DNA of 64,000 bases from an uncultured Gemella sp. (GCF_963529685.1 NZ_CAUSAI010000003.1:7989-71988); one strand, 5' to 3'. Numbered from the stretch's first letter, positions 1 to 64,000 are shown. Numbers and translations: made by a program. Notes: generated by a model not told the origin, from the sequence alone.

Positions 1-16
1 TAACATAGATGGTCTT

Positions 17-628
17 GTGAAATTTTTACATGAAATGTATATTTCCGAAAGTTTGTTTTTATACAATGATAGTTTATCTTTTATTATTCAAGATGTGGAT
101 GTAATTTTAAATGATATTAAAATTTATCATAAAGAATTACCGATTTCATACAAATTTATAAAAAAATTACGTAGTGTATTGACTAATTCTAAAAACACTT
201 ATAAGTTTGTAGTTTTAGATCAAGAAAATAGTTTGAAATTAACTGTTGTTGATGATAAAAAGGTGAAAGCATTGATTAATGTAATTCATTCTAAGAAATA
301 CCGTTATTTAAATTTGAAATCAAAAACAAAATATATTTATTGTAATGGTGATGAAGAATTGCTTAATACAAAAACTTTTGGGACTGTTTTATATATATTT
401 GAAAGTAATAAATATAAAGATTTATACTTTAATAAACGAGAGAAGAAAAGTTATATTAAATTCTTTAATTTTTCTATAAAAGATAATTTTAAAGAATTAT
501 ATAACGAGGTTATAAAAAATAATAAGCTATCTTGTAGATGTTATGCAACAAAAGATATACTAGAGTATAGATATTATTTAAAAAATATTTTCGATAATAT
601 TGTGATATTTCGTGATTTAGAACATTAA
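17..628 (+). CDS. hypothetical protein; the frame is open to the window edge, so the 5' end may be truncated
   Basis: 612-nt ORF co-directional with the flanking + strand genes. K/N/Y-rich with no motif I recognise. No in-frame stop between nt 2 and nt 17. Confidence 0.4.
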   Translation: MKFLHEMYISESLFLYNDSLSFIIQDVDVILNDIKIYHKELPISYKFIKKLRSVLTNSKNTYKFVVLDQENSLKLTVVDDKKVKALINVIHSKKYRYLNLKSKTKYIYCNGDEELLNTKTFGTVLYIFESNKYKDLYFNKREKKSYIKFFNFSIKDNFKELYNEVIKNNKLSCRCYATKDILEYRYYLKNIFDNIVIFRDLEH

Positions 629-750
629 CTTTAAAAATAAGTATAGTTAATTAAAAAATTAACAAAATTATGGTATAATATAAGTAGTTTTTATATATAA
701 CTATGAACATACCGAATATAATAATTATGAAAATTAGGAGGGACTTCAAG

Positions 751-2037
751 TTGAACATTAACAATTTAAAAGAACAACTAGGTCAAAAAGTAACTCTTGG
801 TGCATGGATTGCTAACAAGAGAAGTAGTGGTAAAATCGCATTTTTCCAATTAAGATATGGGGCTGGCTTTATCCAAGCAATAGCTCTAAAAGAAGCATTA
901 GGTGAAGATAAGTATCAACAATTACGTCATTTACCACAAGAAACTTCATTAAAAGTAACAGGTTTAATTAAAGAAAATGATAGAGAATTATCAGGTATTG
1001 AATTAGAAATTGAAGACTTCGAAGTAATTTCTGAAGCAATCGATTATCCAATAACTCCAAAAGAACATGGAGTAGAATTTTTAGCTGATAATCGTCATAT
1101 ATGGATTCGTTCTAAAAAGCAACATGCTATTTTAACAGTTAGAAATCAGATTATCAAATCAACATATGATTTCTTTGAAAAAGAAGGCTTCTTAAAAACA
1201 GATCCGCCAATTTTAACGTCATCAGCTCCAGAAGGAACTACAGAATTATTTAATACTAAATATTTCGATGAAGAGGCGTATCTTTCACAATCTGGACAAT
1301 TGTACTTAGAAGCTACGGCGATGGCTTTTGGAAAAGTATTTTCATTTGGTCCTACATTCAGAGCTGAAAAATCTAAGACTCGTCGTCACTTAATCGAATT
1401 CTGGATGATTGAAGCTGAGATGGCTTTTTGTAATCATGATGAAAGTTTAGCTTTACAAGAAGCATTCGTAAATCATTTATTAACTGATGTACTAGAAAAA
1501 TGTCAAGAACAACTTAAAGTTCTAGGGCGTGATGTAGAAGCTTTAAACAATGCAAGAGGAGAGTTCCCTCGTATTAAATATAAAGATGCTATTAAATTAT
1601 TAAAAGAAAATGGTTTTGATGATATTGAATATGGGGATGATTTCGGTTCACCGCATGAAACTTTCATCGCTAACAGCTATAATAAACCTGTATTTATTAC
1701 ACACTGGCCGTTAGATATTAAACCGTTTTACATGATTGAAGATCCAAATGAACCTGGTGTTGTATTATGTGCTGACTTAATAGCGCCTGAAGGATATGGA
1801 GAAATTATCGGTGGTTCTCAACGTATTGATGATTACGATAAATTATTAGAAAATCTTAAAAAACATGAGCTAAATCTTGATGCATATGGTTGGTATTTAG
1901 ATTTACGTAAATATGGTTCTGTTGAGCATGCTGGATTCGGTCTTGGATTAGAAAGAACTGTTGCTTGGATTACTGGTAACGGTCATGTTCGAGAGACTGT
2001 ACCATTCCCTCGTCTTTTAAATAGACTTACACCTTAG
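751..2037 (+). CDS. asnS: asparaginyl-tRNA synthetase
   Basis: [20 protein letters not shown]-terminal OB region and class II motifs ([27 protein letters not shown]). Start moved to TTG 751, with AGGAGG at 736-741, giving about 428 aa as in Bacillus AsnS. The asnS-dnaD-nth order is conserved. Confidence 0.93.
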
Positions 2038-2047
2038 GAGTTTCAAA

Positions 2048-2569
2048 ATGATCAATATCAATGTAAAAGGTATTTTAGTTGATGCTGATTTCTTATTGAA
2101 TTATACTAGTCATAACTTATCTGGAGAAGAAGCCATATTTCTTCTTCAGATAAGTTATTTGACAAATCAAGGGAAAATACCATTTTCTACAGAATTGGTA
2201 AAAGAGCATCTTAAAATGACTGAAAAAGAAATTTTCTCAATATTAGATAATCTAATTAATAAAAAATGTATAGCTCTCTCATCAGATAGTAAGCTTAGAT
2301 TTTATATTTTCAATGATAAAGAGAACTATTATACTTTAAGAGAATTATTAAAACTTGTAGAACGTGTTACTGGAAAAATACTAACTTCAAAAGAGTTAGA
2401 TATCGTATCGTCATGGTTTGAAAAACAGTATACAAAAAAAGAAATTGATGAAGCATTAACCTTGTCTAAAAATATTAGTTATGTAAATGGAATTTTAAAT
2501 AATAAGGTTAGTAAGGAAATTGAGACAGAAAGTGGTAGTAGTTTAGGATATGACTGGTTTAACAAATAG
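2048..2569 (+). CDS. dnaD: DnaD-domain replication initiation/primosome protein (short form)
   Basis: Sits between asnS and nth as in Bacillus. C-terminal LTSKELDIVSSWFEKQYTKKEIDEAL resembles the DnaD/DnaB_2 domain. AGGAG lies 8 nt upstream of the ATG. Confidence 0.7.
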   Translation: MININVKGILVDADFLLNYTSHNLSGEEAIFLLQISYLTNQGKIPFSTELVKEHLKMTEKEIFSILDNLINKKCIALSSDSKLRFYIFNDKENYYTLRELLKLVERVTGKILTSKELDIVSSWFEKQYTKKEIDEALTLSKNISYVNGILNNKVSKEIETESGSSLGYDWFNK

Positions 2570-3194
2570 ACAAAAGAAAATAAAAGCAAAGAAAATAATG
2601 GATTACCTCGATAAAGTATTTCCTAATGTTGAATGTGAATTAGATTTTTCTAATAATTTAGAGTTGATTATTGCGGTATTATTATCTGCTCAATGTAAAG
2701 ATGAATATGTAAATAGGGCTACAGTAGGGTTATTCGAAAATTATAAAACAATTGATGACTACGCGGATGCTAAGGTTGAAGATATTGAAAAATATATTAA
2801 AACGCTAGGATTATACAAAGCTAAATCGAAAAATATTGTTGGAATGGCTAATATGTTACGTGATGTTTATAATTATGAAATACCAAAAACTAGGGAAGAA
2901 TTAGAAAAATTACCTGGTGTTGGTAGAAAAACAGCTAATGTTGTACTTGCTGTAGGTTTTAATATTCCAGCTATTGCGGTTGATACACATGTTGAACGTG
3001 TGGCTAAGATGTTTGGTCTTGCAGAAAAAAATGATAGCCCGCTTCAAGTTGAAAAATCACTGATGTCAATCTTTCCCATGGAAAGTTGGGGGAAAATTCA
3101 CCATCAATTAATACATCTTGGGCGTTACAAACTTCCTGCGAGAGGTGAGAGAACGATTGATCCTGAGTTAGAAAAATTATTATTAAAAAATTAA
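2550..3194 (+). CDS. nth: endonuclease III (HhH-GPD DNA glycosylase/AP lyase), variant lacking the 4Fe-4S cysteines
   Basis: HhH motif LPGVGRKTANVVL with the catalytic Lys, and VDTHVERV with the catalytic Asp. The C-terminal RYKLPARGERTIDPELEKLLLKN has no Cys where C-x6-C-x2-C-x5-C is expected. Confidence 0.85.
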   Translation: MTGLTNRQKKIKAKKIMDYLDKVFPNVECELDFSNNLELIIAVLLSAQCKDEYVNRATVGLFENYKTIDDYADAKVEDIEKYIKTLGLYKAKSKNIVGMANMLRDVYNYEIPKTREELEKLPGVGRKTANVVLAVGFNIPAIAVDTHVERVAKMFGLAEKNDSPLQVEKSLMSIFPMESWGKIHHQLIHLGRYKLPARGERTIDPELEKLLLKN

Positions 3195-3205
3195 AGGAGA
3201 GCAGT

Positions 3206-3658
3206 ATGTTATTAATATTTATAGCTACATGTTTTTTGATATTATTAGATCAGTTAAGTAAAAATTTCATAGTTAGGCACTTCACTTTAGGAGAGAGTAA
3301 AGAAATTATCACAAACTTCTTTAGTATCTCTTCACATAGAAATAGAGGTGCTGCTTGGGGAATTTTACAAGATAGTAGAATCTTTTTCTTAATTATTACA
3401 GTTCTTTTTATTGCAGTGTTATCTTATTATTTGTTTAAACAAAAAGAAACTTTAAATAGTTTTGATAAATTAACATTTGCATTAATATACGGTGGATCTA
3501 TTGGTAATTTTATTGATAGATTAACACGACATGAGGTTGTAGATTTCTTAGATTTTAGAATATTTGGCTATGATTTTCCTATATTTAATTTAGCTGATTG
3601 CTTTATTTGCGTAGGGGTAGTCTTCTTATTATTCAAAATTTATAGAGAAGAAGATTAG
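3206..3658 (+). CDS. lspA: lipoprotein signal peptidase II
   Basis: 150 aa with 4 predicted TM segments and the NRGAAWG and FNLAD motifs. RBS AAAGGAGA. Confidence 0.9.
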   Translation: MLLIFIATCFLILLDQLSKNFIVRHFTLGESKEIITNFFSISSHRNRGAAWGILQDSRIFFLIITVLFIAVLSYYLFKQKETLNSFDKLTFALIYGGSIGNFIDRLTRHEVVDFLDFRIFGYDFPIFNLADCFICVGVVFLLFKIYREED

Positions 3659-3730
3659 GAATTTTAAAGAGGAGACATTATGTAGAATGCCGCCTTATTA
3701 AGCTAGCTATTCTTGATATATCAGGAATAG

Positions 3731-3759
3731 TTGACAAAGTAAAGAGTTTGTATTAAAAT
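3731..3759 (+). promoter_or_regulatory. sigma-A type promoter (TTGACA-17-TAAAAT)
   Basis: TTGACA at 3731-3736, a 17-nt spacer and TAAAAT at 3754-3759, in the gap after lspA. Confidence 0.45.
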
Positions 3760-3766
3760 TAATTAT

Positions 3767-3957
3767 GAGATAAAAAGGAATATTCATCTCCTTTCACGTC
3801 TCGTTCTTAACGTAAAAAATAGACGTTAATCTAGTCGACGACATAGTAGGAACACACTATGTTCCCTGGCAGAGGGTTTATATCTGTTCACCGATCTCTA
3901 TTCGAGATATCTTCGAGTACGTGTTCATTAAAAGATGTTCATTAGAGCATCTTTTTT
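3767..3957 (+). ncRNA. candidate structured RNA of about 190 nt (sRNA or cis-regulatory leader), family unknown
   Basis: Bounded by the promoter above and an intrinsic terminator. A closing helix pairs CACGTCTCG (3795-3803) with CGAGTACGTG (3914-3923). It encloses local hairpins at 3807-3829, 3849-3865 and 3894-3908. No plausible ORF. Confidence 0.35.
3930..3957 (+). terminator. intrinsic terminator
   Basis: AAAAGATG (3930-3937) pairs with CATCTTTT (3948-3955) around a 10-nt loop, and a T-run extends to 3957. Confidence 0.6.
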
Positions 3958-3987
3958 AATTTGTTGAGTTTATGAAAGGAATGTAAG

Positions 3988-4512
3988 TTGGAACTTTTAG
4001 AAATTTTAAACGATTATAAAATAAATTTTTGTAATAGAATGTGTTGTATAGAAACAACATATAAAGAAATGAAATTTATACATGTCTATTTTTCTAAAAC
4101 GGACTTACATCATTTATTAGGTTTACATAAAATATTATCTGGGAATGCAACACAAATAATAAGAGGCATAGAAAATGGAAATATAACTAAGAATCAGATA
4201 AAAAAACATAAAAATTTTGGAATGATACGCTCTAGAATAGATAATTATAAGTTTATTCATGAAGTATTCTTTAAAAAAAATGTTGAATTATGTATTGTAG
4301 AAAAAGATATTACTTCTAATACAATGTTTCTAAATTTAATTATCTACAAGAAAAAAGGGTATGAAATTGTGGTTTTAGGGCTTAAAAAAAGCAATAAGAC
4401 CGATATTTACTATCTTGCTACATTACATAAGACTTATGAAAACAAATATCAAAACGCTCGTAAAACTAAGATTATTAATATAAAATGGTTAGGGCTGACC
4501 CAAAAGCCTTAA
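3988..4512 (+). CDS. hypothetical protein (orphan, 174 aa); the last 7 codons and the stop lie inside repeat copy 1
   Basis: TTG start with AAAGGAA upstream. No family recognised. The C-terminal LGLTQKP-stop is encoded by the repeat beginning at 4492. Confidence 0.55.
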   Translation: MELLEILNDYKINFCNRMCCIETTYKEMKFIHVYFSKTDLHHLLGLHKILSGNATQIIRGIENGNITKNQIKKHKNFGMIRSRIDNYKFIHEVFFKKNVELCIVEKDITSNTMFLNLIIYKKKGYEIVVLGLKKSNKTDIYYLATLHKTYENKYQNARKTKIINIKWLGLTQKP

Positions 4513-4617
4513 AAATCAACAAAGTTCATATAAAAATTTATAGACGCAATGGTTTATTGATATCTAATAAACTATACGGGGATGACTTAACAAAATCATT
4601 ATTTTTGGAGTCTCCCC
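4492..4617 (+). repeat. dispersed modular repeat, copy 1 (L module with an internal deletion plus a shortened H hairpin)
   Basis: GGGCTGACCCAAAAGCCTTAAAAATC...TATAGACGCAATGGTTTATTGATATCTAA...GGGGATGACTTAACAAAATC..TTTTTGGAGTCTCCCC aligns to 15461-15635. It lacks the segment between the two GATATCTAA boxes. Confidence 0.85.
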
Positions 4618-4666
4618 ATTTTTTGTTATAATATGAATTTTTATGTAATTATTAAAGGAGTTTCAA

Positions 4667-5170
4667 ATGTATTATTGCATTTATAAGAGTAAAATAGGAG
4701 TGTTATATATTATTTCTGATGGAGTCAATCTATGTGGATGCTATTTAGAAGGACAAAAAAATTTTCCTAAAGATTTATCGAATTATATCTATAATGATTC
4801 ACTTGAAATTTTAAATAAGTGTATGGTTTGGTTGGATAAGTACTTTAATGGTGAAGTACCTAATTTAGAAGATATTCCTATAAAGTTTCAAGGAACTCAA
4901 TTTCGTAAAGATGTTTGGAGTTTGATTATGAAAATACCACATGGTAAATTAGTAACATATAAATATATTTCTGAAAAAATTGCTGAGGATAGGAGACTTA
5001 AGACTATGTCCTCTCAAGCGGTTGGTGGGGCAGTTGGACATAATCCTATATTAATATTTATCCCTTGCCATAGAGTAATAGGAACAAACGGAAGTTTAAC
5101 CGGATATGCAGCAGGTATTGAAGTGAAAAAATTCCTATTAAATTTGGAAAATGATAATAATGGTTATTAA
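4667..5170 (+). CDS. ogt: methylated-DNA--protein-cysteine methyltransferase
   Basis: Active-site IPCHRVIG motif in a 167-aa protein. RBS AAAGGAG. Extended -10 TGTTATAAT at 4624-4632. Confidence 0.85.
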   Translation: MYYCIYKSKIGVLYIISDGVNLCGCYLEGQKNFPKDLSNYIYNDSLEILNKCMVWLDKYFNGEVPNLEDIPIKFQGTQFRKDVWSLIMKIPHGKLVTYKYISEKIAEDRRLKTMSSQAVGGAVGHNPILIFIPCHRVIGTNGSLTGYAAGIEVKKFLLNLENDNNGY

Positions 5171-5258
5171 TTAGATCGTTATATACCAATGAATAATAGA
5201 ACAATATTAGAAAATATGGTATAATTATTATGATTAAATTCTTTATTAGGAGAAATAA

Positions 5259-6221
5259 ATGAACAATAAAAAAATAGTATTTATGGGAACGCCAAAGTTT
5301 GCTGTTCCGGTATTAGAAATGTTAATAGAAAACTATGGAGTTGATTTAGTAATAACTCAGCCAGATAAAAAAGTAGGAAGAAAAAAAGTATTAACGCCTC
5401 CACCTGTAAAAGTAGTAGCTTTAGAAAATAATATAAAAGTGCTACAACCTGAAAAAATATCAACAGATGAGGAGACATATACTATATTAAAAGATTTAAA
5501 TCCGGATATTATTATTACGGCTGCTTATGGACAATTAGTTCCTGAAAGAATCTTAGAGATTCCACAACATAAATGTATAAACGTTCACGGTTCTTTACTA
5601 CCTAAATTACGTGGAGGAGCTCCTATTCAATATTCTATTCTTGAAGATCATGAAAAAACAGGTATTACTATCATGTATATGGTTAAAAAACTTGATGCTG
5701 GTGATATGATTTCTAAAGTAGAGGTTGATATTCTTGACAGTGATAATTATGAATCTTTACACGATAAACTTTCAATTGCCGGTCGTGATTTATTAAATGA
5801 AACTTTACCGAAAATTTTTAGTGGTGATATTGCGCCTGAAAAACAAAATGAGGAAGAAGCTACATTTGCTAGTAATATTTTAAGAGAAGATGAGAAGATT
5901 GATTGGAATACTTCAGCTAGAGATGTATTTAATAAAGTTCGTGCATTAGATCCTACGCCAGGGGCATTTACATTTTTAGATGGAAATGTACTTAAGATTT
6001 GGTCTAGTGAAGTTGTTAAATTAGATGTTGAATCAAATTTTGATAAAGCAGGAACTATTATTAGCCAAGATAAGAAAAACATTTATGTTTTATGCGGTAA
6101 TAAAACTGTATTAAAGGTTAATGAACTTCAAGTGTCTGGAAAAAAACGTATGCCTGTAGTTAATTTTCTATCAAATAAGAAAGACTATGTGGGGACAATT
6201 TTAGGTGAAGAAAATGAGTAG
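5259..6221 (+). CDS. fmt: methionyl-tRNA formyltransferase
   Basis: IVFMGTPKFAVP N-terminus, HGSLLPKLRGGAPIQ motif, 320 aa. Extended -10 TGGTATAAT at 5217-5225. Confidence 0.93.
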   Translation: MNNKKIVFMGTPKFAVPVLEMLIENYGVDLVITQPDKKVGRKKVLTPPPVKVVALENNIKVLQPEKISTDEETYTILKDLNPDIIITAAYGQLVPERILEIPQHKCINVHGSLLPKLRGGAPIQYSILEDHEKTGITIMYMVKKLDAGDMISKVEVDILDSDNYESLHDKLSIAGRDLLNETLPKIFSGDIAPEKQNEEEATFASNILREDEKIDWNTSARDVFNKVRALDPTPGAFTFLDGNVLKIWSSEVVKLDVESNFDKAGTIISQDKKNIYVLCGNKTVLKVNELQVSGKKRMPVVNFLSNKKDYVGTILGEENE

Positions 6222-7539
6222 CATTAATGCTAGAAGTCTTGCATACGAAGTATTATTTACGATCATTCAAGAAGATGGATATAGCAATATTACTTTAAAT
6301 AAATATTTTAATCAATACAAAGTTGAGGAACAAGATAAAAGATTTATAAGTGAGGTAGTATATGGTACTATTAAAAATAAATTGTATTTAGAACATATAC
6401 TTAAATCTTATTCTAAAGGAAGAGTTAAACCAAAGGTTAAAATTATTTTATTAATGAGTATTTATCAACTTCTTTATATGGATAAGACTCCAAATTTTGC
6501 TATTATTGATGAAGCTGTAAAATTAAGTAAAAAAATTGCTGGAAATATTACGGGTAAATTTGTTAATGGTATATTAAGAAATATTGAAAGAAATGCTAAA
6601 AACTTAGAATTAAAATATAAAAATGAAACTGAACAATTTTGTGTGGAAAATAGTTGTCCTAAAGAATTATTTGATATTCTAAACAAACAATATGGTAAAG
6701 AAAAAGCACAAAGTATAGTTGTTTCATTTAATCAAAAAAGTAAGAATAGTATTAGATATAATCCACTTAAAACGACAAAATCAGACTTAATAGAAAAATT
6801 GGGTAGTGCTGTTAGTGAAAGTGAAATTTGCGAGGATAGCCTTATTTTAAATAAATTAAATATTGATAATTCTTTATTTTCTAATGGTTACTATATTATT
6901 CAAGATGAGGCTAGTGCTTTAGTTGCGTCATCAATAGGGTTGCAGGTTGATAAAGAGTATAAAATATTAGATACATGTGCAGCACCTGGTGGGAAAAGTT
7001 TACATATTGCAAGCAAGTATTTTAATTCTAGTTTAGTTTCATGTGATAAATATATACATAAGCTAAAATTGATTGAAGATAATACAGCAAAACTTGGTAT
7101 TTCAAATATTGAAATAAAAGAACAAGATGCAACTATAAATAATTCTTCATTTAATGATAAATTTGATATAGTAATTTGTGATGTTCCTTGTTCAGGTATA
7201 GGGGTTATAAAAAATAAACCTGAAATTAAATATAAAATCACAAATTCACATGTAGAAGATATATCAAAACTACAATATCAAATATTAAATAATAGTAAAA
7301 AATATGTGAAAAATGATGGGATACTGATGTATTCTACTTGTACTATCGATAAGAGAGAAAATATAGAAAACATTAATAAGTTTTTAAAAGAAAATAAAAA
7401 CTTTAGATTAGAGAATATTTCTCTAAATAATAGTATAGTTAAAGCAAGAAAAAATGGTGTATTAGAAATACTACCTGATGAATATAGTTGCGATGGTTTT
7501 TTTATCGCAAAACTTAGAAAAATGGAGGCAAAATGTTAA
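6214..7539 (+). CDS. rsmB: 16S rRNA (cytosine967-C5)-methyltransferase
   Basis: N-terminal NusB-like domain and a C-terminal SAM methyltransferase domain ([21 protein letters not shown]). ATG 6214 is preferred over GTG 6205 because AGGTGA lies 5 nt upstream. Overlaps the fmt stop. Confidence 0.9.
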
Positions 7540-8666
7540 TTTCAGATTTTAAAGGTTATAAAAAGTCTAGATGGTTAAAAGATTTTGATAAAATGTCTAT
7601 ATATTCTTTAAGGTTAGATCAACTAGAAGAATATATTGTTAGTATAGGTGAAAAGAAGTTCAGAGCTAAGCAAATTTTCGATTGGTTATATAAAAAGAGA
7701 ATTACAGATTTTTCAGAAATGAAAAATGTTCCTAAGTCTTTACAAGAAAAATTAGCTGAGGAATTTGAAATCACTACTTTAAATACAATTATTAAACAAG
7801 AGTCAGCGGATGGTACTATGAAGTTTTTATTTGAACTTCAAGATAAATATACAATTGAAAGTGTACTTATGAAAAATAAATATGGGAATTCGCTTTGTGT
7901 AACTACACAAGTAGGTTGTAGAATCGGATGTACTTTCTGTGCTTCCACTTTAGGTGGACTAAAACGTAATTTAGAAGCAGGCGAAATTGTTTCTCAAGTT
8001 TTAAAAGTTCAACAAGAATTAGATAAAAGAGGCGAACGCATTTCTAGTATTGTAATTATGGGAATTGGTGAACCATTTGAAAACTATGATGAAATGATGG
8101 ACTTTATTAGAATTGTCAATAGTGATGAAAGTTTCAATATTGGTGCACGACATATCACAGTTTCTACTTCGGGAATTGTACCGAAAATTTATGATTTTGC
8201 TAATGAAAAAGTTCAAATAAATTTTGCTGTATCTTTACATGCTCCAACTAATGAGTTACGTAGTAAGATAATGCCTGTTAACAGAGCATACAATATTGAT
8301 AAACTAATGGAAGCTCTTAAATATTATCAAAAAACTACGAATCGCCGTATTACTTTTGAATATGGTTTAATGGGGCAGGTGAATGATCAAAGAGAACACG
8401 CGGAGAAGTTATCTGAGATAATTAAAGATATTAACTGTCACGTTAACTTGATTCCAATTAACTATGTACCTGAACGTAATTATGTTAGAACAAGTAAGAG
8501 TGATATTTTCGCATTCGAAAAAGTTCTTAAGAAAAATAAGGTAAATGTAACGATAAGAAGAACACAAGGTGACGATATAGATGCAGCTTGTGGGCAACTT
8601 CGTGCCAAAGAGCGTAAGGATGAGGTAAAAGGAGGAATTCCAGATGCCACTAGTATATTCGTATAA
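7533..8666 (+). CDS. rlmN: 23S rRNA/tRNA (adenine2503-C2)-methyltransferase, radical SAM
   Basis: [10 protein letters not shown] radical-SAM motif, [16 protein letters not shown]-terminus, GGAGG RBS. Overlaps the rsmB stop. Confidence 0.93.
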
Positions 8667-9390
8667 TAGTAACAAGGGTAGAAAAGAAAGAAATGAAGAT
8701 GCAGTTAGTGTTAGTAAAAACAAACAAGGAGAAGTACTTGCCGTTGTTTGTGATGGTGTAGGAAGCCATAGTAAATCAGCTTATTCTAGCAATTATATTG
8801 TTTCTACATTAGAGAAGGAATGGCAAGATTTAACGTTTGCTAATTTTAATAATATGAAAAATTGGCTATGTGATAAGATTGAAAAATTAAATCTTGAGTT
8901 ATTTGAAAAATCTCAAAATAAGAATAAAAAAATGGGAACTACTATTGTGGCTGTAGCAACTTTTGATAATCAAGTAGTTGTATACAATATTGGTGATAGT
9001 AGTGCTTATGGTTTAACTAAAGATAATGAAATTGATGTTGTAACAGTTGAAGATTCTTTTGTTGGTGCTTTGATTAGTGCGGGTGCTATTACTGTTGAGG
9101 AAGCAAAAACTCATCCTGAAAGACATGTATTAACTCAAGCGTTGGCAACAAAACCAAATATAGAACTACATACATTTATTGACGATTTAAACAAGTATGA
9201 CTATTTTTTAGTTTGTTCAGATGGATTAACTAATATGATAGAAAATGAAGAAATTCAAGATATTGTACGCAATAATGAATTATCTACAGCGATTGATAAT
9301 TTAATTGATATTTGTGTAGAGCGCGGTGGAGTAGATAATATTTCAGTAGCTATAATAAATAATCTAGGGGGTGTAAACCATGATAAATAA
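8644..9390 (+). CDS. stp: PP2C-family Ser/Thr protein phosphatase
   Basis: [13 protein letters not shown] and CSDGL motifs. Lies immediately upstream of, and overlapping, the PASTA kinase gene. Confidence 0.9.
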
Positions 9391-11299
9391 TATTATTTGT
9401 AATAGATATAAAATCTTGGATCATCTAGGGACTGGTGGTATGGCTACGGTTTGGCTAGGATATGATACAATTTTAGATAGAAAAGTTGCTATAAAAACTT
9501 TCAAAATTGATGCGAATGATGAAGGAGCTGTAAAAAGATTTAATAGAGAAGCGAAAGCAGTAACTAGTCTTTCACATCCTAATATTGTTTCTATATATGA
9601 TGTTGAGAATGAAGGAGATTTTTATTATTTAATACTTGAATATGTAGAAGGTATGACTTTAAAGGACTATATGATTAAAAATCCTCGTATTCCGATTGAG
9701 ACTATTGTACATATTGCTAAGCAAATAGCAGCAGGGTTAAGTCATGCGCATCAGAATGGTATTATCCATAGAGATATAAAACCTCAGAATATATTAATGG
9801 ATGATAATTTAACTTGCAAAATTACGGATTTTGGTATTGCAAGAGCATATGGGGATACAACTCTTACTCAAACTAACCAAATGCTGGGTACTGTATATTA
9901 TTTATCTCCAGAACAAGCTCGTGGGAATGTCGCTACAGCCCAAAGTGATATTTATTCACTAGGTATTTTAATTTTTGAGATGATAACTGGGCAAATTCCT
10001 TTTAAAGGTGAATCAGCTGTAGCTATTGCATTGAAACACTTACAAGAGGAGCTACCTGAAATTGATAAATACAGAGAAAAAGTTCCTCAAAGTGTGAAGA
10101 ATATTGTTCTTCAAGCAACTATGAAAAATCCAAACGAAAGATATATTAGTTCAAAAGAATTATTTAATGATTTAAGCACTGTTTTAAATCCGGAGCGTTT
10201 ATATGAAAATAGATATACTGGATTTAAATTAAATACCGAACCCGTTAACAATTATAATCAGACACAATATATTGATACACCTGTTAACGATAATTATTAT
10301 GATTATAATAATAATAATAATCAAGAAGATGATTATTATGAATATGAGGAAGATAATGGTCAAAACAATAGAAAAAATAATAGACGTTATCAATCTAAAA
10401 AGTTACCTAATAATAGTTATAACAATGTAAATAAAAAGCGTGAAAAGGAAGAAACTTCCAAAGCTAAACATATATTTTTAGCAATTTTAGCCATTGTTGC
10501 AATAGCTGTTGGTACATTCTTCACTTATAATTATGTAGTAGGAGCTAATAGTGTTTCAGCACCTGATGTTCGTAATAAGACTCTTGATGAAGCTAAGGTG
10601 GCTATCGTTAAAGCAGGTCTAGAAGTTGGAGATATTACCGAAGTAGCTAGTGATGATGTTAAAGAAAAGACTGTAATTGATAGTGATCCTAAAGCTGGTA
10701 AAAAAGTCAAAAAAGGATCTACTGTAGATTTACGCGTTTCGTCTGGTAAGAAAACAGTCGATATGCCAAACTTTATCGGCATGGATGAAGATACTGTTAA
10801 GAGAAACGCATCTAAATTAGGATTTAAGAATATCACTGTTGAAAAAGTAGAGAGTGATAAATACGATACAGGTAAGGTTGTTGCTCAAAATATCACTGCT
10901 GGAACTGAGATAGTTCCAAAAGATAAGGAATTAATTATTCAAGTTTCTAATGGTAAAAAGAAAATTACAATGCCTAATCTAGTTGGTGAAGACAGTTCTA
11001 ACATTGAAAGTATCCTTTCATCATATGGATTTAAGAACGTTTCCTATAGAGAAGAATACTCTGATAAAGATAGTGGTACTATAATTTCACAAAATATCAG
11101 AACTGGATCTAGTATAATTCCAAGTGAAGAAAGCTTAGAGATTACTATTTCTAAAGGTAGAGAAAGAAGTTCATCAAGAGATAGTTCAGATAGTGATTCA
11201 AGATCTAGTGATAGCAGTTATTCTTATAGTAGTAATAGTAATAGAAGCAACTCTTCTCGATCTAATTCTAATAGCAATAGAAGCAGAAGCAATAGCTAA
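9380..11299 (+). CDS. pknB: PASTA-domain Ser/Thr protein kinase
   Basis: Hanks kinase motifs (GTGGMATVW, HRDIKPQN, DFGIA, SPEQ), one TM segment and three PASTA repeats. Ends in a Ser/Arg/Asn-rich low-complexity tail. Confidence 0.92.
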   Translation: MINNIICNRYKILDHLGTGGMATVWLGYDTILDRKVAIKTFKIDANDEGAVKRFNREAKAVTSLSHPNIVSIYDVENEGDFYYLILEYVEGMTLKDYMIKNPRIPIETIVHIAKQIAAGLSHAHQNGIIHRDIKPQNILMDDNLTCKITDFGIARAYGDTTLTQTNQMLGTVYYLSPEQARGNVATAQSDIYSLGILIFEMITGQIPFKGESAVAIALKHLQEELPEIDKYREKVPQSVKNIVLQATMKNPNERYISSKELFNDLSTVLNPERLYENRYTGFKLNTEPVNNYNQTQYIDTPVNDNYYDYNNNNNQEDDYYEYEEDNGQNNRKNNRRYQSKKLPNNSYNNVNKKREKEETSKAKHIFLAILAIVAIAVGTFFTYNYVVGANSVSAPDVRNKTLDEAKVAIVKAGLEVGDITEVASDDVKEKTVIDSDPKAGKKVKKGSTVDLRVSSGKKTVDMPNFIGMDEDTVKRNASKLGFKNITVEKVESDKYDTGKVVAQNITAGTEIVPKDKELIIQVSNGKKKITMPNLVGEDSSNIESILSSYGFKNVSYREEYSDKDSGTIISQNIRTGSSIIPSEESLEITISKGRERSSSRDSSDSDSRSSDSSYSYSSNSNRSNSSRSNSNSNRSRSNS

Positions 11300-11311
11300 T
11301 TATTGAGTACA

Positions 11312-11350
11312 AAAGCGCAGTAGAGATTTTATATTTCAACTGTGCTTTTT
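11312..11350 (+). terminator. intrinsic terminator after pknB
   Basis: AAAGCGCAG (11312-11320) pairs with CTGTGCTTT (11340-11348), followed by a T-run. Confidence 0.55.
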
Positions 11351-11384
11351 ATCAAATTATTAATGTGAACTAATGGAGACTTAT

Positions 11385-13133
11385 ATGAATTTAACATTAC
11401 AAAAAAAATTAGAATTATTACCAGAAAATCCTGGGTGTTATTTATATAAAGATAATATCGGTGAAATAATTTATGTTGGTAAAGCTAAAAACCTTAAAAA
11501 TAGAGTAAAAAGTTATTTTACAGGAACACATAATAAAAAAACACAGACTCTTGTTTCAAAAATAGAAGATTTAGAGTACATAATTGTTAATTCTGAAAAA
11601 GAAGCATTATTACTAGAGAATAACTTAATAAAAAAATATCGTCCATATTTTAACATACGATTAAAAGATGATAAAAGTTATCCTTATTTAATGATTACTA
11701 AGGAAGAACATCCTAGATTAATCATGACTAGAAAGTATAAAAAGAACAATAAAAATATATATTTTGGACCTTATGTTGATATTAAGTCTGCTGCAGAAGT
11801 TAAGAAAATATTAGATAAAATATACCCTTTAAGAAAATGTAATCCAGTAGAAAAAAGACCTTGTATGTATTATCAAATTGGTGAATGCATAGGCCCTTGT
11901 GCGAAAAAAATTACTCCGGAAGATTACAAAATACAAATTTCAAAAATAAAGTCGTTTTTAACTGGTAATACTAAGGAAATATTAACTGATTTAAAAAATA
12001 AGATGCAAAATCATATTAAAAATTTAGAGTTTGAAGCGGCTGGTCAGATTCATAGCTTTATAAGATCTATAGAGGTTTCTGTTCAAAATCAAGTAGTATC
12101 AGATAGTAACAATGTCGATAGAGATTATATAGGTTTTACATTTAATAACGATTATATTTGCATCCAAATATTTTTATCAAGATTAGGTAATATAATAGAA
12201 CGAAAAGTAGAATATTTTAATTTATATGATAGTCCTGAGCAGATTTTGTATTCTTATTTAATGCAGTATTATTCAATTAATAAACTTCCAAAAGAAATAT
12301 ATATTGATCAAGTTGATGAAGATTTACTTTCTTATGTTGTTGATTGTAAAGTTATAATCCCTAAAAGAGGTAATCATAGGAAAATTTTAGATACAGTAAA
12401 AGAAAATGCTTCGCATTATTTAAATAATAATTTGGCTATTGAAGAGCTTAAAGAAAGAAAATTACAGGTAACACTTAATAATATTGCTGAGAAATTAGGT
12501 GTTAACTCAATTAATAGTATCGATGCTTTCGACAATTCAAATATTATGGGAATTGATGCTGTTTCTGTTAAAGTTAATTTTACAAATGGTAAGAAGAACA
12601 CATATAATTATAGAAAGTTTAAAATTGACGAATCTATAGGTATTAATGATGTTCAAACTATGAAAGAAGTTTTGTATAGAAACTATAAAGATAAAAAGAC
12701 AAATACAGAGTTGCTTATAGTGGATGGCGGTAAAAATCATCTCAATGTGGCTATAGATGTAGTACACAATACTCTTGGATTGACTCAAATTAAAATAATT
12801 GGTTTAGCGAAAAATGATAAACATATAACTGAGTATATTATTACTGATGATTATGAAATTATCGAATTTCCTAAAACTTCATCAGAATATTTATTTTTAA
12901 AACAGATTCAAGATGAAGTTCACAGATTCGCTATTACTTACCATAGAGCAACAAAAACTAAAAATATGTTTACTTCTAGTTTAGATAATATACCTGGTAT
13001 AGGAAAAGCTAGAAAACAACTATTATTAAAATCATTCAATTCTTTAGAAGAGATAAAAAACGCATCGGAAGATAAGCTTTTACAACTAGGAATTCCTAAA
13101 AATGCAATACAAAATTTAAAAAATAAACTTTAG
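11385..13133 (+). CDS. uvrC: excinuclease ABC subunit C
   Basis: GIY-YIG N-terminus (PGCYLYKD..IIYVGKAKNLKNRV), a Cys cluster and a C-terminal HhH (IPGIGKARKQ). ATG 11385 has GGAG 6 nt upstream; the ORF is open from 11373. Confidence 0.93.
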   Translation: MNLTLQKKLELLPENPGCYLYKDNIGEIIYVGKAKNLKNRVKSYFTGTHNKKTQTLVSKIEDLEYIIVNSEKEALLLENNLIKKYRPYFNIRLKDDKSYPYLMITKEEHPRLIMTRKYKKNNKNIYFGPYVDIKSAAEVKKILDKIYPLRKCNPVEKRPCMYYQIGECIGPCAKKITPEDYKIQISKIKSFLTGNTKEILTDLKNKMQNHIKNLEFEAAGQIHSFIRSIEVSVQNQVVSDSNNVDRDYIGFTFNNDYICIQIFLSRLGNIIERKVEYFNLYDSPEQILYSYLMQYYSINKLPKEIYIDQVDEDLLSYVVDCKVIIPKRGNHRKILDTVKENASHYLNNNLAIEELKERKLQVTLNNIAEKLGVNSINSIDAFDNSNIMGIDAVSVKVNFTNGKKNTYNYRKFKIDESIGINDVQTMKEVLYRNYKDKKTNTELLIVDGGKNHLNVAIDVVHNTLGLTQIKIIGLAKNDKHITEYIITDDYEIIEFPKTSSEYLFLKQIQDEVHRFAITYHRATKTKNMFTSSLDNIPGIGKARKQLLLKSFNSLEEIKNASEDKLLQLGIPKNAIQNLKNKL

Positions 13134-13137
13134 AAAC

Positions 13138-13189
13138 TTAAGTTATCCTTATTTTTCAAATAAAAATATACGGATAACTTAATTTTTTT
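13138..13189 (+). terminator. intrinsic terminator after uvrC
   Basis: TTAAGTTATCC (13138-13148) pairs with GGATAACTTAA (13172-13182), then a T7 run. Confidence 0.6.
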
Positions 13190-13264
13190 GAATTATTATA
13201 TAGAAATATTGCTAAAAGTATGGTATAATAACTTAAAGAAATTATAAAAGTCGAGGAGGCAACT

Positions 13265-14179
13265 ATGAAATTTTTATCATTCAGTTATAACGATAAAGAA
13301 TTATATGGAGTAAAAGTAAAACGTGAAGAAAGTGCATGGGACTTAATTAAAGTACTAGAAGATTTCGATAATAGTGAAAGTATTCCACAAACTTTAAGAG
13401 AAGCAATTGAAGTATATGGTGTTTCTTTTATTGAAAAAGTAAGAAAAGTATTAAAATTAGTTGAGGAAAATAGTAACGCTGACAGTTATAAAGTACCATT
13501 TGATAAAATAATTTGGCGTTCTCCAATCACAAGAACACCTAAAAATATTCTTTGTGTTGGACATAACTATGAAGCACACGTTAGAGAACTTGGCGATGAG
13601 TTAGCGAAGACTCCTAAAGATGTTCTTATCTTTACTAAAGCAACAACAGCTTTAGCTGGTAATAACGAAGTAGTTCCATCTCATAAAAATATTACAGATA
13701 GCTTAGACTTTGGAGGAGAGCTTGCAGTAGTAATAGCAAAACCAGGTAAAAATATTCTTAAACCTTTAGTATTAGATTATATTTTTGGATATACAATTAT
13801 GAATGATATTACAGCTACTGATCTTCAGTATAAACATGGACAATTTTTCTTAGGAAAATCATTAGAAAAATCAGCTGTAGTTGGACCATATCTTGTTACC
13901 AAAGATGAAGTTAGTTCACCAGAATCAATGAATATCGTTACAAAAGTAAATGGTGAGATTAAACAAAATGCTATGACTTCTGAAATGTTATTTAGAGTTG
14001 ATGATGTATTAGCTGAAATTAGTAAAATAGTACCACTAGAAGCTGGAGATATCATTGCAACAGGAACACCTGCAGGGGTAGGATCGGCACAAAATCCACC
14101 AAAATTTTTACAAACAGGTGATGAAATCAAAATCACTGTTGAGGGAATTGGTACATTAACTACTGTAATCGGAGACTAA
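13265..14179 (+). CDS. fumarylacetoacetate hydrolase (FAH) family protein
   Basis: 304 aa with FAH-fold signatures (LDFGGELAVVI, GTPAGVG). RBS GAGGAGG. Extended -10 TGGTATAAT at 13221-13229. Confidence 0.8.
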   Translation: MKFLSFSYNDKELYGVKVKREESAWDLIKVLEDFDNSESIPQTLREAIEVYGVSFIEKVRKVLKLVEENSNADSYKVPFDKIIWRSPITRTPKNILCVGHNYEAHVRELGDELAKTPKDVLIFTKATTALAGNNEVVPSHKNITDSLDFGGELAVVIAKPGKNILKPLVLDYIFGYTIMNDITATDLQYKHGQFFLGKSLEKSAVVGPYLVTKDEVSSPESMNIVTKVNGEIKQNAMTSEMLFRVDDVLAEISKIVPLEAGDIIATGTPAGVGSAQNPPKFLQTGDEIKITVEGIGTLTTVIGD

Positions 14180-14195
14180 GTAGAAAGGAAAAAAA

Positions 14196-15335
14196 ATGGC
14201 AAAAAAATCTAAAGACAAACAAGTTACACATATTGAAAAAGACGATTTAAAAGCACGTCAAGCCGCTATTAACGAAGCCATAAAAATAATCGAAAAAGAA
14301 TATGGTAAAGGGGCTATCATGGATATTTCTTCTGAAAATCCAATTAAAGTAGAAGCAGTATCATCTGGTTCACTTGCAATTGACTCAGCTTTAGGTATCG
14401 GTGGATATCCTAAAGGTCGTATTGTCGAAGTTTATGGACCTGAATCTTCTGGTAAAACAACAATAGCACTTCACGCTATTGCAGAAGTTCAAAAAACAGG
14501 AGGAATAGCTGCGTTTATAGATGCTGAAAATGCTCTTGATATTGAGTATGCTAAAGCCTTAGGTGTTGATTTTACACCTGGTAAATTCTTCCTATCACAA
14601 CCAGATAGCGGAGAGCAGGCACTTGATATTGCCGAAAAGTTAATTTTATCTGGAGCAATTGATATTATTGTTATTGACTCTGTTGCTGCATTAGTTCCAA
14701 AAGCAGAAATTGATGGAGTTATGGGAGCAAACCATATCGGACTGCAAGCTAGACTTATGTCTCAAGCTCTACGTAAATTAACAGGTCAAATAAATAAAGC
14801 AAATACTATCGCATTATTTATTAACCAACTTCGTGAAAAGGTTGGAGTAATGTTCGGAAGCCCTGAAGTAACAACTGGGGGCCGTGCATTAAAATTCTAT
14901 TCTACTGTTCGTATAGATGTTCGTAAAGGTGAAGCTATAAAAGGTGCAGATAGTGAAATTCTTGGTAATAGAACTAAGATTAAAATCGTTAAAAATAAAG
15001 TAGCACCACCTTTCAAAATTGCTGAAGTCGATATTATGTTCGGTGAAGGGATTTCTAAAATTGGAGAAACTCTTGACTTTGCGGTCGATTTAGACATTAT
15101 TAACAAATCAGGTTCATGGTTTTCATATAATGGCGAACGCCTAGGCCAAGGTCGCGAAAATGTTAAGAAAATCTTTGAAGAAAATGAAGAACTTTACAAC
15201 GAAATTTATGGACTTGTAAGGGAAGAAATTATGAACAAAACTGGGAAAAAGAATAGCTCAGTAGATGAAGACGAGTCAAATAATGATATTGATGAACTTG
15301 ATTTAGGGATAGAGACTTTAGGTGAGGTTGAATAA
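14196..15335 (+). CDS. recA: recombinase A
   Basis: Walker [19 protein letters not shown] and the L1/L2 loop regions. Ends in an acidic tail. Confidence 0.97.
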
Positions 15336-15341
15336 TAATAT

Positions 15342-15437
15342 ATGAATAAAAAAGTATTTAAAATTGTATTATGGTTAATGATTTTTTGTATATTAGCAAG
15401 TGGATTTATTTCTGCAATTGCTATGTTCTTGAAATAA
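15342..15437 (+). CDS. possible 31-aa hydrophobic small protein (MNKKVFKIVLWLMIFCILASGFISAIAMFLK)
   Basis: Unlisted sORF 6 nt after the recA stop, with a single predicted TM helix. There is no convincing RBS (GGTGAGG is 14 nt upstream). Confidence 0.2.
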   Translation: MNKKVFKIVLWLMIFCILASGFISAIAMFLK

Positions 15438-15460
15438 ATATACAAAGTAAATAAAAATAA

Positions 15461-15635
15461 GGGCTACCCCAAAAGTCCTAAATTTTAAAAAAGTTTATAT
15501 GAGAACTCATAGACGCAGCGGTTTATTGATATCTAAATTCGAATTATAAAAGCTTTTTAGATATCTAATGAACTTTGCGGGGGTGACTCGACAAAATCTT
15601 GTTTCTTAAGAAATCGTGATTTTTGAGTCACTCCC
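15461..15635 (+). repeat. dispersed modular repeat, copy 2 (full length: L module 15461-15578, H hairpin 15579-15635)
   Basis: Reference copy. The H module GGGGGTGACTCGACAAAATC-loop-GATTTTTGAGTCACTCCC is followed by TTTTATTTTG and is the only terminator-like structure after recA. Confidence 0.9.
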
Positions 15636-15690
15636 TTTTATTTTGAAAATATGATAAAATATTAATAGACAAAGAATAGGAGAAATAGTA

Positions 15691-17874
15691 GTGAATTTTG
15701 TACAAAACATGAACGATAATCAGTTAAAGGCTATACTAAAAACTGAAGGTGCAGTTATGGTAATAGCGGGTGCTGGTAGTGGAAAAACGCGTGTATTAAC
15801 AAACAGAATAGCTTATTTAATTGCAGAAAAAAATATTTTAGAAAGTAATATCCTTGCTATTACATTTACAAATAAGGCTGCTAAAGAAATGAAAGAAAGA
15901 ATCTACGCATTGGTTGGCGAGACTTCAAAATACATTTGGATAAATACCTTTCACTCTATGTGTGTAAGAATCTTGCGACAACACATTGAATTATTAGGTT
16001 ATAATAAGAATTTTACAATTCTAGATACAAGTGAGCAAAAAACAATAATAAAAAATATAGTAAAAAATCTAAATTTATCTGAGGATTCTTATCAACCTGC
16101 AAATGTTTTGAAAATCATATCTAATTCAAAAAATAATATGATTACGGTAAAACAACTTAGAGAACAGTCTCGCTTTGGATTTATGAAAAATGTTGCAGAA
16201 ATATATGCTCATTACCAAAGCTATTTAAAGAAAAATAGTGTTCTTGACTTTGATGATCTTATGCTTAAGACAATAACTTTATTTACAAAACATCCAGAAG
16301 TTCTTGCAATTTATCAAAATAAATTTGAATACATCCATGTTGATGAGTATCAAGATACCAACGTCATTCAATATAAACTAATAAAAATGTTGTCAGAAAT
16401 ACATAAAAATGTCTGTGTAGTTGGTGATGATGATCAAAGTATTTATAGCTGGCGCGGAGCGTGTAGTGATAATATTATAAATTTTGAAAAAGACTACGAT
16501 AATGTTGAATTAATCTTCTTGGATCAAAACTATCGTTCTAATTCAACGATATTAGATGCTGCTAATGCTGTTATTAAAAATAACACAGATAGAAAAGAAA
16601 AAGCATTATGGTCAGAAAATAAAGGTGGTGGCAAGATTTCTGTATATGCTGCATCTAATGATAAAGATGAAACAGATGACATCGCTAGAAAAATTTCGGA
16701 ACTAAAAAAAGAAGGTATTTCATATAAGGATATAGCAATATTATACCGTGCTAACTATCTTTCTCGTCAGATGGAAAATTCATGTTTAGCATTTGGTATT
16801 CCATACAAACTTATAGGTTCCCTTAAGTTCTTACAACGTCAGGAAGTTAGAGATTTACTAGCTTATTTAAATGTAATAGTTAATAGAGATGATGAATTCA
16901 GCCTAAGAAGAATTATTAATGTTCCAAAACGTGGAATTGGTGCTAGTTCAATGGATAAAATCGATAACTATGCTTCACAATATGGTATTACTCTATTTGA
17001 GGCACTTAAAAATATTGAAGATATAGGTGTTTCAAAAAAAATAGTAACTAATATTCATTTATTAATAAATCTTATTGACAAATACTCAGAGATTGACAAA
17101 TACTCAATTGATGAACTTATAATTGGTATTTATAAAGATTCTGGTTATGAAAATATGCTAAAAGAATCAAACGATGCTTATGCTGAGAGTAGAATAGAAA
17201 ATATTTCTGAGTTAGTATCTTCAGCTAAACAGTTTTCTAGTATGAATGATAGTCTTATTGATTTTATTTCTGAGATGTCACTTACTTCTGATGCTGACGA
17301 TGAAAATGAAGATGATTCTGTTGTATTATCTACTATTCATGCTTCTAAAGGTTTAGAATATAAAGTAGTATTCATTATGGGATTAGAAGAAAATCTTTTC
17401 CCTTCTATACGAGATGCTGAGAGTAGCGCTGATGAGAAAAACAAAATGGAAGAAGAACGTCGTCTTGCCTATGTTGCTATAACACGTGCAAAAGAAAAAT
17501 TATTCATGTCTTACGCTAATCGACGAATGCAGTTTGGATCTATTAAGATGAACAAGCGATCTAGATTTTTAGATGAAGTTCCGAATAAACTTATGCACTT
17601 TGAATCTGCTTTTGGCGGAAGTTTTGAATCGACTGAGTCTAGCTTAGAACAGGCTAATAAATTTATAAGCAACTTGAGTCCAAAAATTAAAATAGCAGAT
17701 AAACCAAAGACTTCTGTAAGTACAAATTACGATATTAATGATATTGTTGTTCATAAAAAATTCGGAGAAGGCACTGTCCTTGATATTACCGATGACAATG
17801 TTAAAGTGGAATTTAGTGAAGTTGGTACTAAAACTCTATTAATAGAATATGCTAACCTTACTAGAAAGGAATAA
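15691..17874 (+). CDS. pcrA: ATP-dependent DNA helicase PcrA (UvrD family)
   Basis: GTG start with AGGAG RBS. Motifs AGAGSGKT, DEYQDTN, VGDDDQSIYSWRGA, TIHASKGLE. Followed by ligA. Confidence 0.93.
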   Translation: MNFVQNMNDNQLKAILKTEGAVMVIAGAGSGKTRVLTNRIAYLIAEKNILESNILAITFTNKAAKEMKERIYALVGETSKYIWINTFHSMCVRILRQHIELLGYNKNFTILDTSEQKTIIKNIVKNLNLSEDSYQPANVLKIISNSKNNMITVKQLREQSRFGFMKNVAEIYAHYQSYLKKNSVLDFDDLMLKTITLFTKHPEVLAIYQNKFEYIHVDEYQDTNVIQYKLIKMLSEIHKNVCVVGDDDQSIYSWRGACSDNIINFEKDYDNVELIFLDQNYRSNSTILDAANAVIKNNTDRKEKALWSENKGGGKISVYAASNDKDETDDIARKISELKKEGISYKDIAILYRANYLSRQMENSCLAFGIPYKLIGSLKFLQRQEVRDLLAYLNVIVNRDDEFSLRRIINVPKRGIGASSMDKIDNYASQYGITLFEALKNIEDIGVSKKIVTNIHLLINLIDKYSEIDKYSIDELIIGIYKDSGYENMLKESNDAYAESRIENISELVSSAKQFSSMNDSLIDFISEMSLTSDADDENEDDSVVLSTIHASKGLEYKVVFIMGLEENLFPSIRDAESSADEKNKMEEERRLAYVAITRAKEKLFMSYANRRMQFGSIKMNKRSRFLDEVPNKLMHFESAFGGSFESTESSLEQANKFISNLSPKIKIADKPKTSVSTNYDINDIVVHKKFGEGTVLDITDDNVKVEFSEVGTKTLLIEYANLTRKE

Positions 17875-19871
<1,997 letters not shown>

Positions 19872-19872
<1 letters not shown>

Positions 19873-20147
19873 TGGATAATAAATTACCATATAAAGTATT
19901 TGGTATTGTTATTGTATTCGTATCAATAATTACATTTTTCATTATGAATTACAATTCAGTACCTGTATCATTTATATTTTTCACGGTTAAATTACCGTTA
20001 ACTATATTGTTTTTTGTTTGTTTCTTTATGGGAATAATAGCCGCAAGTTTTTATTGGTATCAAAAATATAAAACTTTGGTGAGGAAATACGAAAGAACTG
20101 AAAAATTATTATTTACAAAAGAAAAATTAGAAGACACAAATGAATAA
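19872..20147 (+). CDS. small membrane protein, LapA/DUF1049-like
   Basis: 91 aa with two TM helices and a charged C-terminal tail. The start overlaps the ligA stop. Confidence 0.5.
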
Positions 20148-20182
20148 TAGGATAGAAATTAGTATAGAAATGAGGTGAAAAA

Positions 20183-22444
20183 ATGGGAATAAAGTATAAT
20201 TGGATTTATCCAAATTATGATGAGAATTTTATAAAAGAACTTGAGTCTTATAATATTTCTAAAAATATATCAAAAATCCTTAATGCTAGAAATATTACAG
20301 ATATGTCATCGGTAAAAAAATATTTTTCTGATGAATATGAAGAAGGTTACGATCCATTTTTAATGTTCGATATGCAGAAAGCTGTGGATAGAATTAATGA
20401 AGCTATTGAAAATGAGGAAAAAATTCTTGTTTATGGAGATTATGATGCCGATGGTATCACATCAACAGTTTTATTGGTTGAAACATTACTATCCCTAGGA
20501 GCAAATGTTTCTTCGTATATTCCGAATCGATTCGATGAAGGATATGGTCCTAATAAAGATGCATTTACTAAAATTATTGATTCTGGTATAAGTTTAATTA
20601 TAACTGTTGATAATGGCATTGCAGGAGTTGAAGAAGTTGATTTAGCGAACGACCTTGGCTGTGATGTTATTATAACAGATCACCATAAGATTCAAGATAC
20701 AATACCAAATGCATACGCTATTATTCATCCTGAGCATCCTGAGGGAAATTATCCTTTCAAAAAATTAGCTGGAGTGGGTGTCGCGTTTAAACTTGCTCAT
20801 GCATTGTTAGAAATTTTTCCAGATTTCCTGCTAGATTTAGTTGCTATTGGAACGATAGCTGATATGGTATCTCTTACTGATGAGAATAGAATATTTGTAA
20901 AACAAGGTTTAGAATTATTAAATGAAGATCCTCGTATTGGTCTTAAAATGCTTCTTGAATTATCTAGTATAGATACTAAAATAGATGAGCAAACAATAGG
21001 TTTTTATATAGCACCTAAATTAAATTCAATAGGTAGAATGGATAGTGCAAAATTAGGATTAGCTTTCTTAATGGCTGAGGATGCTACTAATGCTCGTAAT
21101 CTTGCTGAACAAATTGAAAAATTTAATATAGAACGCAAGCAAGTTACAGAAGAGATAGTTAAAGATGTAATAACTACTATTGAAAGCTCTGAAAAAAAAG
21201 ATAAGAATGTTATTATGATATCAGGAGATTACCACGAGGGAGTATTGGGGATTGTCGCTTCTAACATAGTTGAGAGATATCAAAAACCTGTATTAATAAT
21301 GAATTATAAAGACGGTATATTAAAAGGGTCAGCGCGTAGTATTTTCGACTTTAACATCTATACAGCGATGAATAAGATATCTGATTTATTTGTTGCATTT
21401 GGAGGACATACATTAGCTGCAGGGTTTTCTTTTGAAGAAAAAAACTTTGATAAAATCGAAGACTTTCTCCATAAGGAATATGAAGAATACAAACAAAATA
21501 ATGAATTAAAATCAACAAAAAATATAGATATCGTCACTTCTTTAGAAGAGATTAGTTATCAGTTTCTTAGTTCTTTAGAAGTATTAAAACCTTACGGTAT
21601 GGATTTTGAAAAACCTACTATTTTACTAGAGAATGCAATGGTTCTAAATAAAACTTATTTTGGTTCTGAGAAACAATACTTAAGATTAACAATTGCAGAT
21701 GAAGTAGGTAATTTAGAGTGTATTAGTTTTAAAGATAACAAGGCATTTGATAAAGTAGAAAAAAATGATATAATCGACTTATTATGTACTCTAGACAAAA
21801 ATAATTTCAATGGACGTACTAAACTACAAGCACATATAGTTGATATTGAAATAAAAGAATTCTTATTTGAAGATTTAAGATTTATAAACTATGATATTAG
21901 CAAAATAGATAGTAATTGTTTAAAACTTTCAAAAACAATCGATGATAATGCTAATAATTTCTATTTATACAAAAATATTGATAATATAGGTGAAAATTTT
22001 GATTATATTTATTTATTAGATATACCAAATAGTATGGACTATATAGAAAAAATAGTTGAATGCAAACCTAAAAAGATTTATTTAGTCTGTGAGGAAAAAC
22101 ATATACTTTCGGAAAAATATCAAATTGATAAAGATAGACTAATTAAGTTGTTTAATATTATTTTATCGACTACGAATAAACAAATTAACATTGCCCAACA
22201 ACTAGATAAGTTATTAGTAGCATTAAACACAAATGTTGATAGTCTAAAAATAATGATTCAAATTTTTCAAGAATTAAACTTAGTTAACTTTGAAAATAAT
22301 ACTATAATTTTAAATAAAAATTATAAAACTGTCGATCTAAAACAATCGGCAAGCTTTGTTAGAATGGAGAGTATATTTGAAACAGAAAAGATACTCTTAA
22401 AAGAGAGCATAGCTAACATTAATAAATTATTTAAAAATAAATAA
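20183..22444 (+). CDS. recJ: single-stranded-DNA-specific exonuclease RecJ
   Basis: DHH motifs (YGDYDADGITS, VDNGI, ITDHH) and a DHHA1 domain (GGHTLAAG). Confidence 0.9.
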   Translation: MGIKYNWIYPNYDENFIKELESYNISKNISKILNARNITDMSSVKKYFSDEYEEGYDPFLMFDMQKAVDRINEAIENEEKILVYGDYDADGITSTVLLVETLLSLGANVSSYIPNRFDEGYGPNKDAFTKIIDSGISLIITVDNGIAGVEEVDLANDLGCDVIITDHHKIQDTIPNAYAIIHPEHPEGNYPFKKLAGVGVAFKLAHALLEIFPDFLLDLVAIGTIADMVSLTDENRIFVKQGLELLNEDPRIGLKMLLELSSIDTKIDEQTIGFYIAPKLNSIGRMDSAKLGLAFLMAEDATNARNLAEQIEKFNIERKQVTEEIVKDVITTIESSEKKDKNVIMISGDYHEGVLGIVASNIVERYQKPVLIMNYKDGILKGSARSIFDFNIYTAMNKISDLFVAFGGHTLAAGFSFEEKNFDKIEDFLHKEYEEYKQNNELKSTKNIDIVTSLEEISYQFLSSLEVLKPYGMDFEKPTILLENAMVLNKTYFGSEKQYLRLTIADEVGNLECISFKDNKAFDKVEKNDIIDLLCTLDKNNFNGRTKLQAHIVDIEIKEFLFEDLRFINYDISKIDSNCLKLSKTIDDNANNFYLYKNIDNIGENFDYIYLLDIPNSMDYIEKIVECKPKKIYLVCEEKHILSEKYQIDKDRLIKLFNIILSTTNKQINIAQQLDKLLVALNTNVDSLKIMIQIFQELNLVNFENNTIILNKNYKTVDLKQSASFVRMESIFETEKILLKESIANINKLFKNK

Positions 22445-22462
22445 AATTTTAAGGAGAAATAA

Positions 22463-23080
22463 ATGAAAATATTATATTTTTGGGACGCATATTGCGGATG
22501 GTGTTATGGATTTAATAAATTGTTTACAGAATTTTATAAAAATCACACTGATGTAGAAATTGAGATAGTTTCGGGTGGACTGTTTATATCACAAAATAGT
22601 AAAAAAATTTCTGAATATACATTTAATAATAAAGAAATAGTAGATATGTATAAAGTTGAATTTGGAGAAGCATACAATAAGGTAGTAGAAGAAGGTGAAC
22701 TTGTTCTAAATTCTGTACAACCTGCAATAGCACTAAATACAGTTAAAGAATTACTTCCAAATTCAAAACTACTTGATTTTGCTTATGATATGCAAAAAAA
22801 ATTTTTTATTGAAGGAAAGAGTCTAAGTGAAGTTGGTACTTATCTAGAGTTATGTGAAAAATACAATTTAGATTATTCAGAACTTGCACTTAAACTTACA
22901 ATAGCATTTAAAGATACAAATCCAATACAACAAGACTTTTTAAAAACTCTAAATCTTGGTATAGAATCTTATCCTACTGCGGTTATCGAAAAAAATGGCG
23001 AATACTTTGATTTAGTAGGATATGCAACAGAAGCAGAAGATATAGAAATCCATTATAATTTAATAACTACAAGGCTCTAA
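22463..23080 (+). CDS. DsbA-like thioredoxin-fold protein
   Basis: N-terminal CGWC (CxxC) motif in YFWDAYCGWCYGF. 205 aa. Confidence 0.65.
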   Translation: MKILYFWDAYCGWCYGFNKLFTEFYKNHTDVEIEIVSGGLFISQNSKKISEYTFNNKEIVDMYKVEFGEAYNKVVEEGELVLNSVQPAIALNTVKELLPNSKLLDFAYDMQKKFFIEGKSLSEVGTYLELCEKYNLDYSELALKLTIAFKDTNPIQQDFLKTLNLGIESYPTAVIEKNGEYFDLVGYATEAEDIEIHYNLITTRL

Positions 23081-23129
23081 GACCATGCATTAATTAATTT
23101 TCATTGTGGCAAATTTATGAACAAAAATT

Positions 23130-23199
23130 TTAGAGAGAAATCCTATGAATTCAGCGTTTTTATAACTTTATTCGTGGATTTTCTCTCTAATTTTTTTTT
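23130..23199 (+). terminator. intrinsic terminator (long-loop hairpin plus T9)
   Basis: TTAGAGAGAAATCC (23130-23143) pairs with GGATTTTCTCTCTAA (23176-23190), then a T-run at 23191-23199. Confidence 0.6.
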
Positions 23200-23259
23200 A
23201 TTTTGATGATTTTACTTGTATATCCTTTTCTGTTGTAGTATAATATGTTTATAATTAAA

Positions 23260-23274
23260 CGATACTTATTATCA
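23260..23274. promoter_or_regulatory. candidate Fur box (7-1-7)
   Basis: CGATACTTATTATCA matches 12 of 14 defined positions of the consensus TGATAATnATTATCA. It lies between the putative -10 (TATAAT, 23239-23244) and the RBS of the NEAT-domain gene. Confidence 0.4.
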
Positions 23275-23299
23275 GTACTAAATTTATTGGAGGCATTCT

Positions 23300-26200
23300 A
23301 TGACAAAAAAATATAATAGCAAATTCATAGCTGGATTAGCAGTTCCTATCTGTTTAACAATAACTACTACGGGGATATCTAATCCTATATTAAATACAAA
23401 GTTAAATATCGCTTATGCTCAAGGTGAACAAAGTGAAGGTTTTAAAATCTATGAAGCTGAAATAGGAGGAAGTGGTTCTTTAGAATTTACTGTCGAAGGT
23501 AATGATATATTTAATAAATACTGGAAAAATGTTGATAAACTATTAATCGATGGAAAAGATTTTGGTTTTAATAGTGAGTCATCTGCTTCTAAAAATTATA
23601 CATTATATGGTAATACTGTATATATTAGTAATAAAGATATAGAAGCTCATTATAATAAACAAAAGAAACACAAAATTGAATTTATATTTAAAGATGGTTC
23701 AAAAGCAGCATATGAAGATGAAGGGTATGTAGATCCAACTGCTAAACCAAAGTTAATTAATGAAGGTTTAAAAATAACAGAACCACAATTAGATAATAAT
23801 TCACTAATATTCTTCTTAGAAGGATCTGATATTTATAAGAATTACTGGTCAAAAGTTTCTAAACTTACAGTAGATGGGAAAGATTTTGGTTTCGATAAAC
23901 AAAACACAAATAGTAAATTTTATAAACTTTATGATGGTCAAGTAACTGCAATAGATAAGGCTATAACAGATCATTATAAAAAACAAGACAAGCATAAAAT
24001 TGAATTTACATTTGAAGACGGTTCTAAAACAACATTTGAAGATACTGGGTATGTTGAACCAAGTACTGAGTCAAAAGAAAATGAAACTGATTCTAACAAA
24101 CCTGCTTCAAATGCTAAATATACTATAGTCAAATTAGAAAAAGGTGAAAATTGGCAACACAATAAACACTTAACATTAGAGTTATCTGACACTTCAGTTT
24201 ATGATAATTTTGTAGATGAAATAGCTAGTGTAAATCTAAACGGAACAACTGTAAACAAGGATGTTTTCAAGGATAAGGTAGAAACATCAAAATATCTTGG
24301 GATCAGAATTTTTAACGAAGATTTAGTGAATGCTTTAAAAGATGCAGACAATAAATTAGAGATTACACTTACTGATGGAACTATAATTTCTTATCCAACT
24401 TCAACTGATAAAAAAGAAGATTCAAAACCTACAGAACCAAAACCAGATACACCAGCTACTAGCGCATCATATGCTCAAAAAGATTTAGTTACTAAAGTAG
24501 AAAAGAATAGCTATGGGGATGAATTAAACATTACTCTTGCAGATGGATTTAAAGCAGAAGATGTTCTTAAAAATACTAAAGAAGTTATTATCAATGGAAA
24601 AACTTTCAACATATCACTGTTTAGTAAAAACTGGAAAGGTCAAATCGTTACTTTCGATGATGGTGGAGAAAGCCTTAAAGCATTTAAAGCATGGAACTTT
24701 GATGGAGAAAATACCATCGTATTTAAAGCAAATGACAATAGTGAAAGTAAAGCATATACAACTGGAAACAAGGTAGCTGAAGAAAAACCAACAGAAAATA
24801 AAACTTCTGAAAAACAAGGGGAAAAAACTTATTCGCTTACTGATAAATTAGAAGATGGTGAATACACTTTAGGATTTAACGCTTTATACGCTGATGGAAG
24901 ACAAGGAACTTCTATGTTAGAAGGATTCTTTGATAAAAATGTAAAATTAGTAGTTAAAGATGGAAAAATGAGTATAACTATGTTAAACACTTTATTTGCT
25001 CATGGATTATACGATTTTGCTATTCAGAATAAAGGAAACTGGGCATCTGGTGTCAAAGAGAACTTTGGTGAAAAGAACTCTGCAGGTCAATATGACAGAG
25101 CGTTATTTACTCTACCGGTAGAAGATTTAGATCAAATACATTTAGGTGGTGTTATAGTTTCTTATATGGGTTCTTTAGAAAGTGATAAAGGAAACTTCGA
25201 TAAATACACTAATGTTAAACTAAAATTCAAACCTGAAATTAAAAAAGGATGGAATGGATTTGAATTAATCGAAAAGGATAACAAGGCTCGTAAACAAAGT
25301 GAATCCCTTCTTCAGAAAAAATTAATCGCTAATGGTGTGGATACTAATAAAGATGGTGTTGTAACTGAAGATGAACTAAAAAACTTCACTGGAGATATTA
25401 ACCTTGGATCATTCGAAATTGATGGAAAAGTAGATAAAGGTGCAATTTATAATTTAGATTTATTAAAACATATGGGGGCTGGTGTTAAATCATTCTCATC
25501 TGACAGTAATAACTTTGGAGAAATTCCAGAAGACTTATTTAAAAATGCAGTTAATATTGAGCGTATAAATCTAGGTGGAAATGGAATTACTAAACTTCCT
25601 GAAAAATTATTTGCTAACAATAGTAAATTAAAAACTTTAAACTTATCAGCCAATAATTTAGGAAATGTACCTGAGAATATTTTCGAGAACAATCCTAATT
25701 TAGAATCTGTAGAATTTAGTCAATCTTGGCTATCTACTTTACCAGCTAATGTATTCGCTCATAATAATAAATTAAAAACAGTAAGTTTATCTAACAATAA
25801 AATAGTATCATTACCAGATGATTTATTTAAAAATAACCCTCAATTAACGTTCTTAGCTGTAACAGATAACGAACTTACAAAATTACCTTCAAGTGTTGCA
25901 AGTTTAGCAAATCTTACTCAACTTTATGCTGCTGACAATAGACTAACTGCATTACCTGAAAATGGTATTAATCTTACTAAATTAAGTACATTAGTTTTAA
26001 ATAATAACAATATCACAACTTTATCGGATGAATTATGGAAAACTCTAGCTAAAAATAAAGCAACTGTTAGATTGGTAAATAACCAAATTAGTAATATTCC
26101 GTTAGAATTAATAAAAGCTAATGGTAGTCTTCAAATTCTAGATATAGCAAATAATAATCTACCTGCTACTTTACCATTCAACGAAACGGATACAAAATTA

Positions 26201-27571
26201 TTAGGTATCTCTCCTAATGTCACTCAAGGATACTATCCACAAAAACAAGCTATTGAATTAAATGTTGTAGCAAAAGATAATAAGATTACAATTGAACCTA
26301 AAGATGAAAAATTAACTATTCTTAACTTGTTGCACTGGTACAGAGGACGATCAGAATTCTACGGTGGAGAAGGTATCTTACAAGGATTGGAAAAATATAA
26401 AGAATTCTTAGCAAAACAAAATAAAACTATGGCTGAACTTCTTAAGAGCGACGATTACGGACGAAATTGGTATATCGTAACAAAAGTTGAGCGTTTACGT
26501 GGAAACGAAGTTAAAGAACTGAGTTCTACAAGTGTTTCAAATGAAGATGATAAGAAATTAGAAATCTCAGATAATGACATGAAAGCTGGAGATAAATATC
26601 TTATCACTAAAGTTCTTTACGAAAAAAATGCAACTAATATAGATGATAAGATTATAGAGATTCATGCTGTAGTAGATGCTCAAATGAAAACAGAAGAACC
26701 TAAAGTTGAAGATAAAAAAGAAACTCCTAAACCAGTAGAGACTACTGATCCTAAAACATCTGAAAATAAATCAAAAGATGATAACAAAGTAGAAGAGCAT
26801 CCAGAAATTAAACTACCTGAAAATGACGAGAAAGGTAAGGTTAGTGATACAGAGTTTGACTTATTAAGAAAAGAGACTCTAACAAATATTGATAATGATA
26901 ATAAACTAAGTGGATTAGAAAAAGACCAATTGGTATCTATCGTTAAGAATGCTATTTCGACTGATACTCTTGTTGATACATTATCAGATGGAATCGAAGT
27001 TAAAGTTCAATTTGATAATTCTACTGTTAACGCCAAAAAATTCGTAGCTAAACAATCTGATGAAGCTACTTCACTAAAAGCTGAGCAATTAGTAAAACAA
27101 CTAGACGGAAATCGTAGCGTTGTTAAAACTATAGATCTACACTTCACTGATGCTGAAGATAACATAATTGATAAACAAGGCGGTACAAGAGCAGTTACTC
27201 TAACTGTTGTCGCAAACGAGAATGAAGAATTAGAAGTATACTATGTAAATGGAGATAAATTAGAGAAAGTTCCAAGTATTTACAAAGATGGAAAACTAAC
27301 ATTCTATACAAGTCACTTTAGTACATATACTATCGTGAAAAAATCAAATAACCAAACAGGAAATAATTCTAATGGAAAACTTACTATTAATGACCTAAGA
27401 GGAGATAATAGCGGAAATACAACAGCTAACGGAGGATCAGAAGTAGCTCCTAAACAAGGATTAACTGGATTACTACCTAAAACCGGATTAACAACAAGTA
27501 GTATACCAACAATTGCATTGTTAATGTTAGGTGCAGTAGTAGCAAGATTAAGATTTAGAAAAAATAAATAG
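23300..27571 (+). CDS. LPXTG-anchored surface protein, Shr/IlsA-like haemoprotein receptor candidate (4 N-terminal repeat domains, NEAT-like domain, EF-hand loop, leucine-rich repeats)
   Basis: Signal peptide, then two near-identical and two divergent domains of about 100 aa (..DGKDFGF..HKIEF.F.DGS..). NEAT-like segment YTLGFNALYADGRQGTSMLEGFFDKNVKLVVKDGKMSITM. EF-hand loop DTNKDGVVTEDE at 25340-25375. About 12 LRRs (L..L..N.L..LP...F) at roughly 25540-26200. LPKTG at 27473-27487, followed by a hydrophobic segment and RFRKNK. Confidence 0.8.
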   Translation: MTKKYNSKFIAGLAVPICLTITTTGISNPILNTKLNIAYAQGEQSEGFKIYEAEIGGSGSLEFTVEGNDIFNKYWKNVDKLLIDGKDFGFNSESSASKNYTLYGNTVYISNKDIEAHYNKQKKHKIEFIFKDGSKAAYEDEGYVDPTAKPKLINEGLKITEPQLDNNSLIFFLEGSDIYKNYWSKVSKLTVDGKDFGFDKQNTNSKFYKLYDGQVTAIDKAITDHYKKQDKHKIEFTFEDGSKTTFEDTGYVEPSTESKENETDSNKPASNAKYTIVKLEKGENWQHNKHLTLELSDTSVYDNFVDEIASVNLNGTTVNKDVFKDKVETSKYLGIRIFNEDLVNALKDADNKLEITLTDGTIISYPTSTDKKEDSKPTEPKPDTPATSASYAQKDLVTKVEKNSYGDELNITLADGFKAEDVLKNTKEVIINGKTFNISLFSKNWKGQIVTFDDGGESLKAFKAWNFDGENTIVFKANDNSESKAYTTGNKVAEEKPTENKTSEKQGEKTYSLTDKLEDGEYTLGFNALYADGRQGTSMLEGFFDKNVKLVVKDGKMSITMLNTLFAHGLYDFAIQNKGNWASGVKENFGEKNSAGQYDRALFTLPVEDLDQIHLGGVIVSYMGSLESDKGNFDKYTNVKLKFKPEIKKGWNGFELIEKDNKARKQSESLLQKKLIANGVDTNKDGVVTEDELKNFTGDINLGSFEIDGKVDKGAIYNLDLLKHMGAGVKSFSSDSNNFGEIPEDLFKNAVNIERINLGGNGITKLPEKLFANNSKLKTLNLSANNLGNVPENIFENNPNLESVEFSQSWLSTLPANVFAHNNKLKTVSLSNNKIVSLPDDLFKNNPQLTFLAVTDNELTKLPSSVASLANLTQLYAADNRLTALPENGINLTKLSTLVLNNNNITTLSDELWKTLAKNKATVRLVNNQISNIPLELIKANGSLQILDIANNNLPATLPFNETDTKLLGISPNVTQGYYPQKQAIELNVVAKDNKITIEPKDEKLTILNLLHWYRGRSEFYGGEGILQGLEKYKEFLAKQNKTMAELLKSDDYGRNWYIVTKVERLRGNEVKELSSTSVSNEDDKKLEISDNDMKAGDKYLITKVLYEKNATNIDDKIIEIHAVVDAQMKTEEPKVEDKKETPKPVETTDPKTSENKSKDDNKVEEHPEIKLPENDEKGKVSDTEFDLLRKETLTNIDNDNKLSGLEKDQLVSIVKNAISTDTLVDTLSDGIEVKVQFDNSTVNAKKFVAKQSDEATSLKAEQLVKQLDGNRSVVKTIDLHFTDAEDNIIDKQGGTRAVTLTVVANENEELEVYYVNGDKLEKVPSIYKDGKLTFYTSHFSTYTIVKKSNNQTGNNSNGKLTINDLRGDNSGNTTANGGSEVAPKQGLTGLLPKTGLTTSSIPTIALLMLGAVVARLRFRKNK

Positions 27572-27580
27572 TATATAATA

Positions 27581-27627
27581 AAAAAGATAGCGGTGATCAA
27601 TAAATAACATGATCCGCTATCTTTTTT
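27581..27627. terminator. bidirectional intrinsic terminator between convergent genes
   Basis: AAAAAGATAGCGGTGATC pairs with GATCCGCTATCTTTTTT, with A-runs and T-runs on the two sides. Confidence 0.7.
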
Positions 27628-27644
27628 AGCAATAACTATTAAAT

Positions 27645-28175
27645 TTATAATAAATAAAAAATATCATAGATAATATAGCCTGTAATAATAATCAAAAGAA
27701 TATTCATATATATTCGTAGTTTTTCTCTAAAAAATAGAGAAACGCTATTTATAATAATTACACCGATAATTGCTCCAACTGTATTATCAATTACATCAGT
27801 TATATCAGGAAACCCTATAGTTAAAACATACTGAGTAGTTTCGTAAAATAAACTTAGCATAAATGCTAAAATAATAGCTCTTAAGCCTGAAGAATTTGGA
27901 AATATCATTTTCACATAAAAACTAAAAGGAATAAAAAATAAAATGTTTAATATGACCTCTGTTATATCGAAATTCCCATTTTTATATGGAATTATATTTA
28001 TAGTTCTCCAAGTAATTCCAGGATGTAATAAAACACGTGGATTAGCCATCCAGCTAAAATTACTTTTATATAATAAAGAAATATCCATTTTAGCGATAAT
28101 TATCCATGATAAAATGAGTAAATATATCATAAATAGTATCATTGTCAATGTTCTGCTGTTTAATATTGTTTTCAA
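27645..28175 (-). CDS. VanZ-family membrane protein
   Basis: 176 aa with multiple TM segments in a VanZ-like layout. TTG start with AGGAGG upstream. Confidence 0.7.
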   Translation of the reverse strand: MKTILNSRTLTMILFMIYLLILSWIIIAKMDISLLYKSNFSWMANPRVLLHPGITWRTINIIPYKNGNFDITEVILNILFFIPFSFYVKMIFPNSSGLRAIILAFMLSLFYETTQYVLTIGFPDITDVIDNTVGAIIGVIIINSVSLFFREKLRIYMNILLIIITGYIIYDIFYLL

Positions 28176-28228
28176 AACATCCTCCTTTATTTATGTAGAA
28201 TAATATTATAGTAACAAAGCAGCTTAAA

Positions 28229-28600
28229 TTATAATTTAATAATTAACTTAACTTGTTCAGAAATAATTCCCGCTTCACTTTTTAAAAATAGATTAAAATT
28301 ATTAAAATCAAAGACGTTATTTTCATTGAACATCATTTCATAAAATTCAGGATAGAATGCTTTTCCTAAATTTGTATATAAAGATTTATTATATTTTTCA
28401 TATTTAATATTCGTGTCATTTTTTCTAACTATTAAAATTCGATATTTATTATAAACTTCACAATGACAAGCAGAGCTTCCATCACTATAAGGGCTGCTTC
28501 CATCAACATAATCAATTATAATGTTATATGAGTCTTGATTCATTCCATTTAGTTCATTTAAAACATAATTAATAGCTTCATTTGTAAAAGTAAATTTCAT
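28229..28600 (-). CDS. hypothetical protein (about 123 aa); weak resemblance to the small HesB/YneR-like family
   Basis: Start moved to ATG 28600 (MKFTFTNEAINYV), with AAGGAG 8 nt upstream. The ORF is open to 28645. Confidence 0.45.
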   Translation of the reverse strand: MKFTFTNEAINYVLNELNGMNQDSYNIIIDYVDGSSPYSDGSSACHCEVYNKYRILIVRKNDTNIKYEKYNKSLYTNLGKAFYPEFYEMMFNENNVFDFNNFNLFLKSEAGIISEQVKLIIKL

Positions 28601-28700
28601 TTCTATTACTCCTTTTTTGTTTATATAAGATATTCTATCACACATTCTTTAAAGTTAACAATATTACACTGTAAAAATAAAAGAATATTAGTGATAAAAA

Positions 28701-28729
28701 TTGCTAATTTTGGCATTTTATAGTATAAT
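28701..28729 (+). promoter_or_regulatory. sigma-A promoter for apt (TTGCTA-17-TATAAT)
   Basis: TTGCTA at 28701-28706 and TATAAT at 28724-28729, with a 17-nt spacer. Confidence 0.5.
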
Positions 28730-28768
28730 GATTGAGTTAAGAAAACATTTAGGAGAAAAGAAAAATAA

Positions 28769-29281
28769 ATGAATTTAGAAAAATACATTTCAATCGTAGA
28801 AAATTGGCCAAAAGAAGGAATCAGTTTTAAGGATATTACAACTTTAATGGTGGATGGCGAAGCATATAAATATGCTACTGATCAAATCGTTAACTATGCA
28901 AAAGAGAAAAAAGTTGATGTAGTAGTAGGACCAGAGGCTCGTGGTTTCATTATCGGATGCCCTGTATCTTATTCACTAGGAATTGGTTTTGTACCAGTTA
29001 GAAAACCTAATAAATTGCCTCGTGAAGTTATTTCTTACCAATATGATTTAGAATATGGTAGCAACACTCTAACAATGCACAAAGATGCGATTAAACCAGG
29101 TCAACGTGTTTTAATTACTGATGATTTATTAGCTACTGGCGGAACAATTGAAGCAACTATTAAATTAGTAGAAGAATTAGGAGGAATCGTAGTAGGTATT
29201 GCGTTCTTAATCGAGTTAGATGGTCTAAACGGAATAGACAAACTACAAGGTTATGATGTTCTTACATTACTTAAAATGTAA
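28769..29281 (+). CDS. apt: adenine phosphoribosyltransferase
   Basis: PRPP-binding motif [13 protein letters not shown]. 170 aa. Confidence 0.93.
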
Positions 29282-29304
29282 TCTACTATGAGTAATTAAA
29301 TAAT

Positions 29305-32172
29305 ATGACATTTGAACTTATAGAAAAGAAATATCTAAAAAATATAAATACAACTGCTTATCTTTATGAGCATACTAAAACTCGTGCTAGATTAGTATTC
29401 TTTCAAAACGATGATATAAATAAAAGTTTCAGCATTAGTTTTAAAACTATTCCTTATAATGATAATGGTATTTTTCATGTTTTAGAACATTCTGTTTTAT
29501 GTGGTTCAGCGAAATATCCAGTAAAAGAACCTTTTGTAGAACTACTTAAAGGTTCTTTTAATACATTTTTAAATGCAATGACATTTCCTGATAAAACTAT
29601 GTATCCAGTATCGTCTAAAAATGAGAAAGATTTAGAAATTTTGATGGATATATACTTAGATGCAGTATTTAATCCAAACTTAAAAATCAATTCAAATATA
29701 TTAGCTCAAGAAGGATGGCACTATCACCTTGAAGATATAGATGATGAACTTATATATAAAGGTGTTGTTTACAATGAAATGAAAGGTGCTTATTCATCGG
29801 TTGATGAAGTACTAGATCAGTATGTAAGTGAACATTTATTTAGTGACACACCATATAAATATTCTTCTGGAGGGAAACCAGAAGCTATACCTTCAATTAC
29901 TCATGAAGAGTTTTTGGAAACTTATAATTACAATTATCACCCAAGCAACAGCTATATCTTTTTATATGGTGATTTAAACATCGAAGAATATTTAAATCAT
30001 ATAGATAGTTATCTAAATAACTATGAATATAAAGATTACAGCAACTACCAATTAGTTCGACAAGAAAAATTCTCATCAGAGATCGTCAAACATACATATT
30101 TCAATGAAGATACTAAGAATAGAGCGTATGTTGCATATAATTATATTCTTGGGAATAGCAATGAATTTAGTAAAATTGAGAATATAGATATTATAGATGA
30201 TATTCTTCTTGGAAGTAGTAATACTGAATTTAGAAAGTATTTCATTGATAATAATATTTGTGAAGATGTATATAGCTATATTCAAAAAGATAGAAAAGAA
30301 GCAGTCTATTCAATTATTTTCAAGTATGTAAGTGATGATAAGTTAAAAAGTCTTGATACTGAATATAAAGAATTATTACAAGGTATTATTAACAAAGGAT
30401 TTGATTATGAGCAAGTACAAGCCTCAATTAATAAAAAGAATTTTTCTATTAAAGAGGAAGTCAATAAAACATCTTCACCAAAAGGTGTATCATATGCTAT
30501 TAGACTATTAAGAACATGGTTATATAGTGAAAATAATATATTCGATGCCTTTGATTTAGATAATGTAATCTCACACTTACAAGAAAATTGTGCTAATAAA
30601 CAATATGAAGCTTTTGCTAGACAGTTTCTTGTTGAAAATAGTAAACAGGCTGTATTACACTTAATTCCGACATTAGAAAAAGAAAATAAAGAGAAGGATT
30701 TAGTTAAATATAAATCTGCTTTATCTGTAAGCGAATTAGAAAACATAGTAAAAAGTACTAAGTCTTTACAAGAATGGCAGAGTAGTACAGATAAGAAAGA
30801 AGATTTGGAAAAAATTAAATGTGTTGATGCTAAAGAAGTCGAATTAAAAAATCCATTCGAAGAAACTTTCTTTGAAAATTATAAAGAAATTAAGTTTTCT
30901 CATTTTAATACTGTAACTAATGGTATTTCATATTCTAAATTACTATTCGATATAAGTGATTTTGAAATTGAACAGCTTCAATATGCTTCAGTTTTATCTT
31001 ACTTGTTATTTAACTTTAATACTAAGAATAAATCAGAAGCAGAAATTATTAAAGAGATTGGAGCTAATCTTGGTGGATTAAGTTCTTATGTTGATGTCTT
31101 TAGAAAACATAAAAGTGAAGAATGTGAAGTGAAATTTATAATCAGTGCCAAGAACTTAGTAGAGAAAGTAAGAGAATTGGCTAATATTCTTGAAGAAGCT
31201 ACAATTAACGCTGATTTTGAGGACAAAGAAGCGCTGTACAATGTTCTTCTAGAAATTAAACTTATGTTAGAAAATAAATTTAAAAATTCGGGACATGCGT
31301 TTGTCTCACGCCGTATTAGTGGATATTACAATCCTCAAAGCAAATTAGCTTCGTATCACGGTGAATATGATTTTTATGTGTTTATAAGTGAATTAGTAAA
31401 TAATTATGAACAAAATAGCGACAAAATTAAAGAACAACTATATAATGTTGTAAAATTAATATTTAACCAAGAAAGAGTATTAGTTAACTTTGTTGGTAAT
31501 ACAGAAGAATACACTAATTTCAAAGAAAATATATCTTCATGTTTAATTAAATATCCTAGTAAATTAGATAAACAAAAAGGATTTGAAATTAAATTAGAAG
31601 ATCAAGGTTATTCTGAAGGCTTTTACTTTGATTCATTAGTTCAATATGTTGGAGTCGGGTACAATATAAATGATTACACTGGTACACATCTAGTCTTACG
31701 TCATATTCTAAGCCTAGATTATTTATGGAATAATGTGCGTGTGAAAAACGGTGCCTATGGTTCTGGTGTGATTTTTAATACTTTTGGAGATTTTAATTTA
31801 TGGTCATACCGTGATCCAAACTTAACTGAAACATTGGATATTTACTATAATGTTGATAAGTTCGTAGCTAATGTAGAAGCTGATTCTAAAGATCTTAACA
31901 AGTATATAATCGGTACTTTGAATTCGTTGGATGTATTGATGTCACAAAGTGCGCAAGCTGCATATTCTTTAAACAAATACATCACTAATTCTCCATTTGA
32001 AGTTTATGATAAACTTGTAAATGAGATAAAAAATACAACAGTAGAAGATTTACGAAAATTAGCAACAGAATTTGAAAATATGAAATCTAAAGCATATACT
32101 TGTGTACTAGGTTCAAAAGAAAAAGTATTAGAAAACAAGCAATTATTCAATAAAACGATAGAATTAAAATAG
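29305..32172 (+). CDS. M16-family (insulinase/PreP-like) zinc metallopeptidase
   Basis: Inverted zinc motif HxxEH (HVLEHSV). The 955-aa size is typical of M16C peptidases. Confidence 0.85.
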   Translation: MTFELIEKKYLKNINTTAYLYEHTKTRARLVFFQNDDINKSFSISFKTIPYNDNGIFHVLEHSVLCGSAKYPVKEPFVELLKGSFNTFLNAMTFPDKTMYPVSSKNEKDLEILMDIYLDAVFNPNLKINSNILAQEGWHYHLEDIDDELIYKGVVYNEMKGAYSSVDEVLDQYVSEHLFSDTPYKYSSGGKPEAIPSITHEEFLETYNYNYHPSNSYIFLYGDLNIEEYLNHIDSYLNNYEYKDYSNYQLVRQEKFSSEIVKHTYFNEDTKNRAYVAYNYILGNSNEFSKIENIDIIDDILLGSSNTEFRKYFIDNNICEDVYSYIQKDRKEAVYSIIFKYVSDDKLKSLDTEYKELLQGIINKGFDYEQVQASINKKNFSIKEEVNKTSSPKGVSYAIRLLRTWLYSENNIFDAFDLDNVISHLQENCANKQYEAFARQFLVENSKQAVLHLIPTLEKENKEKDLVKYKSALSVSELENIVKSTKSLQEWQSSTDKKEDLEKIKCVDAKEVELKNPFEETFFENYKEIKFSHFNTVTNGISYSKLLFDISDFEIEQLQYASVLSYLLFNFNTKNKSEAEIIKEIGANLGGLSSYVDVFRKHKSEECEVKFIISAKNLVEKVRELANILEEATINADFEDKEALYNVLLEIKLMLENKFKNSGHAFVSRRISGYYNPQSKLASYHGEYDFYVFISELVNNYEQNSDKIKEQLYNVVKLIFNQERVLVNFVGNTEEYTNFKENISSCLIKYPSKLDKQKGFEIKLEDQGYSEGFYFDSLVQYVGVGYNINDYTGTHLVLRHILSLDYLWNNVRVKNGAYGSGVIFNTFGDFNLWSYRDPNLTETLDIYYNVDKFVANVEADSKDLNKYIIGTLNSLDVLMSQSAQAAYSLNKYITNSPFEVYDKLVNEIKNTTVEDLRKLATEFENMKSKAYTCVLGSKEKVLENKQLFNKTIELK

Positions 32173-32184
32173 AAAGGTGCATGA

Positions 32185-32826
32185 ATGAGAGTTCGAAATA
32201 GAGCAGATGCTAGAGAGCGTCTAGAAAATAGTCCAGTTGTATTTTTACAACCTAAGGATAATAAGGGAAAATGGAAAGAAGTATTTGGAAATGAAAATCC
32301 AATTCATCTAGAAATAGGGAGTGGAAAAGGTAAGTTTATTCATACACTTGCTGAAAGACACCCAGACATTAATTTTATAGCTATGGAGGCACAACCAACT
32401 GTCTTAACATTTCTATTAGATAAAGTTGAAGAAACTCATAGAGAGAATTTAAAGTTAATCTCAGGAAATGCTGAAGATCTACTAGAGTATTTTGCTGAAG
32501 GTGAAGTTGATCAATTATATCTAAACTTTTCTGATCCATGGCCTAAAACAAGACATGAGAAAAGACGCTTAACATTCCATACGTTCTTAGCTCGTTATGA
32601 AACTATCTTAAATGGAAATAAAACAATAGTTCAAAAAACTGATAACCAAGGTTTATTCGAATACAGTTTAATGAGCTATGCTAAATACGGATTTACTTTT
32701 AATAGACTTTCTTTAGATTTAACTAATAGCGTCTATGAAGAAGAGAACGTTCATACTGAGTATGAAGATAAGTTTATTAAAAAAGGTAATAGAATCTACA
32801 TGGTAGAAGCTGTAAAAGAAAAATAA
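32185..32826 (+). CDS. trmB: tRNA (guanine46-N7)-methyltransferase
   Basis: LEIGSGKGKF SAM motif and NFSDPWPKTRHEKRR. Confidence 0.92.
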   Translation: MRVRNRADARERLENSPVVFLQPKDNKGKWKEVFGNENPIHLEIGSGKGKFIHTLAERHPDINFIAMEAQPTVLTFLLDKVEETHRENLKLISGNAEDLLEYFAEGEVDQLYLNFSDPWPKTRHEKRRLTFHTFLARYETILNGNKTIVQKTDNQGLFEYSLMSYAKYGFTFNRLSLDLTNSVYEEENVHTEYEDKFIKKGNRIYMVEAVKEK

Positions 32827-32829
32827 ATA

Positions 32830-32867
32830 ATCATAGTTTACGTAAATAACATTATGTAAACTATGAT
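32830..32867 (+). terminator. 12-bp perfect hairpin after trmB (GTTTAC-N14-GTAAAC core), no T-run
   Basis: ATCATAGTTTAC (32830-32841) pairs with GTAAACTATGAT (32856-32867) around a 14-nt loop. Confidence 0.45.
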
Positions 32868-32920
32868 AGGTATTAATGTTTCTTTTACTATAATTTACAC
32901 TAAAATTATTAGTTTATACC

Positions 32921-32949
32921 TTGATTTTAAAAAAAAATTTATTTATAAT
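32921..32949 (+). promoter_or_regulatory. sigma-A promoter for efp (TTGATT-17-TATAAT)
   Basis: TTGATT at 32921-32926 and TATAAT at 32944-32949. Confidence 0.5.
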
Positions 32950-32982
32950 ATTATTAATACAATTTAAAGGAGAAATACAATA

Positions 32983-33540
32983 ATGATATCAGTTAATGAT
33001 TTTAAAACTGGAGTTACTATCGAAGTTGACGGAAACATTTGGAAAGTAATGGAATTCCAACATGTTAAACCTGGTAAAGGAGCTGCTTTCGTACGTTCTA
33101 AATTAAGAAATATGCGTACTGGAGCAGTAAACGATAAAACTTTCAGAGCTGGTGAAAAAGTAGCAAAAGCACAAATCAATAACCAAAAAATGTCATACCT
33201 TTACTCAACTGGTGAAGCATATGTATTCATGGATAACGCTACTTACGAGCAAATCGAAGTGCCTGAAGCACAATTAAAATATGAATTAAACTTCTTAAAA
33301 GAAAACATGGAAGTTTCAATCTTAATGTTTGGTGATGAAATCTTAGGTATTGACTTACCAACAACAGTAGAACTTACTGTAACTGAAACAGAACCTGGTG
33401 TTAAAGGTGATACTGCACAAGGAGCTACTAAAGCTGCAACAGTAGAAACTGGATACACTTTACAAGTACCTCTATTCGTTAAAGAAGGAGACGTATTAGT
33501 TATTAATACAGCTGAAGGTTCTTACGTATCAAGAGCGTAA
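32983..33540 (+). CDS. efp: translation elongation factor P
   Basis: [19 protein letters not shown] and 185 aa. Confidence 0.96.
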
Positions 33541-33555
33541 TTTAAGAAAAATTAT

Positions 33556-33595
33556 AAAACTCTCTATTATTTCGATGATAGGGAGTTTTCTTTTA
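33556..33595 (+). terminator. intrinsic terminator after efp
   Basis: AAAACTCTCTAT pairs with ATAGGGAGTTTT, then CTTTT. Confidence 0.6.
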
Positions 33596-33608
33596 AAGGA
33601 GAATATAT

Positions 33609-34145
33609 ATGAGATACTTACTTTTACTTCGTGGAATAAATGTTGGTGGGAAGAATAAAGTATCCATGGCTGAATTGAAAGATTTGATTTCACGTTTAGG
33701 ATACGAAAATGTTATTACTTATATTAACAGCGGCAATATAATATTTGATGCTAATGATAATAAAGAAACTGTTAGAGAAAAGATATCACATATGTTAGAG
33801 ACTTTCCCTTTTTCTATAAATAAAGTAATACTGACACAAGAAGAATATTTGGACGAGATATCTAATTTACCTGAATGGTGGTCAGAGGAACTTTTTAGAA
33901 GAGATGTTCTTTTTTATAGTGATGCAGTTAATTATTCTGTAATGAAAGAGCGAATAAAGATGATGCCATTAAACGACGAAATGGTTCACTTTGGAAAAAG
34001 AGCTGTCTTTTGGGATAAATACAATGAGAAAAACTATTTATCAACTTCATATCATAAATTACTTATGAAAGAGAGTTTTTATAAATCTATTACTATAAGG
34101 AATGCTAGAACATTTGAAAAAATTTCAGAATTGCTTAAACATTAA
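33609..34145 (+). CDS. DUF1697 family protein
   Basis: N-terminal LLLRGINVGGKNKVSMAELK signature. 178 aa. Confidence 0.75.
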   Translation: MRYLLLLRGINVGGKNKVSMAELKDLISRLGYENVITYINSGNIIFDANDNKETVREKISHMLETFPFSINKVILTQEEYLDEISNLPEWWSEELFRRDVLFYSDAVNYSVMKERIKMMPLNDEMVHFGKRAVFWDKYNEKNYLSTSYHKLLMKESFYKSITIRNARTFEKISELLKH

Positions 34146-34232
34146 TTTCTAAATATATTAAAAGTTGTATATCTTTACTTAAGTTGGCTAATAATGATAT
34201 AATTACCTAGTGAAAAAATTAAGGAGAATATA

Positions 34233-35633
34233 ATGAAATTAGATAAATTATTAATTAGCTTAGGATTAGTTGTCTATTGTTCTTTAGCAGTTTTTTTAGG
34301 ATTTTACTCTTATAAATTGTTATTAGTTTTTATTGGTATTAGTGCTCTGATATTTCTTATTACAAAGTTGCATTTTGAGCCATTCTTATCAATATTAATA
34401 GTTGCAATTATTCTAGGTTTATTTTTAGGACTTTCCCCTAATACTTTAATCGATTCTATAGAGAAGGGGACCGGATCACTACTAGGACATCTTTCTTTGA
34501 TTTTAGGATTGGGAGCAATGTTCGGTCGAATATTAGAAGAATTGGGTGCTGTTGAAATAACAGCTAAAAAGATGATAAGTACATTTGGAATCAAAAGAAT
34601 ACAATTAGGGTTACTTATTGCTGGAATGTGTATTAGTTTTTCTTTATTTTTCGATGTTGCTTTTATATTGGTTATACCTATTATATTAGCTGTAGCAAAG
34701 GAGCTTAAAATTGATAAAATTTACTTGGCATTACCAGCAAGTATCGGTGTCTTAACTATTCATGCGTTATTTCCACCACATCCAAGTCCTAGTATCATAA
34801 CTAAGACATTTCATCTTAATATGGCAGAAGTATTTTTCTATGGATTAATAGTTGCAATTCCTACAGCAATAATTGGTGGTCTATTATTAACTAATTCAAA
34901 ACTAGTTAAAACAATACCTATCACAAAAAATTCAACTAACACTATAAATGTGCTTAAAATTGAAAATCAGATTATGAGTTCATCCTTTGCAATACTATTA
35001 ATGCTGCTACCTGTTATACTAATTACAATTCCTACAATTTTTTTAGGTATTCCAAATTTACCAACAAATATTAAAGGAATATTATCAATTATAAGTAATC
35101 CGGTTACTGCATTAATAATAAGTTTATTAATTGCTATAATTAAATTAATGCAAGTTAAAAGCCTAAGAGCTAGTAGTGTTGTTCCATTGTTAAGTCAATC
35201 AATTAAGACAATTGCTGTTGTTCTTTTAATTAATGGAGCTGCTGGAGGTCTTAAACAAGTCCTAGTAGACTCAAAGGTTACAGATGAAATTGTTAGTTTA
35301 ACAAATGGTTTGAATCTATCTCCAATAGTGATAAGTTTTATAGTAGCAGCAATACTTAGAATATCACTTGGTAGTGCAACTATCGCCGCTATAACAACAC
35401 TTGCCATAGTAGAGCCACTTGTTCCAACCATTAGTTATTCACCGGTATTTATAATGCTAAGTATCACTGCTGGAAGTATGTTTTGCTCACATGTAAATGA
35501 TCCTGGGTTTTGGTTGTTTAAACAGTACTTAAATCTGGATTTTAAAACGACATTTAAGACATGGACACTAGGAACAACAGTTTCAGCACTTATTGCTTTT
35601 GTTATAATTTTAATAATAACGTCGCTTACATAA
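34233..35633 (+). CDS. GntP-family (gluconate/organic anion:H+) permease
   Basis: 466 aa with about 12 TM segments in a GntP-like layout (GLGAMFGRILEE..). Confidence 0.75.
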   Translation: MKLDKLLISLGLVVYCSLAVFLGFYSYKLLLVFIGISALIFLITKLHFEPFLSILIVAIILGLFLGLSPNTLIDSIEKGTGSLLGHLSLILGLGAMFGRILEELGAVEITAKKMISTFGIKRIQLGLLIAGMCISFSLFFDVAFILVIPIILAVAKELKIDKIYLALPASIGVLTIHALFPPHPSPSIITKTFHLNMAEVFFYGLIVAIPTAIIGGLLLTNSKLVKTIPITKNSTNTINVLKIENQIMSSSFAILLMLLPVILITIPTIFLGIPNLPTNIKGILSIISNPVTALIISLLIAIIKLMQVKSLRASSVVPLLSQSIKTIAVVLLINGAAGGLKQVLVDSKVTDEIVSLTNGLNLSPIVISFIVAAILRISLGSATIAAITTLAIVEPLVPTISYSPVFIMLSITAGSMFCSHVNDPGFWLFKQYLNLDFKTTFKTWTLGTTVSALIAFVIILIITSLT

Positions 35634-35662
35634 ATATTTTTTAAATAATTAGTGTTTTTCGC

Positions 35663-35691
35663 TTGCTATTTATATTTAGTTATGTTATATT
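35663..35691 (+). promoter_or_regulatory. sigma-A promoter for rpmB (TTGCTA-17-TATATT with an upstream TG)
   Basis: TTGCTA at 35663-35668 and TGTTATATT at 35683-35691. Confidence 0.45.
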
Positions 35692-35750
35692 ATTACTTGT
35701 GTATGTAGTAAATGTTATGAATAAACTATTTCCAAAAGGAGGATTAATTC

Positions 35751-35939
35751 ATGGCAAAAGTTTGTTACGTAACTGGACGTAAAGCTCGTTCAGGAAATAC
35801 TCGTTCACACGCGATGAACGCAAATAAAAGAAAATTCAAAGCTAATCTACAAAAAGTAACAATTTTAGTAGACGGACAACCTAAAAAAGTTTGGGTTTCT
35901 GCTAGAGCTTTAAAATCTGGAAAAGTTGAGCGTGTATAA
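35751..35939 (+). CDS. rpmB: 50S ribosomal protein L28
   Basis: [27 protein letters not shown]. 62 aa. Confidence 0.95.
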
Positions 35940-35955
35940 TTAAGCGATAAACTTT

Positions 35956-35986
35956 AAGCTATCTAAGGAAACTTAGGTAGCTTTTT
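35956..35986 (+). terminator. intrinsic terminator after rpmB
   Basis: AAGCTATCTAAG pairs with CTTAGGTAGCTT, then TTT. Confidence 0.7.
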
Positions 35987-36149
35987 ACATTATATTCATT
36001 AAAATAATAGAAAAAAACTTCAAAATCAGCTAAATATACTAAATTTTATATAAATAGCCATTTAAATCAATTCTGAGCATTAAAATAAGTTTTTGGAGTA
36101 ATTATATTATTTTAAATTTTAGAAGGCTCATACGACGTTTAAATAGGTC

Positions 36150-36200
36150 AGATTTTTGAAAAAGTATAAAATCATAAAAGAATTCTAAATTTCTAAAATT
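36150..36200. other. candidate dif (difSL-like) Xer recombination site
   Basis: GATTTTTGAAAAAGTATAAAATCATAAAAGAATTCTAAATTTCTAAAAT contains segments resembling my recollection of the streptococcal difSL (ATTTTTCCGAAAAACTATAATTTTCTTGAAA). It lies about 200 bp upstream of xerS. Confidence 0.3.
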
Positions 36201-36393
36201 AGGATAAAAAATATAAATAAAATATTGCACTAAAATAGAATAGTACATTTCAGATAAAAATAATTTCTCTTTTAAATATACAAGGGGGGTTAATGATATT
36301 GAAAGAAGTATATAAATATGATATAATATATTTGTTCGTATAATACATATTATATGTATAATTTATAAATTCAAGGAGAATGTAGTAATACCA

Positions 36394-37440
36394 ATGAATC
36401 AACGTGATTATTATAAACAAAAAATTAACAAAATACTTCCAGAATTTCCTGACTACATAGAAGATTTTATTGACACATATTATGACAATTTATCTCCATT
36501 AACTTTGCATAGATATTTAGAAACCTATAAGAACTTTTTAAATTGGACTATCAGAGAAACTATATCTGATGCTGAACTTATTAAAGATGTCAGCCTTTCT
36601 ACTCTTGAAAATATTTCTAAAAAAGAAATGGAAAGTTATTTCAAGAGTCTATCTCGTGAGCAAGTTAATGGTAAATACCGTAGTCAAACTACTATAAATA
36701 ACTATAAAGCTGCTATGAGATCACTCTACAAGTTTCTTACTGTAACAAGTGAAACCGAGCAAGGACGTGCTTATTTTGAACGAAATGTAATGCTTAAAAT
36801 ACCTATTAATCGTGTTAAAGAAACATTATCTTCAAGATCAAAGAAAATATCAGAAAAGATATTCCTAGATTCGCAAGATGAAGAATTTTTACAGTATGTT
36901 GAATTTGAATATGAACAAACATTATCTAATCATGGAAAATCATTTTTTCTTCGAGATAAAGCAAGAGATTTAGCTATATTAACTCTATTTCTAAAAAGCG
37001 GTATCCGTGTCAACGAACTTGCTAATTTAAAAATAAAAGACATAGATTTTTTAAATAGTGAAATTAATGTAGTTAGAAAAGGGAATAAAGTTGATACAGT
37101 CATAATTACTAAATCTGCTCTTGATAGACTTAATGAATACATTACTTCCCTACCTTTTACACTTAATAGAGAAGATTACGTATTTATTAGTAAAAACAAA
37201 ACGGGACTGTCGATAAGAGCCATTCAGAAATTGGTAATGAAATATACAGATGCATTTAATGTTCCAATGTCACCACACAAATTAAGACACAGTTACGGGA
37301 CAAAATTAGCTCTTAAAACAAATGGTAATATACCAATAATTATGACGCAAATGGGACATTCTAACAGTGATACATCAATGCTATACATTAATGAATCAAA
37401 AAAGATTATTAAGCAAAATATTAATAAACTTGATGATTAG
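36394..37440 (+). CDS. xerS: XerS-type tyrosine site-specific recombinase
   Basis: Blocks shared with streptococcal XerS as I recall it: LSTLENISKKEMESY, YFERNVMLK, EFLQYVEFEYEQTLS. Catalytic R..HKLRHS..GH..Y residues are present. 348 aa. Confidence 0.8.
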   Translation: MNQRDYYKQKINKILPEFPDYIEDFIDTYYDNLSPLTLHRYLETYKNFLNWTIRETISDAELIKDVSLSTLENISKKEMESYFKSLSREQVNGKYRSQTTINNYKAAMRSLYKFLTVTSETEQGRAYFERNVMLKIPINRVKETLSSRSKKISEKIFLDSQDEEFLQYVEFEYEQTLSNHGKSFFLRDKARDLAILTLFLKSGIRVNELANLKIKDIDFLNSEINVVRKGNKVDTVIITKSALDRLNEYITSLPFTLNREDYVFISKNKTGLSIRAIQKLVMKYTDAFNVPMSPHKLRHSYGTKLALKTNGNIPIIMTQMGHSNSDTSMLYINESKKIIKQNINKLDD

Positions 37441-37458
37441 TAATAAAGTAAAATAAAA

Positions 37459-37494
37459 ATATAGTTTACATATATTTAATTATGTAAACTATAT
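37459..37494. terminator. 13-14 bp hairpin at the convergence point of xerS and grpB (GTTTAC-N14-GTAAAC core)
   Basis: ATATAGTTTACAT pairs with ATGTAAACTATAT. The right arm overlaps the last codons and stop of grpB. A T-run follows on the + strand. Confidence 0.55.
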
Positions 37495-38015
37495 TTTTCT
37501 ATAGTATTTCTTATAAATTTCGTTTTACCAGCAGTATATCCCTCTCTATCGTACCTGTATGTTAGTTCTAAATCTAATTTTAATCTTTCATATTGTTTTG
37601 CTATTTTTGGATTTTTTATTAAAATATCTCTAAACTTAACTTCCTCAATATCACCTTTTCTTCTTACATGAAGATGGTAGACTTTATCTTGAAAACCATC
37701 AATCCCATATCCTTTGACTAGAAAAGCTCTATCGTCTTCTTTCCAACGTAGTTCCCATTCTACATTCAAAATATCCATTATACTATCAAAATCATTACTT
37801 TCATTTATTTCTAAAATTATATCTATTATGTCCTTTGAATATATATTTGGAATAGCTGTACTACCTATGTGATATAAACTTATATTGTATTTATTTAGTT
37901 TATCCAGTAAATTTGTCTTTTCATCTTCATACAAGTTTGTCCATTCGCTATTATGTTTAACAAGTTTTATAGGGAATTTTCTTTTAAAATCCTCATCTTT
38001 TAATATATTATCCAT
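37476..38015 (-). CDS. GrpB-family protein
   Basis: HIGSTAIPNIYSKDIIDI signature. 179 aa. Confidence 0.85.
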   Translation of the reverse strand: MDNILKDEDFKRKFPIKLVKHNSEWTNLYEDEKTNLLDKLNKYNISLYHIGSTAIPNIYSKDIIDIILEINESNDFDSIMDILNVEWELRWKEDDRAFLVKGYGIDGFQDKVYHLHVRRKGDIEEVKFRDILIKNPKIAKQYERLKLDLELTYRYDREGYTAGKTKFIRNTIEKYSLHN

Positions 38016-38030
38016 TTACAAAACACCTCT

Positions 38031-38070
38031 CAAAAAATAAAATTGCTAGGATAGGATAAATCCTAGCAAT
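38031..38070 (-). terminator. intrinsic terminator after pgsA
   Basis: ATTGCTAGGAT (38042-38052) pairs with ATCCTAGCAAT (38060-38070). A T-run (TTATTTTTTG) follows on the - strand. Confidence 0.6.
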
Positions 38071-38074
38071 AACA

Positions 38075-38644
38075 TTATTTAAATACATGTAATGAATTCT
38101 TAAAGTACTCTATACCTGATAGAATTGTTAGAATCACTGAAATCCATAATAGTATATAGTCTAATTGGAAACCAATTGTGTTAAATATAGGATTTCCTAA
38201 TAATATCAAGATAATAGCAATAAGTTGGCTAATAGTTTTAAGTTTTCCTAAAATACCGGCAGGTATCACTTCTCCTCTTTCAACTGCAAGTAACCTAAGA
38301 CCTGTAACAGCAAATTCTCTTGCAATTACAACAACTACCATCCAGCTATGCATTAAACCTAATTCAACCATAACTATGAAGGCACTTCCTACTAAAAGTT
38401 TATCGGCCAAAGGATCTAAGAATTTCCCCATATTAGTTACTAAATTATACTTTCTTGCCAAATATCCATCTATAAAATCAGTCAATGAAGCAAAGATAAA
38501 TATTAAAGCAGCTATGAAAATATTTATAGTTATTTCTCTTCCTCCAAAAATAGAAATACTTCCTCCCATGTCTACAAGTAAAAAGATTATAAATACAGGT
38601 ATTAATATTGTTCTAAATAAAGTTATTTTATTTGGTAGATTCAT
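38075..38644 (-). CDS. pgsA: CDP-diacylglycerol--glycerol-3-phosphate 3-phosphatidyltransferase
   Basis: CDP-alcohol phosphatidyltransferase motif [24 protein letters not shown]. Confidence 0.93.
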
Positions 38645-38731
38645 TATTATTACTTACCCTTCTTACATAAATATAAAATTAATTCACTTATAATTATATC
38701 ATATTCTACAATAAGCTACAATAAAAAATAC

Positions 38732-38904
38732 GGGAGTGACTAGACAAAATCGATTTCTTCGAAATCACGATTTTTGAGTCACTCCCGCAAAAGTTTATTA
38801 GATATCTAAAAAGCTTTTATAAAGAGTATTTAGATATCAATAAGCCACTGCGTCCATGAGTTATCATATATACTTTTTTAAAATTCAGGACTTTTGCGTC
38901 CGCT
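38732..38904 (-). repeat. dispersed modular repeat, copy 3 (L module inverted; H hairpin 38732-38786 in the opposite relative orientation to the other copies)
   Basis: The reverse complement of 38787-38904 aligns to the L module of copy 2. The hairpin reads GGGAGTGACTAGACAAAATC...GATTTTTGAGTCACTCCC on the + strand, the same orientation as in the + copies. Confidence 0.88.
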
Positions 38905-38938
38905 CTGTATTTTAAATTTTGTGAATTTATCTTTTTAA

Positions 38939-39868
38939 TTATGCGCCTGTTGGATTAGGCGTTGCTGCTGGGGCAGGAGTTGCAGTAGGATTTGGTGTTT
39001 CTGCTGCTGGGGCAGGTGCTGGTGCAGCTGGTGTTTCTGCTGGCGCAGGGGTTGGCGTTGGATTTGCCGGTGTAGCTGGTGTTTCTGCTGGCGCAGGGGT
39101 TGGTGCTGGATTTGAGTTACTATTCGTATTCGTATTACTTGTATTCGTATTAGTATTCGTATTACTGTTATTAGAATTAGAATTACTATTATTGCTATTA
39201 GTATTAGTATTTGCATTATCTCGTCTATTACTATTTGTAGCATTAGAATTACTATTGTTGTTATTTGCATTAGCAACTGGTGCATTATTATCAGTTCTAG
39301 CACGATTAATATTCTGCTTAGTTTCTTGAGAAACTTGACTTCCAACATTAGTTAAAGCTTTTGTTAATAATTCTAAAATCTCATTTAAATCTCTTTGTTT
39401 TTCAAATAATACATTTTTATTTTCATTGATTAAAGATTGTAAATCAGATAATTCTTTTTTAGCTTTCTCAACTTTTTCATTATCTTTTTTATCTGTATCA
39501 TTTAATGTTAACTTATTAATTTTATCTTTCAAATCATTACTAAGTTTTTCTCGCATTTCTTTAACTGTCTTTTCAAAATCATTTCTTACTTTATCTTTAT
39601 TTTCAGCTGCAATTTCATCTTTATAACCTTGTAATTCTTTAAGTACATTTAGTTTTTTATTAAAATCATTTTCTTTATCAAACTTACTTTTAGCTTCACT
39701 AATAACTTTTTCAAATTTCGATTTACTCTTATTCATTATAAATTTATTTGGTGAAATTTGATATTTTTGGTATGCATATGCTGATAAACCAGCAACTGCA
39801 ATTAAAACTACTGATAGTAGTGCACTTAATAATTTTTTATTCTTTTTCAATTTATTTACCTCTTTCAT
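38939..39868 (-). CDS. secreted or membrane-anchored coiled-coil protein with an Asn/Ser/Thr-rich and Pro/Ala/Thr-rich C-terminus
   Basis: N-terminal hydrophobic segment LLSALLSVVLIAVAGLSAYA, a K/E-rich helical region, then NSN/NTN runs and PAPAETPA repeats. A likelier start is TTG 39850, with AAAGAGGT 7 nt upstream. Confidence 0.6.
   Translation of the reverse strand: MKEVNKLKKNKKLLSALLSVVLIAVAGLSAYAYQKYQISPNKFIMNKSKSKFEKVISEAKSKFDKENDFNKKLNVLKELQGYKDEIAAENKDKVRNDFEKTVKEMREKLSNDLKDKINKLTLNDTDKKDNEKVEKAKKELSDLQSLINENKNVLFEKQRDLNEILELLTKALTNVGSQVSQETKQNINRARTDNNAPVANANNNNSNSNATNSNRRDNANTNTNSNNSNSNSNNSNTNTNTNTSNTNTNSNSNPAPTPAPAETPATPANPTPTPAPAETPAAPAPAPAAETPNPTATPAPAATPNPTGA
39026..39103. repeat. 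30-bp perfect direct repeat at 48-bp period inside the Pro-rich coding region
   Basis: AGCTGGTGTTTCTGCTGGCGCAGGGGTTGG occurs at 39026-39055 and 39074-39103. This is a locally GC-rich segment. Confidence 0.85.
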
Positions 39869-39884
39869 AAAAAATATTTTTATT

Positions 39885-39916
39885 TATGTTTACATAAATT
39901 ATTTTACGTAAACATA
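39885..39916 (-). terminator. 9-bp hairpin downstream of ftsK (GTTTAC-N14-GTAAAC core)
   Basis: TATGTTTAC (39885-39893) pairs with GTAAACATA (39908-39916) around a 14-nt loop. Confidence 0.35.
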
Positions 39917-39991
39917 TAAGTGTTTAAATCTTTTTTTATTATTTTTCAAAATCTTATTATATTTATAATCTGCTACACAAACTTTAATATT

Positions 39992-42289
39992 TTATTCATA
40001 ATCTTCTGCGAATTCTTTTTCTAGAAATACTTTTCTAGGTTTACTTCCATCAACTGGTCCGATATAGCCATCTTCTTCTAACATATCTATTATTCGTGCA
40101 GCTCTATTATACCCTATCTTAAATCTTCTTTGCAATAAAGAGGCGGATGCTTTTTGAGTTTTTGCAATAAATAATAATACTTCTTTATATATTGGATCTA
40201 CTTCATCATCTGATGAAACTCCTCCTTGTGAACTTACTTCACTTGGAGTCATATTCGGATCATATTGTGCTTCTGATTGGTTTTTAACATAATCAACAAC
40301 TTTTTCTACTTCCTCATCTGAAAGGAACGCACCTTGAATACGTACCGGTTTACTTGAATCAGCAGATAAATAAAGCATATCCCCTTTTCCTAATAATGTT
40401 TCCGCACCTGATTTATCTAATATTGTTCTTGAGTCAATACTTGAACTTACAGCAAATGCTATTCTTGATGGAATATTGGTTTTAATTACTCCTGTTATTA
40501 CATCTACTGATGGTCTTTGTGTGGCTATAATCATATGTATTCCTGCTGCACGAGCTTTTTGTGCTATACGAGCAATTGATTCTTCAACTTCTTTAGATGA
40601 TACCATCATTAAATCAGCTAACTCATCAATTATAACAACTATGTACGGCAGTTCTTTATAATCAGAATCTTTTGCTGCAATTTTGTTATAACCTTCCATA
40701 TTTCTAACACGAGCTCTAGCAAACTCTCTATACCTATTTTCCATCTCTAACACTACTTTATGAAGTACATCTGCCGCTTTTATTGGATCTGTAACTACCG
40801 AAGTAAGAAGATGTGGTATACCATCATAAATAGATAATTCTACCATTTTTGGATCAATCATAATTAATTTAACTTTATCTGGTTTATTTTTTAATAAAAT
40901 ACTAGTAATAATAGTATTTACACACACAGATTTACCACTTCCTGTAGATCCAGCTATTAGTAAATGTGGTGTTTTATCGATTCTTGTAAATATTGATTCT
41001 CCTGATACATCCTTACCTAATGTGACAGATAAAGGAGAATTATCTTCATCATTTACAAATACTTCTTTCATTGTAACTAATTCATTAACAGTATTAGGAA
41101 TTTCAATACCAATTAATGACTTACCTGGTATCGGAGCTTCTATACGTACATCTTTAGCTGCTAAATTCAATGCAATATCATTACTTAAATTTACAATTTT
41201 ACTTACCTTTGTTCCAGGAGTTGGTAATATTTGGAATTGAGTAATTGATGGTCCTACAATCGCCTTAACAATCTTGACTTCTATACCAAAGTTATTAAAA
41301 GTACTTTGAAGGATTTTTGATTTCTTAACTACATCGCCTTTTGTAATAGTTTGTTTTTTCACTGGATTATTTAGCAATGTAACCGGTGGAAGTTGGTAAT
41401 TATCATAAGATTCTTCTGATTTTAAATCATTTACAACTTCTTCAATTTCACTATTATTTACTCTAGATTTCTTTTGTTTTCTTGTAGATTTTTGGATGAA
41501 TTGCTCATCATCATTTACTTCGTCTTCTTTAAATTCTCTAATATCAACTACTAAATCTTTGTCTTTAATATTATTATATCTTTTCTCATTTGAATTTTCT
41601 TGTTCAATATCTACAGTAGAATATTCATCATAGGTAATATCGTCTTCATAATACTCTGTTGTATCTTCTACATATTCATTTTTATCAAAAGCATTAACAA
41701 TATAATACTTCAGTTTTAAAACAAATGTTCTATGATTTATATTGAAGTATAAGAAAATCATAGTTATTATCGCTGAAATAATAACAAGTAACGATCCATA
41801 ATATGATAATAAATAAATTAAAAGTTTCACCGGATAATAGGCTACTATTCCTCCGCCATATCTAGAAATACTATTAGTATATATATCATTAAAAGTTATA
41901 AAACTATTACTACTTACAAAAGTTAATTGAAATAAGAAGTCTATAAGTATCAATAAAATACTAACAACAATAGGACTTTTTAACTTTTTATTAATAATAT
42001 AATATATCGGAGTTGCTATTATAATTATATAAAGAATATAGCTAAAACTACCAAATAAATATTTAAATAGTGAATCAAAAAATTTTCCAATAAAGCCCAT
42101 TTGTAAAATAGATAATATTACTATAAGAACAGAAATTACAAAATATAAGCCTCTATATGTTTCCTTAGTAAATATAGGAATTACATTATTTTTTGAAGAT
42201 TTTTTTGATGGAGACTTCTTACTAATGTCTTTATTACTTTTTTTATTTTTTGTAGTTTTTTTAGTGCTTTTTGATTTTTTATTGCTCAA
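39992..42289 (-). CDS. ftsK: DNA translocase FtsK/SpoIIIE
   Basis: N-terminal TM segments, Walker A GSTGSGKS, IIDELADLMM, ATQRPS and a C-terminal gamma winged-helix domain (LLQRRFKIGYNRAARII). TTG start with AAAGGAGAGAAGG upstream. Confidence 0.93.
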   Translation of the reverse strand: MSNKKSKSTKKTTKNKKSNKDISKKSPSKKSSKNNVIPIFTKETYRGLYFVISVLIVILSILQMGFIGKFFDSLFKYLFGSFSYILYIIIIATPIYYIINKKLKSPIVVSILLILIDFLFQLTFVSSNSFITFNDIYTNSISRYGGGIVAYYPVKLLIYLLSYYGSLLVIISAIITMIFLYFNINHRTFVLKLKYYIVNAFDKNEYVEDTTEYYEDDITYDEYSTVDIEQENSNEKRYNNIKDKDLVVDIREFKEDEVNDDEQFIQKSTRKQKKSRVNNSEIEEVVNDLKSEESYDNYQLPPVTLLNNPVKKQTITKGDVVKKSKILQSTFNNFGIEVKIVKAIVGPSITQFQILPTPGTKVSKIVNLSNDIALNLAAKDVRIEAPIPGKSLIGIEIPNTVNELVTMKEVFVNDEDNSPLSVTLGKDVSGESIFTRIDKTPHLLIAGSTGSGKSVCVNTIITSILLKNKPDKVKLIMIDPKMVELSIYDGIPHLLTSVVTDPIKAADVLHKVVLEMENRYREFARARVRNMEGYNKIAAKDSDYKELPYIVVIIDELADLMMVSSKEVEESIARIAQKARAAGIHMIIATQRPSVDVITGVIKTNIPSRIAFAVSSSIDSRTILDKSGAETLLGKGDMLYLSADSSKPVRIQGAFLSDEEVEKVVDYVKNQSEAQYDPNMTPSEVSSQGGVSSDDEVDPIYKEVLLFIAKTQKASASLLQRRFKIGYNRAARIIDMLEEDGYIGPVDGSKPRKVFLEKEFAEDYE

Positions 42290-42302
42290 CCTTCTCTCCT
42301 TT

Positions 42303-42515
42303 CTAGTCTTCTTCTACATAAACTGCCTCTGTAGGACAGTTTTCTTGTGCTTCGAGAACTAAACTATAATACTTTTCTAAAATTTCATCTTTCATTTCAT
42401 TATTATCTACAATACAATAAGCAATTCCATCCTCATCATAATCATAGACATCTGGACATATCGCATTACAATTACCGCATGCAATACAATCTTCTCGAAT
42501 TATTTTAGTTTTCAT
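42303..42515 (-). CDS. fdx: 4Fe-4S ferredoxin
   Basis: 70 aa with CIACGNCNAICP and a distal CP motif. Confidence 0.85.
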   Translation of the reverse strand: MKTKIIREDCIACGNCNAICPDVYDYDEDGIAYCIVDNNEMKDEILEKYYSLVLEAQENCPTEAVYVEED

Positions 42516-43089
42516 AATTTTCTTCTTTCAAATACTTTGAAAATTTTTCTAAAGACTCTTTCCTATGGCTAATGCTATTTTTTTGTTCTGGAGTTAATTC
42601 AGCAAAAGTTTTTTCTAAACTTGGTACATAAAAGATAGGATCATAACCGAATCCATTATTTCCTCTTTTTTCAAATATTATTTCACCGTGACATTCACCT
42701 CTAAAAGTTATTTCACTACCGTCTGGTCTAACAAGAGCTATTACAGAAACGAATTTAGCCTCAGACTTCTCACCATTTAGTTCCAATAAAACTTTTTCAA
42801 TATTTTTTTCATCAGTTTGTTCTTTGGAATATCTTGCAGAATAAACACCCGGTCTGCCATCTAAAAGAGCTACACTCAGTCCACTATCATCAGCAATTGC
42901 AGCTTTACCAGAGTATTCTGCAATTGTTCTTGCTTTTATTAAAGCATTTTCCTCAAATGTAGTACCATCTTCAATTATATCTTCATAATAGCCGATATCT
43001 TTAAGCGTTAAAATTTTATAATCATCTAAAATACTTTTAATTTCTTCAACTTTATGAGCATTATTAGATGCTAATATTAGTTCTTTCAT
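42505..43089 (-). CDS. rdgB: dITP/XTP pyrophosphatase (Ham1/RdgB)
   Basis: ASNNAHKVEEI, DDSGL and GFGYDPIF motifs. Adjacent to murI. Confidence 0.9.
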   Translation of the reverse strand: MKELILASNNAHKVEEIKSILDDYKILTLKDIGYYEDIIEDGTTFEENALIKARTIAEYSGKAAIADDSGLSVALLDGRPGVYSARYSKEQTDEKNIEKVLLELNGEKSEAKFVSVIALVRPDGSEITFRGECHGEIIFEKRGNNGFGYDPIFYVPSLEKTFAELTPEQKNSISHRKESLEKFSKYLKEENYEN

Positions 43090-43099
43090 TTATTTTCTC

Positions 43100-43894
43100 C
43101 TATATTTCAATAACTTCTGCATTGATTTCTTTATTTAACCACTTAGAAGCAATATTATTAAAATTATCACTATGTTGTGAGATGAAAAATTTATGATCTT
43201 TTTTATTAAACTTCTTCTGATGAAGTTTTGCATATCCTAATACTGTACTTACTTCTCGCGCTGCTTCTCTACCAGAAGATATAACCTTAATGTTATTTCC
43301 ATAGTATTCTTCAATATCTTTTTTTAATATAGGATAGTGTGTACAGCCTAAAACTACAGTATCAACACCTAAAGTATTCGTATTTTCTAATGTTTCTTTA
43401 ATCATTCGTCGTGTTGCCTCTTTATCAAGATTACCTTCTGTCTCTATAAATGGGACAAACATTGGACAAGCTTTATCAAAGACAATAATATCAGAATTTA
43501 TGTTTTCTATTTCTAGATCATAAACTTTTGAATTTGCTGTAAATTTAGTTCCTAAAACAAGTACTTTTTTATTTTCTGTTGCTTGAATAGCACGTCTTGC
43601 ACCTGGTTGAACAACTCCTATTATTGGTACATCATATTTACCTTGTAAATATTCTAACGCAGCGGCTGTGGCTGTATTACACGCTAGGACTATCATCTTA
43701 ACACCTTTATTTATCAAGAATTTCACTGCTCTATCCGTATTTACTATTATCTCTTCCTTATTTTTATCTCCATATGGACAGTTTTTAACATCTCCGAAAT
43801 AATAAATAGTTTCGTTAGGTAATTGTCTCATAATTTCACGAGCAACTGTTAAACCACCTACTCCACTATCAAATACTCCTATTGCATTATTCAT
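43100..43894 (-). CDS. murI: glutamate racemase
   Basis: IGVFDSGVGGLTV, LACNTATA and LGCTHYP motifs. Confidence 0.93.
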   Translation of the reverse strand: MNNAIGVFDSGVGGLTVAREIMRQLPNETIYYFGDVKNCPYGDKNKEEIIVNTDRAVKFLINKGVKMIVLACNTATAAALEYLQGKYDVPIIGVVQPGARRAIQATENKKVLVLGTKFTANSKVYDLEIENINSDIIVFDKACPMFVPFIETEGNLDKEATRRMIKETLENTNTLGVDTVVLGCTHYPILKKDIEEYYGNNIKVISSGREAAREVSTVLGYAKLHQKKFNKKDHKFFISQHSDNFNNIASKWLNKEINAEVIEI

Positions 43895-43908
43895 ATAAAG
43901 CCTCTTTC

Positions 43909-44640
43909 TTAATTAGAACTAAGCATTTCTTCAAGTTCTAATATTTTAGTATAAGATTTAGTTTCTATTCCTATGAATTCTTTAAATAAAATATTTAAGA
44001 AAGAAAATAGGCGAAGTAAATCTTTATTATCAATTTCTAAACCTTCTAAAAAGTTTATATTTTTAACAGTCATATAATATGTCAGTTTTACTAAAGAATC
44101 ATTTAATCCATATACACTTTGATCTATGTTAAATTTATCCACAAAACTACTCTTAAAAAAACTATAACCAATATAACTATACTCTGTTTTTTGATATTTA
44201 AACATGAATCCTTGTTCTTTTAATATTTGACATAAATAATAATTTAAAACTAGCTTTTCCGAAATATCATCTTCTATTTTTTCTAAACATAGTTTTAGTA
44301 ACTTATACATATTAATAGAACTATCATTAATTAAGTTAACATACTCTAACATATTCGATACATAACTATTTTTCAAAATATCATAAACTATATTAGTATA
44401 TGTATTTTCAATTTCTAAATTTGTTATTTTATTCATACCATTTGTAGGAAAGAAATTTATTGATACTTCATAAGGTGTGCTAACTTTTATTTTCTTTTTA
44501 CTTTTATGTACATTCTCATAAAAGAAACTCTCTATATTTCCATGTTTTGTCAATACATGTAGTATTTCATGATAATCTTTATATCTTATTTTTTTTATTA
44601 TAATTCCTGTTACGTAGTTTCTATTAGTCAAAGATATCAT
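43909..44640 (-). CDS. recO: DNA repair protein RecO
   Basis: Immediately downstream of, and overlapping, era, as in the conserved era-recO order. 243 aa with an OB-fold N-terminus. Confidence 0.78.
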
Positions 44641-45532
44641 CCCTATAACCTAAATCACGAATTTGATTTGGTTTTGATCTCCAATTATCAATCACTTTGA
44701 CCCAAAGTTCTAAAAATACTTTTTCCCCAAGAAGAACTTCAATATCTTTTCTTGCTCTTGAGCCTATTTCTTTAATCATTTTACCTTGTTTACCAATAAT
44801 CATACCTTTTTGTGATTTTCTTTCAACAACAATAGTAGCGATGATATTTTTCTTTTTGCCTGGTTGTTTTTCAATTCTATCAATAACAACGGCAATTGAA
44901 TGTGGAATTTCTTGTTCTGTTAATTGTAATACTTTTTCTCGTATAAATTCCGAAATTACAAAATATTCAGGTGAATCAGTTATCACGTCATCAGGATACA
45001 TTTTATAACTTGGTTGTAAGTATTTTTTAGTTGTATTTAATAGATTATCAACATTTATTGATTTAAGCGCAGAAATCGGAACTATTTCCACAAAGTCATA
45101 CAAATCTTTGTAAAATTCAATTATTTGAATTAATTGTTCAGGTGAAATTAAATCGATTTTATTAATCAATAGAAACGTTGGAACTTTTAACTCTTTAACA
45201 ATATTAATCAGATGTTGATCTCCAGGTCCAAATTTTTCACTAGCATTAATGATTAGATATACTATCTCTGACTCCTGTATTGCACTACTAGCAAGTTTCA
45301 TCATATAGTCACCTAGTCTATGTTTTGGTTTATGAATACCAGGTGTATCTATAAATACGATTTGAGAATCATTGTCTGTATAAACACCATTAATAATATT
45401 TCTAGTAGTTTGTGGTTTATCAGACATAATTGCAATTTTTTGTTGTAATATGTTGTTTAATAGCGTTGATTTACCGGCATTAGGTCTACCTATAATTGTG
45501 ACAAAACCCGTTTTAATTTGTTCTTCAAACAT
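44624..45532 (-). CDS. era: GTPase Era
   Basis: G1 [10 protein letters not shown]3 DTPG, G4 NKID and a C-terminal KH domain. Confidence 0.95.
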
Positions 45533-45534
45533 GC

Positions 45535-46008
45535 TTATCTCCTTAAACCAAATTTCTCTAAGATTTCATCTTGTTTAGCAAACATTTCTTTTTCATCTTC
45601 TTCAGTCATGTGATCATATCCTAATAGGTGTAGAAATCCATGGACAGCAAGAAAACCTATTTCTCTATCGAAACTATGTTCATACTCTTTAGCCTGTTCA
45701 TGTGCAATGTCAACACAGATAATTACATCTCCAATTGAATTAATTTCATCTTCAAGACCAATAATATCAATTTCATCTTCGACTTCATCGTTTAATGCAA
45801 AAGAAATAACATCAGTAGGAACATCTTTTCCTCTATAATCACGATTAATTTCTTGTATTTCATCTTTACTTACAAAAGACAATGACATCTCAGTAATTTC
45901 AGTATCAACATTTTCATACTCGGCAGCACATTCCAATAATTTTAGTAACATCTCTTTAGTACTGTCTTCAACTAAGTTATTATCATCTATAATATCAACA
46001 AATGTCAT
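45535..46008 (-). CDS. ybeY: rRNA maturation endoribonuclease YbeY
   Basis: [11 protein letters not shown] zinc motif. 157 aa. Confidence 0.92.
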
Positions 46009-46036
46009 GTTTATCTCCTTTTATATTCTTGTAAAT

Positions 46037-46189
46037 AGGTAGTGACTTATATATCGTGTTTTCGAAGAAATCGATGTCGAGTCACACCTCAGAAAATTTA
46101 TTAGATATCTAAAAACCTTTTTTTGAAAAAATTAGATATCAATAAATCACGGTATCTATATGTTCTTAATATATTTTTGGGGATAACCC
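46037..46189 (-). repeat. dispersed modular repeat, copy 4 (degenerate)
   Basis: AGGTAGTGACTTATATATCG...CGATGTCGAGTCACACCT hairpin, then TTATTAGATATCTAAAAA..TTAGATATCAATAAATCACGGTATCTATATG...GGGGATAACCC. Confidence 0.8.
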
Positions 46190-46204
46190 AAAATAATCCG
46201 CATA

Positions 46205-46678
46205 TTACTGTAATTTATTAAAATTTTGTTGTCTTAATGCTTCATAAATTACTAAAGCAGCAGTATTCGACAAGTTTAATGAACGAACATTTTCACTCAT
46301 TGGAATACGTAATGCTTGTTCACTATATTTTTCTCTAAAATCTTTGGGTAGTCCTTTTGTTTCTCTTCCAAAAATAAAGTAAATATCTTCATTATTTTCA
46401 TTTGAAAAATCAAAATCACAGTAATTTTTTGAACCAAATTTAGTGATTAAAAAATAATTCTTATCATTTGTAGCTTCCAAAAATTCATCAAAACTATCCC
46501 ACACAACTAAATCTAAATTATCCCAATAATCTAAACCGGCTCTTTTAACATGCTTATCATCAATTGAAAAACCCAATGGTCTTATTAAGTGTAATCTTGT
46601 ATTAGTTCCCACGCACGTACGAGCAATATTTCCAGTATTAGCCGGGATTTCTGGTTGGAATAAAACTATATTATTCAT
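46205..46678 (-). CDS. trmL: tRNA (cytidine/uridine34-2'-O)-methyltransferase TrmL (SpoU family)
   Basis: 157 aa SPOUT fold: PANTGNIARTC..., FGRETKGLP and LNLSNTAALVIYEALRQ. Confidence 0.85.
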   Translation of the reverse strand: MNNIVLFQPEIPANTGNIARTCVGTNTRLHLIRPLGFSIDDKHVKRAGLDYWDNLDLVVWDSFDEFLEATNDKNYFLITKFGSKNYCDFDFSNENNEDIYFIFGRETKGLPKDFREKYSEQALRIPMSENVRSLNLSNTAALVIYEALRQQNFNKLQ

Positions 46679-46686
46679 AAAATATT

Positions 46687-48039
46687 CTAGAACGGAAGTT
46701 TGCCGCCAAACATTCTTCCTAGACCCTTTCTCTTAGATTTGTCATTCATAAGCCCACCAAATTGCTTCATCATTTTTCTCATTTCCTCAAACTGTTTAAT
46801 AAGTTTATGAACTTCATTTATAGGACGTCCACTACCTTGGGCAATACGTTTTCTACGTGGAACACTAATAATATCAGGATTTTGTCTTTCTTCAATAGTC
46901 ATCGATTTAATAATTGCCTCAATATAGACAAATTGTCTTTCGTCAACTGCATCTAAATTCATATTTTTAAGTTTACCCATACCTGGAATCATCCCAAGTA
47001 TATCTTTAAGACTTCCTAGTTTTTTTACTTGTTCTAACTGAGTCAGAAAATCCTCAAAAGTAAAACTTTGATTTAGAATTTTTTCTTGCATTTTTTTTGC
47101 TTCATCTTCATCTATTGACGCTTGAGCTTTTTCAATTAGTGTAAGTACATCACCCATACCTAAGATACGAGATGCCATACGTTCAGGGTGGAACAACTCT
47201 AAGTCATTCATTTTTTCACCCATACCCACTAATTTAATAGGTTTTCCTGTGATAGATTTAATAGATAATGCAGCCCCACCACGTGTGTCTCCGTCTAATT
47301 TAGTAAGTACTAATCCTGTTATATCAAGTTGTTCGTCAAATGATGTAGCAATATTAACCGCTTCTTGTCCTATCATTGCATCAACAACAAGTAAAATTTC
47401 ATCTGGCGTTGTAGCAGCTTTAATATTTTTCAACTCATCCATTAATAATTCATCAATGTGAAGACGCCCTGCAGTATCAATAATTACATAGTTAAAATAA
47501 TTTTCTTTTGCAAATTCTAACCCATCTTTAACAATATCCACTGGATCTTTATCAACATAAAAAACTTCAATATCAAGCTGCTTCCCTAATGTTTTTAATT
47601 GTTGAACCGCAGCTGGTCTATATACGTCTGCAGCAATAAGAAGCGGTTTTTTCTTCATAGTTTTTTTCACTTTTAACGCTAGTTTCCCTGCAGTAGTAGT
47701 TTTACCAGCCCCTTGAAGACCAACCATCATCACAGTTGTAATTTTACCGCCTTGATTTAATTCAACATTAGAACCACCCAGTAATTCAACAAGTTCTTCA
47801 TTAACAATTTTTACTATTTGTTGTGCTGGAGTTAATGATTTCATAACTTCAGTTCCAACAGCTCTTTCGCTAATTTTCTTTACGAATTCTTTTACTACTT
47901 TAAAGTTAACGTCCGCTTCTAATAAAGCTAATCTAACCTCACGCATCATCTCTTTAACATCTGCTTCAGAGACTTTACCTTTCCCAGTAAGTTTAGCTAT
48001 TGTATTTTGTAATCTTTCCGATAAATTCTCAAATGCCAT
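46687..48039 (-). CDS. ffh: signal recognition particle protein Ffh
   Basis: GLQGAGKTTT, DTAGR, TKLDGD and a Met-rich M domain. Confidence 0.96.
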   Translation of the reverse strand: MAFENLSERLQNTIAKLTGKGKVSEADVKEMMREVRLALLEADVNFKVVKEFVKKISERAVGTEVMKSLTPAQQIVKIVNEELVELLGGSNVELNQGGKITTVMMVGLQGAGKTTTAGKLALKVKKTMKKKPLLIAADVYRPAAVQQLKTLGKQLDIEVFYVDKDPVDIVKDGLEFAKENYFNYVIIDTAGRLHIDELLMDELKNIKAATTPDEILLVVDAMIGQEAVNIATSFDEQLDITGLVLTKLDGDTRGGAALSIKSITGKPIKLVGMGEKMNDLELFHPERMASRILGMGDVLTLIEKAQASIDEDEAKKMQEKILNQSFTFEDFLTQLEQVKKLGSLKDILGMIPGMGKLKNMNLDAVDERQFVYIEAIIKSMTIEERQNPDIISVPRRKRIAQGSGRPINEVHKLIKQFEEMRKMMKQFGGLMNDKSKRKGLGRMFGGKLPF

Positions 48040-48049
48040 ACAAGCTCTC

Positions 48050-48373
48050 CTAATTTTCTAGTTTTATCAATTCCTCAACATACGTTAATACTTCTGTATC
48101 TACGGTTGATTTTTTTATTTCATTAAGTAAAAACAATCTTTGATTGTTTAATTTTATTAAATTTAACTTTTCTTCAAACTGCTCTAATTCTACTATCGTT
48201 CTCTTAATATTATTTGATACAGCTTGTTTTGATATATTATAATTCTCAGAAATCTCTGTAAGTGATAGATCATTGAAATAATAATCATCTAAATATTGCT
48301 TTTGTTTATCACTTAGTAATTCAGAGTAAAAATCATAGAGTTGTGAAATTTTTATAACTTGTTCTATTTCCAC
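48050..48373 (-). CDS. ylxM: YlxM (UPF0122) putative HTH protein
   Basis: 107 aa directly upstream of ffh. LSLTEISENYNISKQAVSNNIKR HTH motif. GTG start with GGAGG upstream. Confidence 0.85.
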   Translation of the reverse strand: MEIEQVIKISQLYDFYSELLSDKQKQYLDDYYFNDLSLTEISENYNISKQAVSNNIKRTIVELEQFEEKLNLIKLNNQRLFLLNEIKKSTVDTEVLTYVEELIKLEN

Positions 48374-48468
48374 AATCTTCCTCCAGTCATTTAAGTATAA
48401 TTCTACATCTCTTTATTATACGATAAAATCGCGTTTTTTTCAAATTTTTATCGCTTTTTTCAAAAATA

Positions 48469-48504
48469 AAATCAACTCACATAGCTATACTAGTAAGTTG
48501 ATTT
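48469..48504 (-). terminator. intrinsic terminator after priA
   Basis: AAATCAACT pairs with AGTTGATTT. TATTTTTG follows on the - strand. Confidence 0.5.
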
Positions 48505-48560
48505 CATTAGTACATAATATTCTTTTTTAATGAAATATCCGTACAATTAAATTTGAAAAT

Positions 48561-50924
48561 TTACATATAATCTAAGGCTGCATTATCTATTGTTATCGAT
48601 ATTTTTTCTCTCGAAAAACTTTCAGCAAAATAATCATTTATATATTTTAAAATTGGATATAATTGTTTATAATTTTCATCCTTATATCTAATCGCAATAT
48701 TAAATTTATATTCTTTATTTATCTTATAAAACAAACTCTTGTTTGGCCCTAGTATAGATAAACCTTTCTGCTTCCCATTAATAAAACTATATATCATCTT
48801 AGCGACTTGTTCTGTTTTTTTCTCTTCATAACCTTTGATTGTTATAAATGATATTTTACAAAACGGGGGATAATCAATTAGTTTTCGACGATTTAATTCG
48901 TACTTATAAAACTTTTCATAACTATGTTCAATTGCATAATCTATTATATTACTTGCGATGTTTGTTTGAAAAACAACTTCTCCTTCTTTCTTACTACGTC
49001 CTGCTCTTCCTGCAGTTTGAACTAATAATTGGAATAGTTTTTCATTAGCTTTAAAACTAGGTAATGCAATCATACTATCAATTGATAATACCCCTACTAA
49101 AGTAATGTTTGGAAAATCTAAACCTTTTGAAATCATTTGAGTACCTAATAAAATATCAGATTTATGATTTTTAAAATCAGTTAAGAGTTTTTCGTACGCA
49201 CCTTTTTTGCTTGTTGTATCAGAATCCATCCTTGTTATTCTAATACCTGGAATATTTTGATATAAAAACTCTTCTACACGTTGAATACCATAATTACCAG
49301 ATACTAATTCAGGGTATTCACAGCATTTAGAAATACTTGTGATTTTTTTTTGATACCCACAAAAATGACAACGTAATGAGTTATCATGTTTATGATAGTT
49401 TAAACTTATATCACAATTTTCACACTTGTATAAATGCCCACAAGAAAAACAACGAATAAAATTAGTATAACCCCGTTTGTTCATTAATAATAAGACTTGT
49501 TCATTTTTTTCTATTTTTTCTTTAATTCTAATTAATAATTCAGTTGCAATAACGTCTTCTTTATCATCAATGTGAACAACACTAATTTTTGGTAATTTAT
49601 TATTGAATCTATGCGATAATTTTAATAAATTATTAGGATTATTATTTTCAAAATTATAATACAAATCTACAGAAGGTGTTGCACTTGCATATAATACTGT
49701 ACATTTATTATAAAATCCACGTTTTTTAGCAATATCTTTAGCATCATATCTAGGTGAGTCTGTTTGTTTATAACTATTTTCATGCTCTTCATCAATAATA
49801 ACAATACCTAAATTACGAAAAGGAGCGAAAATTGCCGATCTAGTTCCTAAGCATATTTTAACTTTTCCATCTCTTATTTTTTTCCACTCAGTATACTTTT
49901 CTCTAGAATTTAATCTAGAATGAATAACAGCTATATTATCATTGAAGACTTTTCTAAATTTTTTCTCAATCTGTGGTGTTAAAATAATTTCAGGTACTAG
50001 GACTATGGCATCTTTTCCATTTTTAATTACTGTTTCGACAAGTTTAATGTATATTTCCGTTTTACCCGATCCAGTAACACCATGAAGAAGATATTCATTA
50101 AATTTTGATTTATCAAAGTTTTCACTTACTTTATCATAAATAACTTGTTGATATTTACTAAGAGTAGTATCATTTTGAATAATATCTGTATTAATATTCT
50201 TAACAACTTCCTCTTCTACAACCTTTAATATATTTAATTCGAGTAATTTTTTTACAACAGAACTTCCTATATTCAGAATATCCTTTATCTTAGATTTCTT
50301 AATTTTATTATTCTTAAGTAAATAGTTAACTAGTTCTAATTGTTTTTTTGTAAGTTTTTCATTGTTATACTCATTAATTTTAATGTATTCCTCTACTTCA
50401 ACATTATTTACTTCTTTAATTTTACTTATAAGTCTTATAGCTTTGAGTGAGATTAAATAACCAATTTGATCAATAGTAAACAACTTTTCAAATTTTTTCT
50501 TTTCAATTAAATTTTCACTATTAAAATGTTTAGCATAATCTAAAAGTAAAGTGGTATTTGCATCTATTAGTTCATAATACTCAACATATTTATTCTTTAA
50601 ACTAGTGGGGATTAATGTTTCAATTGCTTGAATTCTAGTACAAAACAATTCGTCAGTCATTACTTTAGACAATAGTATCATTTCTTTAGTTAAAATTGGA
50701 AAATCATCTTTAATTTTCTTTATATACTTAAAATCCTTAACCTCTCTAGCCTCTAATTTACCTTTTTTAACAGCTACTATATACCCTTGAATTACTCTTG
50801 AACCAAAAGGTACTTCTACTCTATACCCTTCTAAATCTCTATCTTGCAACTCTCTTGGAATTAAATAATAATAGCTTTGATTAACATTATGATTGTTTAC
50901 ATCAATTATTACTTCAGCATACAT
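48561..50924 (-). CDS. priA: primosomal protein N' (replication restart helicase PriA)
   Basis: GVTGSGKTE Walker A, DEEHE, and Cys-rich zinc fingers (CFSCGHLYKCENC...CHFCG). Confidence 0.93.
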   Translation of the reverse strand: MYAEVIIDVNNHNVNQSYYYLIPRELQDRDLEGYRVEVPFGSRVIQGYIVAVKKGKLEAREVKDFKYIKKIKDDFPILTKEMILLSKVMTDELFCTRIQAIETLIPTSLKNKYVEYYELIDANTTLLLDYAKHFNSENLIEKKKFEKLFTIDQIGYLISLKAIRLISKIKEVNNVEVEEYIKINEYNNEKLTKKQLELVNYLLKNNKIKKSKIKDILNIGSSVVKKLLELNILKVVEEEVVKNINTDIIQNDTTLSKYQQVIYDKVSENFDKSKFNEYLLHGVTGSGKTEIYIKLVETVIKNGKDAIVLVPEIILTPQIEKKFRKVFNDNIAVIHSRLNSREKYTEWKKIRDGKVKICLGTRSAIFAPFRNLGIVIIDEEHENSYKQTDSPRYDAKDIAKKRGFYNKCTVLYASATPSVDLYYNFENNNPNNLLKLSHRFNNKLPKISVVHIDDKEDVIATELLIRIKEKIEKNEQVLLLMNKRGYTNFIRCFSCGHLYKCENCDISLNYHKHDNSLRCHFCGYQKKITSISKCCEYPELVSGNYGIQRVEEFLYQNIPGIRITRMDSDTTSKKGAYEKLLTDFKNHKSDILLGTQMISKGLDFPNITLVGVLSIDSMIALPSFKANEKLFQLLVQTAGRAGRSKKEGEVVFQTNIASNIIDYAIEHSYEKFYKYELNRRKLIDYPPFCKISFITIKGYEEKKTEQVAKMIYSFINGKQKGLSILGPNKSLFYKINKEYKFNIAIRYKDENYKQLYPILKYINDYFAESFSREKISITIDNAALDYM

Positions 50925-50966
50925 AATCTCACCTCACTTTCAATTAATTACATAAATCAATAAATG

Positions 50967-52142
50967 TTACTTTGTCACTTCATTTACTATTGCTCTTGCT
51001 ACATTATCTTTACTATTTTTATCAATCTTAGTTATCTTATCAAACTTGTCTATTATATAGACTTCATTATTATCACTACCAAAGCCTATATCATTTTGTG
51101 AAATATCATTAGCAACTATATAATCAAGGTTCTTTTTAATAATTTTTTCTTTTGCATAATCAATCAAATTATTAGTTTCAGCAGCAAAACCTATTACTTT
51201 TTGATTCTTAGATTTATTTTCTCCAACATATTTGAGTATATCTTGTGTTCTTTTAAATTCTATTGATAAAAAGCCATCTTGTTTCTTAACTTTTTTATCA
51301 AATACTTCAACAGGGGTATAATCTGAAACTGCTGCAGCTTTCACTATATAATCACAATCTTTATAATTATTTCTCACCGCTTCAAACATATCACTAGTGC
51401 TAATTATTTTTATAACATTTATATTTTCATTAATATTATTACTTTCAACGCTTGTTACTAGAATAACACTAGCTCCGCGTCTTGCAAATTCATTGGCAAT
51501 AGCGATACCCATCTTTCCTGAAGATGGATTTGTTAAACATCTAAATGGGTCTATAAATTCCTTAGTTGGTCCAGCAGTAACTAGTACCTTCTTACCTTTT
51601 AAATCAACTCTTTCTGAAGAGAACACTGTTTTTTCAATTTTTTCAATACTTGGAAATTTCCCCTCACCTATATCACCGCACGCTAATAAACCACTATCCG
51701 GTTCAACAAAATTAAAACCAAAACTCTCTAGTTTCCTTATATTCTCTTTAATAATAGGATTATTATACATAGCAGTATTCATAGCAGGTACTATATATAC
51801 TTTTTTAAAATCTCTAACAGCAAGCATTAATGAAGTAGCTAAATCATCAGCAATCCCACTAGAAAATTTTGAAATTATATTTGCTGTAGCAGGAGCAACG
51901 ATTATTTTATCAGCCCATTTAGTCAAATCTATGTGTTGTATTTCTTTTTCATCTAATTCATCAAACGTACTAGTATATACTTTATTTTTTGTTAAAGTCT
52001 GAAAAGGTAAGTGAGTTACAAAATTCTCAGCATTTTTTGTTAAAATAACTTTTACATTGTAACCTTTTTTCACAAGAGAACTAGATAAGTCTATTGCTTT
52101 ATATGCAGCAATTCCTCCAGATACAATTAATAATACATTCAT
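50967..52142 (-). CDS. coaBC: bifunctional phosphopantothenoylcysteine decarboxylase/phosphopantothenate--cysteine ligase
   Basis: N-terminal flavoprotein domain (SGGIAAYK, PAMN) and a C-terminal CoaB domain (NPSSGKMG, AAVSDY). Confidence 0.93.
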   Translation of the reverse strand: MNVLLIVSGGIAAYKAIDLSSSLVKKGYNVKVILTKNAENFVTHLPFQTLTKNKVYTSTFDELDEKEIQHIDLTKWADKIIVAPATANIISKFSSGIADDLATSLMLAVRDFKKVYIVPAMNTAMYNNPIIKENIRKLESFGFNFVEPDSGLLACGDIGEGKFPSIEKIEKTVFSSERVDLKGKKVLVTAGPTKEFIDPFRCLTNPSSGKMGIAIANEFARRGASVILVTSVESNNINENINVIKIISTSDMFEAVRNNYKDCDYIVKAAAVSDYTPVEVFDKKVKKQDGFLSIEFKRTQDILKYVGENKSKNQKVIGFAAETNNLIDYAKEKIIKKNLDYIVANDISQNDIGFGSDNNEVYIIDKFDKITKIDKNSKDNVARAIVNEVTK

Positions 52143-52171
52143 TATTATCTCCTTTTTAATAGATTAATATT

Positions 52172-52492
52172 TTACAAATCATAATCTACTCCGTTCGAGC
52201 CAAATACAGCCGTTTCAAGTTTAGATAATCTTTTTAAAATATCTAAATTAGTAACTTGCACAGGTCTTTCTTCGCGATTTGTATTTTTTAAAGCATCTAT
52301 TTTAATTTTTAGATTTTGATTTTCAATTTCTAATTCTTTTAAGCGAGTTAAAAGTTTATCTAATTTCATATAGTCTTCAATTATTAAATCCAAATAATCA
52401 TTTACATCTTCTTCACTATATCCTTTAACTCTACTTTTTTTAAATTCTTTTTCATATATTTCTTTTGCAGTTAAATTCAATTCTACACTCAT
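52172..52492 (-). CDS. gpsB: cell-cycle protein GpsB (DivIVA-domain)
   Basis: LTAKEIYEKEFKKSRVKGYSEEDVNDYLD DivIVA N-terminal domain. 106 aa. Confidence 0.8.
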   Translation of the reverse strand: MSVELNLTAKEIYEKEFKKSRVKGYSEEDVNDYLDLIIEDYMKLDKLLTRLKELEIENQNLKIKIDALKNTNREERPVQVTNLDILKRLSKLETAVFGSNGVDYDL

Positions 52493-52505
52493 AGTCTAGA
52501 CTCCT

Positions 52506-53255
52506 TTACTTAAATTCGCTAAAATAAGCTACACAACTAACAAAATATAGCGGAGCTGTTTCAGCTCTTAATATTCTTTTACCTAATCCTATCACACTAA
52601 ATTTATTCTCAGTTAAAATATTAATCTCATTTTCTGATAGACCACCTTCACTTCCAAAAACTGCTATTACATCTTTATTATTTAACTCCGAATTTAATAG
52701 ATTTCTAAGATTAATATTATCTTCATTTACTGATTCTTTTTCATAAGCCACCACTTTATGATCATATTTCTCAGCAAAATTCACTAAATCTCTTAAACTA
52801 TCAACATATGTAATATCTGGTATAAGATTTCGTTTTGATTGTTCTGAGGCTTCTTTAATAATTTTTGACCATCTATTAAGTTTAGAATCTACTTTATCCT
52901 TCTTGATTTTAGCAATGTTTCTTTCTGAATTAAATAGAACTATATTACTTATTCCAAGTTCTGTTAGTTTTTGAATTAAGTATTCTATCTTATCATTTTT
53001 TAATGGCGGTATAGCTACTGTGATTTTTGTTGGAAGCTCATTACTACCGCTTACCTGCTCGTATGGAACAACTAATACCTTATCTACATTATTATCTATA
53101 ATTGTACAAATATATTTAATTTCATTTTTAAATACAACATACACTTTATCATTATTTTGTTTTCTCATAATTCTTACAATATGATTACTATCTTCTTTTG
53201 ATAATTCATATGTTGATTCAACATTTAACTCTTCATTTAAAAAATACTGTTGCAT
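52506..53255 (-). CDS. rsmE: 16S rRNA (uracil1498-N3)-methyltransferase
   Basis: MQQYF start, a PUA-like N-terminus, and SEGG plus LGKRILRAETA near the C-terminus. Confidence 0.88.
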   Translation of the reverse strand: MQQYFLNEELNVESTYELSKEDSNHIVRIMRKQNNDKVYVVFKNEIKYICTIIDNNVDKVLVVPYEQVSGSNELPTKITVAIPPLKNDKIEYLIQKLTELGISNIVLFNSERNIAKIKKDKVDSKLNRWSKIIKEASEQSKRNLIPDITYVDSLRDLVNFAEKYDHKVVAYEKESVNEDNINLRNLLNSELNNKDVIAVFGSEGGLSENEINILTENKFSVIGLGKRILRAETAPLYFVSCVAYFSEFK

Positions 53256-53341
53256 AATTTCTCCTAAGTTTTTATCTTACAATTAATTTTACCTTATTCT
53301 TTATTTTTTATCAATAGTACCATTTTAAATATAAAAAGAGC

Positions 53342-53398
53342 GGGAGTGACTCTAAAATCTCAATTTCATAGAAATCGATTTTGTTGAGTCAGCACCGC
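53342..53398 (-). repeat. dispersed modular repeat, copy 5 (solo H hairpin), positioned as the mltG terminator
   Basis: GGGAGTGACTCTAAAATC-loop-GATTTTGTTGAGTCAGCACCGC begins 15 nt after the mltG stop. GCTCTTTTTAT follows on the - strand. Confidence 0.8.
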
Positions 53399-53412
53399 TC
53401 ATTAATATTTTA

Positions 53413-54543
53413 TTAACTTCCTGAAGGAATATATCCTTCAATATGTTCCTTAGCTAATTTTTCATGTTCGTCATATGTTTTAGAAAAGTACGCCTTACCA
53501 CCTTTAGTAGCGTGTAGGAAATATAAATAATCTGTATTTTCGGCATTATTTAGTGCTTCATAAGAAACAGATCCAATAGACGAAATAGGTCCTGGAGGTA
53601 ATCCTACCACCACATACGTATTATATGGAGAATTTAAACTTAATTCTGCTTGTGTTGGCGCACCAGTAAGTTTATCAGCCGCATAGTTAGCCGAAGGATC
53701 AGTTTGTAATTTCATACCTTGAGCCAACCTATTTAGAAATACACTCGCAATAAGTTTGTTTTCATCAGACTTGGTAGATTCTTTTTCAAGTATACTTGCC
53801 ATTGTCATATAATCATGAATAGAAATTTGTTTCTCTTGTCCACTAATTTTCCATAAACGACTATTCTTTTTGTACAAAGGAACTACTTTGTCATTTGTTA
53901 ATTTAACCATCTTAGTAATTAATCCCTCGACAGTCTCATCATCAGTAAGATTATAAATTGCTGGATATAAATATCCCTCTAACGCATATTTAATATCTTT
54001 TCCGTAAACTTCATCTGTTATAAGCTCTGGAAATTGTTTTTGAAGTTTTTTTATAAATTCCGCATCATTAACCTTAGCCAAAAATTCTTCTGAACTTAGA
54101 TTTGTTTTTTCAAGATTTTTAGCAATTTTTAATATGCTGTCACCTTCTATCAAAGCAAAACTATTTCTTGACGTTGCTTTATCTTTTGTTCCCAATTCTT
54201 GTATAATCTGCGATAAATTCATACTTTGTTTCAAATTAAATTTACCTACATAAAATGAAGTATTAGGTGATAATCTAGCGTACAATTTAAATACTTCTTC
54301 ATTGCGTATTAGACCTTTTGCCTTTAATTCTTGAGCAATTTTAGCGCTACCGTAATTTTCTTTTATTTCAACAGTAACATCTTTATTGTTGCTTTTATCT
54401 ACTGGAGTTGTCATGTAATAGAATCCTGATAAAACAACAATACCTAAAACAACGATGATAGTTAATAACATAGGAATAATAGATTTTTTTCTTCTATTTT
54501 TTTGCCTAAGTTCTCTACTTCTTCTTATTTTATCTTCTCTCAT
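53413..54543 (-). CDS. mltG: endolytic murein transglycosylase MltG (YceG-like)
   Basis: N-terminal TM segment and the YceG domain with ILEKES, NRL, SPYNTY and GLPPGPI. Confidence 0.9.
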   Translation of the reverse strand: MREDKIRRSRELRQKNRRKKSIIPMLLTIIVVLGIVVLSGFYYMTTPVDKSNNKDVTVEIKENYGSAKIAQELKAKGLIRNEEVFKLYARLSPNTSFYVGKFNLKQSMNLSQIIQELGTKDKATSRNSFALIEGDSILKIAKNLEKTNLSSEEFLAKVNDAEFIKKLQKQFPELITDEVYGKDIKYALEGYLYPAIYNLTDDETVEGLITKMVKLTNDKVVPLYKKNSRLWKISGQEKQISIHDYMTMASILEKESTKSDENKLIASVFLNRLAQGMKLQTDPSANYAADKLTGAPTQAELSLNSPYNTYVVVGLPPGPISSIGSVSYEALNNAENTDYLYFLHATKGGKAYFSKTYDEHEKLAKEHIEGYIPSGS

Positions 54544-54546
54544 CTT

Positions 54547-54849
54547 TTATTCACTCTCGTCGTAATAAAAAGTATCTAGTACTTCTGAAATCATATCATA
54601 TTCTTCATCTGTTTCAACTGGTTCAAATCTCATTTCATCACCATCTTCTACACATACCATAGGGAAGATACTGATTTCTTCTTCATCAATAGTTTCCTCT
54701 TCAGCGAAGATATAGTATAAATTACCATTTGTAGGGTTCGTAAATTCTAATATTTTACGATACTCTTTTTCTTCACCTTCTAAAGTACTAAGTGTATATA
54801 CCTCTTCAGTATTATCAATACTAATGTTTTTTAAATCTTTCTCTTGCAT
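54547..54849 (-). CDS. DUF1292 family protein
   Basis: 100 aa and acidic. Sits between ruvX and mltG, as commonly seen in Firmicutes. Confidence 0.7.
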   Translation of the reverse strand: MQEKDLKNISIDNTEEVYTLSTLEGEEKEYRKILEFTNPTNGNLYYIFAEEETIDEEEISIFPMVCVEDGDEMRFEPVETDEEYDMISEVLDTFYYDESE

Positions 54850-54874
54850 TTTATTATCCTCCTGAGATTTTATA

Positions 54875-55303
54875 TTAATTTAATTTATCTAAATATGTCT
54901 GCAATATTAATACAGCAGCCATTTTATCAATAACATTTTTTCTTTTTTTTCTTGAAACATTAGCTTCAAGAAGTACTCTTTCAGCACCCATCGTTGTCAA
55001 TCGCTCATCTTGTAGAATAATTTCGACATTTTTTATTTTCTTTTTTAATACTTCTACAAAATATAGTGTCGCCTCTCCTCTAAATCCTACAGAATTGTCC
55101 ATGTTTTTAGGAAGACCTACAACAATAGTTCCTACATTATGCTCCAATACAAGCTCTTTTATTCTTTTAATCTTGAAATCTTTTACCTGCTCATTGATAT
55201 TAATTGTTTCAATACCTTGAGCAGTAAAACCTAATAGATCACTAACGGCTACACCTATGGTTTTCGATCCATAATCTAGCCCCATAATTCTTTTTTCTAA
55301 CAT
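54875..55303 (-). CDS. ruvX: putative pre-16S rRNA nuclease / Holliday junction resolvase-like YqgF
   Basis: [16 protein letters not shown]-terminus and DERLTT motif. Confidence 0.9.
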
Positions 55304-55558
55304 CTATGACTCCTGTATAAAAAAGTATAGTAAATATTCTAATATATCATCCATTTCCACAAGTCTGATTTGCTCCCTAGCATGATTATCACGAGGAATA
55401 TATACTGGGTCTGCCGTTTTAATATAACCCATAAGTTGATTGATTGGGTCATATCCTCGGCTTTTTATTGTTTCTACTACATTCTTCAATATATTATGAA
55501 TATCATTTTTATCATATAAATTGCTATCAAATAATCTTGTTTCATCGAAATTTGTCAT
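55304..55558 (-). CDS. ireB: IreB (UPF0297/DUF965) protein
   Basis: GYDPINQLMGYIKTADPVYIPRDNHAR matches the IreB core. Confidence 0.8.
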   Translation of the reverse strand: MTNFDETRLFDSNLYDKNDIHNILKNVVETIKSRGYDPINQLMGYIKTADPVYIPRDNHAREQIRLVEMDDILEYLLYFFIQES

Positions 55559-55573
55559 AATCTTTACCTCCGA

Positions 55574-56416
55574 TTATACTAACTCTACTAAGATACCTAC
55601 TGCATTTTCACCTGTATGCGTTGAAATAATTGGTGTTGTTGTGAATATTTCATCTTCACTAACTTCATAATCAAACGCTTCTTTTAACTCTGATTTTATT
55701 ATTGTAATATATTCATCAGCAATTGAATTTGGTAAACTTATACTTTTTATTGTTCTATCATTTTTATCTTCTTCTATGTGGTTAATTAAAGTCTTAATAA
55801 GTTTCTTTTTACCACGAACCTTATCTAAAGCAACTAACTCAGTTTCTTTTAATTGAGTTAAAACCTTAATATTTAATAAACCTCCAATTAAAGCTTGTGA
55901 CTTACTTAGTCTACCACCTTTTACTAAATTGTCAAGTTTATCGATTGTAACATAAGTTAAAATATTTTTAGTCTTTTCTCTTAAATTAGCAACAATAGTT
56001 TCTAAGTCTACATTACCTTCAAGTTGTTTTAAACATTCTTTTAAAATAAAAACCATACCTCGTGTAGTAGTTTTAGTATCCACTACATACACTCCATCAA
56101 ACTCTGAACTTGCGGTCACAGCCGTATTATAAGTTCCACTTAAAGCAGACGATAATGTTAAGACAATAACTTTATATCCCTCACTAGTCCACTTTTCAAA
56201 TACTTCAATAAATTTACCAATAGCTGGTTGGCTTGTTGAATATGAAGTTGCGGTGCGCATTTTTTCAATATACTCATCATTACTTATTGTACGATAATCA
56301 TATTCAATACCATCCACATTAATAGTAAGCGGAATAATATCAACATCATATTTTTTTATTTCATCAAAAGTTAAATCACTAGATGAATCGATTACAATTT
56401 TTACTTTTTCTACCAT
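55574..56416 (-). CDS. DegV-family fatty-acid-binding protein
   Basis: IVIDSSSDL N-terminus, STSQP and SSALSGTY motifs. Confidence 0.88.
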   Translation of the reverse strand: MVEKVKIVIDSSSDLTFDEIKKYDVDIIPLTINVDGIEYDYRTISNDEYIEKMRTATSYSTSQPAIGKFIEVFEKWTSEGYKVIVLTLSSALSGTYNTAVTASSEFDGVYVVDTKTTTRGMVFILKECLKQLEGNVDLETIVANLREKTKNILTYVTIDKLDNLVKGGRLSKSQALIGGLLNIKVLTQLKETELVALDKVRGKKKLIKTLINHIEEDKNDRTIKSISLPNSIADEYITIIKSELKEAFDYEVSEDEIFTTTPIISTHTGENAVGILVELV

Positions 56417-56908
56417 TTACTCTCCCCTCTTTCTCTTATAATGTATAAATGCAAAGTCAAATTCATTTTCTTCATCTTTTGAAAATTCTTGTCTACTAAC
56501 TAATTCCCATTCATTTAAGTCAAAATCAGGAAACTTCGTATCAGCTTCTACTATAGTATCAACTTCAGTAATAAACATTTCATCGCATTTATCAATATAC
56601 ATATTATATATAGCTCCACCACCAAAAATAAATACTTTGTCTGTTTCTATATTTTCTAATATTGTATCATCAGAATAAACTTCGATATTTTTATAATGAC
56701 TTAAAGAACTCTTATCTCTGGTTAGTACCCTGTTAATTCTATTTGGTAAGGCGCGCCCTATACTGTCTAGTGTTTTGCGCCCCATGATAATAGTTTGATT
56801 AGTTGTAAGTTCTTTAACTCTTAACATATCCTTTTTTATTCGCCATGGAATAGTGTTTTCCTGACCAATAGATTTATTTTTATCATATGCAACAATTAGC
56901 GATAACAT
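56417..56908 (-). CDS. folA: dihydrofolate reductase
   Basis: LPWR-like IPWRIKKDMLRVKELT, MGRKT and IFGGGAIY. Adjacent to thyA. Confidence 0.92.
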   Translation of the reverse strand: MLSLIVAYDKNKSIGQENTIPWRIKKDMLRVKELTTNQTIIMGRKTLDSIGRALPNRINRVLTRDKSSLSHYKNIEVYSDDTILENIETDKVFIFGGGAIYNMYIDKCDEMFITEVDTIVEADTKFPDFDLNEWELVSRQEFSKDEENEFDFAFIHYKRKRGE

Positions 56909-56918
56909 AGCGTTCCTC

Positions 56919-57851
56919 CTATACTGCGATTGGGGCTTTTATAAATGGATGACTTTCATAATTTACAAGTTCTACATCACCTATTTGAAGATCAAATATA
57001 CTATCAAAATCATTAATTTTTAAAGTAGGTAATGCAAACGGCTCTCTAGACATCTGCTCTTTTACTTGTTCAAAATGATTACTATAAATATGAGCATCCC
57101 CAAGGGTATGTACAAATTCTCCTATCTCTAGATTACACTCTTTAGCGATTAATATTGTTAATAATGCATAAGAGGCGATATTGAAAGGCACTCCTAAGAA
57201 TACATCACCGCTTCTTTGATATAATTGGCAACTTAATTTACCATCATTAACATAGAATTGGAATAATGAATGACAAGGTGGTAACGCCATTGAATCAACT
57301 TCAGCAGGATTCCAAGACGAAACTATTAAGCGACGCGATGATGGATTTTTTTTGATTTGTTCCACAACATTTTTTAATTGATCAATACCATTAAAATCAC
57401 GCCATTGTTTTCCATAAACATTACCTAAATCACCATATTTGCTAGAAAAATCCTCATCTGAAAGAATCTTTTCTTTAAATAAGTTCATTTGTTCTTTATA
57501 AAGTTTAGAAAATTCCTCATCTACTAATGTGCGATGCCCGAAATCTGTCATATCAGGACCGGTATATTCATCACTTTCTATCCATTTTTTAAATGCCCAT
57601 TCATTCCAAATGTTATTTTTATTTTGAAGTAAAAACTTAATATTTGTATCACCTTTTATAAACCAAAGTAATTCAGACCATACTAAATTAAAATTTACTT
57701 TTTTAGTCGTTAATAACGGAAAACCTTTTGAAAGATCAAACTTCATCTGATAACCAAAAATACTTTTAGTACCAACTCCTGTCCTATCTTCCTTAGAAAT
57801 ACCATTATCCAAAATATTTTGACATAATTTTAAATATTCTTTATCTACCAC
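56919..57851 (-). CDS. thyA: thymidylate synthase (long form)
   Basis: [32 protein letters not shown] and DAHIY. GTG start. Confidence 0.96.
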
Positions 57852-57863
57852 TATAATTCTCCT

Positions 57864-58253
57864 TTACGCTTTATAATTATTGTCTTTTAAGTATTTCATT
57901 AAGTCTTTAATTTTTTCTAATGAACTTCGTCCAAAGTGGTGTTCAATACCTTCAACTTCATCATATACTTTATCTTCATCTACGCCTATTAATCTTAGAA
58001 AATCTTCTAATAACTCATGTCTAGTAAGTGCGTATTCTCCCATTTTTTCACCTTGTTCAGTTAGGGCAATACCTCTATACTTCTCATAAACTATATATCC
58101 TTCAACATCAAGTTTTTTTAACATTTTAGTTACTGTAGAAGGATAAACTTCAAGTTTTTCTGCAATATCCGCACTTCTAGCGTAACCTTTATTTTTTACT
58201 AAAGAATATATTACTTCAATGTAATCTTCCATTGTTGGTGTTGCTTTTGCCAT
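57864..58253 (-). CDS. mntR: manganese-dependent transcriptional regulator MntR (DtxR family)
   Basis: TPTMEDYIEVIYSL..KGYAR, YEKYRGIALTEQG and EGIEHH closely parallel B. subtilis MntR. Confidence 0.88.
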   Translation of the reverse strand: MAKATPTMEDYIEVIYSLVKNKGYARSADIAEKLEVYPSTVTKMLKKLDVEGYIVYEKYRGIALTEQGEKMGEYALTRHELLEDFLRLIGVDEDKVYDEVEGIEHHFGRSSLEKIKDLMKYLKDNNYKA

Positions 58254-58309
58254 ACTTATGTACCTCCTTATGATATAAATTTGGGTTACTAAAGGAACCT
58301 CCTATATCC

Positions 58310-59089
58310 TTATATTATTTTAAACGGTGATGCTTCTACATCTGATTTTTTTACCTTCACATCCAATTCAGTAATATAATTTAACAATAAATCTTTTACT
58401 AAACTTTCTGCATAATGTCCAATATCTATTATATTCTTTTTCATTTCAATAGCATCTAAAGCTGCATGATATCCTACGTCACCTGTTAAGTAAACATCTA
58501 CCTCTTCAGGTAAAGTATAAAGAAAATCTGCGCCGCTTCCACCTAATAGTGCAACTGTACTTATTTCTTTCTCTTCACCAATTACAGCCGAGACTGTTTC
58601 TAACGAATATTTTTCTTTTACATATTTAATGAAGTCACTAAAAACTAGCGTTTTTTCTAACTTTCCAATTCTTCCTAAACCGGCAGTATTATCTAAATTA
58701 TGTTCAAACAGTACATTAATATCCTTTAAGTTAAGTAATTTAGCTAAATGATCATTAAGTCCAAGAGTTGCTGAATCTAAATTAGTATGGAATGAAATTA
58801 CCGCAATATCATTTTTAATTAGATCTCTAATAATATTAGATTTAAAATCTTCTGTGAAATCAAGCGACTTTAGAGGTTTAAAAATCAGTGGATGATGCGA
58901 TACTATTAAGTCAATATTGTTAGCTATTGCTTCTTCAACAACCTTAGTAGTTACATCTAAGCAAACTAATACTTCATTTACCTCATTATTATAATCTCCT
59001 AACATTAAGCCAACATTGTCCCATTTTTCAGCCAGCTTAACATCAGCTAATTTATTAAGATGGTTATATACATTTTTAACTGTAACCAC
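58310..59089 (-). CDS. Nif3-family (YqfO/YbgI-like) metal-binding protein, short form
   Basis: VSHHPLIFKP, HTNLD and GHYASE-like GHYAES motifs. GTG start with GGAGG upstream. Confidence 0.85.
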   Translation of the reverse strand: MVTVKNVYNHLNKLADVKLAEKWDNVGLMLGDYNNEVNEVLVCLDVTTKVVEEAIANNIDLIVSHHPLIFKPLKSLDFTEDFKSNIIRDLIKNDIAVISFHTNLDSATLGLNDHLAKLLNLKDINVLFEHNLDNTAGLGRIGKLEKTLVFSDFIKYVKEKYSLETVSAVIGEEKEISTVALLGGSGADFLYTLPEEVDVYLTGDVGYHAALDAIEMKKNIIDIGHYAESLVKDLLLNYITELDVKVKKSDVEASPFKII

Positions 59090-59225
59090 AGATTAAACCT
59101 CCTTTTTTTATTATCATTTTATTATAACACTTTATAAAAAAAATTGCCATAACGAAACTTATTTTGTAACTAAAATAACATATTCATTTCCTGTAATATT
59201 TTTTCTTTTTCTATAAAATGTAGCT

Positions 59226-59398
59226 GGGAGTGACTCAAAAATCGCTCTTTCTAGAAACAAGATTTTGTCTAGTCATCCCACACAGTTTGTTAGATATCTA
59301 AAAATCTTTTATAAAGTGAATTTAAATATCAATAAACCACTGCGTATATGAATTTTTATATAAACCTTGTTAAAATTTAGGACTTTTGGGTCAGACCC
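59226..59398 (-). repeat. dispersed modular repeat, copy 6 (full length), in the divergent nif3/recD2 intergenic region
   Basis: The reverse complement aligns end to end with 15461-15635 (GGGTCTGACCCAAAAGTCCTAAATTTT...GATTTTTGAGTCACTCCC). Confidence 0.9.
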
Positions 59399-59489
59399 TT
59401 TATCTACAATTATTTTTATTATCCTCACTAGACATTTTCATTATTATATATTATCATTGTTCATAGGAAGAAATTTGTAGGAGATTTAT

Positions 59490-61826
59490 ATGCAAACAGT
59501 AGAAGGATATTTAAACAAGATTATTTTCCATAATAAAGAGAATAATTATTATATTCTATCAATTTTTTTAAATGATAAATATGATTTTGCTGAAGGGGAC
59601 TATTTGAGCGTCGTTGGTACATTTAATGATTTTGAATTTGTAGAAGATGATTTATATTCTTTTAAAGGAGAAATCGTACAACATAGAAAATATGGAATTC
59701 AACTTTCGGCTATCGTAGTCGAACCAGTTATTGAAAAAGATAAAGAAGCTATTGTTTCATACTTATCTAGTTCAATTTTTCAAGGTGTAGGTAGAAAAAC
59801 CGCTGAACTAATAGTAGACAGTTTAGGCGTAGATGCATTAGATAAAATATACGAAGATAAAGATGCCTTATTTAAAATTAAAGGTATACCAACTCAACGT
59901 AAAGATACTATCTACGCTACTATAGTTGCCAACAAACAAACACAAGATATTATATTAAAGCTAAATGAATATAACTTAAGTAATAATCTGATATTAAAAA
60001 TTTATAATTTTTATAAACATAACACATTACGCACAATTACAGAAAATCCCTACGCACTAATAAAAGATATAAAAGGAATTAATTTCAAAACAGTTGATAA
60101 GATTGCTGAAATTAACGAAATTGCAGTGAACGATCGAAATCGAATTCTTTATGGTTTTATATATACGATTAATTCATTTTGTTTCTCTACTGGGAATACC
60201 TACATTTCAAAAAATAATCTTTTATACAATACTTTTAACGTGCTTTATTCTTCAAGAAATACAGCCGTTGATAAGCAAGATATCCTAAATGCATATACCT
60301 TCGCTTTAGATACTGGAAAATTAATTGAAATCGAAGATAGAGTATTTTTACCAGAAATTTATTACTCAGAATATTCTATTTACAGTGATATAAAACGTAG
60401 ATTACAACAAGAAAATAGTGTTGATATCAGCGATGAATTATTAGACAAATATATTACTGAAATTGAAGAAGAATTAGAAATAGAATACGATATCGTACAA
60501 ATTGCCGCAATTAAAAACTGTATTCTAAATAACTTTGCTATTTTAACAGGAGGACCTGGAACTGGTAAAACAACTATTATTCTAGCAGTAATTAAAATAT
60601 TTCAAAAGATTAAAAATTATAGCATCCACGACTTACTCGATGAAACTAGAAATATTATTACACTATGCGCTCCTACTGGTAAGGCTGCAAAACGAATGTC
60701 AGAAAGTACTGGCTTTTATGCTTCAACTATACATAAAGCAATTGGATGGAGTACAGAAGATGAAAATATGGAAGAATTTGTCAGTGACAAAAGTATAAAA
60801 TCAGAATTAGTAATTATTGATGAATCAAGTATGATTGATGTCTTCTTAATGTACAACCTATTGAAGATAATCCATAAAGATTCCAAAATAATTTTAGTTG
60901 GAGATAACGATCAACTTCCATCAATTGCACCTGGTAATGTTTTGAATGACTTAATAAATTCCAATGCTATTTCTACGGTAAAATTAAATAAAATATTTAG
61001 ACAAAGTGAACACTCTAGTATTATTAATATCTCACATTCTATAAAAAATAATATTCCATTTGATATACTAGAAAATTTTGATGATAAAGAGTTTATTTCA
61101 GCAAATAAAAACGAAATGATAAATGTTATTTCTGCTGTTTATGATGATTTGATTAAGACTACAAGCAAAGAAAATATTCAAATACTTGCCCCTATTTATA
61201 AAGGTACCAGTGGTATAAATGAGATAAATACAGCTATTCAATCAAGATTCAATGATAATGATGAACAAATTGAATATGGAGAACTAATTTATAAAATTAA
61301 TGATAGGGTTATGCAACTTGTAAATAGACCTGAAGATAATATATTCAATGGCGATATTGGTTATATTCAAGAAATATACAAAGAAGGAAATAAAGTTAAA
61401 ATAGTTATTGATTATGACGATAATTATGTTACTTATGAAAAACAAGAACTTAATCAAATAACACTCTCATATGCTTGTTCGATTCATAAAGCTCAAGGAT
61501 CTGAGTTTGAAAATGTTATAATTCCTTTTATCGATAATTATAATTTCATGTTAAATAAAAATCTAACGTATACCGCTATAACTCGTGCTAAGAAAAAATT
61601 GATTCTTTGCGGTAACTCAAATGTATTTTACAAATCTATCGAACCAACAAATGTAGTTAACAGACAAACTGCTTTAGAATGGTTCTTTACAACAGACAAA
61701 GAAGAGGAAATTAATAATATTGATATAAACAATGAATTAAAGACATATATACTAGACTATCAAAACATTAATACTATCGATCCAATGATAGGTATGGAAG
61801 ATATTAAACCTACTGATTTCCTTTAA
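59490..61826 (+). CDS. recD2: ATP-dependent RecD-like DNA helicase (RecD2)
   Basis: GGPGTGKTT Walker A, IIDESSM, VGDNDQLPS, and C-terminal IHKAQGSEF / TAITRAKKKL. Confidence 0.9.
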   Translation: MQTVEGYLNKIIFHNKENNYYILSIFLNDKYDFAEGDYLSVVGTFNDFEFVEDDLYSFKGEIVQHRKYGIQLSAIVVEPVIEKDKEAIVSYLSSSIFQGVGRKTAELIVDSLGVDALDKIYEDKDALFKIKGIPTQRKDTIYATIVANKQTQDIILKLNEYNLSNNLILKIYNFYKHNTLRTITENPYALIKDIKGINFKTVDKIAEINEIAVNDRNRILYGFIYTINSFCFSTGNTYISKNNLLYNTFNVLYSSRNTAVDKQDILNAYTFALDTGKLIEIEDRVFLPEIYYSEYSIYSDIKRRLQQENSVDISDELLDKYITEIEEELEIEYDIVQIAAIKNCILNNFAILTGGPGTGKTTIILAVIKIFQKIKNYSIHDLLDETRNIITLCAPTGKAAKRMSESTGFYASTIHKAIGWSTEDENMEEFVSDKSIKSELVIIDESSMIDVFLMYNLLKIIHKDSKIILVGDNDQLPSIAPGNVLNDLINSNAISTVKLNKIFRQSEHSSIINISHSIKNNIPFDILENFDDKEFISANKNEMINVISAVYDDLIKTTSKENIQILAPIYKGTSGINEINTAIQSRFNDNDEQIEYGELIYKINDRVMQLVNRPEDNIFNGDIGYIQEIYKEGNKVKIVIDYDDNYVTYEKQELNQITLSYACSIHKAQGSEFENVIIPFIDNYNFMLNKNLTYTAITRAKKKLILCGNSNVFYKSIEPTNVVNRQTALEWFFTTDKEEEINNIDINNELKTYILDYQNINTIDPMIGMEDIKPTDFL

Positions 61827-61839
61827 TAAACATTAAAAA

Positions 61840-61950
61840 GGGGGCTGACTCAAAAATCCTAAATTTTAAAAAAGTGTATATGATAATTCATAGACGCAGT
61901 GGTTTATTGATAGCTAAATTCACTAAAATCACGATTTTTGAGTCACTCCC
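61840..61950 (+). repeat. dispersed modular repeat, copy 7 (internally deleted; ends form 18-nt terminal inverted repeats)
   Basis: GGGGGCTGACTCAAAAATCCTAAATTTT...CATAGACGCAGTGGTTTATTGATAGCTAAATTC..AAATCACGATTTTTGAGTCACTCCC. Begins 14 nt after the recD2 stop. Confidence 0.85.
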
Positions 61951-62123
61951 AAAATCTTATCAGAATAATATTGTGATTTATTCTTCTAACTCTCTCTATA
62001 GTTCTCAAATTTTTAAAGAATTAAAAATCTAAAAATTAAGTTCATCAAAAGGTCAGACTAACGGAAAAAAGTTGTATACTAAATCCGAGGCCGGAATTTT
62101 TTCCATACCCCGAATTTATTATA

Positions 62124-62159
62124 CAACAAAAAAGAGTATGGAAAAAATCCATACTCTTT
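62124..62159 (-). terminator. intrinsic terminator after the LPXTG coiled-coil gene
   Basis: AAAGAGTATGG (62131-62141) pairs with CCATACTCTTT (62149-62159). TTTTGTTG follows on the - strand. Confidence 0.6.
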
Positions 62160-62184
62160 AATGTTTCTATACACTAATTAACGA

Positions 62185-63693
62185 TTAGTTGTTTAATTTA
62201 CGTCTTACAGCAAGACCTACTAAAGCGATTAAGCTTAATCCTAATGCTACAGTGCTAGAAGTAGTCATACCTGTGTTTGGTAATGTACCTTCTTTAGTTT
62301 CAGCTTTAGCTTCTTCTTTAGCTTCAGTTTTTGGTCCAAAGCTATTTCCGTCACCTTGAGGTCTTTGACTGAAGTCAGGTCCAGCAGCACCTGGAGCTGG
62401 TTGAGGAAGTTTTGATAAATCAAATTCAGGAACTTCGTTAACAGCAGGTTTGTTAGCAGCTAAAATTTCAAGAGCTTCTTCAAGGTCAGCTAATCTAGCT
62501 TTTAATCCTTCAATATAGTAAGGTTCAGCACCATTTTCTTCACCATCTTTGATTTGTTCCTTAAGTTGTTCAATCTCAGCTTCAATTTTTAATTTATCAA
62601 CATTACCTAATTCAGGAACGTTGTTAATTGGAGCCTCAGTACCATTTGAAGATTCAACTTTTGGTTCTAATCCTTTAAGAGCTTCTTCAAGTTCAGCTTC
62701 TTTTTTCTCAAGTTCAGCTTTTTTATCTTCTAATTTATTTTTAGCTGCAGTAACATAGTCAACTGCATCTGGATTATTTTCATTTTCAGCTATTAATTTT
62801 TCTAACTCAGCAACTTCTTTTTCTAAGTCAGCTGCTTTGTTTTGAAGAGCTTCGATTTCAGCTTCAGTGTAAACTTTAGTTTCTGGTTTAACTGGAGTTG
62901 GAGCTGGAGCTACGGCACTACTACTGTTAGTACCAGCGTTGTTGTTAGTACCAGCGTTTGCGTTACCATCATTGTTTGGTTTCACTTCTGTACCAGGGTT
63001 GTTGTTAGTACCAGCGTTTGCGTTACCACCATTGTTTGGTTTTACTTCTGTACCAGCGTTGTTGTTAGCACCAGCGTTTGCTTTTTCACTAGGTTTAATA
63101 GGGGCAGTAGGTGTAACTTTCATTTTTTCTTTTAGTCCAAGATAAATTGGGTCACCAGTAGCACCTCTAAAATTATTTATGCTATCTATCCCTGTATTAA
63201 CAAGTTCATAAGATAAAACCCCATTAGTATTTTTAACAAAATACTTATCTCCCATTACTTTTGTGTTATCTTTTCCGTCCCAGAAAAATACATAAACCTG
63301 AACTCGTTCTACCTCAGTAGAAGTTTCACCAGTGAAAGCATTAGTGCGAGTATGAGTCCAAACATTCTCAGATAGTGAATTTCTTATAGGGTTTGTACGC
63401 CCGCGAAATCCGGTAGGATCAGCTTCATGATTTGCTCTTACGTTTACAAATTTATAATCAGGAATATCTATTTTTTTCCCATTTCTATCTACAAAACTAA
63501 GTATTGGCGACCCACTTATAAAATGAAATTGATGATTTTCCATTGTAACATATCCTAAAAATTTATCATACTTAGCTTCCTCTTTGCTATCTACTGCATA
63601 AGCGTTGTCAATATGTTTTGTAACTAAACCAAAACTCATACCACTTAGTGAAATACCACTCGCAACAAAACTTAATAAAAATTTTTTCTTCAT
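62185..63693 (-). CDS. LPXTG-anchored coiled-coil surface protein with PspA/PspC-like helical repeats
   Basis: Start moved to ATG 63693 (MKKKFLLSFVASG..., AAAGGAG RBS). Signal peptide, a globular domain of about 190 aa, a 20-aa GTEVKPNN.GNANAGTNNN repeat and coiled coils (KKAELEKKEAELEEALKGLEPK). LPNTG at 62269-62283, followed by a TM segment and RRK. Confidence 0.8.
   Translation of the reverse strand: MKKKFLLSFVASGISLSGMSFGLVTKHIDNAYAVDSKEEAKYDKFLGYVTMENHQFHFISGSPILSFVDRNGKKIDIPDYKFVNVRANHEADPTGFRGRTNPIRNSLSENVWTHTRTNAFTGETSTEVERVQVYVFFWDGKDNTKVMGDKYFVKNTNGVLSYELVNTGIDSINNFRGATGDPIYLGLKEKMKVTPTAPIKPSEKANAGANNNAGTEVKPNNGGNANAGTNNNPGTEVKPNNDGNANAGTNNNAGTNSSSAVAPAPTPVKPETKVYTEAEIEALQNKAADLEKEVAELEKLIAENENNPDAVDYVTAAKNKLEDKKAELEKKEAELEEALKGLEPKVESSNGTEAPINNVPELGNVDKLKIEAEIEQLKEQIKDGEENGAEPYYIEGLKARLADLEEALEILAANKPAVNEVPEFDLSKLPQPAPGAAGPDFSQRPQGDGNSFGPKTEAKEEAKAETKEGTLPNTGMTTSSTVALGLSLIALVGLAVRRKLNN
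62927..63082. repeat. 60-bp tandem repeat (about 2.6 units) within the LPXTG gene
   Basis: GTTGTTGTTAGTACCAGCGTTTGCGTTACCA.CATTGTTTGGTTT.ACTTCTGTACCAG.. repeats with an exact 60-nt period. Confidence 0.9.
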
Positions 63694-63741
63694 TGCATAT
63701 CTCCTTTTAAATTTATATATACTATTATATTTATACATACC

Positions 63742-63771
63742 ATTATATATATATATATATATGTGTGTCAA
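63742..63771 (-). promoter_or_regulatory. sigma-A promoter (TTGACA-18-TATAAT) whose spacer is an (AT)9 dinucleotide repeat
   Basis: On the - strand: TTGACA at 63771-63766, spacer CACATATATATATATATA, and TATAAT at 63747-63742. This is about 49 nt upstream of ATG 63693. Confidence 0.5.
63745..63762. repeat. (AT)9 microsatellite followed by (GT)3
   Basis: Read directly from the sequence: tatatatatatatatatat then gtgtgt. Confidence 0.95.
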
Positions 63772-63926
63772 GCGATTTTAAAAAATTTTTTATAACAATT
63801 ACTAGTTACTTAATGTTTATTTTTCAGTGTTATAATTTAAAAGATGTAACATTTATTCTCTACAGATTTTCTTTAAATATAATATAAGCCTAAAAATAGA
63901 GTTATTTCTATTCTCAGGCTTTACTA

Positions 63927-64000
63927 TTACATTGCAGCAAGATCGCGTGCGATTTTGTCAATATCATTAATACTTAAAAATGCTCCCGCAATCACAGAAC
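63927..64000 (-). CDS. 3' end of an unidentified gene running off the window (..SVIAGAFLSINDIDKIARDLAAM-stop)
   Basis: Open frame on the - strand from the window edge to TAA at 63929-63927. A hairpin at 63888-63919 lies downstream. Confidence 0.4.
   Translation of the reverse strand, partial: SVIAGAFLSINDIDKIARDLAAM

Follow-up and report, generated by a model that had tools for sequence, protein, structure and literature searches.

What is the repeat that lies between the genes for RecA (14196-15335) and PcrA/UvrD (15691-17874) in this Gemella genome, and by what route have it and its relatives reached their positions? The DNA in question is a stretch of 64,000 nt, hereafter the window, with a G+C content of 26-33%, and the host is an oral bacterium. 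To our knowledge, small dispersed repeats are common in bacteria, and how most of them move (BOX, SPRITE and REP-like sequences among them) is unexplained. A preliminary description of the window had listed seven related segments and read them as a dispersed repeat composed of two modules, an upstream part L and a terminal hairpin H.

Copies in the window and anatomy of the unit

A blastn self-search with 15461-15635 as query matched 59226-59397 (-) at 85%, 38732-38896 (-) at 84% and four partial copies, with E values from 1e-45 to 1e-9. A family HMM built on 112 copies matched the window at seven places (E values from 6e-52 to 3.6e-11) and gave no eighth copy there, so that the seven segments first described are real and lie where they had been placed (Table 1). 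The terminal 15-mer, with up to 3 mismatches allowed, occurred 10 times in the window against 1.24 expected, and the reference copy folded with z = -6.5 relative to shuffles. The neighbours of the window copies are housekeeping genes (recA/pcrA, ybeY/spoU, mltG/rsmE and NIF3/recD2): 46037-46189 is located between the SpoU-methylase and YbeY genes, and 38732-38904 has a Pro/Ala-rich ORF (38939-39868) on one side and a CDP-alcohol phosphatidyltransferase gene (38075-38644) on the other.

Table 1. Parts of the reference copy, and the copies of the repeat in the window
Feature	Positions	Strand	Observations
5' terminal repeat, imperfect direct copy of the H 5' arm	15461-15479	+	consensus GGGGCTGACCCAAAAGTCC, against H arm GGGGGTGACTCGACAAAATC
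Small hairpin TATGAG-AA-CTCATA	15498-15511	+	helix 2; 87% of cells paired
Central M hairpin, stem of about 21 bp	15515-15578	+	helices 3-5; 93-98% of cells paired
H module, 57-nt hairpin	15579-15635	+	helices 6-7; 94-95% of cells paired
T-rich flank TTTTATTTTG	15636-15645	+	read from sequence
Reference copy, full-length L + H	15461-15635	+	HMM 2-174, E 6e-52; recA-pcrA spacer
Full-length unit, H inverted relative to L	38732-38904	-	HMM 3-174, E 1e-39
Full-length unit	59226-59398	-	HMM 1-174, E 1e-43; NIF3/RecD2 divergent spacer
Internally deleted unit, L positions 1-84 fused to the H 3' arm	61840-61950	+	HMM 1-84, E 1.5e-18
Internally deleted, degenerate unit	4492-4617	+	HMM 2-155, E 2.6e-17
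Degenerate unit with no recognisable 5' end	46037-46189	-	HMM 41-174 at 46038-46168, E 9e-20; blastn 72%
Solo H hairpin, followed by GCTCTTTTT	53342-53398	-	HMM 115-174, E 4e-11; downstream of mltG/yceG

Two observations concern the window apart from the repeat. GC skew flips from about +0.2 to about -0.2 at 34000-38000, and near 36 kb gene orientation changes from + to -; the replication terminus therefore probably lies within the window. No match to a Firmicute dif consensus was found at the skew switch. Between recA and the repeat, a 31-codon ORF (MNKKVFKIVLWLMIFCILASGFISAIAMFLK) at 15343-15437 looks like a small hydrophobic peptide gene.

The family unit is 174 bp long (consensus GGGGCTGACCCAAAAGTCCTAAATTTTAACAAAGTTTATATGAGAACTCATAGACGCAGTGGTTTATTGATATCTAAATTCGCTTTATAAAAGCTTTTTAGATATCTAATAAACTGTGCGGGGGTGACTCGACAAAATCGATTTCTACGAAATCACGATTTTTGAGTCACTCCC), has the ends GGGGCTGAC...GTCACTCCC, and comprises a variable 5' end, a small hairpin, a central hairpin M and the terminal hairpin H, usually followed by a T-rich flank. 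Each arm of M holds a 12-nt palindrome, TTGATATCTAA (15526-15536) in one and TTAGATATCTAA (15557-15568) in the other; the two are near-identical, contain GATATC and have centres about 31 nt apart, and the apex of M is a small stem, GCTTT/AAAGC. M is the best conserved region, most of its columns being conserved at 90% or more, a figure that is partly inflated because both collection scans used M-region patterns. H is made up of an outer stem of 11 bp (GGGGGTGACTC/GAGTCACTCCC), an internal loop and, further in, two stems of 6 bp, with at least one double change in 14 of its 23 pairs. The palindromic loop TTTCTTAAGAAA first reported for H is present in the sequence and proved to be a minority variant, the consensus apex being GATTTC-TAC-GAAATC. 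H and the T-rich flank of the reference copy together look like an intrinsic terminator.

The 5' terminal repeat is the most variable part of the family, with column conservation of only 60-70%. The ends nevertheless form terminal inverted repeats (TIRs), as had been described: 16 of 18 consensus positions are complementary, and end-to-end pairing holds in 78% of alignment cells, compared with 28-55% when the partners are slid. The further proposal, that the 3' arm has two alternative partners, stands as far as the sequence goes, but covariation is absent from the long-range pairing (187 of 500 shuffles score equally well), and since copies lie in both orientations a terminator/antiterminator switch is unsupported.

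Across all helices in the alignment of 112 full copies, 93.9% of cells pair, against 30-49% with partners slid, and 23 pairs are changed on both sides, against 9.0 +/- 2.0 in shuffles. Single changes that break Watson-Crick pairs gave G.U 162 times and A.C 188 times. G.U is tolerated in the RNA of a given strand and A.C only on the opposite strand; the near-equal frequencies therefore indicate no selection for pairing on one strand.

Distribution, context and decay of the family

An exact 19-mer scan of species-representative genomes returned more than 117 stretches, nearly all of them from Gemella among the matches listed (G. haemolysans, Gemella sp. and uncultured Gemella MAGs); the few matches outside the genus are single chance matches. 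A 26-mer scan of metagenome contigs, which carry no organism label, returned more than 120 stretches among the matches listed, and many of these contigs end inside the repeat, as expected of a high-copy element. The family thereby breaks Gemella assemblies and should be masked or modelled in annotation. Loci were collected through exact M-hairpin words, which favours young copies.

The collection comprised 371 non-overlapping copies in 2.06 Mb of Gemella DNA from 248 sources (genomes and metagenomes). Full-length copies numbered 247 and solo H units 51; the remainder were 15 5' parts and 58 partials of other kinds. Among the first 129 full copies, 128 sequences were distinct. Non-seed copies occurred about once per 9-15 kb of locus, a density that, extrapolated, suggests about 100-200 copies per genome. 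The family is genus-wide and dispersed, which disposes of the local or regional duplication that had been considered as an alternative, and the 51 solo H units and the common internally deleted copies bear out the modular L + H reading. The only Streptococcus-labelled entries among the matches listed were three loci (L028, L066 and L091) of one assembly, PNGU01 ('Streptococcus sp. UMB1385'); in L028 at least, the flanks are about 92% identical to Gemella loci, and this assembly may be mislabelled or mixed.

The repeat had been called intergenic, and with mechanically called ORFs none of 129 full copies lay inside an ORF of at least 70 aa. In the window, the deleted copy at 4492-4617 departs from this rule by overlapping the end of ORF 3988-4512, whose last 6 codons and stop come from the first 21 nt of the copy. 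This ORF matches Pfam PBECR4 (phage Barnase/EndoU/RelE-like nuclease domain), and its original 3' end may have been replaced when the copy inserted.

Orientation was scored for the 206 full copies whose loci measure 6 kb or more. In spacers between tandem genes, 88 copies were sense and 41 antisense (p = 4e-5), and 30 of the 206 lay in convergent and 25 in divergent spacers; 6 of the 7 window copies are co-oriented with genes, but the bias across the family is just 2:1. Orientation with the GC-skew-positive strand was seen in 122 of the 206 copies (59%), which the gene-strand bias accounts for. Family-wide, T makes up 53-63% of positions +1 to +5 and A 44-62% of positions -2 to -8; the T-tract is missing at some copies, such as 59226 and 61840. 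The genes downstream of copies share no function.

In the 5' 45 nt, orthologous copies are 90% identical and paralogs 74.5%, and orthologs have site-specific 5' variants in common, from which it follows that copies are inherited vertically after insertion. The solo H at 53342-53398 is kept in 10 of 10 related strains (L118-L127), and the exact terminal 15-mer of the deleted copy at 61840-61950 is at 61936-61950; this deleted form recurs in L120, L121, L125 and L127, with a full copy at the orthologous site in L070. The copy at 59226 was found in L120 alone and was missing from nine other strains with an identical DHFR protein. It was considered as a clean recent insertion and rejected: the strains that have no copy carry a different haplotype of the whole spacer, and the site is uninformative for that reason.

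Three orthologous sites hold the element in opposite orientations, with boundaries that coincide or differ by a few nt at two of them; at the third, each boundary is shifted by about 7 nt. Subfamilies can be told apart by linked diagnostic variants, an ATTT/ACAA/GTTCAT type and a TAGA/AAAA/GTTTAC type, and the two occupants at each of these sites belong to different subfamilies; they are therefore independent insertions at the same target and not in-place inversions. By these variants, the copies appear to derive from several source lineages. The nearest non-orthologous copy was 93% identical in the median and 98.3% at most. As no identical paralog pair was seen, present-day activity is unproven, and the family has not undergone a recent burst. 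Orthologous copies are 90-95% identical and their flanks 78-90%, the flank measure including indels and the sample being biased, which leaves room for some constraint on the element.

Decay has left recognisable forms. Solo H units often have a chimeric 5' arm, GCTGAC of the terminal repeat followed by TCGAC or TCAAC of the H arm, which is expected from deletion of L between two direct repeats. The solo H at 53342 has such an arm (GGTGCTGACTCAAC, GCTGAC followed by TCAAC), and the orthologous recA-pcrA site in L193 holds a solo H hairpin only, its arm again a TIR/H chimera. The family has many other internal deletions. The full-length copy at 38732-38904, confirmed as a copy, carries its H (38732-38786) inverted relative to L, with a reverse score of 49 against a forward score of 29. 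It is the single such case among 132 copies and is a rare in-place hairpin inversion; systematic flip-flop of H, of the kind known at hairpin telomeres, was rejected on this count.

Three further observations were made in the sampled loci. In L214, at 8326, a full element interrupts, at its apex, an H-like hairpin that is older and degenerate (GGGAGCGACTCGAAAA...TTTCGAGT.C.TCCCC; compared with L002 1318 and L025 3176), and the family can therefore nest in its own hairpins. H-like hairpins, each following CTCTATAAAATTAGCTAGCGAGTGA, recur at a spacing of about 370 nt in L214 (10573-11317), L176 (3342-4059), L246 (926-1638) and L025 (720-1136), a pattern suggestive of a longer unit, terminated by an H-type hairpin, that is repeated in tandem. 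Beside the solo H downstream of mltG, two strains that are close relatives have additional genes: L118 carries an integrase, a PemK-like toxin and HTH regulators (13508-20492) and L121 extra small ORFs (13508-15520); this spacer, orthologous to window positions 53255-53413, appears to be an integration hotspot.

Replacement of hairpin targets and its possible mechanisms

The flanks of filled copies were compared with orthologous element-free loci. This gave 30 clean comparisons at about 20-25 sites, a sample biased by the fact that empty sites are detectable only within a few kb of another copy. Homology stops no more than 3 nt from both element ends, reaching exactly GGGG... at one end and ...CTCCC at the other. 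No target-site duplication was found, the direct-repeat scores of the flanks being no higher than those of permuted pairs for k = 2-9. Instead, the empty allele carries 14-52 nt that are missing from the filled allele (median 24, IQR 23-27), the boundaries of the lost segment resting on local alignments. Junction microhomology amounts to 0-3 nt, a TA rule is not evident in the flanks (G occupies position -1 in 66% of copies, and T or A position +1), and no conserved short motif was found beside the target.

In most cases the upper part of a terminator-like hairpin is what has been lost. The flanks often retain the base of the old stem; sometimes one arm and the loop are gone, or the whole hairpin, and the loss can be off-centre with respect to the hairpin. 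The folding energy of empty alleles is -0.20 kcal/mol per nt, compared with -0.10 in random windows of the same loci (p = 2e-5), and their right flank is T-rich (56% T). Many empty alleles are textbook terminators, those of L092 and L139 among them, with GGTTGATTTG...CAAATCAACC then TTTTCT and ACTTGATTCTAG...CTAGAATCAAG then TTTTTT, respectively. At the site of window copy 38732, L107 has a small terminator, GGGATAA..TTATCC plus TGTATTTTTT, where the window has the element and the same T-tract. A second window site in keeping with this is recA-pcrA, with its solo H in L193. Many right flanks have no initial T run, and one insertion, in L036, interrupts a coding sequence free of A/T tracts: the amino-acid permease ORF is intact in L047, where 25 nt represent the lost segment. 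The lost segment is also homologous between element-free species (L095, L097), which shows it to be ancestral sequence and not a footprint.

Two other origins for the exchanged sequence were rejected. A few lost segments resemble the H apex by eye, but alignments to the consensus were no better than those of shuffles (p 0.1-1.0), so that no relation to the element is detectable. Nor does the variable 5' end come from the target, its similarity being 6.0 to its own site and 6.18 to other sites.

We consider it likely that the family is a Gemella-specific non-autonomous mobile repeat that lands on hairpins, replaces about 24 nt and substitutes its own terminator-like hairpin. Landing sites would be short hairpin-forming sequences, mostly intrinsic terminators downstream of genes, and about two helical turns of the target, usually the apex or the whole hairpin, would be replaced with no duplication. 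The element would join in either orientation, and its H would take the place of the old hairpin beside the surviving T-tract. H with this T-tract would terminate transcription, to judge from the resemblance to intrinsic terminators, and in antisense copies the paired element ends, together with the complement of the A-rich 5' flank, could terminate as well. Termination would then probably be preserved after insertion. This would make insertions near-neutral and would explain both the abundance of copies in core spacers and the 2:1 sense bias. Copies would afterwards decay through internal deletions of several kinds, one of which, extending from the 5' terminal repeat to the corresponding arm of H, would leave a solo H.

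As to how the exchange is made, a trans-acting, structure-recognising enzyme would cleave the DNA on either side of the hairpin and insert the element. It is possible, though less likely than not, that this amounts to a structure-directed 'cut-and-replace', a mode undescribed in bacteria, in which some two helical turns of a hairpin or cruciform are removed and the element takes their place, so that terminator hairpins are swapped. The spread of target loss, 14-52 nt, is less tidy than that of a fixed-ruler enzyme. The preliminary description had noted no conserved ORF and no transposase nearby, and this held in the roughly 2 Mb sampled, which represent little of each genome. None of the copies was split or carried an ORF, and no ORF was framed by an additional pair of element ends; the ORFs seen in several contexts encoded a phosphoesterase, an oxidoreductase and similar proteins, with no transposase among them; and no RAYT gene was seen. 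The terminal repeat may presumably be likened to IS6- or IS3-type ends, a resemblance to which we give no weight.

The variable extent of the loss would sit well with recombination. Hairpins would break or stall (for example through SbcCD-type cleavage), and the gap would be repaired by copying an element from another terminator through A-tract/T-tract microhomology or template switching, making the element a gene-conversion 'terminator allele'. Such repair would lose the hairpin and duplicate nothing, the A-rich left and T-rich right flanks could supply microhomology symmetric enough for both orientations, and the absence of a transposase from the sampled DNA would be expected. However, the junctions are crisp at the element's own ends and carry no donor flank, junction microhomology is as short as stated above, and neither the many right flanks that have no T run nor the coding insertion offers the tracts required; we regard this route as unlikely.

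A single-stranded DNA element of the REP/RAYT or IS200/IS605-derived (PATE) type, in which a Y1 HUH transposase swaps hairpins, would likewise leave no target duplication and would account for hairpin-rich ends, hairpin targets and solo hairpin units. REP-associated transposases cut both sides of REP hairpins in vitro, which lends this reading some appeal. Elements of this type are usually strongly strand-biased, whereas the skew-positive orientation of the Gemella copies shows no excess over the gene-strand bias, and a strand-specific mechanism was rejected on that ground. Given also that no conserved motif adjoins the target and that no Y1 transposase gene turned up in a non-exhaustive search of the 2 Mb sampled, we think this explanation distinctly improbable.

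That the copies are host-selected structured RNAs, either terminator/antiterminator cis-regulatory leaders or small RNAs, is very improbable: the strongly supported stems, a 5' end able to pair with the 3' arm in competition with the 5' arm of H, and the higher identity of orthologous copies than of their flanks are in its favour, but copies take either orientation and are found between convergent, divergent and tandem genes alike, the G.U and A.C counts and the lack of covariation in the alternative helix led us to reject RNA-level selection on them, no promoter is evident inside the unit from the consensus, Rfam gave no match, and the downstream genes have no common function. A riboswitch or attenuator would have a fixed orientation upstream of the gene it regulates and covarying alternative helices, and the copies lie in all four spacer types.

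The replacement reading rests on a footprint that is clear and repeatable, with crisp ends, no duplication, loss of about 24 nt of hairpin and sites that are hit again. It limits the mechanisms to be considered and is open to test in an oral commensal found in nature. Enzymatic replacement would point to a structure-targeting recombinase or transposase, possibly useful for engineering; replacement driven by repair would show genome-wide overwriting of terminators.

Relation to described repeat families

The family is apparently undescribed, in line with the earlier remark that its sequence was not recognised as any named family. Rfam gave nothing at gathering score in the whole window, with only noise up to E = 10 and a best sub-threshold score of 22 bits against a gathering score of 56. 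A blastn search against plasmids and phages gave no match, and the single IMG/VR match was a copy lying at one end of a Gemella prophage contig. A full-text literature search on Gemella repeats, intergenic sequences and MITEs, and on the terminal 11-mer, returned nothing relevant. The family is a small non-autonomous bacterial repeat, set apart from SPRITE, BOX and RUP by their descriptions. It is MITE-like in the broad sense only, being 174 bp long and gene-less, with imperfect TIRs around two long hairpins; a classical MITE has TIRs, as here, and also a target-site duplication, and because that defining duplication is absent the family is not a classical MITE. A partner IS with matching ends in the same host, likewise expected of a MITE, did not turn up in the roughly 2 Mb sampled.

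REP, BIME and REPIN sequences consist of 20-40 nt units with a conserved tetranucleotide and often act as terminators or mRNA stabilisers. Like the Gemella family, they are hairpins downstream of genes, single or composite, that make no target duplication. They differ from it in unit size, the Gemella unit measuring 174 nt (57 nt for solo H), and the latter also has a non-palindromic L and a weak strand bias.

The architecture recalls BOX, RUP and Correia elements, as the preliminary description had remarked, and the likeness does not extend to insertion. Correia/NEMIS elements of Neisseria and RUP of pneumococcus insert at TA with duplication (PMC2229807, PMC3049150, in the portions consulted), and RUP has a partner, IS630-Spn1 (PMC3049150, likewise). 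They share with the Gemella family a small size, TIRs, tight folding, intergenic position and co-transcription with neighbours. Unlike them, the Gemella family shows neither insertion at TA nor TA duplication, has no partner that was found, and deletes about 24 nt.

YPAL/RU-2 of Yersinia, of about 168 bp, has termini with no TA motif, makes 3-26 bp target duplications and is not A+T-rich (PMC2229807, in the portions consulted). It resembles the Gemella family in size and in its dyad-symmetry targets, but it duplicates 3-26 bp where the Gemella family loses 14-52 nt. The passages searched for SPRITE (PMC3049150), BOX, YPAL/RU-2, Correia and RUP report no target replacement.

BOX of S. pneumoniae has three module types and a variable number of boxB modules (PMC3049150, in the part read). 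It shares with the Gemella family modular combinations, mutually pairing ends, the lack of genes and a mobilising enzyme yet to be identified; the Gemella family has two module types and varies by deletion, and BOX, set apart by description, has no recognisable sequence resemblance to it. SPRITE of pneumococcus has a long stem, of 18 bp, with a U-rich tract behind it, and the same partly consulted source presents it as thought to be co-opted as a terminator (PMC3049150). Both SPRITE and the Gemella family are dispersed repeats of oral or nasopharyngeal Firmicutes, and the Gemella family may share the enrichment of SPRITE just downstream of genes. The features here that may be of SPRITE type are the 57-nt H, the flank of 53-63% T and the 88/41 ratio of sense to antisense copies, yet divergent spacers hold 25 of 206 copies. 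SPRITE consists of one hairpin only; the Gemella unit has in addition the 118-nt L, which contains a second long hairpin, and TIRs. By analogy, SPRITE may be regarded as the closest functional counterpart of the Gemella family and BOX as the closest in modularity.
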